Source: Macrostomum hystrix (Eukaryota; Animalia; Platyhelminthes). Taken from it: a stretch of 64,000 nt of DNA. This document shows, one piece after another, positions 1 through 64,000 of the stretch. The DNA lies in NCBI GenBank assembly GCA_950097015.1, contig CATNEN010000038.1, positions 11,284,001 to 11,348,000 of the forward strand, given 5' to 3'. The notes beneath the pieces were generated by a model. The model searched no databases, had not been told where the DNA came from, and saw only the letters and a program-made list of their open reading frames with translations. A program made the translations under genes and the position numbers. Within the stretch, counting starts at the first letter, position 1, and the number at the start of each line of letters is the position of its first letter.

Positions 1-130
1 CTCAGTTGCGAGTTTTCGGGATCGAGTTTTATTCGAGATCGAGATTTGAGTTTTGATCGAGAAACAAAATTTTATGATCGTTTTATATTTTGTTGTTTAC
101 AAAAAATCTTAATTTGATCTCGGGACACAG

Positions 131-3100
131 CATTCACAACTTGCAACACCGCGCAGGGTTCTACTACTCCCAAGACCTCTTCAAGGCTGTCAGGGTGGCC
201 GCCAACGTCTGGTACCAAGGCATGCGCCAGTTCAGGCACCAGCTGCTCAGTTCCGGCGAACACGAAGCCGACGTTGTTCAAAAGTTGCATCCGAGCTTTA
301 ACTGCACCACGTCAGACTGGAGAGGATCTTATTGGGAGTACGGAAAACGCATTGCCAAGTTAGTTTCTACGTTTATTTGTATAGGCTGCCTTGTTGACTT
401 GCGTGGGATACAGATTAGGAGGAAAGGGGAAGATTTGCTTGTTTTATAGCGAGAAGCCGCCAGTGCTAAATTAAAAAGCACACGACTCCATAAAACATTC
501 GTTCTAAAAGTAGGAACTGAAATCAGAGACTTGTCTTAGAAGGAGGGCAAAGTTTCTCCTCCCAGTCCCACGTAGGCTGAGTCTTTATTAAAGCACCAAG
601 CAGTAAACATGTTGACTGCACTTTACAACGAACAAAGAGACAAGTCACGAGACAAGAAGAACAAGGGAGAGAGAACAAAAAGAGGCTAGTGTGGGACAGA
701 GGGGGTACATACTCAGTCCAGGCGGGGAGAGAATGTACACTCAATGTGCGCACACGGCCGGGGTGCGGGTAGGGCTGAGAGGAAACCGACAGAGCGGCAC
801 CAGAGGGAGGCCGGCAGGGCCTTCACTCACAACAGGCACCGAGGCTACCTAGCAGATGGGGCAACTGACATCTAGCGAGACACAAACAGGCCCCTAAGCA
901 GTGATTCACAGCATATTCAACTTGAAAATTTGATCCGCCGACCAGAATCGCCAAGTCCAGGTCCTTCTGCCACAAGTGCGACGGCAGCAGCTCCGAGACG
1001 ATCGGCTTCGACAGGAACGGCGTCATCAACAGCACCGAGTTTCTGCTGGTGAACACGCAGATTAAGAAGAACGAGATGAAGTGGTTCCCTGTGGGCAGTT
1101 GGAGCATGAGCGGTGGGCACGACACGTCGCGGCGCACCAAGTTCAGCATCGACAGCGTCGTGTGGCCCGGAAACTCAAAGACGCCGCCTCTTGGCAGGCC
1201 GCAGAAGTTTCGTCTGCGAGTGGCAACGCTGGAGGAGGACCCGTTCGTCACCTATCGGGCCCTGGAAGCTGACGGACGCTGCGGTGAGACGTCGCTGAAG
1301 TGCCGTGTTGTGATGGACAATGCTAGCGAATTTCGCTGGCCCGAGGGTGACAATGGAAACAGCTCAGAGACGGCCGAGGCCGCCCGCTACGAGTACAACT
1401 GCTGCTCGGGTCTCACAATCGACCTTCTGCGCGAGTTAATGAAGGATCTGGACTTCGATGTGGACCTTTTTGAGGTTCCCGACAAAAAGTGGGGCGGCTG
1501 GACAGTAAGTGGTCTTCTGTTCGGCGCAGTTAGACACTTTCAAATCGAGAATTGAGGTTCGACCCAGTGGTTATAACTTCGTACATATAAGTGTGAGACA
1601 GGATACTATTTATCCAGGAAACTTTGTATCCTTCAGGGAGACTAAAATTTAATTACTTAGGTTCACACATCTAAGAAATGTTTAGACCAATTCGAGAGGT
1701 GGGTGGCAGAGAAGTATTACGAGCCAGCCTCTCGCACCAAAATCCCTGAGCTTGATTCAGCGGCGAGGTCACATTCATTTGGGGCGGAGAGAAGGCTTGA
1801 GGGCTTGTTCCCACAGAAACCATTCCTACAGAAACTCTCGCGCCAAGGTCCCTTGATAATCCCTTCCATTCTTAGAATCCCCTTCCTTTCCTAGAATCCT
1901 CTTTATTTCCTTTAATCCCCTTCAATTTCTGTAGGAGGGTGAGTAGCAGAGCGGTCTAACGCGTTTGCCTCACGCACCAAGGTCCCTGAGCTCGATTCCG
2001 CGGCGAGGCCACATTCATTTGGGGGGGAGAGAAGGCTTGAGGGCTTGTCGTGCAATTTACGCCATTAAGGGCCAACCTCCAAGGCACAGTGAGAGTGTAC
2101 ACTGCCTGACGATGAGAAAGTCAGGGCAGATGTACTCACCTGTTTGAGCGTGTGCCTGCGTACTGTATCTGTGTGCGTGTTAGCTCAGGAGTCAGCGGAA
2201 TGTGTAGAATTGCCTCCTCGCCGGCTGCGGTTCTAGTGTCACCAGATGATGTGCCAGTGCCCAAAGCCCTCCCGCCAATAGTTTTATAACAATATAATTT
2301 CCTCTTCGGCAGACTCAAGGCTGGAACGGCCTGGTGAGGGTCCTGCTGGAGGCCAAGGCGGATCTCGTGCTGACGGCGCTGAAGATCACACCAAACAGAA
2401 GCGAGCAGATCGACTTCAGCCTGCCCTACCATCGCACAGGTATCACCATCCTGGTGGCGCTGCGAGAGGGTGCGATCTCGACGCGAGCGTTCCTCAGTAA
2501 GTTTTGGGACAAATTAGTTGCCTCAACCGTTTCAATAATTTTTTAGCCTGCTTGCCTAGAGGCCAAACCTCTTCCGAAAACACTCGAACCATTTATGTTT
2601 TTATTGTCATTCGCAGTGGGCTGTGGGAAAGGTGGCATCACCTTGGCAACAATAGACCGAAGGCCAGTGAATACGCACACAGGCATGCGAATCTGCCTTG
2701 ACTTTCTAATCGTCAGACAGTCTCTCTGTGCCTTGTGATATTGACCCTTATATGAGCGTTAGGTTATATTGCACGACTTGCTCCAAAGCCTTTCTTGGCC
2801 TGTGTTGGGAAAACTAGTATTCTGTACTATACTTTTAAAATGCTTCAGAACCGTACGACTATCCGTCCTGGTGCCTCATCCTGGTCTTCTCCGTGCACGC
2901 CTGTGGAGCCGCTCTGTTTCTGTTCGAGTGGCTCAGTCCGCAAGGCCTGGACCGTGGCAACGTGCCGCCAAGGGGTGCGTGACCCGCTGTTCAGGCCTCT
3001 ATAAATTACTTGAACTGCATTAAAAAAATCTAATTATCATCCTAAATTATCGTAAACGAATGTCCATCAACTTAAAAGTGAGGTTAAATAGGCAGACAAA

Positions 3101-6100
3101 TTACGTATAAATCATGCTGTACAGCTGTTCAGTCCGTGGACTGGGGGGGGGGGGTAAAACCACCCATTTAATAATGGGTGCGGCGGTTTAAATAATACCG
3201 AATAACGCTGGTACTCATTTACAGCTGAGTCATAGAACTCAGAATCTATGCTGAAATAACTACATGCACCTTTACTTCCTTACCATGGTCCTTTTTGGTT
3301 TTACAGTTCGTAGAATGTAGAATCTGAAAGTCTGAATGCCGAGTAGGCAATTCTGATGGACTGTTCTGAGAAAAATAACACAGATACACTAGTAGTAGCA
3401 GCATTCTTCAACCGATTTTCATTTTTTAAGTCAGAATATATATTTTTTGCATTTTGGTTAAGGCCTGTCTGCCAAACTTAGCTAGTAATTTTAGCTGAGA
3501 GAAAGCTAAAGTAAATAAAAAACTTTTTTGTAAAGAAGGAATTTTACGCTGCATTAAAAAAATTAAAAAAAAATTCTGCATCTAATCTTTTAACACTGCC
3601 TCCAAAATGAAAATGTACATTCTGCTGCAGGATTTCCCGTGGAAAAACCAAGAGCCTAGTGTGTAAAATAGTGTGTGTAAAGCGAGATTTCGAGCATACT
3701 GTCGGTTTCTTAAACCCCGCACCTCCAGAGCACAAGTTCAGCCTATTCCGCTCCCTCTGGCTGATATGGTCGATGCTGTTCGGCGCCGCTGTCAACGCCG
3801 ACAATCCCAGAGGCGTGGCCAGCCGGTTTCTTGGCAACATCTGGGCTCTCTTCGCCCTAGTGTTTCTGGCCTCCTACACTGCCAACCTGGCCGCCTTCAT
3901 GATCGCCGAGGAGTCTTACTACGACCTGGCCGGCATTAACGACTGGCGCCTCATGGAGCCGGGGATGCACCGGCCGCCGTTTCGCTTCGCCACGGTGCCA
4001 TCCGGCGCCACCGAGGAGAATGTCAAGATGAATTTTCCTCGCATGGCAGAGTACATGCGCAACTACAGTAAAAGCAACCTGGATGAGGGCATCAAGGCGC
4101 TCAAGAATCAGTAAGCTCTACAATTCTGCATCTGGCAATAATTCAATTTTTTATTTTACCCTACATAAACTTCTGTGATACGCTACACAAGTCTGGCATT
4201 GGTGTAGAGGTTGCACAGAAGGGCAGGTAAAAGAGCGGCGCCGCAGTGCACCGGTCACCGACTCCATCGCCTTGATCAGTGCTTATCGATTGAAAGACCG
4301 CACTGGGGAAATCCCCCCCTGGGGAAAGACCATTTCAAATACATCGCTGATATTCAGATTCTGATGACAAGGAAAGCAAACATTGTTCTGTAGAAACCTC
4401 TATTGCGAACCCACCTATTGGCTCAATAATTTATATTCTTCTGTCGTAGGGGCCTTTTTTCTTAGCAATCCCAGTCACCAGGGTCCGGCTCATCACTGCC
4501 TGGAGCATCGGCGGCGACCTTCAGGACCTTCAACAAAAGCACTCGGTCAGAATCTCAAATATGGCTGCGTTCCGGAAGCCGAAATTAAAGAATCCTCTTT
4601 TGCACCCGATGCTCCAAATCCAGAACAAGTCAATAACAATAGTATGAGCTCACATTTGTAGGAGTGCTGTGGGCACTGACTGGTCGATCATTTGGTGACA
4701 CTTGACTCGAAGCCGACGAGGCACTTCTGCCAATTGCGCTGACTCCTGAGCACACATTTCTGTACACAGGCACACCCTCAAACATGTTTGGACATCTGCC
4801 CTGACTTTCTCAACTTGAGGCTCCGTGAAGTAAATTAATTGTACGAGCTACATGCAGCCCTGCCTTCAAGCCTTCTCTCCGTGGCTGGGCCCCAAATGAA
4901 TGTGGCATCGCCGCGGAATAGAGTTCAGGACCTGGGCGCAAGAGGCAAACCCATCAACCGCTCTGCCACTCGCCCCCTTGATTTGTGCTCAGCTAACAGT
5001 CGACGAAGCGCGTCGGTAGGGCACCTCCAGTACCCTAAGCTGGCAAAAATGCTCCGCTGGCTTCTGAGCACTAACAGGCACACATTTGTCTACATCGGCC
5101 TTGAATTTCTCATCGTCAGGCAGTGTACACTCTCACTGTGCTTTGGAGGTTGGTACTCAATTGCACGAAAAGCCCGATAAACCCTCCCACTGCGGCTGCG
5201 GCTTGAATGTGGCCTAACATTCCGGCCGGCCTAGTAACATTAAAAAAGGTCAACTGTTAGGTAAATTGACCAAAAAATATTTTGAGTATATTACCCTTTG
5301 CGACAGCTTTTTGCAATGGACTGTAGCGAGCCACCAGCGAGTTACCAACGCAATCGCACCAGTTGGTCTGTTGCTCCCAGGCTCGTAATTGGATGAAAGT
5401 TCGATTTCCCCTGGATTAGCGATGCTCGCTATAGCTGCAGCTAACCAGCGAGCACTATTGTCATTTGCTGCCTAATACTAGCGCCTCGATTATTATAAGC
5501 CATACTTGCTGCCTGCTCAGTCGGGACTTCACTATCGTGACTGGTGAAGCCTACAGATAGGCCTCCAAAATGGAAGAAAAATTCTGGACAGTTATGCAAA
5601 AGCCCGGATCTGTGCGATCGTCAGATTGATCTGCGCCACCCGAATTCTCTTTCTCTCTTGTATTTATTTGTATGGAATGTCAGGCGACTTTCGCACACAG
5701 CTGTTCGTCAGCCAAAGTTTGACCACGCTATCGATGGCAGCCACGCAGGGGCAGAAAAAAATGGCGTGCCATGCGTTTGCTGCAGTTTAATTGCCAACCA
5801 ATTCAGCAACCTGCTGATGGAAATGAACGCATCGCGACAATGTTCTACATATGCAGCTGTCTCCAATGCTACCAACAAAACAAAATTAAAACAAAAAACC
5901 GCTTTAGTTTGAAGTCAAACGAATCAGGACCTGGCCCCACTAAGGGCGGCGAATTTTTGCGTGAATTTTCCAATAAAGTTTTCCAATAATTTTCCAAGTT
6001 TGCGCCTACATTTAAGGGCAGAATAATAGGGCATCAGAACGAAGGCTTTTGTTAACGTATATTTGACCAATACGATCCGATGTCCAAATTTGAGAAGCCT

Positions 6101-9100
6101 AATGCACCGTACTTACTATCTGTGTTGCTTCAAGCAGGTTCCACGATTTTTTACTTTGTCTCAATCCTTTTAAACTGGGAGTGTTGACAGAGAAGACAAA
6201 GAAAGACCTAAATTCTGAACCGAATACAAGAGCAACAAAAGGCTTCTCTAGAAAAATGCTTTCCATTGATTTTTTAAACAGCGCGTTTGAAAACGTCTTT
6301 GAAAACCTAATTGTAAAGCATTTTGACGGTGTAATAATAAGATTTTCATATAACTATTATTACGCGACGAATGTGAGCTCACTCGTGGCTTAGCCATACT
6401 GAATGTGGCCTCGCTGTGGAATCCATCACATCGGTGCTAGATGCTGATGCGTCAGACCACTCCGCAACCCACCACCTCGGTATACTTTGGACCAAACTAA
6501 GCAGACACATGGTGTGCGCTTGCCTATTGAAAAGAAATAAAAAACAAAAGTATACACAGCTGCTTGAGTTTGTGCCTGCATATGGAGTACGCTTCAGATA
6601 CCCAGAACTTCATATTTTTAAAGTACTTCCCTCACACTAGCTCGTATTAGATTTTCACATTTTTCTAGATTCCCAGTTGAATGATACTATGAAAAAGCCA
6701 TGGATAGAAAATAGATGATTGAAAATCGCTAAATGATGTCGTCTAATTGGTAGATTTATGCTAGGCTTCCGAGTGCGTAAATCACAGATTCTATATTACC
6801 TATAATATAGAATATAGAATAGAATATAGGTAATATAGAATCTGTGGCGTAAATAGTCTTGGCACGAGTGCGCGCAGTAGCATAAGTGCATTGATTTATG
6901 ACCAAGTGTGTGTGCGCAAGACCAGCTCCTTCGGCCCATAGACAATACCCGTCTGGGATTTACTGCATAGTAGCTCAGAAGAGGGATGGCACGGAGATCA
7001 AGTGGGGCAACATAGTCATGTCATTTACCGCACAGTTGTGGAATTTACTGCACACTTCAATCTATTTCTTTGATGGCCTTTGGGCCATAAACTATACACG
7101 AGCTTGAGACGTTTACGCACACTTGGTTATATGTCAATGTTACAATTTTAAGGGTGACGTGTTTTAATTAAAATGATAAACATTTATATTGAGAGGCCAA
7201 CTCGAGGAGCAACTAGAGCGAATATAGTTCACCCCAAAAGGGGGCGTTAATTGCTTGTCATCTACACTTAACACAATACATGAATCCCTCAGCGAAATCG
7301 ACGCTTTCATCTACGACGCTACAGTGCTGCAGTACCGGGTGGGCAAAGACAAGGACTGCAAGCTGAAGACAGTCGGCAACTGGTACTCCATGACTGGCTA
7401 CGGCGTGGGCTTCCCCAAGGGCTCCAAATGGAAAACCGACATCGACCGGCAAATTTTGATTTATCGAAAAAATGGTGCGCAAAGATCTAAAATTTTTTGC
7501 CAATGGAGACTCTTTCTCATAAGAAAAGAAACCAAACATTCTCACGCAGGTCTGCTCGAGCGCTGGAGCAAATACTGGTTCACTGGAGCCTGCCAGCAGA
7601 GCGGCCGCCTTCGCAACTCTAACCAGACTCTGGGCGTCAAGAACTTCATCAGCGCCTTTATCCTGCTGATTGGCGGGATGCTGCTTTGCTGCCTGCTACT
7701 GGTCCTTGAGCACTGGTTCTACCGGTACATGCGGCCTCGGCTCAAGGACTTCGACAAGTACGGATGCTGCGGGCTCGTGTCAATTGTGAGTTCTGCACCG
7801 ATGAGCCTAATCTGCAAATGAAAAACCTAACAATTTCACCTTCGCCACGTCTAGCTTCCAAAATTAATTCTGCGTCTGCTACGTTGACACCTTTCAGAAG
7901 TATTTCAGTCCCTACCATGTCCTAGGAAACCTAATTCAAATCTACAGCCGTGATACCATCAGGCCTGATTCGTAGCTACTGCTGTGTGTTCAAACAAGAT
8001 TTCCAATTTTTTCCCTATCGACACAAAAGAGAATCAACAGCCCGAAGCGGGTCTCACGTGTGCACTAAATTTAATGGAGTTAGATTATCAATAAAAGCTG
8101 GACAGATTATCAGCGGAGGCCGCAAAGGCTAGCCTCGCGGTCTCAAAAAAGCAAGTTTCACTTGACAACTCGGCGGTCAGTTGGAACACCCAGCAAATCG
8201 CTTGGGGATATGAAGAGGCCATATAGAGAGCCCAGCCTCATTAGCATAACCAGTCTAGCGTCCAGTCGCTACTCTATTCTCTCTTCCACTCGCTGCCGCT
8301 CTCCCGATGCGGCACCCGCCTGAGCCATTTTCCAGGAAACGAGGAAGCTTCCTCCCAGAGAGACAGACAGAAAGGCCAGCTGCAGCACTGTTGGAGGTGA
8401 ACAAGGTTGACACCGGGGCGAGGGCGCCAGGAGGCTCATAAATTTTATGCTTGCCCGCTTCTCGGCTGGGATAATTGAAGTAGAGCGAGAGGTTGAGAGG
8501 AAAGGGGATAGGGCGGGATGGGAGCTCCACGGGAGTCACACAGGCATTCCTGTGATACCTCCTGGGAGAGACAGTGTTCCGCAGAGTTCGAGCTCTGCTT
8601 CAGGCCGAGCGAGTGCAAGTATCTTCCTGTTGCTTCACCGAACTGCGCGCGTCATTCTTTTTCTCTGCTTGGTCACTATTTTAGGGACAAACATCCAAGG
8701 AATTTTTGATGGAGAATAATCTACCTGACAAAAATTTCATTTTCATGGACTGTAAGCACGGACGCATCAGTTGATGACAGTCGACCCGCAGCTAGCGACG
8801 AGGCAGTTCTGCCCGTTTCGCTGTCTCCTGAGCACACACACACACAGATACCGTACGCAGGCAAGCACTCACATATTATGAAACATGTGTGTACATCTGT
8901 CCTGACTTTCCCATCGAGGCATTTCGTTGCACTCTCACTGTTTTAACTGAATATGGCCCCACCACGGATTTGAGCTCAATCGGACGCGTTTGAGCCCCTC
9001 CGTCATTCACTCCCCTATATCGACTTAATTCGTGAGACAATGAACCCTTGGTCCTGATAAAATAAAGAATATTTCTTCCTGATGAAAAATCTAAAATTTA

Positions 9101-10254
9101 TGTAACTCCACAGAGCATGGGCCAGCTGTTGTCCTTCGAACAGTCTGTTAATCAGACTGTCGACCTGATGAAGCATCACAAATGCAAGAATCCTATTTGT
9201 GAGACACAATTGTGGAAGCTGCGCCATGAATTGGACACCTCGAGGCGTCGGCTGCACAAAATGGAGGCCCTTTTGATGATGCAGCAACAGCAGCAGCAGC
9301 AGCAGCAGGTAACCGCAGGCTGTGTCACCTGGGCCGATCAGCAGCCACATGCTACTGGCAGTGGCAGTTACAACGGCTCGAACACGAGACGTCGGGGATT
9401 ATCCATCGGAGCGGGTGGCTATGACTATTTAGAGATTTCGGCCAACAGGTAAGAATTATAATTAAGCTCAATTTACCTATAGAAGGATCGGTTAAATAAA
9501 TGTTACTATGTTTCTCGTAGATTTACGTCACTAAGTTATTTTTAGCTTGATCCTATTGAGATCTCACTGAATTGTACTCAGATCTCACTGAAACCCACTT
9601 AGATCTCAATGAATCCTACTGAGATCTCACTAAATCCTATTGACATCTCACTGAATCATACTGAGATCTCCCTGAATCCTACTGAGATCCCCCTGAATCC
9701 TACTGAGATCCCCCTGAATCCTACTGAGATCTCACTGAGATACCCAATTCCTGCCTCAAAACAGCTCAGAAGCTGAGTTGGCCCGGAAGCTGCAGCAGCC
9801 GCCGGAGCAACAGTGCCAGCAGCTCTCCACCCTGGTCGTGCCTGTACAGCAGCACGTTTATCCAAGCTCTCTGTCTCCAATGTCGTTTCCTGGTTCGGAA
9901 TCTACGCTGCCACTTCACAATAGCCAACAGCGTCGCAGAAATCATCCACAATTACATCAGCAGCAACAGCAGGAGCAACACTTAAGCGAGCTTCCAGTAA
10001 ATCAGCGCTTCACAAGGGCGTCAAATTCCAGTTATCAGCTGGGCTCGCCAGCCAATCAGGAGCGGCCACCGTCGGCGCAGCGATCTGCTGAGATTCTATA
10101 CAAGCACCCCAGCATTAGGGCGTCTCCCTCGACTGCGGCATTGGCTTATTGTATGCCTCAGCAGCAGCAGCAACCAGCGTCTCTGGACATTGATACACGG
10201 GACGACTCAGCTGTTGAGAGGCAGACTCTAGTTGTGAAAGAGTCTGTCCTATAG
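131..10254 (+). CDS. GRIN2: NMDA-type ionotropic glutamate receptor, GluN2(/3)-like subunit; 5' part lies outside the window. Exons ~131-358, 946-1504, 2313-2496, 2849-2974, 3729-4110, 7293-7474, 7550-7785, 9114-9448, 9765-10254
   Basis: Phase-consistent GT-AG exons encode LRVATLEEDPFV, CCSGLTIDLL, IDFSLPY, AFLKPYD..W, M3 SYTANLAAFMI, S2 FATVPSGATE and AFIYDATVLQY, M4 FISAFILLIGG; C-terminus ESVL is a class I PDZ ligand. Confidence 0.92.
1697..1809 (+). mobile_element. tRNA-derived SINE family 1, 5' fragment
   Basis: gcctctcgcaccaa..ccctgagcttgattc..ggcgaggtcacattcatttgggg..gagaaggcttgagggcttgt matches the head of the copy at 1937-2250. Confidence 0.75.
1937..2250 (+). mobile_element. tRNA-derived SINE family 1, near full-length copy
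   Basis: Pol III A box TAGCAGAGCGG and B-box-like GAGCTCGATTCC in a tRNA-like head; the body recurs at about 10 places in the window on both strands. Confidence 0.85.
2676..2740 (-). mobile_element. SINE family 1, degenerate internal fragment
   Basis: atctgccttgactttctaatcgtcagacagt..ctgtgccttg is the reverse complement of the SINE body. Confidence 0.55.
3116..3232 (-). mobile_element. SINE family 2 (CORE-like), 3' fragment
   Basis: Reverse complement ctcagctgtaaatgagtac...cccccagtccacggactgaacagc matches 13670-13745. Confidence 0.6.
4690..4978 (-). mobile_element. SINE family 1, diverged near full-length copy
   Basis: gtgacac..gctgactcctgagcac..catctgccctgactttctc..aagccttctctcc..ccccaaatgaatgtggc..cgctctgccact. 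Confidence 0.8.
5072..5216 (-). mobile_element. SINE family 1, internal fragment
   Basis: tctcatcgtcaggcagtgtacactctcactgtgctttggaggttgg is the reverse complement of the SINE body. Confidence 0.75.
6398..6475 (-). mobile_element. SINE family 1, degenerate head fragment
   Basis: tgaatgtggcctcgctgtggaatc...gaccactccgc. Confidence 0.5.
6783..6846. mobile_element. 64-bp miniature inverted-repeat element with 8-bp TSD
   Basis: Perfect 22-bp TIR CACAGATTCTATATTACCTATA / TATAGGTAATATAGAATCTGTG, flanked by direct repeat GCGTAAAT (6775-6782, 6847-6854). Confidence 0.85.
8770..9012 (-). mobile_element. SINE family 1, diverged copy
   Basis: gacccgcagctagcgacgaggcagttctg..ctcctgagcacac..cagataccgtacgcaggca..tacatctgtcctgacttt. 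Confidence 0.75.
9550..9740. repeat. Intronic minisatellite, 21-bp unit (tcctactgagatctcactgaa)
   Basis: About 9 tandem units ending ~25 bp before the acceptor at 9764. Confidence 0.85.
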
Positions 10255-10729
10255 ATAGGTTTTTACCTGTGTCCGCTTTCTGAATGCCGACAGTAATACA
10301 ATAAGGAGAATTGAAAGTTGAAATCATTCAATGTTCAATTATGTCTTCCCCTGAATTGATACTTGTTCTAGCTAGCCGGTCATATTACTCGTAATTAATA
10401 TCATTAGCCATGTCGTAGCTTCGTGATCTCTAGCTCAACAAATCACATTCATTGCCTGTTGCTAGAGTATGTGCATACTTTCATGGCTGATAAATGCAAT
10501 AATACAAATACGATCATGGAATCCAAACTGCCACATTTATTCAAACATGCTTTGAACTGTTGACCCGTTGTCAAAGCTGAATGGTTTATTTGTGCTACTG
10601 GCTAATAACGATATTTAAAAAAGAAACAGAACTCAGAAGTATCCGCCAAAATTCTAACTTGGAAAAACTGTTTCTTAACAAAAAACATTTATAACAAAAA
10701 GCTTACAAAAGTATGTGATTGTCACACTT

Positions 10730-12217
10730 CTAGTCACTCTCAGTGAGCCCCAAATCGTTCACTGTCACTCTTCTAGTCACATTCAGGGCCGGCAGTCGCA
10801 GCTCCAGCCAACCGTCGGGCCGCAGGTTGGCCGTCAGCTTATCGGTATCGAAGCCTCTCGGCAGAGACGCGCTGAACTCCAGGCTCCGATGCAGCCTCTG
10901 GCCGTCCTGCACCTGTAGGGTTAGCTGATCTGCGTGGACGACCACCACCAGAGAAGCGCCATTCCGGACGATATTGACGTTAATGTCCTTGGCATCAAAC
11001 TCGCGAGCGCTGACTCGAATCTGCGAATACATTTTTTGTTGTCGGTACTTTTTGTTGTCAGTAAAGGACTTTTTAGAGGTTCGCGTCGTAGGGGAGACCT
11101 CAGACTGAATTTGAGTGCGCTAGCTAGGATTTGAAGACGGCTAACATTGATGTGAGGGCGCCAGCGCGGATTTGGGCCCTTAAGCTTACCAGCAGGCAGC
11201 AAGGCTGGCCGGTCTTTGGATTCCTAACAGTCTCCATAACTGACTGAGCAGCCGATGATTTCACGGTTTTAAGAGACGACGCCCGAATTGCGGAGTTGCC
11301 TCGGATCGGTGCTCGAACCACTAACCTGCCGTCGCTTTTTAAAGCCGACTGGACCCGCTCAGCGTCGGCATGCCGCGGAAGGCAGAGGGTGCGGCGAATC
11401 TCGTAGAGATCGTCGCCGGATTTCCAGCAGGCGTGAATGCGTACTAGGCGTCCTTCGACGTTTACCTCGATTTCCTCTGGTCTAGAGGGTTTAGTTAAAA
11501 CGGCATTTACAAAAAAGTGATTATTTATTGTCAATTCGTCGCCCATTTAACGATTGGGCATCTACGAGCATAAATGCAGATTGCTGACCAGATCTGAGAT
11601 CTGGATCATCTGGTCATTCGGATGATTCCCTCTGGACCATGTAGATGTAGTGTCTATTTATTATGATTTATTGACGTCATCAGCATATCATAAATTAGAC
11701 AGTGGGATATTATTCACGTGATTGAAGCCTGAGTTAGATTTCTTTATTTAGTATTCTCACCTTGAATTGAAATTATTTTGCTATTTTTACCTTACTAAAC
11801 TAAATTCATTATTAAATAGTTGTAAATCAGCTTCTGAAATGTTACATGATTCCGTGGGGTTTCGGATTTTCGACCTCAATTAGATGCGCTAATTAGTGAA
11901 TTTTATATAGCAGCGGCTCTGGCTAGACTCTTTGATCGACGCCAAAAGCCTTAGGGTGGAGGTTGTGGACTGGAAACTAATTATCCTAACCGGCACACAA
12001 TTAGAACTTTCCAAGTGTTATCTTTGCTACAGTCAAGGTGTGACAATTAACTGTGTCAAAACACTGCAATCATCTTTGCTAAATAAACTCTTCTGTGTCC
12101 CGCGCCTAAATCTTATCTTAATTAGTTATATGAAATTGTAAATTAGGCCGCTCCATTCGCTTACCGAAAGCCAGGTAGCAGGACGGTTTCGTAAAAGCTG
12201 GTTTCCGAATTCGACAT
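10730..12217 (-). CDS. Small heat-shock protein with two alpha-crystallin domains (flatworm p40/Tsp36-like); exons 12217-12165, 11481-11190, 11020-10730
   Basis: Spliced product MSNSETSFYETVLLPGFR|PEEIEVNVEG..RRTLCLPRHADAERVQSALKSDGRLVVRAP..CCLL|IRVSAREFDAKDINV..SLPRGFDTDKLTANLRPDGWLELRLP; two HSP20 signatures; GT-AG phases match. Confidence 0.85.
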
Positions 12218-13584
12218 TCAAAATTTGTTACTTATTATGCGAGAATGAGTTAGTACTAAACAAGCCGACTGTTAAAGCTGGAGGGAGAAAGTCTGGGTGC
12301 TAAAGCAGACGTTTCCGGTCGTGTGGGCTGCTATTTTATTCCGGGGTCCAGGTCCAGGAGGGGGTCGGTCCATAAGGGGAAGTCTACCATAGTAGACCAC
12401 TAAAAATAGCTAAATAGAAGTCTATGGTCTGACCTGGAGAACTTGGCTTGAAATTTGTTTACACTCGAAGTGTGAAGATTAGGCAGGGAGTGTCAGTCAA
12501 AGTTTTTTTGGCTGTGGGATATTATTGGCTACAAAAACATTGCTAGTCGCAAATAACGCGCATTGATTTCTTAAATCTCGAGTTTGTGGAGTTTCGAAGA
12601 AGGTCATCCGCTGTCCAATTGGCTGGTGAAGGTCTTTCGAAAAAACAACTGGTCTGGAGTTTTTCTTTCCTCCAGCTAGCGTGTTCAGTTGAATTGCACC
12701 AATATTTTTGGCTTTTTTATCGGGTTCGGTGGGTCTCGTTAGTCGATTGGTACCACAACCCCCTGTCTGGCTGTAAAGTTCTGTTTACTTCTCGCCAGTC
12801 TAGATTTGACAGTCTTTTGAGTCTCTATTATTTGTTATTTTAACTGAAATAACCAGCCAATAATCGGTTATTTTGTCTTTATTCTCTCAATAATAGCGTT
12901 AACGGAATTAGCTAGCCATACATAGCATTCGTTATTCTGATGAAATCTTAGCCAAAAATTGGCGTTTTCGAGCATTAGAAAACATTTACTGAAAGAGTTA
13001 CTGAAAACTGACCAATACATCAATTTAGAACCGTGATCAATATGATGTAATATTTTATTCCTTGAAGCAAATTAACAAAACCTAGACAATAATGTTCCAG
13101 AGGTTTCCAAAATGTACGAGTACATAGAACCTATACCCTCAGATTTGATATACTTTCAGATTGTAATAGAAAGCAAAAAATCACAAATTTCAAGTTTTCT
13201 ACACGCACGTATTTGACAGGATGACAAAATAACTTCTGGTATTAGTTAGGTACCATCGCACATTCCATAATGCACAACATATACGCTCCGACTTGGAAAT
13301 GCCAATAACTGGCGGTAAATGCTAAATTTATACAGAAACATACCGCATTGACAGTTTTAAATGGCATGTCAATTTGACAAAACTGGATCTATAGAACAGA
13401 AAGCCAGCTTTTTTATTTTGCCTTTTTGCTCCTATTTGAATGCCTAGGCTGAATCCAGATATCTTTTTAGTTTTGTTCTGTGCCTCTGTCGTGTTCTGGT
13501 AAATCACGACATCAGTTTATGACTGCGACTGCAAGTCATTGTCAGCCTGTAATAACTTGTATCTTATGACATGTAATAACGTAA

Positions 13585-13745
13585 TCACGACTTGAAGGTC
13601 AGGTGTTCGATTCCCACCGGAACAATTTGTATCCTTTAGCAAGACAACCATGCAGTCTACATTGCTCCAGTTCACCCAGCTGTTAAATGGGTATGGTAAT
13701 TGAGGGTGGGTGTGGCGTCCCCCCAGTCCATGGACTGAACAGCCT
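13585..13745 (+). mobile_element. SINE family 2, tRNA head plus CORE-like domain
   Basis: B box GTTCGATTCC followed by gtatcctttagcaagaca..ttgctccagttcacccagctgttaaatgggta, resembling the CORE-SINE domain; second copy at 3116-3232. Confidence 0.6.
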
Positions 13746-14559
13746 TCCAATAATGGTAGGCGTATTCAATTATTCTTATTTTTTTATGCAAAGGTATAAT
13801 TGAGGCCACAGTTACGGTCCAGGATTTTACATTTTTATGTGAAAATTGGGCTGGAAGAGACAAATCTATTAAGGCCCCTTGACCAGCCACGGAACAGAAC
13901 CAGCCATCACTTATCACAGAAGTAGCATAGATGGACACTTTTAACATTCTAAAATATAAAAAATTTCATTTCAGTTGATCGTCTGATTTCATTTTAACAA
14001 TTATAAATGAAGCCAAAAATTGTTTAAGTCAGTAATCTGTATTTAAGCTTTCAATAGAAATGGTTAAATCAATAGTTCGTTAATCTATATTGTGTTAAAA
14101 TTTGTATGAAAGTCATTTGTGTTAGTGTAAAAACGCGTAAAACATCAATAAAGTAAAGAAAAGAAGTATTAAAAATTAACTTGGTTTTTCTAGTCTTTAA
14201 AAATCACACATGCTGGACTGAAGTATATAGGCCCAAAAAATACTAAAAATAGATTGAAGAAATAAGTGTCGCAAAGATTTGTATTCGTTGAGTTAATATA
14301 TTACAATATATATTGGAAATGTAAATGTGAATTGTAAATACATTTACGCAAACAGAAAAAAGGGATTCAATTTCATATTGAAAACGCCAGCGCTTTCACG
14401 GTACAATTGAATAACTGTAAATACGAGCGTATTTTTGTTATAAATCACATGAAACATGAGTTTTGGTTCTATACAGTCAGAGAATTGTCCAGAGTTAAGA
14501 TAAACTAAGATAAATAACCACCCACTTAAACACTTCAAAAATAGCTTGCAAAAAACGCC

Positions 14560-14742
14560 ACCCATCCCAACACTTCAAAGACAGCTTGCTATAAATAGCC
14601 ACCTACCCCAAAACTTGGAGGTCAGCTTGCTATAAATAGCCACCCACCCCAACACTTCAAAGCCAGCTTGCAATAAATAGCCACCCTCCTAAACAAGCCA
14701 TGACAGCTTGCGATATTCACCAATCCCAACACCTCAAAGCCA
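14560..14742. repeat. Degenerate ~40-bp tandem repeat in the 3' region of the PTPN13-like gene
   Basis: cccaacacttcaaagccagcttgctataaatagccac repeated about 4-5 times. Confidence 0.7.
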
Positions 14743-14784
14743 GTTCGGAGTCATACAAACCCGCGGCGCAGTGTGCAGATGCTC

Positions 14785-17700
14785 TTAAGCGATACCACTG
14801 AGTTGACTGAAAAGCCTGCACGAGGCAGCGTAAAGCAGGCGGTACTGCTGTATTCTGACGATGGCCCCAGTCTGGCTCACTATGCTCTGCATCAGCTCCG
14901 GTACGGAGATCAACGGACGCTGCGAATGAAAAGTTCAAGCAAATAAGCTTAACTATTTTTTATCTTTGATATCACTTGGAACACTTCTTCTCACTGTAAG
15001 CTAACTAGTCACTCTCAAGCTGTGTCTGATCAGTCCCGTAATTACCGTCTGATCACTATCGTAGTAGCTGTCTAATTACTGTCATGGTTGACTAACTCTC
15101 GTAGTCCCGTAGTATTCTAATGCAATTTCTATATTACTGTCTTTTGGTCGTCAGTTCAATCGACTGCAATCACTCCGCCGCCCTGTTGCATAACAGTCAC
15201 CAGGCCTCGCTAAAACTGTCCAAAGCCGACACTGAAAATAACAGTCTTGGTACTGGCTCACAACAACTATTCACAATGGCCGCAACAAATGAAATCACGC
15301 AGGGCCACTTCAGTCACATCGAGTTAAGCTGGATAAGCTCATTCGCATGCCTATTCTCATTAGTTGGCCGTTCCTTCTGTGTGGCCTAGTTCGGCTACCC
15401 CTGACCCCATCTAGCAGATTCAGGGTCCACAAATTTGACAGCTGATAGCCTTAGGGCGTTGGCAAGCCAAACTGTGGTCAAAAAGTGTGTCACGCAACGC
15501 GTGCCTGGTCTGCAGTTTAATTTATTAACTACCGCAAACTACTTCCAGTGGGCAGTTTAGTTAAAAAGCTTTAATGTATGATGTATGGGATCAGCAATGA
15601 AGTGGGTCAGGCGATGAGCTGGGAAGTGGGTCAGGGGATCAGATTGGAAGTGGGTCAGGCGATGAGCTAGGAAGTGGGTCAGGGATCAGCTACGAAGTGG
15701 GTCAGGGGATCAGATAGGAATTGGGTCAGGGATCAGATTGGAAGTGGGTCAGGGATCAGCTACGAAGTGGGTCAGGGGATCAGATAGGAATTGGGTCAGG
15801 GATCAGATTGGAAGTGGGTCAGGGATCAGCTAGGAAGTGGGTCAAGGGACAAGCTAAGAAATGGGTCTAGGGTGTAGTTAATTAAATAAAAGTAAAGCAG
15901 AAGTACATGGAGAAGGTGCACAAGATGATGCACTTACAGTAGCCGACTCGCCATCCGCGTCTCCGTCGCCATCGCCGTCCACATTCATCTGAGCGCCCGC
16001 CTCCAGTGCGGCCACCAGGTGAGTGAGCGCAAGGCAGACGGCCGCTAAGCCGTCCAGTCGTCGTCGACCACCTCGCCGTTCAGTAGCCGTAGCCGACAGA
16101 GAAACCAGCAGAGGAGGCGAGTGCGTCGTTAAAGTTCGCCCTCCTGCGCCGCCTCCGGGCAGTGCGCTGGAGAGCTGCCATGCGCAGGCTGCGGCGGCGG
16201 CCAGAGCGGCGGCTGCGGCGCGTAGACGGACGCCGTCGACAGACGGCAAAGGCGAGGAGAAGTCCACAGCGCCGTCACCGGCGATAGGAAGGACGACGAA
16301 TAGACGAGCTGGGAGACGGCCGCCCGAACGGCGAATGCGGAGGCAGCGGAGAGCGAAGTCGCGATAGTTGCGGGACTCGATGAGCTGGACGCTTAGTTCG
16401 TCTGGAGTGACGGGAGTGATAGGTTTGATAAGGTATAGTGACATATTTGATAAGGGCAAGTGACTGGGCGAGTGACAGGCCTAATAAATTGATAAGTGAC
16501 AGGCTGGATAAGGGTAAGTGACAGGCTGGATAAGGGTAAGTGACAGGCTGGATAAGGGTAAGTGACAGGCTGGATAAGGGTAAGTGACAGGCTGGATAAG
16601 GGTAAGTGACAGGCTGGATAAGGGTAAGTGACAGGCTGGATAAGGGTAAGTGACAGGCTGGATAAGGGTAAGTGACAGGCTGGATAAGGGTAAGTGACAG
16701 GCTGGATAAGGGTAAGTGACAGGCTGGATAAGGGTAAGTGACAGGCTGGATAAGGGTAAGTGACAGGCTGGATAAGGGTAAGTGACAGGCTGGATAAGGG
16801 TAAGTGACAGGCTGGATAAGGGTAAGTGACAGGCTTGACAAAAAGAGTAGCCGGGGGTGCCTCACCCTTGCCCTCGCCGTAGCTGATCTCGTCGCCCGGC
16901 CGCCGAGGCCACAGACTGTCGGCCTCTCTAATGGACGCCAGCAGCCACAGGACACCGCAGCCGGAGTCCAACACACGGCGCCAGAACTCTCGCCGCTCCG
17001 TCGAGTCATCCGATGGCGCCAGCATCGCCTGGTAGCCGCGCTGAAGTCGACGCGCTCCGCCCAGCGTCACCGTTGTCGGACCAATGTCGCCGTCGCCGAG
17101 AAGGTCGACCTCAGAATCGACTTCGCTCTCGACCTGAGCAAATGAACGAAGATTAAAATAAAAAGGGGCGAAATTGGGGATTCTAGGAAATGATGATAGC
17201 GATAATGTAGTGCCTGTGTTCCTAATGGCCGTTGGTTCATGCCGGTTTGATTGGCTCGGCCTTGGCCTCACCCTCTATCACCCTCCTCTCCCCCTCCCTG
17301 CTCTGTGTGCCCTGTGCCGCCACCTGATTGGCTGGGCGCGGGCGTTGTCTGTCAATCCTTACCCCATCCCTGCGTGGCTTTGCCCTCTGTCCCGCCAATC
17401 AGCTCTGCGTAGCTTTGCCCGTCCACCAGGACAGCGCGTACAACCGTACCCCTCCCTGCGCGCTGATGTCTTGACGGTCTCTTACTGCAAAGACTGAATT
17501 TATTGCATGACAGCAAATACACAGAACTCTTCAGAGAAGCCACCTGCGTCATCCTGCGTTCCGACCGGTAAGCGCTGCATTCGTGTCTCTCCTTTCGGAG
17601 TGTCAGGCCTGTACTGTACGATTTTACGTAGGAGTACTGCGTGAGTGTCCAAACGCTACGGGTAAGATATATACCCTAGTTTACTCAATGGTACTGTAGG

Positions 17701-20700
17701 CCGGGACCCCGAACCGACCACAGTCACTACAATAATCAAAGGGGGAATTTAGCAGAGCCAGGTGAGGTGCCACCACCTGAGCGAACTCGGCCCCCAGTCG
17801 CTGCGCGCTTCCGGCCAGCGCCTCCAGCCGGGCCAGGGTCCGCCTGGCCGTCGAATTCGCCGTCGCCGTCGACGTCAGCGTAGCCGCATAGATGGAACCG
17901 GCGCAAAGGCGGGGTCGGTGCAGCCCGATGGCGTCGACTTCGGCCTGGCCGAGCTCGGACAGCGGAGCCGCGCTCAGCAGAAGCTGGCCAGCCGGCAGGC
18001 GCTGACCATCGGCTGTCGGCGTCGACCTACCCGAGGCAGGCGCCGACGCGCCGTCAATCGTTGTAGCCGAAGGCGCAGCCGCTAGCGCCGACACTTGAAG
18101 GGGAGCTTCGCCTTCGTCAACGATGACGCCCGCCTCGGCCAGCTCCTCCGGGGCGAAGATGCCGCTCGACTCCATGATGGTCGTGTCCGCGTCGTCCTGA
18201 ATTGGGGGATCATTTTGCTTCAAATAGAGTCTGACTTTGTTTCGGGTCGGGACCCAGAATGACTCTTTTTAGGGATGAGGATTAATTCAGTATAGATAGG
18301 GAATTTTCGGGGACTTTTTAGTAGGAATGGGATTTTTCAGTGGGATGGGGACTATTTGAGATGGGATTTTTTTTAGTAGGGATGGGAATTTTTAGTAGGG
18401 ATGGGAATTTTCAGTAAGAATGGGATTTTTCAGTGGGGATGGGGACTATTTGGGATGGGAATTTTAAGTAGGGATAGGATATTTTAGGATGGGTTTTTTT
18501 AGGACTGGGATTTTTAGTAGTGATAGGTACTATTTAATAAGTTTTGGGAATTTTTCGAAGGAATGACCAGTTTTAAACGAAGCTAGATATCGAAATAAAG
18601 CAGGAATACGGATTTAATGAGTCGGGATAATAAACTTTTTAGTAGTAGGGATGAGAATCAGCTTCGCCTGATCTCCGCTCACCCTGGAGGTCAGGGATTC
18701 GACCTCCGTCTCCTCGGAGATTCGAGTTCCACCGCCCGAACCTGGCAAACCGAGCGAACCGCGGGTCAAGGTCAGGTCAATCTCGTCGAGATGGCCGCAC
18801 AGGCTGAGCAGCTCATTAACCTGTTGGCAACGGGTGCGCAGCAATATGATAGGTGATTCGATTTGACTCGAGAACCGAAGCAGGAGGCAAATGGGAATCA
18901 AAGCTAGAAATGTAGCAGGAATCGAAGCTAGAGATTCAGCAGGAATCGAAGCTAGAAATGTAGCAGGAATCGAAGCTAGAGATTCAGCAGGAATCGAAGC
19001 TAGAAATGTAGCAGGAATCGAAGCTAGAGATTCAGCAGGAATCGAAGCTAGAGATTCAGCAGGAATCGAAGCTAGAGATTTAGCAGGAATCGAAGCTTGA
19101 GATTTATTAGGAATCGAAGCAAGGGTCAAATCGGAGCATTGTGGAGAGCGGCCAACTTCACCTGATGAGTGTTTGCACCAGTGCTCAAATCGTAGGGTCC
19201 AATACGCAGCAGGCGGTCTCCAATTCTGACTGAGGCGAGCGACTCCCCGGCAGCCGAAGGCAGGACGGCCAGCACGCAGACGCCGCCGCTTGGCAGATCG
19301 CCGAGCTGCAGCGGTAATGGCCGCGAGCCGTCGGCCTCTCGCGGCAACGGCAGTGACACTGAGTAGGCTGCTACAGACTGCGGCAGGTAGGGAGCCCTGA
19401 GGGGAGCGGATAGCGGTCGCTTGTGGTTCCTGATTTATAGCCTTCGGGGTGAAGTCTTGGAGTCTTGGAGGCACATAATTTGGTGACACCGCGAGGAGGC
19501 ATGATCTGCAGCCAGCGAGGAGGCAATTCCGCTGACTCCTGAGCACACACGCACACAGATACTGTACGCAGGCATACGCTCACACAGGTGTGAATTGCAC
19601 GACAAGCCCCCAAGCCTTCTCTCCGAGGCTGCGCCCCAAATGAATGTGGCCTCGCCGCGGAATCGAGCTGAGGGACCTTGGTGCGGGAGGCAAACGCGTT
19701 AATCGCTCTGCTACCGACCCCTCGACCACAGGCCTCTTAGCAATTATAATTACGAGCTCTAAAATGCCAGGGATCGAACTCACCAAGGTAGGCAATAATG
19801 AGCTCACCTGCCAGTGATACCGACAGCCACGCCTTGGTCGCTATCGTCGCTGAACGAGTCTCCCGCCTCCGCAGCTGCCTCGTCCTCCTCGGCCAGCTCT
19901 TCGTCGTCCGTCGGCGCCGGTTCGAACTCGCGCAGCACCCGGATGCGCACACGACGCGGCGCGGCCCTCAGCGCCTCGACGCAGTCGTCGTGTCGCATCC
20001 GGGACACGTCGATGTCGTTCACAGCCAGGAGGCGATCGCCCGGACGCAGCACGCCGTCTGACAGGGCCGGGTCGCGTACGATACTGCGAATGTAGCAGCC
20101 TCCAGTGGTGTCCTGCCCGCCGGACACCAGGAAGCCGAGGCCACCACCGCCAACTTCGTCCTGCGGAGTCGGGCGACAGAGTAAACATGCTTGGGGTGGC
20201 TGTGTGTGGCTTGGGGTGGCTGTGCGTGGCTTGGGGTGGCTGTATGTGTGGCTTGGGGTGGCTGTGTGTGGCTTGGGATGGGTGTGTGTGAGGCTTGGGG
20301 TGGCTGTGTGTGTGGCTTGGGATGGGTGTGTGTGAGGCTTGGGGTGGCTGTGTGTGTGGCTTAGCGTGGTTGTGTGTGTGGCTTGGGATGGGTGTGTGTG
20401 AGGCTTGGGGTGGCTGTGTGTGTGGCTTAGCGTGGTTGTGTGTGAGGCTTGGGGTGGCTGTGTGTGTGGCTTGGGGTGGCTGTGTGTGTGGCTTGGGGTG
20501 GGTGTTAGGCTTGGGGCGGGTGTGAGGCTTGAGGTGGGTGTAAGGCTAGGTGTAAGGCTAGCAAGGCCGATGGTCAGCAATTCAATCAAACCTTGTACAG
20601 CACAGTTTCAACAAGACCCGGCGCCTCCTTGGCGTCGATCTCGGCCAGCCGACGAGCCATCCGGTCAATCAGCGAATCCTCGTCAATGGATGAGGACAGT

Positions 20701-23700
20701 CGCAGCGAGTCCCTGTTCGCTGCGGCTTCATCAGTCGGCTCCGGGCTAAGAAGCAGCGGCACTCGCGGCCGCGCAATGTACAGTCGAATCGGGCTGGCAG
20801 CGGCCCGCAGCATGGCCACGATTTCAGCGTGGCTTCTGCCATAGACGGGCTGGTCAGCGATCTCCAATAGCAGATCGCCGTCGCTCAGCAGGCGCTGCAC
20901 TGACTCATGGCTGTGCTCCAATACCCGTTTGATGCGTCCGAAGTGGCGCAGCGCCGACGTGCCGCCGAGGACGCCATCGTCAGAGGAGACGCTACCGCCA
21001 GTCACGGCTGAGTTGCCCGGATGATAGCCGCCAGAAACCTACGATGAACGACGAACATGTTTAACAGAACATAGTCAACACGCCGTACTTAGGATGCTAA
21101 ATTTAGAAACATGACCGAGATGAATATTGACGTCAGCAGCTATTTTTAGAAACATATAATACTTGTGTGTCCCAAAGTACGTGAGTAAGGTTTCTATTTT
21201 TAGAAACAGACACAACGCACCTGAATTCCAACGCTTCCCGACTCATTCTTGTACACGGAGACCGGCAGGCAGTCGCAATAGCTGCTCAACTGGGGAAAAG
21301 CCTCTTTTAGTCGCTTCCTGCCAGCCAGTACGGAGGCTGAGTCCAGCAGGCTCGAATCCGGCGAGCCAACACCGATACCGCCAACGCCGCCGCCACTGCT
21401 GATGCCAAAACTGTCGCCGCCATCTTCTGTGGTTGTCGGACTGTCAGGCGGCGGCGGCGGCCCTGGCGGCTGAGTCGGCTGGCCGCGTTCGAGGTGAAAC
21501 ACCGAGATCTCCGGAGCCGAAAGCAGCGTCTCCATGGCAACCTTGTGAGTAACGCGTTCCAGGCTGACGCTGTTCACCCAAATGATCTTGTCATTGACTC
21601 GGATGCGCGCGTCCAAGTCTGCGGCGCCACCTTTCGCGATCGACTTCACGTAGATGGCGCCGCCCTCCAGGCTCGTGTTCGTGCCTCCCTGGAGGCGGTG
21701 GATGAAATGTACTTTTAGAGTACATTCTGTTCTCAGCGACAACATTTTATTGAGGTGAAGACAATAGACAAAAATACACACATACACAGATACATTCCGT
21801 ACATGTGATTGCGCTTAACAGTACAGACTTAAGCATTTCTTCCTGAAGTAGCGCTTCCACATGCGATCAAACGATCGAATTTCAAAATGGCATGAGCACA
21901 TGAGCACTCACCCAGACATAGAAGCCGAAGCTGTCATCCTTCTTTCTTAGAGTAACCTTGAACTTATCGCCCGGGAGAAGGTCGCGCACTCCGCCGGCGC
22001 CGCTGCTGACGCGGCTCAGCTGGGAGGTTTTGCGGTCCAGCTCTAGCTGATGTCGGGTCTTCACGATGATCGTGTCCTGGGTGGACGCTGTACCCTCAGA
22101 GGAGCCTAAAGAGATGAACAGGGAACTCTGAATACACGGAGGCTGATAAATTTATCAAATTTAGCTTGGACAAATTGCGTCATTCGCCGAGTGCGACTCA
22201 CCGCCGTCGTCATCGCCGCCAAAGCCCCCAGAGGCCGGTGTGACGCTGAACGTTGGCAGCGTCGGATTCGATGCCCATCGGCGCCCGCCGCCGCTGGCAG
22301 CCGGTGTTGTTAACTTCGTCGGCGTCACGGACGTTGTCATCTGCGGCGGCGGTGGCCTCAGCGGCGGAGCCGGCCGCACCAAGCCGTACGCCGAAGAAAC
22401 CTCGGCGGCTTTCTGGTTCTCCATCTCGTCAGTGTCCGACGCAGAGCCTTGGTGGTCGACGGGTGTCCGTGAGTAGATATCGCCGAGGCTGCCAGATGCT
22501 CCAGCGCCACGATCGTGTCGTCGAGAGCGTCGTCGACGCTGTCGGGTCGGCGGCCTGTCTTGGCGGCGACGACGCGCCGACGAAGCAGCATCGTCGTCTT
22601 CAGCTTCAGCCTCGGCGCCGACGCCACCGGAGCTGTAGGACGCCGAGCCCGATGAGATGGTAGCGTCAGCGCCGCCATTGCTGACGTAGCCGGCAATCTG
22701 CAAGTGGTTTAAGCCGGAGCTGTCGGTGGCGGCCGACACAAAGTTTATATCGTCGTCAATGTCGTCTCCGCGCACAAATGCTTCATCGAAGCCGTCGCGG
22801 CCGAGGCGGCTCAGCATTGAGCGAACCCGTACTGTGGTGGCGCCTGGCTGCAAAAGGTTCTGGCGCGACGGCGGCTGCACTGCCGCTGACGACCTGTCAG
22901 CGATTGGTGAGTGAGATTGGTGTGCAGCTTCGTATTTGAGCCGAGCGGTCTGGAGTTCGAATCTGCCCAAGGGAAACAGTTTTTAACAGTCCTAATTTGT
23001 GCCAGACACTTAATTAATTCCCTAGTGCTTCAGTTTATCAAGCCGTTAAATGGATATCAGGAGTAGTGTTGTGTATGCGGTCTACATTGGCTTGCATGCG
23101 GTCGCCTTAAGTGCAAGCGTTCGCGGCGCGCGTTCTGATTGGCTGGCGGGTTTTACTGTCTGCCCCAAACTGGTCTAGGCCGGGTTGGGGGTTTAGTTGT
23201 TGAAGTGACTGTCTAAATATTTGCTTTTTTAAGTCTTGCAAGCCTTTGTCAACCTTCTAAATCATTACTGCTTCGATTTTTCTTTGGCTACGCTGCCTCA
23301 GCCTTCACAGTCCACGGTACTTACTCAGCTCTAGCTGGACCGGAAGCAACCAGCCGCTGCTGCTGCTGCTGCTGCCACTGGCCCTTGCCGCTGCCGGTGG
23401 CCAAAGTCTGCGAAGCCCATCGCTGCACCCCGACGTCGGCCGATGCGACAGAAGGCGAGGCGCCCAGCTCCGGCCAGGAGGCGCGCAGCCGACCGGACCA
23501 GTCGTGCAGCTGGCTGCACAGGGCCGCGAGATACTTGCCGAGCTTGGCGCTGCCCAGCTGAAACTGCAGCCGGCCCAGTTCTCGGCCGTTCACTCGCAGC
23601 GAAGTTGTCGAAGCTACAACAAGTTTGGCGCGCTTGAAGGACACCTTCTCGGCGTCCTGCCAGGCTAGGCGATGCAACGGCGGACAGGCCGGATGCCGTC

Positions 23701-26700
23701 GGCGGCTGCCAGTCTCGCCGAGGGCCCTTGCAACCAAAAGTCCGCGCTGCGACACGCCTAGCAACAATGGGCCGGCGCCGCTTCCAGCCGCCGCCGCTGC
23801 TGCTGACGTTGACGAAGCATCAGCAGGGGCCAGGGCGAACAGGTGGAAGCTGTAGTGAGGCAGCGACATGGCGACAGAGCAGAACTGCCGACCGCTGATC
23901 GCACGCGAACCGCGAGCCGTCAGCTGCGAGGAAATGCGGCGCCACTCGGCGACAAGCTTCGCTGAAAGGTCGCTTACTTCGCCGCTGCCAGAAGCCACCG
24001 ACTGCTGCTGTTCCAACATGCACTTTGGTAGGTACTGCTCGATTCTACAATTAGATCCCAATTTTCACTAACTAACACATGAATGTAATCAGGTGTCATA
24101 AAACATAATATCTGATCCCTTAGCAATAACCGATCCAGTGTCCTACGTGCGTAAATCCCAATCTCTGATCCCTTAGCAATAACCGATCCTGTGTCCTACG
24201 TGCGTAAATCCCAATCCCTGATCCCTTAGCGATAACCGATCCTGTGTCCTACGCGCGTAAATCCCAATCTCTGATCCCTTAGCAATAACCGATCCTGTGT
24301 CCTACGTGCGTAAATCCCAATCCCTGATCCCTTAGCAATAACCGATCCTGTGTCCTACGTGCGTAAATCCCAATCTCTGATCCCTTAGCAATAACCGATC
24401 CTGTGTCCTATGCGCGTAAATCCCAATCTCTGATCCCTCGATTCTCGATCCTCGATTCATCCAGTATTCTAAATCTTGGGGAGTGGGTGGCAAAATGGTC
24501 AAACGCGTCGGCCTCTCGCACCTCTCAAACGGTTTTTTTGTTCCCTAGATGATTACGACTCTTAAGATTTCGAACCTCTGAACCACAAATTCAACACTAG
24601 CTACCTAAAAGCAGCCGCAGCCGCAGGGTCGGAATCGTCAGCGGCTGGAGGCGCCGAGCCCAGCTCGTGGTGCAGCGCCAATCCGGCCAGCTGCATGACG
24701 GCCCCCTCGCCAGCTGGCAGCGTCGAGTCTAGCACAGCTCTCCGTAGCAGAAGATAGAGCAGGCGGCGGGAGCCAGACCTGCTTCGGAGGGGGGGCGGGT
24801 CACATTGTCACTCTGTCACATTGTCACTCTGACACATTGTCACTCTGACACATTGTCACTCTGACACATTGTCACTCTGTCGTCCTACTCACGGCACTGA
24901 GTCCACACTCTCCGGATAGAATTTTAGGCGCAGCGTCAGCTGTAGCAAGATGCCACCTCGGCCTGCGCCGCCTCCGCCGCCGTCGGCTCCGCCGCTGCCG
25001 CCGGATCGGCCCAAGGAGGCGGATCGAGACGACTTTCCAAGCCAGTCTTTCGGCGCCTGCTTGGCCATGCGAATGTCGTCCAGAAGGAACCTGGCTTCTC
25101 CGTCTGGGAAGGCACAAAAATAAATTGCAAATGATTAATATCCAATTTTGGTAATTTTAATAATGAAACGAATGACATTTTTCTATACATATCGGCCAGA
25201 AAGCAACCTTACCAACAACCATTGCCAGCCCTAGCAGGTGATCGATTCCAGAATTGACGTAGGCGCACACAGAGCGGACCAGCTCGCCTCCGAGTGTGTT
25301 GGCTGAGCAGGTCAGGGCTAGTCTCTCCCCGGTGGGCAGGTGAACTCGGACCTCCTTGTCCAGCTTGCCCTGATCTCGCTGCGGATGGAGCAATAAAATT
25401 AATAAGTAGTGTGAATAGCGCGTTTCGTTATTTTTTGTCTTCAATCAAAAAGCCAAAAAATATAAACTTACGGACAACCGCAGCGGGGATTTTGACGAGC
25501 CGGCTGTCGCAGTGGCGGATGACGTCAGCAATGTCACAGGTGTGGGTGCGTTTCCCTGATGCGCTGTGAATTTAGCGCTACTGAATTCGTCATCAAAGCC
25601 CGCAATCGCATCTGCTTCCGTCTGTAATTCGCTGGTGTGGGCCAAATCCAAATGACCGTCACCAACGTCGTACATTATCTCGATGTTGTTCGTCTCGGTG
25701 CCGACAGCCACAGATGATGAAAGCTGCTGCGGCTGCGGCATCGCTTGTTGAGTCTGCGGCAATGTTGGCAGCCGACGCCTCATGCTCGGCGACGCTTTCG
25801 GCGACTGCGACATCGGCAGTGGTGGCAGCAACGATGGAAGCTGAAGTGGCGACGATTGTAGTAGCTCGCTATTTGGAATCGGCACAGGCAAATCAACGGT
25901 CTCAGTGATGGCATCCAGTGTTGCCGGCCTCGATGGCTGCTCTTGGACCGAAGGCTCAGTCGCCTCGTCGACTGTGGCAGTTCTGAGGTGGTTTTCATTG
26001 ATTTTGTTTCGGAAAAATAAATGTTAACGAAAAACGCTATTTCAGCTACTGCCACTTCTAAGTAGAATAAATTGATAAATTACTTGGTCGTGACAACATG
26101 AGCTTCTACCGATGGGTGTTGGTCTGGAATAGTGGACAGGCTAGGCACTGGGACGCGATCCAGACGAACTTCTTCAGTCGTGTCGAGAGCGATCGCGCAC
26201 TGAACTCCGCTTTCAGCGAGCTTAGATTCAATTTGCTGAGTCTGGGACTGTTTTTCGACTTTGACAAGTTGTCGATTAGTTTGAGCCCCTTGAGAGCCAT
26301 GTTTTGCTGTCGTATTCACGCCATAATCGATCGAAATTCGATAGCTGAACGTTAAATGCAAAGAAAAAAATCTAGCCAATTAAAGCCATACTTTTAGAGC
26401 TTGGAATTTAAATTAATTGCCCTAATCGCTTACCAGTAGCCGCCAATACCATTTAGGGCTCCGTCTGCCAGAGCGCAAGCGTAATCATACATAGTCATTA
26501 GCTGCCGATCCGAATTATTTATTCGACTAGACTTGTCGGGTAAGTAAAGCTTGTGATCGATTGCGGACACTAAGAAGTCAGAATAGCTTGGTATGGGACT
26601 GAAAAAATACAAAAAAGTGAAGTTTAAGTACGGACCAAAAGGAAAAGTAATAAACCTACAGATGTCAAACATATACTTTTCTATACATATCGGCATCACT

Positions 26701-29427
26701 TAAATACGAAGAAGACGCTGGAAAGTGCATTTGTTTGCTTCAATCCCAGGATGAAAAACGAAGTCAGCATTTACGGGACCTACTTTATGAGTAAAAATTT
26801 GCCATTTACGGCAAGGTCCCACCGAGATTCGAACTCGGGTCGCTGGATTCAAAGTCCAGAGTGCTAACCACTACACCATGGGACCTTGAACGTGCGTAAG
26901 AGTATAAAACCTATTTAAACATTAAGGCCGAAAGTTAAGAGAAACATTTTCTGCTACGTATTAAAAAGACAAGCCAATCTAGGAAAAATTATTTTATTTT
27001 ATTTTTAGATAATAAAAACTTACTTTTAGTAGGGACATAGGAGCAAATGCAAAAACAAAATCCATGTAACTTTTACCCCTGGTATATCTTCGTGGAAGAC
27101 CCAGTCTGGAAGTCAGCTAACTGCTGGTGAGAGTCCAACACTACTGAAGCGTAGAGCGCTGACAGGGTTGGAGCGCAGATGCGCTGTAGATGAGGCTTGA
27201 AGTCCAGGCAGGACTGAAATATGATTTTATCATGTGTAAATGCCATGCACTTTTAAATTCTGACAAACGTGAAAGAAAAGTTTCTTTTCATGAGACTTAC
27301 GTTAACAAAAAAATTTGCGTCCAACACTTGCCTGCTTTCAACTTCTGCGCACAATGATGCAATTAGAGTGTCCAGATCGTCGCTGGTCGATTCCAACTGC
27401 GAATTCGGAAAAGGGCGTTCAGGTTTTTGTAAGTCAACCTGGAATTGTCTAGGGTAAAAACTCCACTGACAATAGCCGTTTGTTTAAAAATTCAAAAGCA
27501 AGACTACAGGATTCAAAAAGATACACTGAGAGGATCTACAAGCTACACTGAAGGATCTACAAGCTACACTGAAGGATCTACAAGCTACACTGAAGGATCT
27601 ACAAGCTACACTGAAGGATCTACAAGCTACACTGAAGGATCTACAAGCTAAACTAAAGGATCTACAAGCTACACTAAAGGATCTACAAGCTACACTGAAG
27701 GATCTACAAGCTACACTGAAGGATCTACAAGCTACACTGAAGGATCTACAAGCTAAACTAAAGGATCTACAAGCTACACTAAAGGATCTACAAGCTACAC
27801 TGAAGGATCTACAAGCTACACTGAAGTATCTACAAGCTACACTAAAGGATCTACAAGCTACAATGAAGGATCTACAAGCTACACTGAAGGATCTACAAGC
27901 TACACTGAAGGGTCTACAAGCTACACTAAAGGATCTACAAGCTACACTGAAGGATCTACAAGCTACACTGAAGGATCTACAAGCTACACTGAAGGATCTA
28001 CAAGCTACACTGAAGGATCTACAAGCTACACTGAAGGATCTACAAGCTACACTGAAGGATCTACAAGCTACACTGAAGGATCTACAAGCTACACTGAAGG
28101 ATCTACAAGCTACACTGAAGGATCTACAAGCTACACTGAAGGATCTACAAGCTACACTGAAGGATCTACAAGCTACACTGAAGGATCTACAAGCTACACT
28201 GAAGGATCTACAAGCTACACTGAAGGATCTACAAGCTACACTGAAGGATCTACAAGTTACACTGAAGGATCTACAAGCTACACTGAAGGATTTACAAGCT
28301 ACACTGAAGTATCTACCAGCTACTCTGAAGGATTTACAGGCTACACTGAAGGATTTAAAAGGCGACTCTAATTCTCTGTGAAGAAGAACGAAAGTGACTC
28401 TAGAAGGGGACTATCTGACCAGTGCCACAGCCTTCGCCGCCGACATTGTGACGCCAAGCGAGAACAGCAGCACCATCTCTAGGCTGCGTGGCGATGGAGC
28501 TTCACCGCCTGGCGACGCAGACAACAGCTGAGAAAGCTGCGCCAGCGAAGGCACCTCTGGGGGCAAGTAGTCTTCGAGCTCCTCGGCATCGGCTGCAAAT
28601 GTAGCTGCAGCCGTCGACTGTTGAGACAGTCCCGGCGGAGGTTGCTCAGAAAATTCAACGGTTCCGGAGTCGGTCAGGAGCCAAGTGTCCGGAGTGATCA
28701 GCAGACAGCCGGGGCCGCCCTGCTTAGCTGGATTGTGTTTTTAGTTTATGGAAGTGGCATGCAAGTGTTAGTTGAATTCGACATTTTAGGATTGGTTGTT
28801 GAAGGACGAAGGACTCGTCAGTTTAGTGTTGGGGGTGTTGAAGGTCTCGCCAGTTTGGGGTGGCCGGTGGTAGGTGTTAAAGGTCTCGCCAGTTTGGGGT
28901 GGTGGGTGTTGAAGGTCTCGCCAGTTTGGGGTGGCCGGTGGTAGGTGTTAAAGGTCTCGCCAGTTTGGGGTGGTGGGTCTTTAAGGTCTCGCCAGTTTGG
29001 GGTGGTGGGTGTTAAAGGTCTCGCCAGTTTGGGGTGGTAGGTGTTAAAGGTCTCGACAGTTTGGGGTGGTGGGTGTTAAAGGTATCGCCAGTTTGGGGTG
29101 GTAGGTGTTAAAGGTCTCGCCAGTTTGCGGTCGTTTGTGTTAAAGGTCTGGCCAGTTTGGGATGGTGGGTCTTTAAGGTCTCGCCAGTTTGGGGTGGTGG
29201 GGTGTTAAAGGTCTCGCCAGTTTGGGGTGCTGGGTGTTGACGGACTCGACAGTTTAGGTGACAACTTAAAAGAGAGAAATTCACAGGCCCTCACTCTTGA
29301 GACTCCGCTGCAGAGCGCAGCATGCGCCGTACAACAGACACCAGAGCTCATCCTCTGTGAGGTCGCTGGCCTTGTATTTAAGCAAGTCGTTCAAACTGAG
29401 TGTCAGAGCGGAGTAGGAGGCGGCCAT
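14785..29427 (-). CDS. PTPN13: PTPN13/FAP-1-like multidomain scaffold: KIND, FERM, four PDZ, degenerate PTP domain (multi-exon)
   Basis: Start exon MAASYSALTLSLNDLLKYKASDLTEDELWCLLYGACCALQ (KIND); FERM exons ~25380-23330 (EVRVHLPTGERLAL, LLLGVSQRGLLV, WQDAEKVSFKRAKL); PDZ exons 22105-18660 (GGTNTSLEGGAIYVKSIAKGGAADLD, GGCYIRSIVRDPALSDGVLRPGDRLLAVN); PTP-like exons 17133-16866, 16401-15938, 14919-14785 ending RPLISVPELMQSIVSQTGAIVRIQQYRLLYAASCRLFSQLSGIA*. Confidence 0.85.
15597..15870. repeat. Intronic minisatellite, 21-22-bp unit (gaagtgggtcagggatcagcta)
   Basis: About 12 tandem units in the last intron of the PTPN13-like gene. Confidence 0.85.
16495..16835. repeat. Intronic minisatellite, 22-bp unit (gggtaagtgacaggctggataa)
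   Basis: About 15 identical units. Confidence 0.95.
17245..17405 (+). promoter_or_regulatory. Cluster of three CCAAT boxes in a GC-rich patch upstream of the SL-like sequence
   Basis: tgattggct (17248), ctgattggctgggcgcggg (17325), gccaatcag (17394). Confidence 0.4.
17473..17509 (+). other. Genome-encoded copy of the flatworm (Macrostomum-type) spliced-leader exon, not followed by the SL-RNA donor
   Basis: GACGGTCTCTTACTGCAAAGACTGAATTTATTGCATG vs recalled M. lignano SL ...GACGGTCTCTTACTGCGAAGACTCAATTTATTGCATG (35/37); ends in ATG as flatworm SLs do; next bases are ACAG, not GT. Confidence 0.8.
18270..18555. repeat. Degenerate intronic ~20-bp repeat (gggatgggaatttttagta)
   Basis: Recurring gggatggga..tttt..agta motif. 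Confidence 0.7.
18893..19122. repeat. Intronic minisatellite, 24-bp unit (aggaatcgaagctagagattcagc)
   Basis: About 9 units in the intron that splits the last PDZ domain. Confidence 0.9.
19481..19721 (-). mobile_element. SINE family 1 copy with internal deletion
   Basis: Reverse complement ggtagcagagcgattaacgcgtttgcctcccgcaccaaggtccctcagctcgattccgcggcgaggccacattcatttgggg...ggagtcagcggaattgcctcctcgctggctgc. Confidence 0.85.
20189..20560. repeat. Intronic GT-rich minisatellite, ~20-24-bp unit (ggcttggggtggctgtgtgtgt)
   Basis: Fills most of intron 20161-20591. Confidence 0.9.
24112..24437. repeat. Intronic minisatellite, 53-bp unit
   Basis: ctgatcccttagcaataaccgatcctgtgtcctacgtgcgtaaatcccaatct x6. 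Confidence 0.95.
24481..24522 (+). mobile_element. SINE family 1 head fragment
   Basis: gggtggcaaaatggtcaaacgcgtcggcctctcgcacc. Confidence 0.45.
24800..24880. repeat. 16-bp tandem repeat filling a small intron (cacattgtcactctga)
   Basis: 5 units. Confidence 0.9.
26814..26885 (-). tRNA. tRNA-Gln (anticodon TTG), intronic
   Basis: GGTCCCATGGTGTAGTGGTTAGCACTCTGGACTTTGAATCCAGCGACCCGAGTTCGAATCTCGGTGGGACCT, 72 nt, intact cloverleaf and A/B boxes; T5 terminator ~16 nt downstream. Confidence 0.97.
27523..28355. repeat. Intronic minisatellite, 21-bp unit (ctacactgaaggatctacaag)
   Basis: About 39 units. Confidence 0.95.
28835..29255. repeat. Intronic minisatellite, ~32-bp unit (aaggtctcgccagtttggggtggtgggtgtta)
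   Basis: About 12 units. Confidence 0.9.
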
Positions 29428-29939
29428 GCGAATTGATCAGCGGTAGCTGAAATTCGGTCAAATATATAAATGTATAAAAAAGCGAAAATATTTTCCTGAG
29501 TACTAACCTCTTCTATGAGTTGATTTCTAGAGAACCATCGAAATTTAGGCCATAATTATTCGATTGCAGACTATTGCCACATTGATTACTATTAGTAGAA
29601 AAAATGCATTTTTGAAAAAATAAAACAAAAATTTTTTTTTCTTGCCATAGCAAAAAGTAAGCTCAAAACGGTGAGTCGAAATCACTTATTTATTTGTTAA
29701 GTTTATTTCTCGTAAATTTTAAGACGATAAAAGAAGTAAAGCATTTACCTATAAAGGGCTGTAAGAGTAAAAACCTAGCATGAACCGATAATAAATAGAA
29801 CGGCATAAAGGAGAAAATGTAATAATTTGGCACGTTTTTTGTGAAAAGAAAAAACAAAGACTCGCGTACTAACAAACGACAACAAGAAGCTCACATTATC
29901 TTCTATATCTTCCTAATATTTATTATTCTACTGCAGGAT

Positions 29940-31073
29940 TCACAGTTCCGGCTTAACTTTGACAATCTTCATGTCCAGCTTTTGCGCCCCGGACGCCACA
30001 ATGGGATCAATTGGCGGTTGGAATTTCAGCCCCAGCTGCTCCCCAGTGCAGACGCCGGCCAGCTCGGTGCACAGCGACGCCTCCAGCTCCCGTGGCCGCT
30101 GCAGTAGGAGTCGAGCCACGACCTCCTCGCGATCGTCCAGCAATTCCTCGCAGCGCATTCGCAGCCAATTGGCGAGGCCCGGGTCAGCGTCCACTCGCGC
30201 TGTGTCTACCGGCTTGCCATCCTCTCTGGTCACTGGGACGATGCCCCATCTGGCAGTTTACGGCGACGGGTTGAGATGTGTACAGAATAAGTTTAAATGT
30301 CTACCCCTTAAATGTTTACTGCTTGCTCATTGCTCGGACGTAGATTAAAGCTAAAATCTCTCTCCCTCCGGAATGTACATTTACTCTCTATCCCTCTAGA
30401 ATGTACATTAAATCTCTATCCTCTAGAATGTACATTAAATCTCTATCCCACTGGAATGTACATTAATTTTCTATCCCTCTGGAATGTACATGAATTCTCT
30501 ATCCCTCTGGAATGTACATTAAATCTCCATCCTCTAGAATATACAGTAAATCTCTATCCCACTGGATTATACGTGAATTTTCTAACCTGCTTGAATGTTC
30601 ATGAATTATCTATCCCTCTGGAATCTACATTAATCCCTATCCCCCTGATTGAGTTTTAACGCACTCGAGACAAAGCTCCAGATTTTTTTCTGAGGGCTCG
30701 TCAACTGCAGTTAAGCCTTGCAAAGCGGAATTATTTATTAACAAAACACAAACCTGTCCGGCATGTCCTGGTGCTGCATTCGAGCATGGATAGGCAAGTG
30801 GCGACAAACCCGCTCGACAGCGTTACTCAGCTGTTCCAGTTTCGCCTTGTCACGCTCGACAGTTGCCGATGATCCAGACACCAACGCCTTCGCTGCGTCA
30901 GTTGTCAGAATGGCGCGATAGACGACACGACAGGCTGAGCAGGCCAGATCGGCTGATTTGCGCGACCCGGAAGCGTCTTTTGAAGACGACGAAGCGTTTG
31001 CGGGATCAGTTGACAGCAGCAGCAGCAGCAGCAGCAGTGGGACCAGCAGGTGATTACTTGCGGCCGGAGACAT
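29940..31073 (-). CDS. Secretory-pathway saposin-B-like protein, Canopy (CNPY)/MZB1-like; exons 31073-30754, 30249-29940
   Basis: Signal peptide (LLVPLLLLLLLLS), CSAC..VC..CEELL..LCTELAGVC six-Cys saposin pattern, C-terminal KPEL. Confidence 0.7.
30290..30645. repeat. Intronic minisatellite, 28-bp unit (aatgtacattaaatctctatccctctag)
   Basis: About 11 diverged units. Confidence 0.85.
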
Positions 31074-32537
31074 GATTCTTAGAAATTTGAAAGCTGGTGC
31101 AATATTTCATATCTACTCCATGTATATTAAAACAATCAATTGTAAATTCAGGTTCTTTGCTATTTGGTTAGACCTGCGAAATGTTAATTAAACCTTGGAA
31201 ACGCATTATTAAAGCTCAATCATGATGTCATTACATGTAGACTATGATTCATATGGTGCAGTCTAATGCTAAGCGTAATTAGAGAGTTACGCTCGCACAA
31301 AATGTTGAAGTCGGTTGATTGTGTTAGCTAAAATCAAATCAGACGATGTAATTAGAAGACTAACTCATTTAGCCAGCCATTCAATGCACGCTAGTAAAAT
31401 TCATTTGTTACAAAATGTATGATTAGAATTGTTATAGTATAGAAAACTGGTTATAGATACTTACAAAGCAACTTGATTAACCAATGCGACTAAACAGTGA
31501 GGTGACAGCGGATAATATGCTCCCTTTGCAAAATGTGAACCGATCGCTTTCGTGTGTTGGAATCTATATTTAGTTGCTGGGGTTGGGGTGCTTATAGCGA
31601 ACCGGGAGTGACAGAGAAAGGACAAGGGAACTATAGATTTTTCTAAATATCCAATAAATGATTGCCGAGAAGCAGATGTGGCCCAATTCAAACATTCACT
31701 GGACTTTGAAAAAAAGCTTTATAAGAAATCAACTGGCAATGCACCCCTAAATCTATAAACTATTAACAAATCAACATACTCTTATAGCTCTACTATCAGT
31801 AGAAAAGAAGTTTTTTATCTAAAAAATCAAAACAAAAAATGCTGCAGACGAATTTCTTTTTTTTTTTCTTTTTTGAGCTGAGCTAATGCCAGAAATCATT
31901 TAGTGGATCAAATTTTTGTTAGATTTTATGTCAAGAATGTTACTCGATTACATTTTTGAAACGGACAAGTAATAGAAGGCACAAAACTGCATTAAAAGCA
32001 CAAATTATAATTAGATTTTTTTCAATAATTAATAAAGTTACTATTTACAGAAAGCTTGCAAATATCTGACAAACAATTAAAACTCATTCCTGAATAAAAG
32101 TGCATAACAATGACCACGCAAGTTTTAGTACGAAATCTGTAAACAGACAGATTGTATTAAATATTAATAATTAATAACACTAGCAAACATGTTTTAACTG
32201 TTTTACTGAGACTTATTAATTAAGAAATAGTTCCGAGCATTATATTATTAAATTAACTACACTCAAAACAGCACAATAAGTGTGTTTAATAAAAGTACGA
32301 GTAAGTAAAAGTAAACGAACTGTTAACTTTAATTAATATTCTAGCTACTGCAATGCAAAGATCAATTTAGGAAGGAATGAACAATTGTTGTCAGACTCAA
32401 TTAATCTAGCAGGAAGCCAGGTCTACATTTTCGGCATTTAATTATGCGAGTAAAATCTGACTCAAGACTGTTCAGAACTCAGGCTTGGTAGCGAGGGTCA
32501 ATATACAAGTACTAAAGAAAAATCGCTTGCAAACAAA

Positions 32538-32775
32538 GCTGATTGGCTGGCGTCCATCCCCAGCCGTCCCTCTAACTCACAACCCGCGGTGATTGGCTAG
32601 ACGAATGTTTACTTTGTCCACTTAAATTTTCCTTATAAAATAACCTTCAGTTATACAAGAGGACAGCTTATTGGCTGGCACCCACCCCTCCTTCGCTCGT
32701 TGATTGGCTGGTACCCATCCCTCTCTCACTCGCTGATTGGCTAGGGTCACTGTTAATCCACTGCCTTATAAAATA
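32538..32775 (+). promoter_or_regulatory. Duplicated CCAAT-box plus TATA-like cassette
   Basis: Five ATTGGCT motifs and two CCTTATAAAATA, arranged as an imperfect ~120-bp duplication. Confidence 0.4.
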
Positions 32776-32834
32776 CACTCTTTTCTTTCTAAAACGAAAA
32801 CTAAATAATTAAATTAGTTGCACTAAGCTACTAT

Positions 32835-33167
32835 TTACGAGTCCTTCTTAACACGCGACCGTTTAATGTTAACCTCTCGGCGCTGTTTCCGTTTGTTATC
32901 CTTCTCCTTGTGCTCGATATCTTTGGCCAATTTGTAGGCGCAAAATGCGCTCAGAATAAACAGAGGCGACAATGCCAACAGTACGTAGTAAACAAACGAC
33001 ATGGGATTCTTCGCGGCGTACAACAGCATCAGGCCGATGTACTTCTTAGCCCAGCCGCTCCAAGTGGTGTCGTCTATGGCATTAAACAACTTGCCCAGCT
33101 CTTCGACCGCCTTAGCGGGATCCATTCCCGAACTGCTGCTAGCTGAATCCGGCTGACCTTCCGACAT
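32835..33167 (-). CDS. SMIM15: Small integral membrane protein 15 (UPF0542)
   Basis: WAKKYIGLMLLYAAKNPMSFVYYVLLALSPLFILSAFCAYKLAKDIEHKEKDNKRKQRREVNI matches the SMIM15 pattern WA..WAAKDP..F...L.PLF..SA..KLAK.IE; acceptor 8 nt upstream of the ATG. Confidence 0.9.
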   Translation of the reverse strand: MSEGQPDSASSSSGMDPAKAVEELGKLFNAIDDTTWSGWAKKYIGLMLLYAAKNPMSFVYYVLLALSPLFILSAFCAYKLAKDIEHKEKDNKRKQRREVNIKRSRVKKDS

Positions 33168-33256
33168 GTCCCAGGCTGCAAATGGGTGTCACATGACCCT
33201 TGTACATAGCAATCGACCCTATAGTTCTTTTGCAAGGGAGCTTTGGTCACCTAGAA

Positions 33257-33541
33257 GGGAGGTCAAGTGACTAGTGTCTTGCAGGGGAGGTCAAGTGACT
33301 ACTGACTAGCAGGGGAGGTCAAGTGACTACTGTCTGCAGGGGAGGTCAAGTGACTACTGTCTGCAGGGGAGGTCAAGTGACTAGTGTCTTGCAGGGGAGG
33401 TCAAGTGACTACTGACTAGCAGGGGAGGTCAAGTGACTACTGACTAGCAGGGGAGGTCAAGTGACTACTGACTAGCAGGGGAGGTCAAGTGACTACTGTC
33501 TGTAGGGGAGGTCAAGTGACTATTGTCTGCAGGGGAGGTCA
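33257..33541. repeat. Minisatellite, 27-28-bp unit (ggggaggtcaagtgactactgtctgca)
   Basis: About 10 units just 5' (minus sense) of the SMIM15 acceptor. Confidence 0.9.
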
Positions 33542-33959
33542 GGAGACCCCAAAAAGGACTCTAAATCAACAGCTCGTAGAGCAGCTAAAGTCTGTCATGC
33601 AGGAGATTATCAAAAGCCAAAAATGTACTTTACAAATTATAAACAGGCAAAGCAGATAGAATTTTTTAGCGCAACAAGAGAATAATATTACACATGCATA
33701 TAGGAAAGATAAAATACATAAAAAACTGAGTGAGCGGCAAAGGCAAAAACCCAAGACATAATTAGATGAGATTATTAAGAATGCGATAAGATGAGCCAAG
33801 AGGCCAATCCCTGATAAACGAAATTCTAGAGTACGCAGCGATTATTAATTCGCATACCCGACTGAGCTAGTACTCGAAGGGTCCACATGGGGTGGCTAAT
33901 TATAAATAAAACATTATAAAAATTATAGAAATATAAAATTATATAGAAAAAATATAGCT

Positions 33960-34802
33960 GGTGGGTTGGTTGAAAAACTCTGAGGTGGTGAATTGGCGGG
34001 GCGTGTACTTTTTAGGAGGTGGGTTGGCTGGTGCAAGTGTACATTTTTAGGTAGTGGGTTGGCCAAGAAGAATGTACACTCTTGGGTGGCGGGTTGGCCA
34101 AGAAGAATGTACACTCTTGGGTGGCGGGTTGGCCAAGATAAAAGTACATTCTGAGGTCGTGGGTTGGCCTAGATTAATCTACATTCTATGGTGGCGGGTT
34201 GGCTAAGATGAAAGTACATTATGAGGTGGTGGGTTGGCCAAGATAAAAGTACATTCTGAGGTGGTGGGTTGGCCAAGATAAAAGTACATTATGAGGTGGT
34301 GGGTTGGCCAAGATAAAAGTACATTCTGAGGTGGTGAGTTGGCCTAGATTAATCTACATTCTATGGTGGCGGGTTGGCCAAGATGAAAGTACATTATGAG
34401 GTGGCGGGTTGGCCAAGATAAAAGTACATTATGAGGTGGTGGGTTGGCCAAGATAAAAGTACATTCTGAGGTGGTGGGTTGGCCTAGATTAATCTACATT
34501 CTATGGTGGCGTGTTGGCCAAGATGAAAGTACATTATGAGGTGGCGGGTTGGCCAAGATATAAGTACATTCTGAGGTGGTGGGTTGGCCTAGATTAATCT
34601 ACATTCTATGGTGGCGGGTTGGCCAAGATGAAAGTACATTATGAGGTGGTGGGTTGGCCAAGATGAAAGTACATTCTGAGGTGGTGGGTTGGCCTAGATT
34701 AATCTACATTCTATGGTGGCGGGTTGGCCAAGATGAAAGTACATTATGAGGTGGTGGGTTGGCCAAGATGAAAGTACATTCTGAGGTGGTGGGTTGGCCT
34801 AG
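33960..34802. repeat. Minisatellite, 35-bp unit (ggtgggttggccaagataaaagtacattctgaggt)
   Basis: About 23 units with recurring variant types. Confidence 0.93.
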
Positions 34803-35526
34803 GTGGGAAACACCGGTTACTTACTTTGAATTCCATCAAGGCGAGAAAGCGAAGATTTGAGGAAAGAAACGTGCCTAAGTATAAGGTACCTGCATTATTA
34901 CAGTAAATAAATAGACAAATAAACATAATTATGTAATGTACAATACAGGACTAGCATTCAATTGCAAGGTGCACATGGTATTTTCCTGAATCGGTGAATA
35001 TAAACATTTTTCTAAGCGCTATGGTAAAAAGCTGAACATAATACAAAAACTTCTATGATTACCTTTAAAACTTCCACACAAGTAAATAAATTCGCAAAGA
35101 TAACCACTACAGAGGAAATACATTTTACATAAATATAGGTAGAGCAGACTATTAAGAAAATATTATTATATACAAACTTTTAGCCATGAAAGCGAATATT
35201 ACAATTATTATTGCTGTTATTTTCTCTACAGAAAAAGTTTGCAAAATAGCAATTGACCTTGCAGTGTGATATTGTTTGTAAACAACTAAAAAACTGAAGG
35301 CAAACATATGGAGGAGACAGGGGAGCGGGGGAGGCAGTGACTGCAAAAGACTGCAATTTAAGAGGGCATATATGAAGGAATAGGCTATGTGGAAGAGAAT
35401 AATGATGCAAGAGGGGATGGACGGATGGGGAAGAGTAGATGGAAAGAATTGAGATGAGGGAAATCGTAGAACGGGGAAGAGAGCGTTTAGAAAATAGGAA
35501 AAAGGGCATGGGGAATAGGGGAGAGG

Positions 35527-35840
35527 GAATTGGGAGAATGGGAAAGAGGGAATTGGGAGAATGGGAAAGAGGGAATTGGGAGAATGGGAAAGAGGGAATT
35601 GGGATGATGGGAAAGAGGGAATCGGGAGAATGGGGAAGAGGGAATCGGGAGAATGGGGAAGAGGGAATTGGGAGAATGGGGAAGAGGGATTTGGGAGAAT
35701 GGGGAAGAGGGAATTGGGATGATGGGAAAGAGGGAAACGGGAGAATGGGGAAGAGGGAATTGGGAGAATGGGGAAGAGGGAATTGGGAGAATGGGTAAGA
35801 GGGAATTGGGAGAATGGGGAAGAGGGAATTGGGAGAATTG
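35527..35840. repeat. Purine-rich minisatellite, 23-bp unit (gggaattgggagaatggggaaga)
   Basis: About 13 units. Confidence 0.92.
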
Positions 35841-36280
35841 CGAAGAGAGGGTCTGTGGAGAAAAGGGGTTAAGGAGAATTTGGGAGAAAATTTCGAAACA
35901 CAAAAGACAAACCGGGGCAAACAGGAAAACAAGGTATACAGCAAGAACTACAGTAGAGCAAAGGTGAGACATGAGCAAGTCAGGACAGCAGGTCAGTCAT
36001 CAACAGCTCATAGACCACTACAGGCTGAAAATTTGATTGCTGAATAAGCAAATACAGCAGCAAGTGTGACAAGCTATTAAAAAGTTTTAAAGAAATATAA
36101 TACTGATAAAACTAAAGAAAGCCAGCCAATTACAAATAAATTCTTGAATAATTCGCTGCAGGAGCAGAATAAACAAAGCGGCGGCAGCAGCAGTTGCAGC
36201 AGGAAGGAAAATTGTCAGATTAAAAAACTATTTTTACCGGTCAAAAATCTGTTCCGCGGTGCTTGAGCAGAATTAACATC

Positions 36281-36344
36281 TCAAAGTCGGTGCTGATTGG
36301 AACCTGGCATACGACCGCGGCCCTGGCTGAGCGGCGGGGGCGGC

Positions 36345-36376
<32 letters not shown>

Positions 36377-39300
36377 AAGTTGAAGCTGAGTAACGGAACC
36401 CTGACTGGACCCGCTATCGCTAGAGATTCTATTGGGCTCCAAGCCGGAGCTGTCTGGCAGTACAACCATGCTGTTGACCTTCTGCTTGAGTTCTGAGTCG
36501 CTCAGGCGAATCTTTGTCAGATCCAGCAGGTTCATTGTGTTGCGAGCCCGGCTGCTGACGCAATAGGCTTCGATCACCTGTGTGGAGAAAAATGAATACA
36601 TTTTTTCTGAGGCGGTTCTGTCTGAAGGGGAGGTGGCCTTATATGAGGAAGCGGTGGTTTCATCTAAGGAAGGGGTGGTTCCATCTGAGGAAGCGGTGGT
36701 TCCATCTGAGGAAGCGGTGGTTCCATCTGAGGAAGGGGTGGTTCCATCTGAGGAAGCGGTGGTTCCATCTGAGGAAGCGGTGGTTCCATCTGAGGAAGCG
36801 GTGGTTCCATCTGAGGAAGGGGTGGTTCCATCTGAGGAAGAGGTAGTTCCATCTCAGGAAGCGGTGGTGTCATCTGAGGAAGAGGTGATTTCATCTGAGG
36901 AAGCGGTGGTTCCATCTGAGGAAGCAGTGGTTCCACCTGAGAAAGCGGTGGTTCCATCTGAGGAAGCGGTGGTTCTATCTGAGGAAGCGGTGGTTCCATC
37001 TGAGGAAGAGGTAGTTCCACCTTAGGAAGCGGTGGTTTCATCTGAGGAAGCGGTAGTTCCACCTTAGGAAGCGGTGGTTCTATCTGAGGAAGCGGTGGTT
37101 CCATCTGAGGAAGAGGTAGTTCCACCTTAGGAAGCGGTGGTTTCATCTGAGGAAGCGGTGGTTTCATCTAAGGAAGCGGTGGTTTCATCTGAGGAAGCGG
37201 TGGTTTCATCTGAGGAAGAGGTAGTTCTCTCTATCTGAGGAAGCTGTAGTTCCATCTGAGGAAGCGGTGGTTGAGGTATTAGCGACCCACCTGCAGAATC
37301 AGCATGTCGTCTTCGAGAGCCTCCTTATTGGCCTGAGCAGCAAGCAGGTGCTGCTGAATCTGTTGGTGCTCGAGGTTGGCAAGACGCGCAGATTCCTTGC
37401 GAGACAACTTGCGAGAGGACCTGAGTGTGGGTGAATGATGTAAGGCAGTTAGTCTAGTGAATTGTGAGTGTCTAAAAGGGACTGGGGCAGTGTCTGGCTA
37501 AGGGACTGGGGGAGTGACTGGCTAAGGGACTGGGGGAGTGACTGGCTAAGGGACTGGGGCAGTGTCTGGCTAAGGGACTGGGGGAGTGACTGGCTAAGGG
37601 ACTGGGGGAGTGACTGGCTAAGGGACTGGGGCAGTGTCTGGCTAAGGGACTGGGGCAGTGTCTGGCTAAGGGACTGGGGGAGTGACTGGCTAAGGGACTG
37701 GGGCAGTGTCTGGCTAAGGGACTGGGGGAGTGACTGGTTAAGGGACTGGGGCAGTGTCTGGCTAAGGGACTGGGGGAGTGACTGGCTAAGGGACTGGGGG
37801 AGTGACTGGCTAAGGGACTGGGGCAGTGTCTGGCTAAGGGACTGGGGGAGTGACTGGCTAAGGGACTGGGGGGAGTGACTGGCTAAGGGACTGGGGGAGT
37901 GACTGGCTAAGGGACTGGGGGGAGTGACTGGCTAAGGGACTGGGGCAGTGTCTGGCTAAGGGACTGGGGGAGTGACTGGCTAAGGGACTGGGCCAGTGTC
38001 TGGCTAAGGGACTGGGGGAGTGACTGGCTAAGGGACTGGGGCAGTGTCTGGCTAAGGGACTGGGGGAGTGACTGGCTAAGGGACTGGGGGAGTGACTGGC
38101 TAAGGGACTGGGGCAGTGTCTGGCTAAGGGACTGGGGGAGTGACTGGCTAAGGGACTGGGCCAGTGTCTGGCTAAGGGACTGGGGGAGTGACTGGCTAAG
38201 GGACTGGGGCAGTGTCTGGCTAAGGGACTGGGGGAGTGACTGGTTAAGGGACTGGGGCAGTGTCTGGCTAAGGGACTGGGGGAGTGACTGGCTAAGGGAC
38301 TGGGGGAGTGACTGGCTAAGGGACTGGGGCAGTGTCTGGCTAAGGGACTGGGGGAGTGACTGGCTAAGGGACTGGGCCAGTGTCTGGCTAAGGGACTGGG
38401 GGAGTGACTGGCTAAGGGACTGGGGGAGTGACTGGCTAAGGGACTGGGGCAGTGTCTGGCTAAGGGACTGGGGGAGTGACTGGCTAAGGGACTGGGGGAG
38501 TGACTGGCTAAGGGACTGGGGCAGTGTCTGGTATGCCAAAATTTAAATCGAGCAGAAAATAATATATTTAATTGCTCTTGCTATTGATTTCACATTGAGT
38601 GAGGCAATTAAATTGCATGGCATATTATTGAAGTGTGTAGTAGTTTTTCACAGTTATTTTAAATACTTTATCTATTTATTAATTTCCAAATCTTAGATGT
38701 GATGCTACATTAATTTTCTTTGAATCAAGAGTACTGAGCTAAAAAATAGTTCGTTTATAATTATGCATTGCTTTTTTCGAGTTTGATAACAAAGCAAAGT
38801 GCCAAACCAACCATCCTCTGAGCTTTCTGAAATTAAAATTTATTGAAAAACGAGAACCAATAGGTTAAAAATTTAACTAATCGCCATGAAAATTCGGAAC
38901 AAAGGCTGAACGTTTCCGCCCTACCCAATCCGATGAAACAACTTCCAGAATCACAAGGCATCGGCATCGTCGAGATATTCAACGATTCTCGTCGGGCCTC
39001 TCGCACCAAGGTCCCTAAGCTCGATTCCGCGGCGAGGCCACATTAAATTGGGGCGCAGCCGCGGAGAGAAGGCTTGGTGGCTTGTCGTGCAATTTACGCC
39101 ATTGAGGGCCAACCTCCAAGGCACAGTGAGAGTGTACAGACTGTACACTGCCAGACGATGAGCAAGTCAGGGCAGATGTACACACCTGTGTCTGTGCGTG
39201 TGCGCCCAGGAGTCAGTGAAATGGACAGAATTGCCTCCTCGCTGGCTGCGGGTCGTGTCACTAAGTGATTTATTATGCCATATCGGGCATTATTACTAAC

Positions 39301-42300
39301 TATTTTGTCGGGGCAGATAAGTGTCAGCTCACACTTGTGCTCAGGAGTCAGCGGAATGAACAGAATTGCCTCCTCGCTGGCTGCGGGTCTAGTGTCACCA
39401 GATGACAGCAATCTCACCTGGGCGATTCTCTAGCAGCGGCGGCAAATCTTGGCGTCACGGGCGGAGCCGGTCGAAGCTGCAGGCCGCCACCGCCTCCACC
39501 GCCGGCTCTGTAGGGCGACGGTGTGACAGCCGCGCCGTGCTGCTGATGCTGCCGACCGGCGCTGCCGACCACCTGGCCTCGGCCGGCCGTCTTCGAAGAG
39601 TCGGCTGCGCTGCTGCGGCTTCGCTCCAGACTGTGGGAGCCGCCAGCGCCACGCGGCAAGCTGAACGACTGATAGGAAATCACTCCGCTGCCGCCGCTGC
39701 TGCCGTTGCCGCTGGCGCGACTTCTGGAGGCTGAGTCGGCAACGTCAATGCCTGGCAGGCTCTGGCAGCTCTGAATGGTGCTGAGCCATTTCTCTAGCCA
39801 GGCCTTGGACGGGCAGACAAACACCTGCCGGTCTGAGCTGTCGTACACCTGAGGAGGTCGGGTTGGAGGAGAATAAGAGAGGACTCGATCTAAGAGGATG
39901 GCTGATTGATCTGAGGGGATGTCTGATTGATCTGAGGGGATGGCTCATTGACCTGAGGGGATGGCTGATTGGTCTGAGGGGATGTCTGATTGATCTGAGG
40001 GGATGGCTGATTGGTCTGAGGGGATGGCTGATTGACCTGAGGGGATGGCTGATTGGTCTGAGGGGATGGCTGATTGGTCTGAGGGGATGGCTGATTGGTC
40101 TGAGGGGATGGCTGATTGGTCTGAGGGGATGGCTGATTGGTCTGAGGGGATGGCTGATTGACCTGAGGGGATGGCTGATTGGTCTGAGGGGATGGCTGAT
40201 TGGTCTGAGGGGATGGCTGATTGGTCTGAGGGGATGGCTGATTGGTCTGAGGGGATGGCTGATTGGTCTGAGGGGATGGCTGATTGACCTGAGGGGATGG
40301 CTGATTGGTCTGAGGGGATGGCTGATTGGTCTGAGGGGATGGCTGATTGGTCTGAGGGGATGGCTGATTGGTCTGAGGGGATGGCTGATTGATCTGAAGG
40401 GATAACTGATCAACCTGAGGGGATGGCTGAATTTGATTGTTCTGAGAGGGCACTCACCGGATCCTCGTCGCCAGCAGACACCAGCTGGAAGGCGTTGTCG
40501 ATAGCGTCAACCCTGGCGACGCCGATGCCGGACAGCTGGTAGCGGGTGTCGAAGGCGCAGGATCGCAGATCGCCGCCATTTCCAACTGCCAGCACAATGA
40601 GATGCTTTGAGAACAGCAGCAGTAGGCGATCCTCGAAGGTGCCCTCAGGTGTGAGTCGCCTAGCAACTCCGGTCACTAGCGGCTGGCCCAGTGCGCTGGG
40701 CGGCGGCAGGTCCGAGGGCCAGTTGGCAGGCTGGCGGCCGCGCACTAGAAGCTCGGCTTCGGCCTCCTTTAGTCGGCGAGCTTCGGCGCAGTCTCGAGAC
40801 AGTTCGGCCAGGGCGGCGGCTGCAGCGCTAGTGGACTCCCTGCGAGAGAAAATCAACATTTTAGTCTGGACGTACATTAAACGTTGGTACTCCGAGATTA
40901 AACTTTCGAAATCATTTGACAGCTGGGAGTGAATCAATTGACAGCTGGGAGTGAATCAACTGACAGGTGCAGTGAATCAACTGACAGGTGCAGTGAATCA
41001 ACTGACAGGTGCAGTGAATCAACTGACAGATGCAGTGAATCAACTGACAGGTGCAGTGAATCAACTGACAGGTACAGTGAATCAACTGACAGGTGCAGTG
41101 AATCATTTGACGGGTGCAGTGAATCATTTGACAGTTAGGAGGGAATCAATTGACAGCTGGGAGTGAATCAATTGACAGTTTGGAGTTAATCAACTGACAG
41201 GTGCAGTGAATCAACTGACAGGTGCAGTGAATCAACTGACAGGTGCAGTGAATCATTTGACAGTTGGGAGTGAATCATTTGACAGCTGGGAGTGAATCAA
41301 CTGACAGGTGCAGTGAATCATTTGACAGTTGGGAGTGAATCATTTGACAGCTGGGAGTGAATCATTTGACAGCTGGGAGTGAATCAACTGACAGGTGCAG
41401 TGAATCATTTAAAATTGAGAGTGAATGCATTGAATGAATTCTAGAAAACAATACAATGGTTGTCACCTGTCTGGGTGACCCTCGTCCAGGTACTTGTACA
41501 GCTCGGCTAGCAGAGGCTGGTATCGCTCCAGTGTGTGCAAAGGCCCGGCCAGGTAGGAGCGCAGACTAGCCAGAGTGAATGTGAATGAGCAGGTGTGAAA
41601 CAAGTGATTTAGGCTGGACTGTTCCAAACTGGCGCTGACCAATGGCAGCAGGCGGTGGTAGGCCAGGTAGTGCTGGCGCACGGAGCCGCAGGCGGCAAGA
41701 AGCTCGCGGCCCGCCATGCGTCTGGCGATTTTAGTGCGGCCGGCGGAGTCGAAGGCGCCAGCCAGACCGTGATGAATGGTGTGCATCGCCTGCGGGTGGG
41801 TTAAATTATAATGCCTATTTGTGTTACTTACAAGCAGGAGACAGGACAGACAGCTATGCAAACAAGTGGACAGACAGCTAGACAGACAGCGGACAGGTAT
41901 GTAGACAGACAGGTGGACTGACACTGTAACAGACCTGCACGCACTCCCGCAGTCGCCTGAAGGGCTCAGCCAGCCGGGCCAGCAGTTTGTCGATGAGTTC
42001 CTGCAGGCAGGCGGACAGGCAGTAGAGCTCAGCGCAGTAGCGCCTCTCCTGCTCGGCCAGGTTCTGCGTCACAACAGCGTGGCACTCGACCGCCTGGCTG
42101 GCGGCGCGAGAGGTTCTGGAAGACTGCTGCTGCTGCTGCTGCTGCTGACTGGAGGGGTTGATTTCGCCGATATTACTGTTGATGTTGTTGCGTGTTGAGA
42201 ATGTGATAGCGAGTGACAAATAAATAGTTATATTTAGAATTTAGAAAATATAAAAAATATAATTTAGAGCGCCAGATGAACAGGTGTGGGTGCCAGATGA

Positions 42301-43118
42301 ACAGGTGTGGGTGCCAGATGAACAGGTGTGGGTGCCAGATGAACAGGTGTGGGTGCCAGATAAACAGGTCTGAGCGCCAGATGAACAGGTCTGAGCGCCA
42401 GATGAACAGGTCTGAGCGCCAGATGAACAGGTCTGAGCGCCAGATGAACAGGTCTGAGCGCCAGATGAACAGGTCTGAGCGCCAGATGAACAGGTCTGAG
42501 CGCCAGATGAACAGGTCTGAGCGCCAGATGAACAGGTCTGAGCGCCAGATGAACTGGTGAGTGCCAGATAGACAGGTCAGTAAGAGTGCCAGATGAACAG
42601 GTGAGTGCCAGATAGACAGGTCAGTAAGAGTGCCAGATGAACAGGTGAGTGCCAGATAGACAGGTCAGTAAGAGTGCCAGATGAACAGGTGAGTGCCAGA
42701 TAGACAGGTGGTTAAAAGGGCCAGATGAACAGAAGTGAGTGCCAGAAAAACTGGTGAATTCCAGATGAACAGGTGTGAGTGCCAGATGAACAGCTGTGAG
42801 TGCCAGAAAAACTGGTGAATGCCAGTTGAACAGGTGTGAGTCAGTTAAACCAAGTAAACTGGTGTTGTACGTACCCGCTTCTGCCGTTCTCGTCATCAAG
42901 CATGAGCGGAGCGGGCGGCTGCGGTGGCTGTCCACCGGTTAGCGCGGAGTCCATGCGAGTCACATAGTTGGAGGGGAACCAGCCAGTGTGATTGCCGCAG
43001 CTGCCCTGCCACCAACCGCCGTCCATCACACAGCTAACGGTGATGACATCGCCGCCTCTGAATGACAATTCGTCTGTGTGAGTAGCAGTGAAGTCGAATA
43101 GGGCAGTGACTAGCAACG

Positions 43119-43155
<37 letters not shown>

Positions 43156-43182
43156 ATGGTAGTGACGAAGTTCAGATGCCAT
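36281..43182 (-). CDS. ARHGEF7: PIX-family Rho GEF (SH3-DH-PH-GIT-binding); exons 43182-42875, 42175-41935, 41789-41467, 40839-40458, 39848-39418, 37420-37291, 36577-36281
   Basis: SH3 VTALFDFTATHTDELSFRGGDVITV..DGGWWQG..GWFPSNYV; DH VTQNLAEQERRY, PLHTLERYQPLLAELYKYLDEGHPDR; PH DRLLLLFS; GBD EALEDDMLILQVIEAYC (beta-PIX ALEEDAQILKVIEAYC). Confidence 0.87.
36645..37272. repeat. Intronic minisatellite, 21-bp unit (gaggaagcggtggttccatct)
   Basis: About 29 units. Confidence 0.95.
37478..38532. repeat. Intronic minisatellite, 24-bp unit (agggactgggggagtgactggcta / agggactggggcagtgtctggcta)
   Basis: About 44 units of two main variants. Confidence 0.95.
38995..39405 (+). mobile_element. SINE family 1 copy (38995-39265) plus a second 3' fragment (39338-39405)
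   Basis: Near-complete body; ggagtcag..agaattgcctcctcgctggctgcgggtc occurs twice. Confidence 0.85.
39888..40430. repeat. Intronic minisatellite, 21-bp unit (ctgaggggatggctgattggt)
   Basis: About 25 units. Confidence 0.95.
40908..41410. repeat. Intronic minisatellite, 21-bp unit (gtgaatcaactgacaggtgca)
   Basis: About 24 units. Confidence 0.93.
42268..42842. repeat. Intronic minisatellite, ~21-bp unit (gccagatgaacaggtctgagc)
   Basis: About 27 units, decaying toward the right. Confidence 0.93.
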
Positions 43183-44368
43183 TAAAATATGACAAATCTA
43201 GCACTGCTAGTCCTCTTTGCCGTGAAGATCTGTGTCTAAATTAATTGTGGGCACTGAATTGACACAGTGCCCAGGCTGCAAATTAAAATTGAAAATAGTT
43301 TTTGAACAGCCTGCTTTGGTATGACGTTATATGCATGCATAAAAATGTACACATATAAACCTTCAGAAATAAAAAGAACTATGAGTACACAACAGTGCAA
43401 GAGGCAGTTCTGCCTATTAAACTGACTCAGGTACCAAAAACAGATTCACAAGCCAGCAATATCTGAATATATGTATCAATGCAGTGGCAAATCAACCAGA
43501 TGTGTCACATTGCTATGTGTTATGCATTATTTTAACATCTGATTTTGAATGCTGAACTTTGGCTACCGTTTTTTGTGATATTAAATTTGAACATGAAGAA
43601 ATAGATTGTTAAAAGTTAATGTAAATTTATGCAAACAAATTCAATCATTATGACAAAATTAGTTTATGAATTTATGCCACAGAAATAAACATATATATAA
43701 TAGTCTTACTGAAATAAGTTCTTTTGCTAGTACTAACGATATAATTGTTTTTTTTGGATTTTTTCATGTAATAACATGTGATTTTCACCTGTTAACCTAC
43801 CCCATCCACGTGTGCAGTGCACCCCATCAATTGCCAATTACAAGTTTTGTTTGGTTGGGCAAGTAGTAGTGAGTGGCAAACTGGGTTGTATTTTTAGCAT
43901 TACACTAACAAAATTTAATCATATACTAACCATAACTTACATGAAAGGTTTAATAAAACATGCAAGAGCTATAAAAAATGTTTTAAAATAAACTTTAAAA
44001 TAAACACTTAAAAAATTTCAACTTGCAAATATTTTTTTAAATTGAAATTTGAGCAAAAAAATCTAAATTTTGGGAAATTGAAATTGAAATTGAAATTTTG
44101 GACCATCTCTATAGGAACCAGCCAACCTAGTGTGATAAACTCTATTTTTTATCATAGACTTCAAATAGCGGGTACAGATCAAATTGACATATTCTAAAAC
44201 GTCATGTAATGATGATAATTTGCATAAAAGTATCACAATATTCAATTTAATATGATGATCTTGACTATTTGTTCATTGCTCATTTTCATTATGAATGCAA
44301 TTTGATGATGCATAATTTGAACAATTAATTGATTTAAAGGCAGTTAAAAGTAAATGCAGATAAAAAAA

Positions 44369-44853
44369 GGTCCCAGGTCATTTTGGTGACAAGACATTTC
44401 GGTGACAGTCATTTCAGTGACAGAATTGGTCAGTTCGGTGACAACTATTTTTGCACCTAAATATGCTGAGAAAACAGCCTTCCACGATCCAGTAGCTGCT
44501 TAAAGCCTGCACTCACCTTGTCAATCCAAAACATGAAAAATGATTATTATACACATTTAATTAGGAACGAATAACTATTGAAACTATTGACTACTCATTA
44601 AATAATTTAATAATTTAACTCATTTAAAGTAAAACCCAGACTTAATCAGAGCGATGCAGCTTCTGATTAATACTTATAGCATTATTTAATTAATACTTTA
44701 AATGTGTGCATAGTTAAAATGGAAGGCAGTTTTTTAGCATATTTAGGTACAAAAATAGTTGTCACCAATCTGACCAATTGTCACTGCAATGCCTTGAGTT
44801 GTCACTGAAATGACTGTCACCGAAATGTCTTGTCACCGAAATGACCTGGGACC
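44369..44853. mobile_element. Non-autonomous DNA transposon (MITE) with ~115-bp imperfect TIRs
   Basis: ggtcccaggtcattttggtgacaagacatttcggtgacagtcatttcagtgaca... vs ...tgtcactgaaatgactgtcaccgaaatgtcttgtcaccgaaatgacctgggacc; flanks taaaaaaa / taaaaaag. Confidence 0.85.
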
Positions 44854-47111
44854 TAAAAAAGCATTGATAAAAGCATTAGGTAGGCACAACGAACAGACAA
44901 ATGCAATATGCAAAATATTGCAAATCATGACAATGCAATAGAAGGGCACTTTTGAGTTACATGTATATATCTACATGCTGAACAAAATTCAGTACACATG
45001 TTATGTAATGTGCAATGTACTTTAAGTGGCTCAGTCAACCAGTGGCTCAAATGACATTTTTTGTAGAGCCAAGTGAGACAAGGCCAAAAATGAAAAATGT
45101 ATGCTTTGCTTCGCTTAATGCTTTCAACAAAGCTGATTGTGGAGCCAATAAAATAACAATATGATGATTTTGTGAATGTCACATTGTCCAATGCAGACAA
45201 TATGACAATTTAGATAGGCCTAATGTTATTTTTTACAACCCGCATTATATGACAATTTAGAATATGATGATTTTGGCCAGAGCCCAAATAGCACATTGTG
45301 CTACAATTAGCCACTCCTACATCAAATAGCATTCAAACTTATGGAAACAAGTGGTCTAGTCTTGGACTATCAGACTTGGACAGTCCTAGCTATCTACAAA
45401 TTAGCTAGGTCTTTCTAGTCTATGGAAAGGCCATTGGAAGGAAAGGCTTATATAGCTAAGAGTTTTTATCTAGCCAACTAGCCTAGCCTAGCCTACACAG
45501 TCAACAACATGATTGGCCTAGAAACTAAATAGGCCCTAGGCCCAGTACAATATTTACTGGAAAGTTAAAAGATGCAAAAATTTAGTTAAGATCACAACAT
45601 AAACATACAAGACTAAAAAGAGGAAGCAATAGGCAAGGCAATAGTGAATAGCAAATTTTATTATAGCCAGGGCTAGGCTAAACAAAAAGTAATTAGGCCT
45701 AGCATACAGGAACAAAATAGAAGGCCAGTAAGAATAAAAAACAGATAGCTACTGTTATTATATTTTAGAACCTACACGACACGCAACATTTTATTTACAA
45801 ATGTGTTATAGTACGAGGATCGAAACTTGTTATTATAAACTGTGTTTTTACTTCAATTTGAACTTGTAGTCATCGTCTTTGTTCGAAGGATTTTTAAAAC
45901 ACCATTACGGTGTAAATTAGCAAATTTCTGTAGATTGTTATAATTGTTTTGTATCAAAAAGGCGATAAATAAAAATACGAAAGAATTAAGACAGTGTTAA
46001 AAACTGTGCACTTATTTAAAAAATCGTATTTCCGAGAAAGCGGTTTTCGCAAAGCTTATCGTATCGTATCCGCATTTGGATATAATGCTTATTTAAGTTT
46101 TAATGTTTACCATTTTAATTTCGAATTTGTTTAATTTAAAGCCCTTGTATCTCCTTCTTTTATTTCTGATGATGTTTCTTGTAGCTAGTAACTACCCGTC
46201 GTCTATTTGAACTTCTTATATAAGTAAATATAAGATCCAGCTAGGCTAAACTAGTCTTGTAGGCTCTACTTTCCTTCATTAAATTATTTTGACTAATAAA
46301 TTTTGTAATCACTTATCAGAAAATATTACTACGTCACATGGTTGACGGTTGTCAAAAAGTACTTTAGTACTTTTGTACTATGCTAGCCTTTTAGTTATGA
46401 TAGCTAAGTTCTAAGTTCTTTTTATGACAGGATGAGAACTAGTGTTTTCAATGTGTTAAGAATTTTTTAAAATTATTAAAAATTTATGTGTTGTTAATAT
46501 AGAGTAATTTTTCAGTTTATATTCTCAAACTCTGTCACAAAGTTAACTATGTAACCAAATTTATTTGTTGTCCACAGTACTTAGGGACTGACCATACCTA
46601 AAATTCAGGGGTTCAAGAACTTAGGCCTATTGGCACCATGTCCATATTGCCTGATCAGCTGATGCTACAGGCTACAATGTACAGTGTACAATGTATATGT
46701 ACTGCAATACATACATGTTCTACAATTAAAAAAATGCAAGTGTTTGATAAAAGGCATACTGCATTCATTGACCTGCAATGTAGCTAAAAAATTACAAAGC
46801 ATGCCATATTATCTAGCTATACCACCTTATGCCTTAGCTGTCAATCAATCACAAAATTTAATCATATTTAAGAGATGTATGCATTTCTGGGATCTGGGTA
46901 TATGATTTCATTGGCAGGGCTCCATATTTGCACAAACTGGTTATTAAAAAGTTTTTGATTCACTATACATAAAAATGAGAGATGAACACATAGGCTATAT
47001 TTTGTTAAAAAAGAAAGAAGTACAAAATTTCTGATGATTTTTAGATAGCAAGCATCGTGTGGATTGTCTAATTTTCACCAGTAGACTAAGAAAATAAATT
47101 TTGACTAAAAA

Positions 47112-47976
47112 ATGGAAACAACCAAGTATGAAGCCAAGACCACCACAAGTGTCTCTGAAGGCCCAGGTGTTGGATTCGACATCACTTACCTGACATCTAT
47201 AATTGGCATTCTCAATGCCATCATAGTTGTTGGTGCATTCTGCATGGGGGTCTCCTGCGCTGTGCCAACCCTGCTTTGGGGTTTCACCTCGCCTGCTGCT
47301 TATTCTGGCTTTGTGGCCTGGGAGATTCTTGTAATCTTCACCGTCATCTACCTGATTTACTTGCTGAGAATTCTGCCAAAACTGCCTGGTCCTATTGGTC
47401 TTGTGGTCTGTTTATTTTTATTTCTTATTTTTTTAAATTCATTTGAAATTGTATCATCTCCAGCACAGTGTCTGCCCTTTTCATTGTAGATCCTAATCTA
47501 TATGCTGATCAATGTTATCTTCCTGTTTGTTAGCATCATACTGTGTGGCATCAACATTGAGTACTTTGGTGCTCCTGCTGCCTCAGCCATGGTGAGTTCA
47601 CTTTCTGAGTCGAATAATAATAATAGCACCTGTTTTTAGCCATAAATCATTGTCGATTATCCACTAAATCCTTCATATCAGTAGCTTGGTATTGTAAATC
47701 CTTCAGTTCATTAGCCATTGGCTTCTAACAGACTATAAAGCATTTCTAACATTTAGATTTTATAGGAATGACAGAATGTGTACTATACTGATATCATGAT
47801 TGCCCCAGGTGTTCGCCCTGATTGTGATTGGCTGCCACTTTGCTGTTGGATTTCTGCTATTTCAAAAGTGGCGCGTCTCCGGCCACTATTTTCACAAGGG
47901 CGAATGCGGCCACACGTTTAGCAGCACGAGCGCCACCACAGCCGCGACCGCTTCAACCGAGCCTGGTCGCTATTGA
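47112..47976 (+). CDS. MARVEL-domain four-TM protein (CMTM/plasmolipin-like); exons 47112-47405, 47490-47592, 47809-47976
   Basis: FDITYLTSIIGILNAIIVV start of MARVEL helix 1, four hydrophobic segments, AASAMVFALI in the last helix; phases consistent. Confidence 0.78.
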
Positions 47977-48170
47977 TCATTTTAAGGAAGTCTATATATT
48001 TTGAGTAGACTAACTATTTGGCGCTTTGCTGAGATTGCTAACTTAATCTATGCGTCTTTTCTCCGGGGCCTTTGACACTTCGTTCATTTTGACTTGATTT
48101 CTTTATTTAGTTTTTTTATGTACCTTTTAATTTCTCAATTGTAAGTTATTGCAATCATGTTGGTTTAGGT

Positions 48171-48600
48171 CAGGGGTCGGCAAACTTATTAGCGTGCGGG
48201 CCACAGAGAGAACCTAAAAGACGACAGTGGGCCGCATTAACTGTTCGAATATGAGAAAGGGGACCGAGATTGATTAGACAGGGGAGAGATGAGACAGAGA
48301 AGAGATGAGACAGGGAAGAGATGAGGCACAGGAGAGACGAGACACGGGATAGACGAAACAGGGCAGGGATGAGACAGAGAAGAGATGAGACAGGGAAGAG
48401 ATGAGGCAGAGAAGAGTGACCCAGGGAGACATGAGACAGGAGAGATAAGACACATTACAGATGAGACCGAGGAGAGTATGAGACTCTCCATCTCCAGATC
48501 AGAGAGAGATGAAACAGGATACTGTATGTGCTGGAAGTGGCCGGATTTGAGAGCTTCGAGGGCTGGATCTGGCCCGCGGGCCGGAGTTTGCCGACCCCTG
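48171..48600. mobile_element. Non-autonomous hAT-type element with perfect 8-bp TSD
   Basis: TIR CAGGGGTCGGCAAACT / AGTTTGCCGACCCCTG, subterminal gcgggcc motifs, TSD GTTTAGGT (48163-48170, 48601-48608). Confidence 0.93.
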
Positions 48601-49657
48601 GTTTAGGTGTTTTCTAGAAAGCCTTCATATCTTTTTACCTTCATCACACTTGGCTTGCGTGATTTCAAGGTCATATTTTTCGTCTCTCCCTGCATTCGGT
48701 AAGCACGCTATTTTCAAGGTCCCCCATTTGTTATTTTCCAGGCACGACAAGACCGCGTGATTTTCAAGTAACTAATATGAACTTTTAGAATTCTAATTGT
48801 CACAAATTCGCAATTAGTCCACTGGCGGGTTCATAAATTTGTGATTTATATGACTATTTTCTACAAAACTAGACAATGGCTCATTGTTTTCAGTCTACTT
48901 CATACTGTCCTTTCGCGAAGAACATTATAGTTCCAACTTTCATTTATGTAGTTTATGTGAATCGTTGATTTTTTATACCGAATTCTACTACATTTTTGTT
49001 AATCCGATTCTTATATATATATATATATAGAAGTCCTCTCTTGATTTTACGACCAAATATTTTTCTGCTGTTTACTAAAGTTTTGTTCATTAATTTTGTG
49101 CTTTTTATAAACAAGTCTAAAATCGATTGCCAGTCGCTTAGAATGTTATTTATATTGTGGTTTATGTGCAATAACTAGCCAAATTTTTATTATACCATTT
49201 GACTTACTCATTTGCTACACAAATATTATCAACTATTTAATAATTTTATATAAATAAATTCGAAAAAATATATGTCTGGTTGATCTTTTATTCGAGCCAA
49301 ATCTTTAAAATATTTTCTGTGAACCAGTTTTATTAGTTTTCCTGTGGGTTTTCTAAAAAATTACACCTAATGTGTGTCATTTCTAAGAAAAAATGGATTA
49401 ATTTACCTGTACAAATATTTCAGACAGATAAACTCGTCAATAGTGAAGTGTTACGTCAGACCAGGCATCATACATCATACTATCAGTAGAGTTGGAGAGA
49501 TCCACAACAAAATTGTCTTGAGAAAAGCTTCTTCTTCCAAAAACAGCGGATTGGCAGCGACGTAGAAAGTGATTCGCACCAGCTTACTGTCAGTAGAGTA
49601 ACAAAGAATTTGCTGTCGGAATCGCCTGACGCAGATCAGCGCCAACCGAAGCAGCCA

Positions 49658-51329
49658 ATGAGCGCAAAGCAAGGAGGAGGAGGTGGCCGCGCCCCGGACT
49701 CCGTGTCAGCCTACGCGGGCTTCCTGAGCGGCGCTACGGTGCGGGCGCTGCTGCAGCCGCTGGACGTGATCAAGATCCGATGGCAGCTGCAGCTGGAGGC
49801 CATCAGCAGACGGCCCGGTGGCGGCACGTACCAGAGTCTGCCTCAGACAGTGGTTCGAATCCTGCGCGAAGAGGGCCCGCGCGCCATGTGGAAGGGTCAC
49901 GTGCCGTGCCAGGTGGTGTCGGTGCTGTTCAACTCTGTGCAGTTTTACACTTTCGAGCGCTGCGGTCCGGGAGTTCGAATCCTGCTGCGCGGCGGTGGCG
50001 GTGACTTCGGCGCGGACTTTATCTGCGGCGGCCTTTCCGGAGTGACGGCGGCGCTGAGCTGCCACCCGTTCGACACGCTGCGGACTCGCCTGATTGGCCA
50101 GAGCGAAACCAACCGGGTGTACACAGGCTTAGCCCATGCTGTCAGTCACATGTGGCGCACGGAGGGTCCGAAGGTGTTCTTCCAGGGCCTGGGCTCCAAC
50201 CTGTGCATGTCGATGCCGCAGGCGGCCAGTCGGTTCGCCTTCTACAAGCTGCTGTTTGGCCCCCTGGCTGAGCGGTCCTCGACCTCCGCCGCTGCCGCCG
50301 GCTCGGGTTTTCTGTCCGGCGTGCTGTCCAAGGCGCTGGTTTACCCGTTCGATGTGATCAAGAAGCGGCAGCAGGTGCGCGGCTTTGAAACCGCAAGGCG
50401 CTCCTTCGGTCGAGTGCAGGTGAGAATAGTTTTGGTTTGGCCAATCCTCTTATTATTGACTTTAATAATCTATTTTCAGATTCTTTAATCTAGTACCAGC
50501 ATTCATATAGCTAGTTCCAGCATCCATCAATCTAGTTCCAGCATCCATCCATCTAGTTCCAGCATCCATCAATCTAGTTATAGCATCCATCCATCTAGTT
50601 CCAGCATCCATCAATCTAGTTCCAGCATCCATCAATCTAGTTCCAGCATCCATCCATCTAGTTCCAGCATCCATCAATCTAGTTCCAGCATCCATCAATA
50701 TCTAGTTCTAGCATCCATCAATCTAGTTCCAGCATTCATATAGCTAGTTCCAGCATCCATCAATATCTAGTTCTAGCATCCATCAATCTAGTTCCAGCAT
50801 TCATATAGCTAGTTCCAGCATCCATCAATCTAGTTCCAGCATCCATCAATCTTGTTTTAGTATCCACCCATCTAGTTCCAGCATCTATCAATCTAGTTTC
50901 AGCATCCATCAATCTAGTTCCAGCATCCATCAATCTAGTTCCAGCATCTATCAATCTAGTCCCAGCATCCATCAATCTAGTTCCAGCATCCATCAATCTA
51001 GTTCCAGCATCCATCAATCTAGTCCCAGCATCCATCTAGTTCCAGCATCCATCAATCTAGTCCCAGCATCCATCTAGTTCCAGCATCCATCAATCTAGTC
51101 CCAGCATCTATCAATCTAGTTCCAGCTTTGCTTCTGTCATCCCCACCCGCAGGACTCTGGCAGCAGTCGCACAATGGTCGCCTGCGCCTCATTTATCTGG
51201 CACAATGAAGGTTTTCACGGCTTCTACAAAGGCCTCGGGCCTTCCATGATCAAGGCAGGATTATTCACCTCAACCACATTCTTCTTCTTTGAGCTCTACC
51301 GCTCACTGATACTTTCTGCCCTGTACTGA
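49658..51329 (+). CDS. SLC25A19: Mitochondrial thiamine-pyrophosphate carrier-like, copy A; exons 49658-50419, 51153-51329
   Basis: Three carrier motifs PLDVIKIRWQLQ, PFDTLRTR, PFDVIKKRQQV; WKGHVPCQ, GFETARRSFG, FYKGLGPSMIKA are typical of SLC25A19/Tpc1. Confidence 0.88.
50488..51125. repeat. Intronic minisatellite, 21-bp unit (tctagttccagcatccatcaa)
   Basis: About 30 units ending ~27 bp before the acceptor. Confidence 0.95.
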
Positions 51330-52921
51330 CACTTCTGACACTTGCTCGTCCATTCACTCTACTGGTGTTTTAAGATGATTCTGAGGAATTTTTTTCTGCT
51401 CTTGGTCATTGTTTGTTTGGTCTTGCATAACCCCTTGATAATTGGTGCTTTTATTTGTCATTACCGATTGGTCATGAATCGTCAGTATTTTATGATCAGT
51501 CATTATCGATTGGTCATCGGTTCGTTATTGTCGGTCATTAACCAGTGATCATTGGTCTGTTTTAACCCTAAATCGTTCTGTTCTACCGTAACCCTTTGAT
51601 CATTGGTATGTTACGTTCGATCATAACCCATTGGAAATTGGTGTGCTATGATCAGTCATTTCATGTTGGGTTTTATTTGATTTTAACCATTGGTCATCGG
51701 TGTGTCTTGTGTGTCATTACCCCTTAATTGTTTTTATTTGTCCGGTCATTCTTCTCAGTGATTCGTAAAATACTTTTCTTTTCTTGAGCCAAATAATTAT
51801 TTGTTGTATCTTTGGATTTCAATTTATCTTTCTTTACTTGCACTGGTATTGATAAAGTTATCTCAAATTTCCTTATTTTCCAGTGTTGAAAGATGGTACT
51901 CGTATATGGTTGTAGAGTGCTTAGTAATTAGCCGACCTTATTACTTGTAGACAAACACCCTATTTAAAACAATGCTTTTAGACGTTCTCGACATAACGAC
52001 CTTAACTCGTTCTTGGGTTGCTTGTTTTTATTTAATATAAATAAGCTTTTTTCTCTTTGCATTCTCGACGTTTGACTAAATGCACATTCAATCTACATTC
52101 AATGTACGCTAAATGTACATTCAATGTACATTCAATGTACATTCGCTCAGCCCAGACTCCGCAAAGTGCTATTATGTACACTGTCGCTTATATTATAAAA
52201 CAGAAAGAACTTTCTTCAGTCCTTTCTAAGCGTTGTTTTTCTGTCGTTAAAAACTTTATTTTTTCCTTTAGCATTTTTTCTTCTTGTGTGCAATACATAT
52301 TATTAATTATAATAAGACAGTTTTTGTGCTTCCATTTAGCAGGGAAGTGTAAGTCAGTTATTTTTTCAATTTTGTAAGAAAAATGCCTTACTCGGCAATA
52401 CGTTTGCGTTGTATTTAGTTTTTCTATTATTTTTTACAGATTTCAGCTGTCATACTAATAATACCGAAAACGAAAAATATATATCGTATTATTTCTTGCA
52501 AGACTTTTACGGTGTACCATTAGTAATATAGATACTACTTAGTTTTGTTGTTATATTTGCTTGTATGCAGTAACAATGTTAAAAAGTCGAAAAAATAAAC
52601 TGTGCATACAATTGCTTTCGCTTTAACGCATTTATGTTATGCCGTTTTTAGCAAAGTTCCTAAACAGAAAAGTCTATCTATTTAGTTATTGAATTATAAA
52701 CTGCGTAATTGTTATTGCGTCGATGCTTTAAATAAAAACTTGTTTCGTTTCCACCTACTAAAAGTACAAAAATCCTGTATTTCAGAGCAAAATCCTGCTG
52801 AGCGTGTCCAACTAATAAAAATCGGCTACGCGATGATTCGCACCAGCCTACTGTTAGTAGAGTAACAAAAAATTTGCTGTCGGAATCGCCTGACGCAGAT
52901 CAGCGCCAACCGAAGCAGCCA

Positions 52922-54204
52922 ATGAGCGCAAAGCAAGGAGGAGGAGGTGGCCGCGCCCCGGACTCCGTGTCAGCCTACGCGGGCTTCCTAAGTGGCGCTA
53001 CGGTGCGGGCGCTGCTGCAGCCGCTGGACGTGATCAAGATCCGATGGCAGCTGCAGCTGGAGGCCATCAGCAGACGGCCCGGTGGCGGCACGTACCAGAG
53101 TCTGCCTCAGACAGTGGTTCGAATCCTGCGCGAAGAGGGCCCGCGCGCCATGTGGAAGGGTCACGTGCCGTGCCAGGTGGTGTCGGTGCTGTTCAACTCT
53201 GTGCAGTTTTACACTTTCGAGCGCTTCGGTCCGGGAGTTCGAATCCTGCTGCGCGGCGGTGGCGGTGACTTCGGCGCGGACTTTATCTGCGGCGGCCTTT
53301 CCGGAGTGACGGCGGCGCTGAGCTGCCACCCGTTCGACACGCTGCGGACTCGCCTGATTGGCCAGAGCGAAACCAACCGGGTGTACACAGGCTTAGCCCA
53401 TGCTGTCAGTCACATGTGGCGCACGGAGGGTCCGAAGGTGTTCTTCCAGGGCCTCGGCTCCAACCTAGCAATGCTGACTGGCCAGTCCGCTGTGCACTTT
53501 GCCCTGTACTCCAGCCTCAGGCGCGCCGATTCGGACTCATTCTCAGCCGGTGCCGTGGCTGGCCTGGCCGCCAAGAGCCTGGTCTATCCGTTGGATGTGC
53601 TGAAGAAGCGACAGCAGGTTCGGGGCTTCGAGTCGGCCAGGAAATGCTTCGGTTGTGTCCGGGTGAGTGCGCACTTCAATGCGACCTGACCTGACCTGAC
53701 TTCAGACTAGCAAAATACTGCACTTAAACCTGTAGACTTCCCATGCAATATACTACATACTGCATGATCCCTATAGAATATACTGCATGATCCCTATAGA
53801 ACATACTGCATGATCCCTATAGTACGAATTGCATGAAACCCATAGTACATACAGCATGATCCTTTTAGTACATACTGCATGATCCATATAGTACATACTG
53901 CATGATCTTTATAGTACATACTGAATGATCCATATAGCACATGCTGCATGACCCCTATAGTACATGATCGACATTTTGTTTATTATGTTTTTATTCATCT
54001 CATATACATTGTACATAGTACACCGATACCCAGGCTGTACCAAGTCCATCGGCTGTAGCGTACGCAATAGACATTATGCGACACGAAGGACCAACCGCCT
54101 TATATAAAGGTCTGCTGCCGGCAGCAATCAAGTCTGGCCTAGCTACTGGACTGACTTTCTACACCTACGAGACTTATAAATCTTTGTTAGGTTCTTTCTA
54201 TTGA
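52922..54204 (+). CDS. SLC25A19: Mitochondrial thiamine-pyrophosphate carrier-like, copy B; exons 52922-53662, 54034-54204
   Basis: Same motifs; third repeat PLDVLKKRQQVRGFESARKCFG; last exon ...HEGPTALYKGLLPAAIKSGLATGLTFYTYE. Confidence 0.88.
53745..53966. repeat. Intronic minisatellite, 23-bp unit (catactgcatgatccctatagta)
   Basis: About 9 diverged units. Confidence 0.85.
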
Positions 54205-54970
54205 GACGCGTCAGTTATACTGAGTAATCACTTAGTGTATTCCACTTTATATTTACGCAATTAGAGAAACTACACTATTTACACTAATAGCAGTAGCATT
54301 TGCAACTTTTCAGTTTCAACAAAAATAAAACCAAATAAAGCAATGATGTGCTGAATTATAAAGCTCTAAATTTAAGCTTAAAGGGTAAACTTAAATTTAC
54401 GCATAACTAAAGTGCACAAATGTATGTCAGTAGTATGATATGTATTACATTTTTTTATCGTTAAAATGGTTTTTATTGCAAATATAAATAGTACGGCTCG
54501 TATTATCTCGAATTGAGACTTCGTTGCAAAGACATCAAAGCTGCTAGTAGTATGCGAAGGATATTTTTCACAAAACTGTAATAAATTTAAGTGTTGGAAT
54601 AAAAAATGGCGAGAAATATGTACACAACATGAAAATTGAGGGGAAAAGCAAAACAAGCAAAAAGCACTACTGCCGAGCGTGATTGAGAACAGAAAATTGC
54701 TTGGGAAAATTGGTTGCAAAAAGTTTGACAACAGAATTCAGCTGCTCTAAAAGCTTGAAAATTGGAATATTTAAAAAACAAATGTAAAATTTCGGAAAAA
54801 GAACGATGTTCTTTTAACATTAAAAGTTCTTTTTACAGACGATGTAAAAGTTGTCGAAGGCCGAAACCAGCCATCTTATCCTTTCAATCCTTTCATAAAT
54901 ATGAGGGTGTGAACAAAGAGACTTGGGACCTCAATTTCAGGACAGTTTTTCAGGATAATCTCACCATTGC

Positions 54971-57900
54971 CTAGTAAGGCCTGCAATCTGCCTTCGGCCT
55001 CTTCAACTGCACCTTCAGCCGCTTGGCTCCCACCTGGAAGCCATTCATCGCGTGGATGGCCGCGGCTGCCGAGGCGACATTGTCGTAGCTGACAAAGCCG
55101 AAGCATTTGCTCTGGCTGGTGGCCCGATCCACGTACACCTTTGCCGAGATCACCGTCCCGAATGGGGCGAACATCTGGGCCAGCTCGCAGTCGCCAAACT
55201 CAGCCGGCAGGTGATAAATGAACAAATTGGCCTGCTCTGGTCCGGTCAGAATGAAATCGCTCGAGCCGTTCTTGTGCTGGACTGGCATTGAGATGGCGCG
55301 CTGGGCTATGGCAGCCGCTGTCAGCAGATGGGCACCGGGTACAGGTAACTGGTGGACGCCTGGGTAGGCTCCGTGAGCGTAGGCTGTTGGTGGAGTGAGG
55401 CGGATTGTAGTTATTTAGAAAATGGTCTAAGGATCACTGTTTTGAGGATCTAAAGAGAATTTGGATTACTGTTTTGAGGATTTTAGGATACTTGAGATCA
55501 TAGGTTGAGTAACTACGACGTAAAAACGATAACAGCTTATGAGGATCTTAAGAAAGATACAATTTGAGAATCTAAAGATAATTGGGATCAGGATTTTTGA
55601 GGACCTAAAGAAAGAGACTTGAAATCACAGAAATAAAGAAATCACATTCTTTATTTCTCTTCTTAGAATTGTAAATTAGCACCAAGAACCAATAACTAAA
55701 GCTCACCCAATGGAAACTGATGAACCGCGGCGTACATAGCGTGCATTTGGTCGTTACCTGAAATGCATTGAATCAAACTATTTTAATTCTATTAAATTTT
55801 AAATAGTCTTCTTCTGCCTATATGTATCGAAAAAATCGTTTTTGTGAACAAAAAACTTACTATTAAAGAAAGCCGGGGACGCGCTACTGGCGGCGTACAT
55901 CTGCGACCCGTCAGGTGGCGTGCCCGGAGTGCCGGCAACCAGACCCTGCGGCATCGTTGACTGCGACGGCCTGGGCGGCATCGACAAAGACATCGGCTGA
56001 CCCTGCATTGTTGTAGGCGGGGTTAGACCGGCCATCGCGGCAGCGGCCGCTGCAACAACCTGCGCAGACTGCTGCGGATGATGCTGGGTGGCCTGCAGCT
56101 GCATCGCCAAAGCGGCCATTGGGTTCACGTAGCCTGAGGCGTGCTGCAGGGGTCCCTGATAAATGAGAAATGTTTGTAAAATACAGTTTTTGCTACTGAT
56201 AAGTAGTGTGGTTTGCATGTGTGATTAGATTTACGAAAATATATAAGAATAAGGGGTATATTAAAATGCAAATTGTATTGAATTAATGCGAAAACTCACC
56301 TGCAGCAGTTGAGATTGTCCGGCCGCACCGCCAGCCAGATTCTGGGAGAGGCAAACACCCGGATTCAGCAGGCCTAGGGGGCCCACCGCCTGTTGAAGCT
56401 TGCGAATCTGGCGCTCCCGCTCGTTGTCGGCAAATTTCACCACGATGGAACTGCTGGCGCCCTAAATTTGGTAAAAATTTAATTTAAGGACTCTTAAATC
56501 CGAACTGCTTTTAAACCTTAACAAGTTATAAATCCAAACTACTCTTAAATCCCAACGACTTGAATCCTAAACGACTCCTAAATCCCAACGACTCCTAAAT
56601 CCCAACGCCTCTTTAATCCCAACGACTCTTTAATCCCAACGACTTCCAAATCCCAACGACTTCCAAATCCCAACGACTCCTAAATCCCAACGACTCCTAA
56701 ATCCCAACGACTCCTAAATCCCAACGACTCCTAAATCCCAACGACTCCTAAATCCCAACGACTCCTAAATCTTAACGACTCCTAAATCCCAACGACTCAT
56801 AAATCCAACGAATCCTAAATCCCAACGACTCTTTAATCCCAACGACTCCTAAATCCCAACGACTCCTAAATCCCAACGACTCCTAAATCCCAACGACTCC
56901 TAAATCCCAACGCCTCTTTAATCCCAACGCCTCTTTAATCCCAACGACTCCTAAATCCCAACGACTCCTAAATCCCAACGACTCCTAAATCCCAACGACT
57001 CCTAAATCCCAACGACTCCTAAATCCCAACGACTCCTAAATCCCAACGACTCCTAAATCCCAACAACTCCTAAATCCCAACGACTCCTAAATCCCAACGA
57101 CTCCTAAATCTTAACGACTCCTAAATCCCAACGTCTCCTAAATCCCAACGACTCCTAAATCTTAACGACTCCTAAATCCCAACGACTCCTAAATCCTAAC
57201 GTCTCCTAAATCCCAACGACTCATAAATCCAACGAATCCTAAATCCCAACGCCTCTTAAATCCCAATGCCTCTTAAATCCCAATGCCTCTTAAATCCCAA
57301 TCTCAACTCACCGGCATAGTCTGGCTGCCGTGCAGTGTATTGATGGCATTCTGCGCCTGTACGTGTGCCGAGTATTTGACAAAAGCGCAGCCCCTGCTGT
57401 TGCCGTGCTGGTCGCGCAGTACAGTGCACTCCTTGATGTCGCCGAATGGCTCGAACATTTTGCGCACATCAGACTCGGACTGCAGCTTGGACAGCATGCC
57501 GATGAACAGCTTGCAATCGTCTGGTGATGAATCGATGGTGCAATGTTGAAGCGTTTGAGTGACAATCGTGTAAATTAAGGAGATTTACACGATAACTACT
57601 ACCAGTGCAAGTAGTAATTGGGATGTTTTATCGAAAAGGTCCCTGATAACTTTACTGTAAGAACCTACTGGCGCTTTAGAATGTTATAGAGTAAATTTAG
57701 AATTACCTACAGTTAGTAGGCATTTGAAGCTGTGCAAAAAGCAATGCTATCATAAAATAATAGACTATTAACTAAATACTAAATACTAATTGAGTAACTT
57801 CGTTAAAGAAGTTGCAAACAGGCAGCCTAGCTTAAAATCTAATCTAAAAGCAGTTCCCAGAGCGGTGCCGCGATTGTAAAGAAATCTGACTTTACTCACC

Positions 57901-58203
57901 TTCATGTCCCGGCACAGTGGCCAGTTGATGCTGAATTTGCTTTACCTTGTCGGAGCAGCTGTTCAATCGAGAACTGCCTAATTTGCTGCTACTAGGAGCA
58001 AAGCTATCGCTAATGCTATCGGAGTAAGATAGGGTATGTTGTGGCTTGATATTTTCTATGGGAGAAATCAGCAAATCATGCTGCTGCTGCTGCTGCTGCT
58101 GCAAGTGCTGATAATGCTGCTCATGCTGCTGCTGCTGATGCTGATAATACAATGCCTGCTGATGCAGTTGCTCGTACTGGTGAGACCTACAGTCTACAAT
58201 CAT
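54971..58203 (-). CDS. CELF4: CELF3-6/Bruno-like RNA-binding protein (RRM2, linker, RRM3, with a His/Gln-rich 5' exon 58203-57900)
   Basis: [31 protein letters not shown]|[20 protein letters not shown]; [43 protein letters not shown]; exact paralog within CELF3-6 uncertain. Confidence 0.88.
56545..57301. repeat. Intronic minisatellite, 17-bp unit (aaatcccaacgactcct)
   Basis: About 44 units. Confidence 0.95.
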
Positions 58204-58857
58204 TTTCTCTTCCTGATCCTGAGTACTAAGAATGCAACTTAAGTCTGTGAGATAATTGTTATTGCTATTGCTTCAGTATTAAGATTATATAGGCTAGAGT
58301 GGGTGGGAATTGGGGCTCCGATTCAGTTTCAGGTTTGGGGTGGGTGCTCTGCCCTCAAAGGTTCCTGGTTGGCTGGCCAGGGTCGTCGCTTATTGTTAGA
58401 TGGGTTTGTTGGTCAGCCTGTTTTAACCAATTAAATTTTAGAGAGAATTTCCAAGCCCAATTCCCGGCCGTGGCCTGGCCCAGACTGGGGGCTGTGAAAT
58501 TATTTTGAAAAGCGAAAACACGTGCAGCTCAGATTAGTCAGTCAGACAGACGAGTGAGGAGATGGACAAGTCAAAACAAGCTAGCCAAAAACATCTACTA
58601 GAGACTTCTGCTCTTGGTTTGGCTGAACTTTCTTGACGGCTGGCTGGGGCTGGGGTGTCCCACAAGAAAGCACAAACAAGTTCTCTAATCTAAAGCTTTT
58701 TTACTTTAGAAACTGTAGAAAGTTAAATTTAAATCGGACTTTTGAAGCAACTGTTGTATAAAACAGAAAATAAAGGATGCACTCTGTTTAAATAAGGTTC
58801 TAATAAAATAACCAATTTGCTTTAAAAATTCTCTAAAATTAAACTTTTGATAATCTT

Positions 58858-59640
58858 ACATCTCTCCCCGTCTCATCTCTACCCGTCTCATCTCATCTTT
58901 CCTCTGTCTCATCTTTCCCATCTCATCTCTCCCCTCCCTGTCTCATCTCTCCCGTCTCATCTCTCCCGTGTCTCATCTCTCCCTGTCTTATGTCTCCCGT
59001 CTCATCTCTACCCGTCTCATCTCTCCCCTCCCTGTCTCATCTCTCCCGTCTCATCTCTCCCGTCTCATCTCTCCCGTCTCATATCTGCCTTTCTCATCTC
59101 TCCTGTGTCTCATCTCTCCCTGTGTTATCTCTCCAGTCTCATCTCTCCCTATCTCATCTCTCCCGTCTCATCTCTCCCGTCTCATCTCTCCCTATCTCAT
59201 CTCTCCCGTCTCATCTCTCCCGTCTCATCTCTCTCGTCTCATCTCTCCCGTCTCATCTCTCCCGTCTCATCTCTTCCGTCTCATCTCTCCTCTGTCTCAC
59301 CTCTTCTTGTCTGATCTCTTCAATTTCCGATCTCTGCACTGTCTCATCTCTTCCTGTCTCATCTTTCCCACAGTCTCATCTCTCGCCTGTCTCATCTCTC
59401 CCCTGTCTCATCTCTCCCACGTCTCATCACTCCCGTTTCATGTCTCCCCTGTCTCATCTCTCTCCTGTCTCATCTCTCTCCTGTCTCATCTCTCTCCTGT
59501 CTCATCTCTCTCCTGTCTCATCTCTCTCCTGTCTCATCTCTCTCCTGTCTCATCTCTCTCCTGTCTCATCTCTCTCCTGTCTCATCTCTCTCCTGTCTCA
59601 TCTCTCTCCTGTCTCATCTCTCTCCTGTCTCATATCTGCC
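58858..59640. repeat. Pyrimidine-rich satellite, 14-16-bp unit (gtctcatctctccc / ctgtctcatctctctc)
   Basis: Tandem tgtctcatctc cores. Confidence 0.92.
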
Positions 59641-60419
59641 CTGGGCATCGGGTTTTGATAATTGCTGAATCAATACTATAAGTACCATTAAACTCATTTT
59701 AATCTGAGCAATTTTAAAGTCCAATTCCACTGGAATATTATATAGTATTCAAACCTAACAACTTATAGTCGCAGTGAATCACATAAGTTTGGTTCGAATT
59801 CGAACATAAAGTCTATATTGACGCGTACCATTGCCATTTGGAACACGGACTTTATTTTATTCAAAATTTTCCTTTAGCGCCACACCCTGAAATTTCTTCG
59901 AGATTGACTTAATCTCACCTAATCTAAAGCTTCTAATCTAAAGCCTTAGCCTTAGCAACTAGCAATGTAAGTCGTTGACAATTCTAGAAATTAGCGCAAA
60001 TCCCACAGGCCGCCAAAGTCAAACCCCGAGTCGCACATTTTGGCACGTTGACGAAATTTGAGGCGAAAAATGTATGTTAATTGCGTAACACAGCCGAAAC
60101 TGACACATATGGATAATAATAAGAGCTAGATTTAAGAAATTTGCATATTATTATCGGTAAGCCTCAATGCTGATGATGCAACTTGCCCAAGGCACTATAG
60201 TCCTATTGTTACCTGCGACTGTGTTGCGTAACTTAACAATGAACAATGAACTTTGCCCCCCATTTGTAAATTGCATGGAGGAGACGGTACAATGGGTTCT
60301 TAACGAATTCGAGCTATTAAATTGGCTTTGTCAGAAATAAAGATAAACAATTTTATGATTAGGCGTCGAAATTTGTTCTGTACCCCTTTCTCCCCTTTTC
60401 CCCTTCCAATTCAGTTTTC

Positions 60420-61390
60420 CCCTTCTAAAACTGTCTCATCCCTTCTCACACTGTCTCTTCTCTTCTCAAACTGTCTCTTCCCTTCTCAAACTGTCTCATC
60501 GCTTCTCAAACTGTCTCTCCCCTTCTCAAACTGTTTCTTCCCTTCTCAAACTGTCTCTCCCCTTCTCAAACTGTTTCTTCCCTTCTCAAACTGTCTCTCC
60601 CCTTCTCACACTGTCTCTTCCCTTCTCACACTGTCTCTTCCCTTCTCACACTGTCTCTTCCCTTCTCACACTGTCTCTTCCCTTCTCACACTGTCTCTTC
60701 CCTTCTCACACTGTCTCTTCCCTTCTCACACTGTCTCTTCCCTTCTCACACTGTCTCTTCCCTTCTCAAACTGTCTCTTCCCTTCTCAAACAGTTTCTTC
60801 CCTTCTCAAACTGTCTCTCCCCTTCTCAAACTGTTTCTTCCCTTCTCAAACTGTCTCTCCCCTTCTCAAACTGTCTCTTCCCTTCTCAAACTGTCTCTCC
60901 CCTTCTCAAACAGTTTCTTCCCTTCTCAAACTGTCTCTCCCCTTCTCAAACTGTCTCTTCCCTTCTCAAACTGTCTCTTCCCTTCTCAAACAGTTTCTTC
61001 CCTTCTCAAACTGTCTCTCCCCTTCTCAAACTGTTTCTTCCCTTCTCAAACTGTCTCTCCCCTTCTCAAACTGTTTCTTCCCTTCTCAAACTGTCTCTCC
61101 CCTTCTCAAACTGTTTCTTCCCTTCTCAAACTGTCTCTCCCCTTCTCAAACTGTTTCTTCCCTTTTCAAACTGTCTCTCCCCTTCTCACACTGTCTCTTC
61201 CCTTCTCACACTGTCTCTTCCCTTCTCAAACTGTCTCTTCCCTTCTCACACTGTCTCTTCCCTTCTCAAACTGTCTCTTCCCTTCTCAAACTGTCTCTTC
61301 CCTTCTCAAACTGTCTCTTCCCTTCTCAAACTGTCTCTTCCCTTCTCAAACTGTCTCTCCCCTTCTCAAACTGTCTCTTACCTTCTCAAG
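60420..61390. repeat. Minisatellite, 20-bp unit (ccttctcaaactgtctcttc)
   Basis: About 48 units. Confidence 0.95.
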
Positions 61391-61699
61391 CTCTCTTAAA
61401 TGTTTCTTTTGCTCTCCAGCCCAAAGCCAGCATTCACCTGCCAACAAGAAGGCTAGGTGTATCGGATGAAATCTCACCTAGCTTACTCATATCTTCTCAG
61501 GCTTGAGCCTGGGGCCTGTTTGCTCCCGGAAGCATCAAAGGGCCTTCTTAGCTGCTGTTCCCCTAATTAGTCGGCAATGTGAGTTCGCATTTATGCCTGA
61601 CTGGGTCGCATCATATCGTAAATGGATTGTTTTCGAAATGAAAATGAAGTAATTAAAGATATAGCTTCGAATTTAAACCAGTACTCGTATTTGTATTGT

Positions 61700-63036
61700 A
61701 TCTCCCTAACCCCTTCTCAGATTCTTATCCTAATCCCTTTCAGATTCTTATCCTAATCCCTTCTCAGATTCTCTCTCTATCCCTTTCAGATTCTCTCCCT
61801 AATCCCTTCTCAGATTCTTTCTCTAATCCCTTCTCAGATTCTCTCCCTAATCCCTTCTCAGATTCTCTCTCTAATCCCTTCTCAGATTCTCTCTCTATCC
61901 CTTTCAGATTCTCTCCCTAATCCCTTCTCAGATTCTTTCTCTAATCCCTTCTCAGATTCTCTCTCTAATCCCTTCTCAGATTCTCTCCCTAATCCCTTCT
62001 CAGATTCTCTCTCTAATCCCTTCTCAGATTCTCTCTCTAATCCCTTCTCAGATTCTCTCCCTAATCCCTTCTCAGATTCTCTCCCTAATCCCTTCTCAGA
62101 TTCTCTCCCTAATCCCTTCTCAGATTCTTTCTCTAATCCCTTCTCAGATTCTCTCCCTAATCCCTTCTCAGATTCTCTCTCTAATCCCTTCTCAGATTCT
62201 TATCCTAATCCCTTTCAGATTCTCTCCCTAATCCCTTCTCAGATTCTCTCTCTAATCCCTTCTCAGATTCTCTCTCTAATCCCTTCTCAGATTCTCTCTC
62301 TAATCCCTTCTCAGATTCTCTCTCTAATCCCTTCTCAGATTCTTATCCTAATCCCTTCTCAGATTCTCTCTCTAATCCCTTCTCAGATTCTCTCCCAAAT
62401 CCCTTCTCAGATTCTCTCTCTAATCCCTTCTCAGATTCTCTCTCTAATCCCTTCTCAGATTCTTATCCTAATCCCTTCTCAGATTCTCTCTCTAATCCCT
62501 TCTCAGATTCTCTCCATAATCCCTTCTCAGATTCTCTCTCTAATCCCTTCTCAGATTCTCTCTCTAATCCCTTCTCAGATTCTCTCTCTAATCCCTTCTC
62601 AGATTCTCTCCATAATCCCTTCTCAGATTCTCTCTCTAATCCCTTCTCAGATTCTCTCTCTAATCCCTTCTCAGATTCTCTCCCTAATCCCTTCTCAGAT
62701 TCTCTCCCTAATCCCTTCTCAGATTCTCTCTCTAATCCCTTCTCAGATTCTCTCCCTAATCCCTTCTCAGATTCTTTCTCTAATCCCTTCTCAGATTCTC
62801 TCCCTAATCCCTTCTCAGATTCTCTCTCTAATCCCTTCTCAGATTCTCTCTCTAATCCCTTCTCAGATTCTCTCCCTAATCCCTTCTCAGATTCTCTCTC
62901 TAATCCCTTCTCAGATTCTCTCTCTAATCCCTTCTCAGATTCTTATCCTAATCCCTTCTCAGATTCTCTCTCTAATCCCTTCTCAGATTCTCTCTCTAAT
63001 CCCTTCTCAGATTCTCTCTCTAATTCCTTCTCAGAT
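61700..63036. repeat. Minisatellite, 24-bp unit (ctaatcccttctcagattctctct)
   Basis: About 55 units. Confidence 0.95.
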
Positions 63037-63499
63037 TTGATCCCCAATCACTTTCCAGATTCTCTTCCCGACAAAATCACATAAATTTTTGACCCTACTG
63101 AAAGTAGTCTTTGGGATATATTTTGTTTCTAATTTTGTAAGTGAGATTTTGGCAATATTTGCTAGCTTGATCGTGCTTTTAAACTCGTTTTTAACGCAAT
63201 AATGATACGTAACAAATAAATTTTTAACTAGAAAGAAGTATTTAAGCAACCATCTTTTTTTCTTGTCAAATTAGGAAAATCTATTTAGTGAAATTCAGGA
63301 TCGTGACTGAGTTCTAGCAATCAGTTATTTCTCCTGTTTTTTGTCGACAGAAATTGTTTATTCTGAATCTAGCTGCATGTTCAAAATTATGTTTTATATT
63401 TTATGCATCTTTTTGTGTGGACTTCTACCAACACAGTCACTAAAATAATTATTTTTGTCATCAAAAACTAATCCAAGTTCTACTTCCTATTTTCTGATA

Positions 63500-64000
63500 G
63501 CCCACTTCCCATCTACAGATATCCCACTTCCCATCTGCAGATATCCCACTTCCCATCTGCAGATACCCCACTTCCCATCTACAGATATCCCACTTCCCAT
63601 CTGCAGATATCCCACTTCCCATCTGCAGATATCCCACTTCTCATCTACAGATATCCCACTTCCCATCTGCAGATATCCCACTTCCCATCTGCAGATATCC
63701 CACTTCCCATCTACATTTATCCCACTTCCCATCTAAAGATATCCCACTTCCCATCTGCAGATATCCCAACTCCCATCTACAGATATCCCACTTCTCATCT
63801 ACATTTATCCCACTTCCCATCTACATTTATCCCACTTCCCATCTACATTTATCCCACTTCCCATCTACATTTATCCCACTTCCCATCTACATTTATCCCA
63901 CTTCCCATCTGCAGATATCCCACTTCCAATCTGCAGATATCTCACTTCCCATCGACATTCACCCCACTTCCCATCGACATTTATTCCACTTCCTATCTGC
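63500..64000. repeat. Minisatellite, 22-bp unit (atcccacttcccatctgcagat), runs off the window
   Basis: About 22 units. Confidence 0.93.

Follow-up and report, generated by a model that had tools for sequence, protein, structure and literature searches.

Non-LTR elements such as SLACS/CZAR and NeSL-1 insert into spliced-leader (SL) RNA genes. In the Gypsy/Ty3 element Cer1 of C. elegans, the RNA of an LTR retrotransposon is itself a substrate for SL trans-splicing: SL1 is found only on the spliced 2.4-kb mRNA and no DNA copy of the leader has been described in the LTR (PMC3315495). Similarly, ~30% of the Iso-Seq reads from transposable elements in Hydra carry an SL (PMC12220107). DNA copies of the mature SL exon that arose via reverse-transcribed trans-spliced RNA are known from dinoflagellates, in which retroposed host genes carry these relict SLs at their 5' ends (PMC5585692, PMC3229502). 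In Echinococcus, solo LTRs of ta-TRIM elements near or in genes contain a promoter and a splice donor and start transcripts that are spliced to host acceptors, with no SL reported (PMC4558846). Finally, parasitic flatworms have partial leaders in some of their LTR and LINE elements, and reverse transcription of trans-spliced element RNA has been proposed to explain them (PMC12582326, Mol Biol Evol 2025). This brief mention is the only one that we found in the literature on SLs inside LTRs, and a paper on the LTR elements of Macrostomum lignano does not mention SLs in LTRs (PMC12801592).

Here, we analyse a locus in a 64-kb stretch of Macrostomum hystrix DNA (referred to as the window). With a probability of roughly 85%, we suggest that this locus is a solo LTR of an old Ty3/Gypsy element in a host intron, that its copy of the leader exon was inherited in the LTRs of the element lineage, most likely from reverse-transcribed trans-spliced element RNA, and that the copy in the window has decayed. 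The coordinates of the features are given in Table 1.

Table 1. Features of the solo LTR and of the surrounding host gene (positions in the window)
Feature	Position	Strand	Evidence or remarks
Host exon downstream of the intron	16866..17133	-	covered by RNA-like contigs
Host intron, 643 nt, GT..AG	17134..17776	-	encloses the whole LTR; joint 17131>17775, 8 ambiguous letters, in X2, X3 and X6
Target-site duplication, 5' copy (ATAA)	17202..17205	.	same 4 nt beside both LTR ends
Solo LTR, 526 bp, old Ty3/Gypsy family	17206..17731	+	termini TGTAGTGCCTGTG...CACAGTCACTACA; sharp boundaries
U3-like promoter block (predicted)	17250..17402	+	ATTGG at 17250 and 17327; CCAAT at 17395
Copy-specific deletion junction	17472..17473	+	~115 bp gone, microhomology GAC; alignment with 16 other copies
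Spliced-leader relic	17473..17509	+	last 37 of 45 nt; 35/37 compared with the true SL
LTR sequence after the SL (originally predicted as a mini-exon)	17510..17567	+	no conserved reading frame
Conserved donor-like CCG/GTAAGC, then small hairpin-like CTCC-TTTC-GGAG	17547..17610	+	sequence conservation
Target-site duplication, 3' copy (ATAA)	17732..17735	.	identical to the 5' copy
Host exon upstream of the intron	17777..18195	-	contigs
Next host intron	18196-18681	-	skipped by contigs of X2, X3 and X6 with CT..AC ends

True SL RNA genes were identified by a pattern search of the M. hystrix assembly (220,453,370 bases in 42 contigs). In these genes the leader exon is followed directly by an intron (...GCCGTAAAGACGGTCTCTTACTGCGAAGACTCAATTTATTGCATG/GTAAGA...), a U-rich Sm-like site and stem-forming sequence, and the main genes are arranged in tandem units of ~11.6 kb on the small contigs C15, C17 and C42. 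Besides these main genes, a tandem array of more than 70 units with a period of ~927 bp (G000:C39:12667889-12744776) carries a different, second variant of the leader (...GAAGACTCTCTTTTTTGCATG/GT). Comparison with the true genes confirmed the originally predicted match of 35 out of 37 positions for the 37-mer in the window, the two differences being located at 17489 (G>A) and 17496 (C>G). This 37-mer occurs once in the window, on the plus strand, and the number of matches expected by chance is 0. Directly 3' of its ATG the sequence reads ACAG and not GT, and the similarity to the true gene is confined to the exon. These two observations bear out the original prediction that the leader is encoded in the DNA without being part of an SL RNA gene, and on the same grounds we rejected an SL RNA gene as the identity of the locus. 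In undeleted copies of the same repeat family the block reads (G)CCGTAAAGACGG...TTATTGCATG/A, which corresponds to all 45 nt of the exon in the true gene. Throughout this element lineage, each LTR has such a leader copy, located between the CCAAT-rich promoter block and the donor-like block. The deletion of ~115 bp in the window copy removed a TATA-like TTTAAGA together with the first 8 nt of the block, and other copies of the family have different deletions within the same stretch.

The exact 31-nt 3' part of the leader was found by pattern search in only six places of the genome outside the SL genes. At L050 (G000:C25:3939500-3943500, positions 2089-2119), a 5'-truncated leader with its last ~31 nt exact is fused to unique sequence, and this locus has the appearance of a retrocopy that derives from trans-spliced RNA and was truncated at its 5' end. 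At L052 (G000:C7:9273000-9277000, minus strand, positions 2039-2083), a near-complete leader with one change in 45 nt and the last 31 nt exact lies outside an SL-gene context and is followed directly 3' by a LINE-like ORF with AP-endonuclease motifs. This locus is either a retrotransposed trans-spliced LINE RNA or a leader-targeting LINE that inserted in a leader relic.

The SL block in the window is part of a dispersed repeat. A search of the genome with 17200-17780 yielded 76 matching pieces in at least 40 places with 72-89% identity. The homology to the other copies extends 267 bp upstream and 222 bp downstream of the SL block and stops at the LTR termini, which are of the TG..CA type with a short inverted repeat (TGTAGTG...CACTACA at 17206 and 17731). 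Most copies of the family are ~640 bp and stand alone, and perfect 4-bp target duplications are present at 6 of the 10 copies in which both ends are recognisable. Of the original suggestion that the leader sits in a mobile cassette or in a Pol II unit, the mobile unit is supported by the dispersal and the target duplications, while a working Pol II cassette is unsupported because the window copy has lost ~115 bp and has no copy-specific RNA contig.

Evidence for the nature of the repeat comes from a search with the 3' terminus, which revealed direct pairs that are 7.2-8.4 kb apart and have gag-pol between them. In the sister family represented by L044, two 690-bp LTRs with 99.3% identity are flanked by the target duplication GAAT; a primer binding site (TGGCGCCCGAACGGGGAC) begins two bases past the 5' LTR, a polypurine tract (AGGAGGGGAGGA) precedes the 3' LTR, and the interior encodes a gag ORF with a zinc knuckle (zf-CCHC) and a 1471-aa pol with PR-RT-RNaseH-IN in the Ty3/Gypsy order. 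The LTRs of this family carry the same SL block, and it is via this family that direct repeats around gag-pol are documented, as no full-length member of the subfamily in the window was found in the genome. The LTR in the window and the L044 LTR align in four blocks, i.e. U3 (87% identity), SL (89%), the donor-like block (77%) and the terminus (80%). Because L044 is a full element and because of this block alignment, the unit in the window is, on sequence grounds, the solo LTR of an older sister family of L044. The L044 family is young, with ~20 LTR copies that are 97-100% alike, and its pol is 73% identical to a pol of M. lignano (P0001). At the gag/pol overlap a 30-bp tandem repeat is present in 12 copies in L044 (2552-3074) and in 20 copies in L045 (2618-3487), and it is this difference in copy number that makes the distances between LTR starts differ (7160 versus 7401 bp). 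An apparent LTR pair, L018/L019, turned out to be a 4155-bp tandem duplication that holds one LTR copy of this family (L043, G000:C1:19306000-19315000).

An SL exon with the same limits was also found in a BEL/Pao family, in which it lies 48 nt from the end of an LTR of ~385 bp. This family encodes Pao Peptidase_A17, DUF1759 and DUF5641, and its pol is barely alignable to that of L044. In L053 (G000:C39:14876800-14885600) the LTRs are located at 800-1182 and 7642-8024, and L047, L049 and L054 are further members; in young full-length members the LTRs are 100% identical. The presence of the SL block in both Gypsy and BEL/Pao elements indicates that the leader was acquired more than once, separately in two LTR superfamilies. 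Young BEL/Pao copies have a leader with seven changes and the older subfamily of L047 and L049 has the exact 45-mer, the flanks being little different, which indicates that the leader region evolves differently from its flanks.

Within the LTR in the window, one of the three CCAAT boxes noted in the original prediction is a forward CCAAT (17395-17399, plus strand) and the other two are inverted ATTGG motifs (17250-17254 and 17327-17331). The previously noted 45-aa ORF spans 17507-17644, and GT sites are indeed present at 17568, 17641 and 17662. The proposed mini-exon is nevertheless LTR sequence without a conserved frame: in related copies the frame is broken by stops and frame-shifting indels, and a coding mini-exon was rejected for this reason. 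A poly(A)-signal-like CAAATAAAC of the relatives is mutated to CAAATACAC in this part of the window copy. The donor-like block is also present in the L044 LTR.

How did a leader exon come to lie inside an LTR? The part shared with the true genes is exactly the mature exon, as the original prediction of a processed SL implied, and includes neither the AT-rich SL promoter nor the GTAAGA intron, which argues that the block came from processed SL RNA and not from capture of DNA. We suggest as the most likely route the reverse transcription of a trans-spliced element RNA with the following steps: (i) trans-splicing would have joined the SL to an ancestral element RNA at a site 5' of the primer binding site, (ii) the leader would have been copied into minus-strand strong-stop DNA, (iii) an aberrant first strand transfer would have set the leader between U3 and the remainder of the LTR, and thereby in both LTRs of the daughter copy, and (iv) the leader would afterwards have been passed on as ordinary LTR sequence and drifted. 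An old element of this lineage would then have landed, plus-oriented, in a short intron of a FERM/PDZ gene on the minus strand, and its interior would later have been lost by LTR-LTR recombination, leaving the solo LTR. This copy has lost the further ~115 bp including the 5' end of the leader, and what remains is removed together with the host intron. Trans-spliced element RNA was not seen in the data used here, and no SL-less sister LTR that would show a clean gain of 45 nt was found.

The host gene and its transcripts were analysed by aligning DNA and RNA-like contigs over 16840-18850; the analysis used contigs, which do not resolve transcript starts, strand or rare RNAs. Contigs of the runs X2, X3 and X6 skip introns with CT..AC ends, and these runs are evidently RNA-derived and the gene is on the minus strand. 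Contigs from these three runs, which come from two studies, skip the 643 nt that contain the LTR, and the original prediction that the leader lies antisense inside a host intron is therefore correct. Before the LTR insertion this intron would have been ~113 nt. Further upstream (19804-24058) the gene encodes FERM_C and PDZ domains. The same 8-mer is found at both ends of the intron (17132-17139 and 17775-17782; ACCTGAGC on the plus strand and GCTCAGGT on the minus strand), and the splice joint is for this reason ambiguous by 8 letters. This repeat exceeds the usual CAG/GT and could reflect either chance or a trace of the birth of the original short intron. A tandem repeat at 16493-16835 lies within the ORF of the minus-strand host gene and repeats ...PVTYPYPACHLPLSSLSLTLIQ... 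in one frame; the RNA contigs were aligned from 16866 upward. DNA contigs of run X1, which is possibly the sample that was assembled, bridge both LTR/host junctions without differences, which indicates that the locus is not an assembly artefact, a possibility raised in the original prediction.

Among the RNA contigs, which show presence and not absence, we found no sequence belonging to this LTR copy alone and no joint from 17567. One RNA contig (run X6, record 19, aligning at 17548-17607) comes from another, L006-like LTR copy and carries a template-switch-oligo-like tag at its 5' end. It starts at the equivalent of 17548, which is 39 nt past the SL block and leaves 20 nt to the donor-like site; this start is possibly the transcription start of the LTR.

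Alternatively, the SL block may be functional throughout the family. According to this model, the block would be the start of R and a hard-wired leader that is used for strand transfer or for handling in the manner of host mRNAs and, in combination with the donor, solo LTRs could provide nearby genes with SL-like first exons. Several observations are in favor of this model: in related LTRs a TATA-like motif (TTTAAGA/TTTAAAAG) is located 14-20 nt upstream of the block and AATAAA/ATTAAA downstream, an arrangement that would fit with the block lying at the start of R or close to it; sequence conservation is seen in the donor-like block; the SL block is retained in young families with LTR pairs that are 99-100% identical; and solo LTRs in Echinococcus provide a start site and a donor that is spliced to former trans-splice acceptors (PMC4558846). 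The conservation data argue in the opposite direction. Based on the mean pairwise column identity over 24 aligned copies of the family in the window, the U3 block with the CCAAT motifs is the best-conserved part (0.90-0.92 over 17324-17461) followed by the donor-like/hairpin block (0.86), whereas the SL block (0.79) is below both, and a special conservation of the SL block in this family was rejected. Moreover, subfamilies share derived leader changes, e.g. ...GAAGTCTCAAGTTATTGCATA, so that copies with diverged leaders have transposed, and many leaders end in ATA instead of ATG. The lower identity of the SL block together with the shared derived changes speaks against selection on the leader in this family. 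The start of the tagged RNA contig downstream of the block fits with a block at the end of U3 and not in R, and in the window copy the TATA-like part is gone and neither a transcript nor a joint from 17567 was found among the contigs. We therefore consider family-wide function of the block unlikely. For the young Gypsy and BEL/Pao members specifically, we see about one chance in ten that the encoded leader acts as the functional start of R. Element RNAs would then start with a host-like leader without trans-splicing, the leader would aid strand transfer and might also promote translation or help to evade silencing, and solo LTRs could feed SL-like first exons to genes via the conserved donor. 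We favor the model in which the leader is an inherited relic; the copy in the window is probably an inert, ordinary remnant with no evident function.

The original prediction also offered retro-integration of the 5' end of an mRNA that had been trans-spliced, i.e. a relict SL as in dinoflagellates. That the limits of the block are those of the mature exon would agree with such an origin, and similar cases seem to be present elsewhere in the genome (L050 and L052, see above). This explanation is contradicted by the boundaries of the family, as the repeat continues for 267 bp upstream of the SL, has LTR termini and a 4-bp target duplication and matches LTRs that flank gag-pol. The SL is thus not at the extreme 5' end and a poly(A) tail is absent, and we regard a processed retrocopy as highly improbable. 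Equally improbable is a non-autonomous DNA transposon (MITE), which was our initial reading given the 13-bp imperfect terminal inverted repeat (TGTAGTGCCTGTG / CACAGTCACTACA), the 4-bp duplication and the solitary copies of ~640 bp. It was dropped when the same termini and internal blocks were found to form direct repeats that enclose gag-pol together with a primer binding site and a polypurine tract; also, no transposase partner was seen. Least probable of all is an SL RNA pseudogene that arose by capture of DNA. This would account for an SL sequence in a mutated context but not for the lack of homology to the region upstream of the SL genes, to their GTAAGA intron and to the Sm-like site.

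In SLACS/CZAR and NeSL-1, as in the solo LTR, a retroelement is associated with SL sequence; in our case, the element itself contains the SL exon and lies at a locus other than an SL gene. If the leader entered as we suggest, the blocks are molecular fossils, which record that trans-splicing affected retrotransposon RNAs from at least two LTR superfamilies and that these RNAs nevertheless completed reverse transcription. They also matter in practice: the SL-like sequence that hundreds of LTR copies encode can be misidentified as SL RNA genes, and in Macrostomum transcriptomics leaders encoded by LTRs can be mistaken for evidence of trans-splicing when SL reads are counted or trimmed. Like Cer1, the element is an LTR retrotransposon, and it differs in having the leader as DNA in its LTR. 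As in ta-TRIM, a flatworm solo LTR with promoter-like and donor-like sequences lies in a gene, whereas for the LTR in the window no transcript or joint was found among the contigs. The relict SLs of dinoflagellates are likewise DNA copies of the mature exon; here, the copy is internal to an LTR and was inherited with the element. For parasitic flatworms, LTR and LINE elements with partial leaders are already known, and the copy in the window is a further, decayed case of an SL relic in a retrotransposon. In the parasitic flatworms such leaders were given only as discarded loci (597) without anatomy; here, the block is placed in a defined LTR of a free-living macrostomid and in both Gypsy and BEL/Pao elements, with the window copy being a deleted solo LTR.
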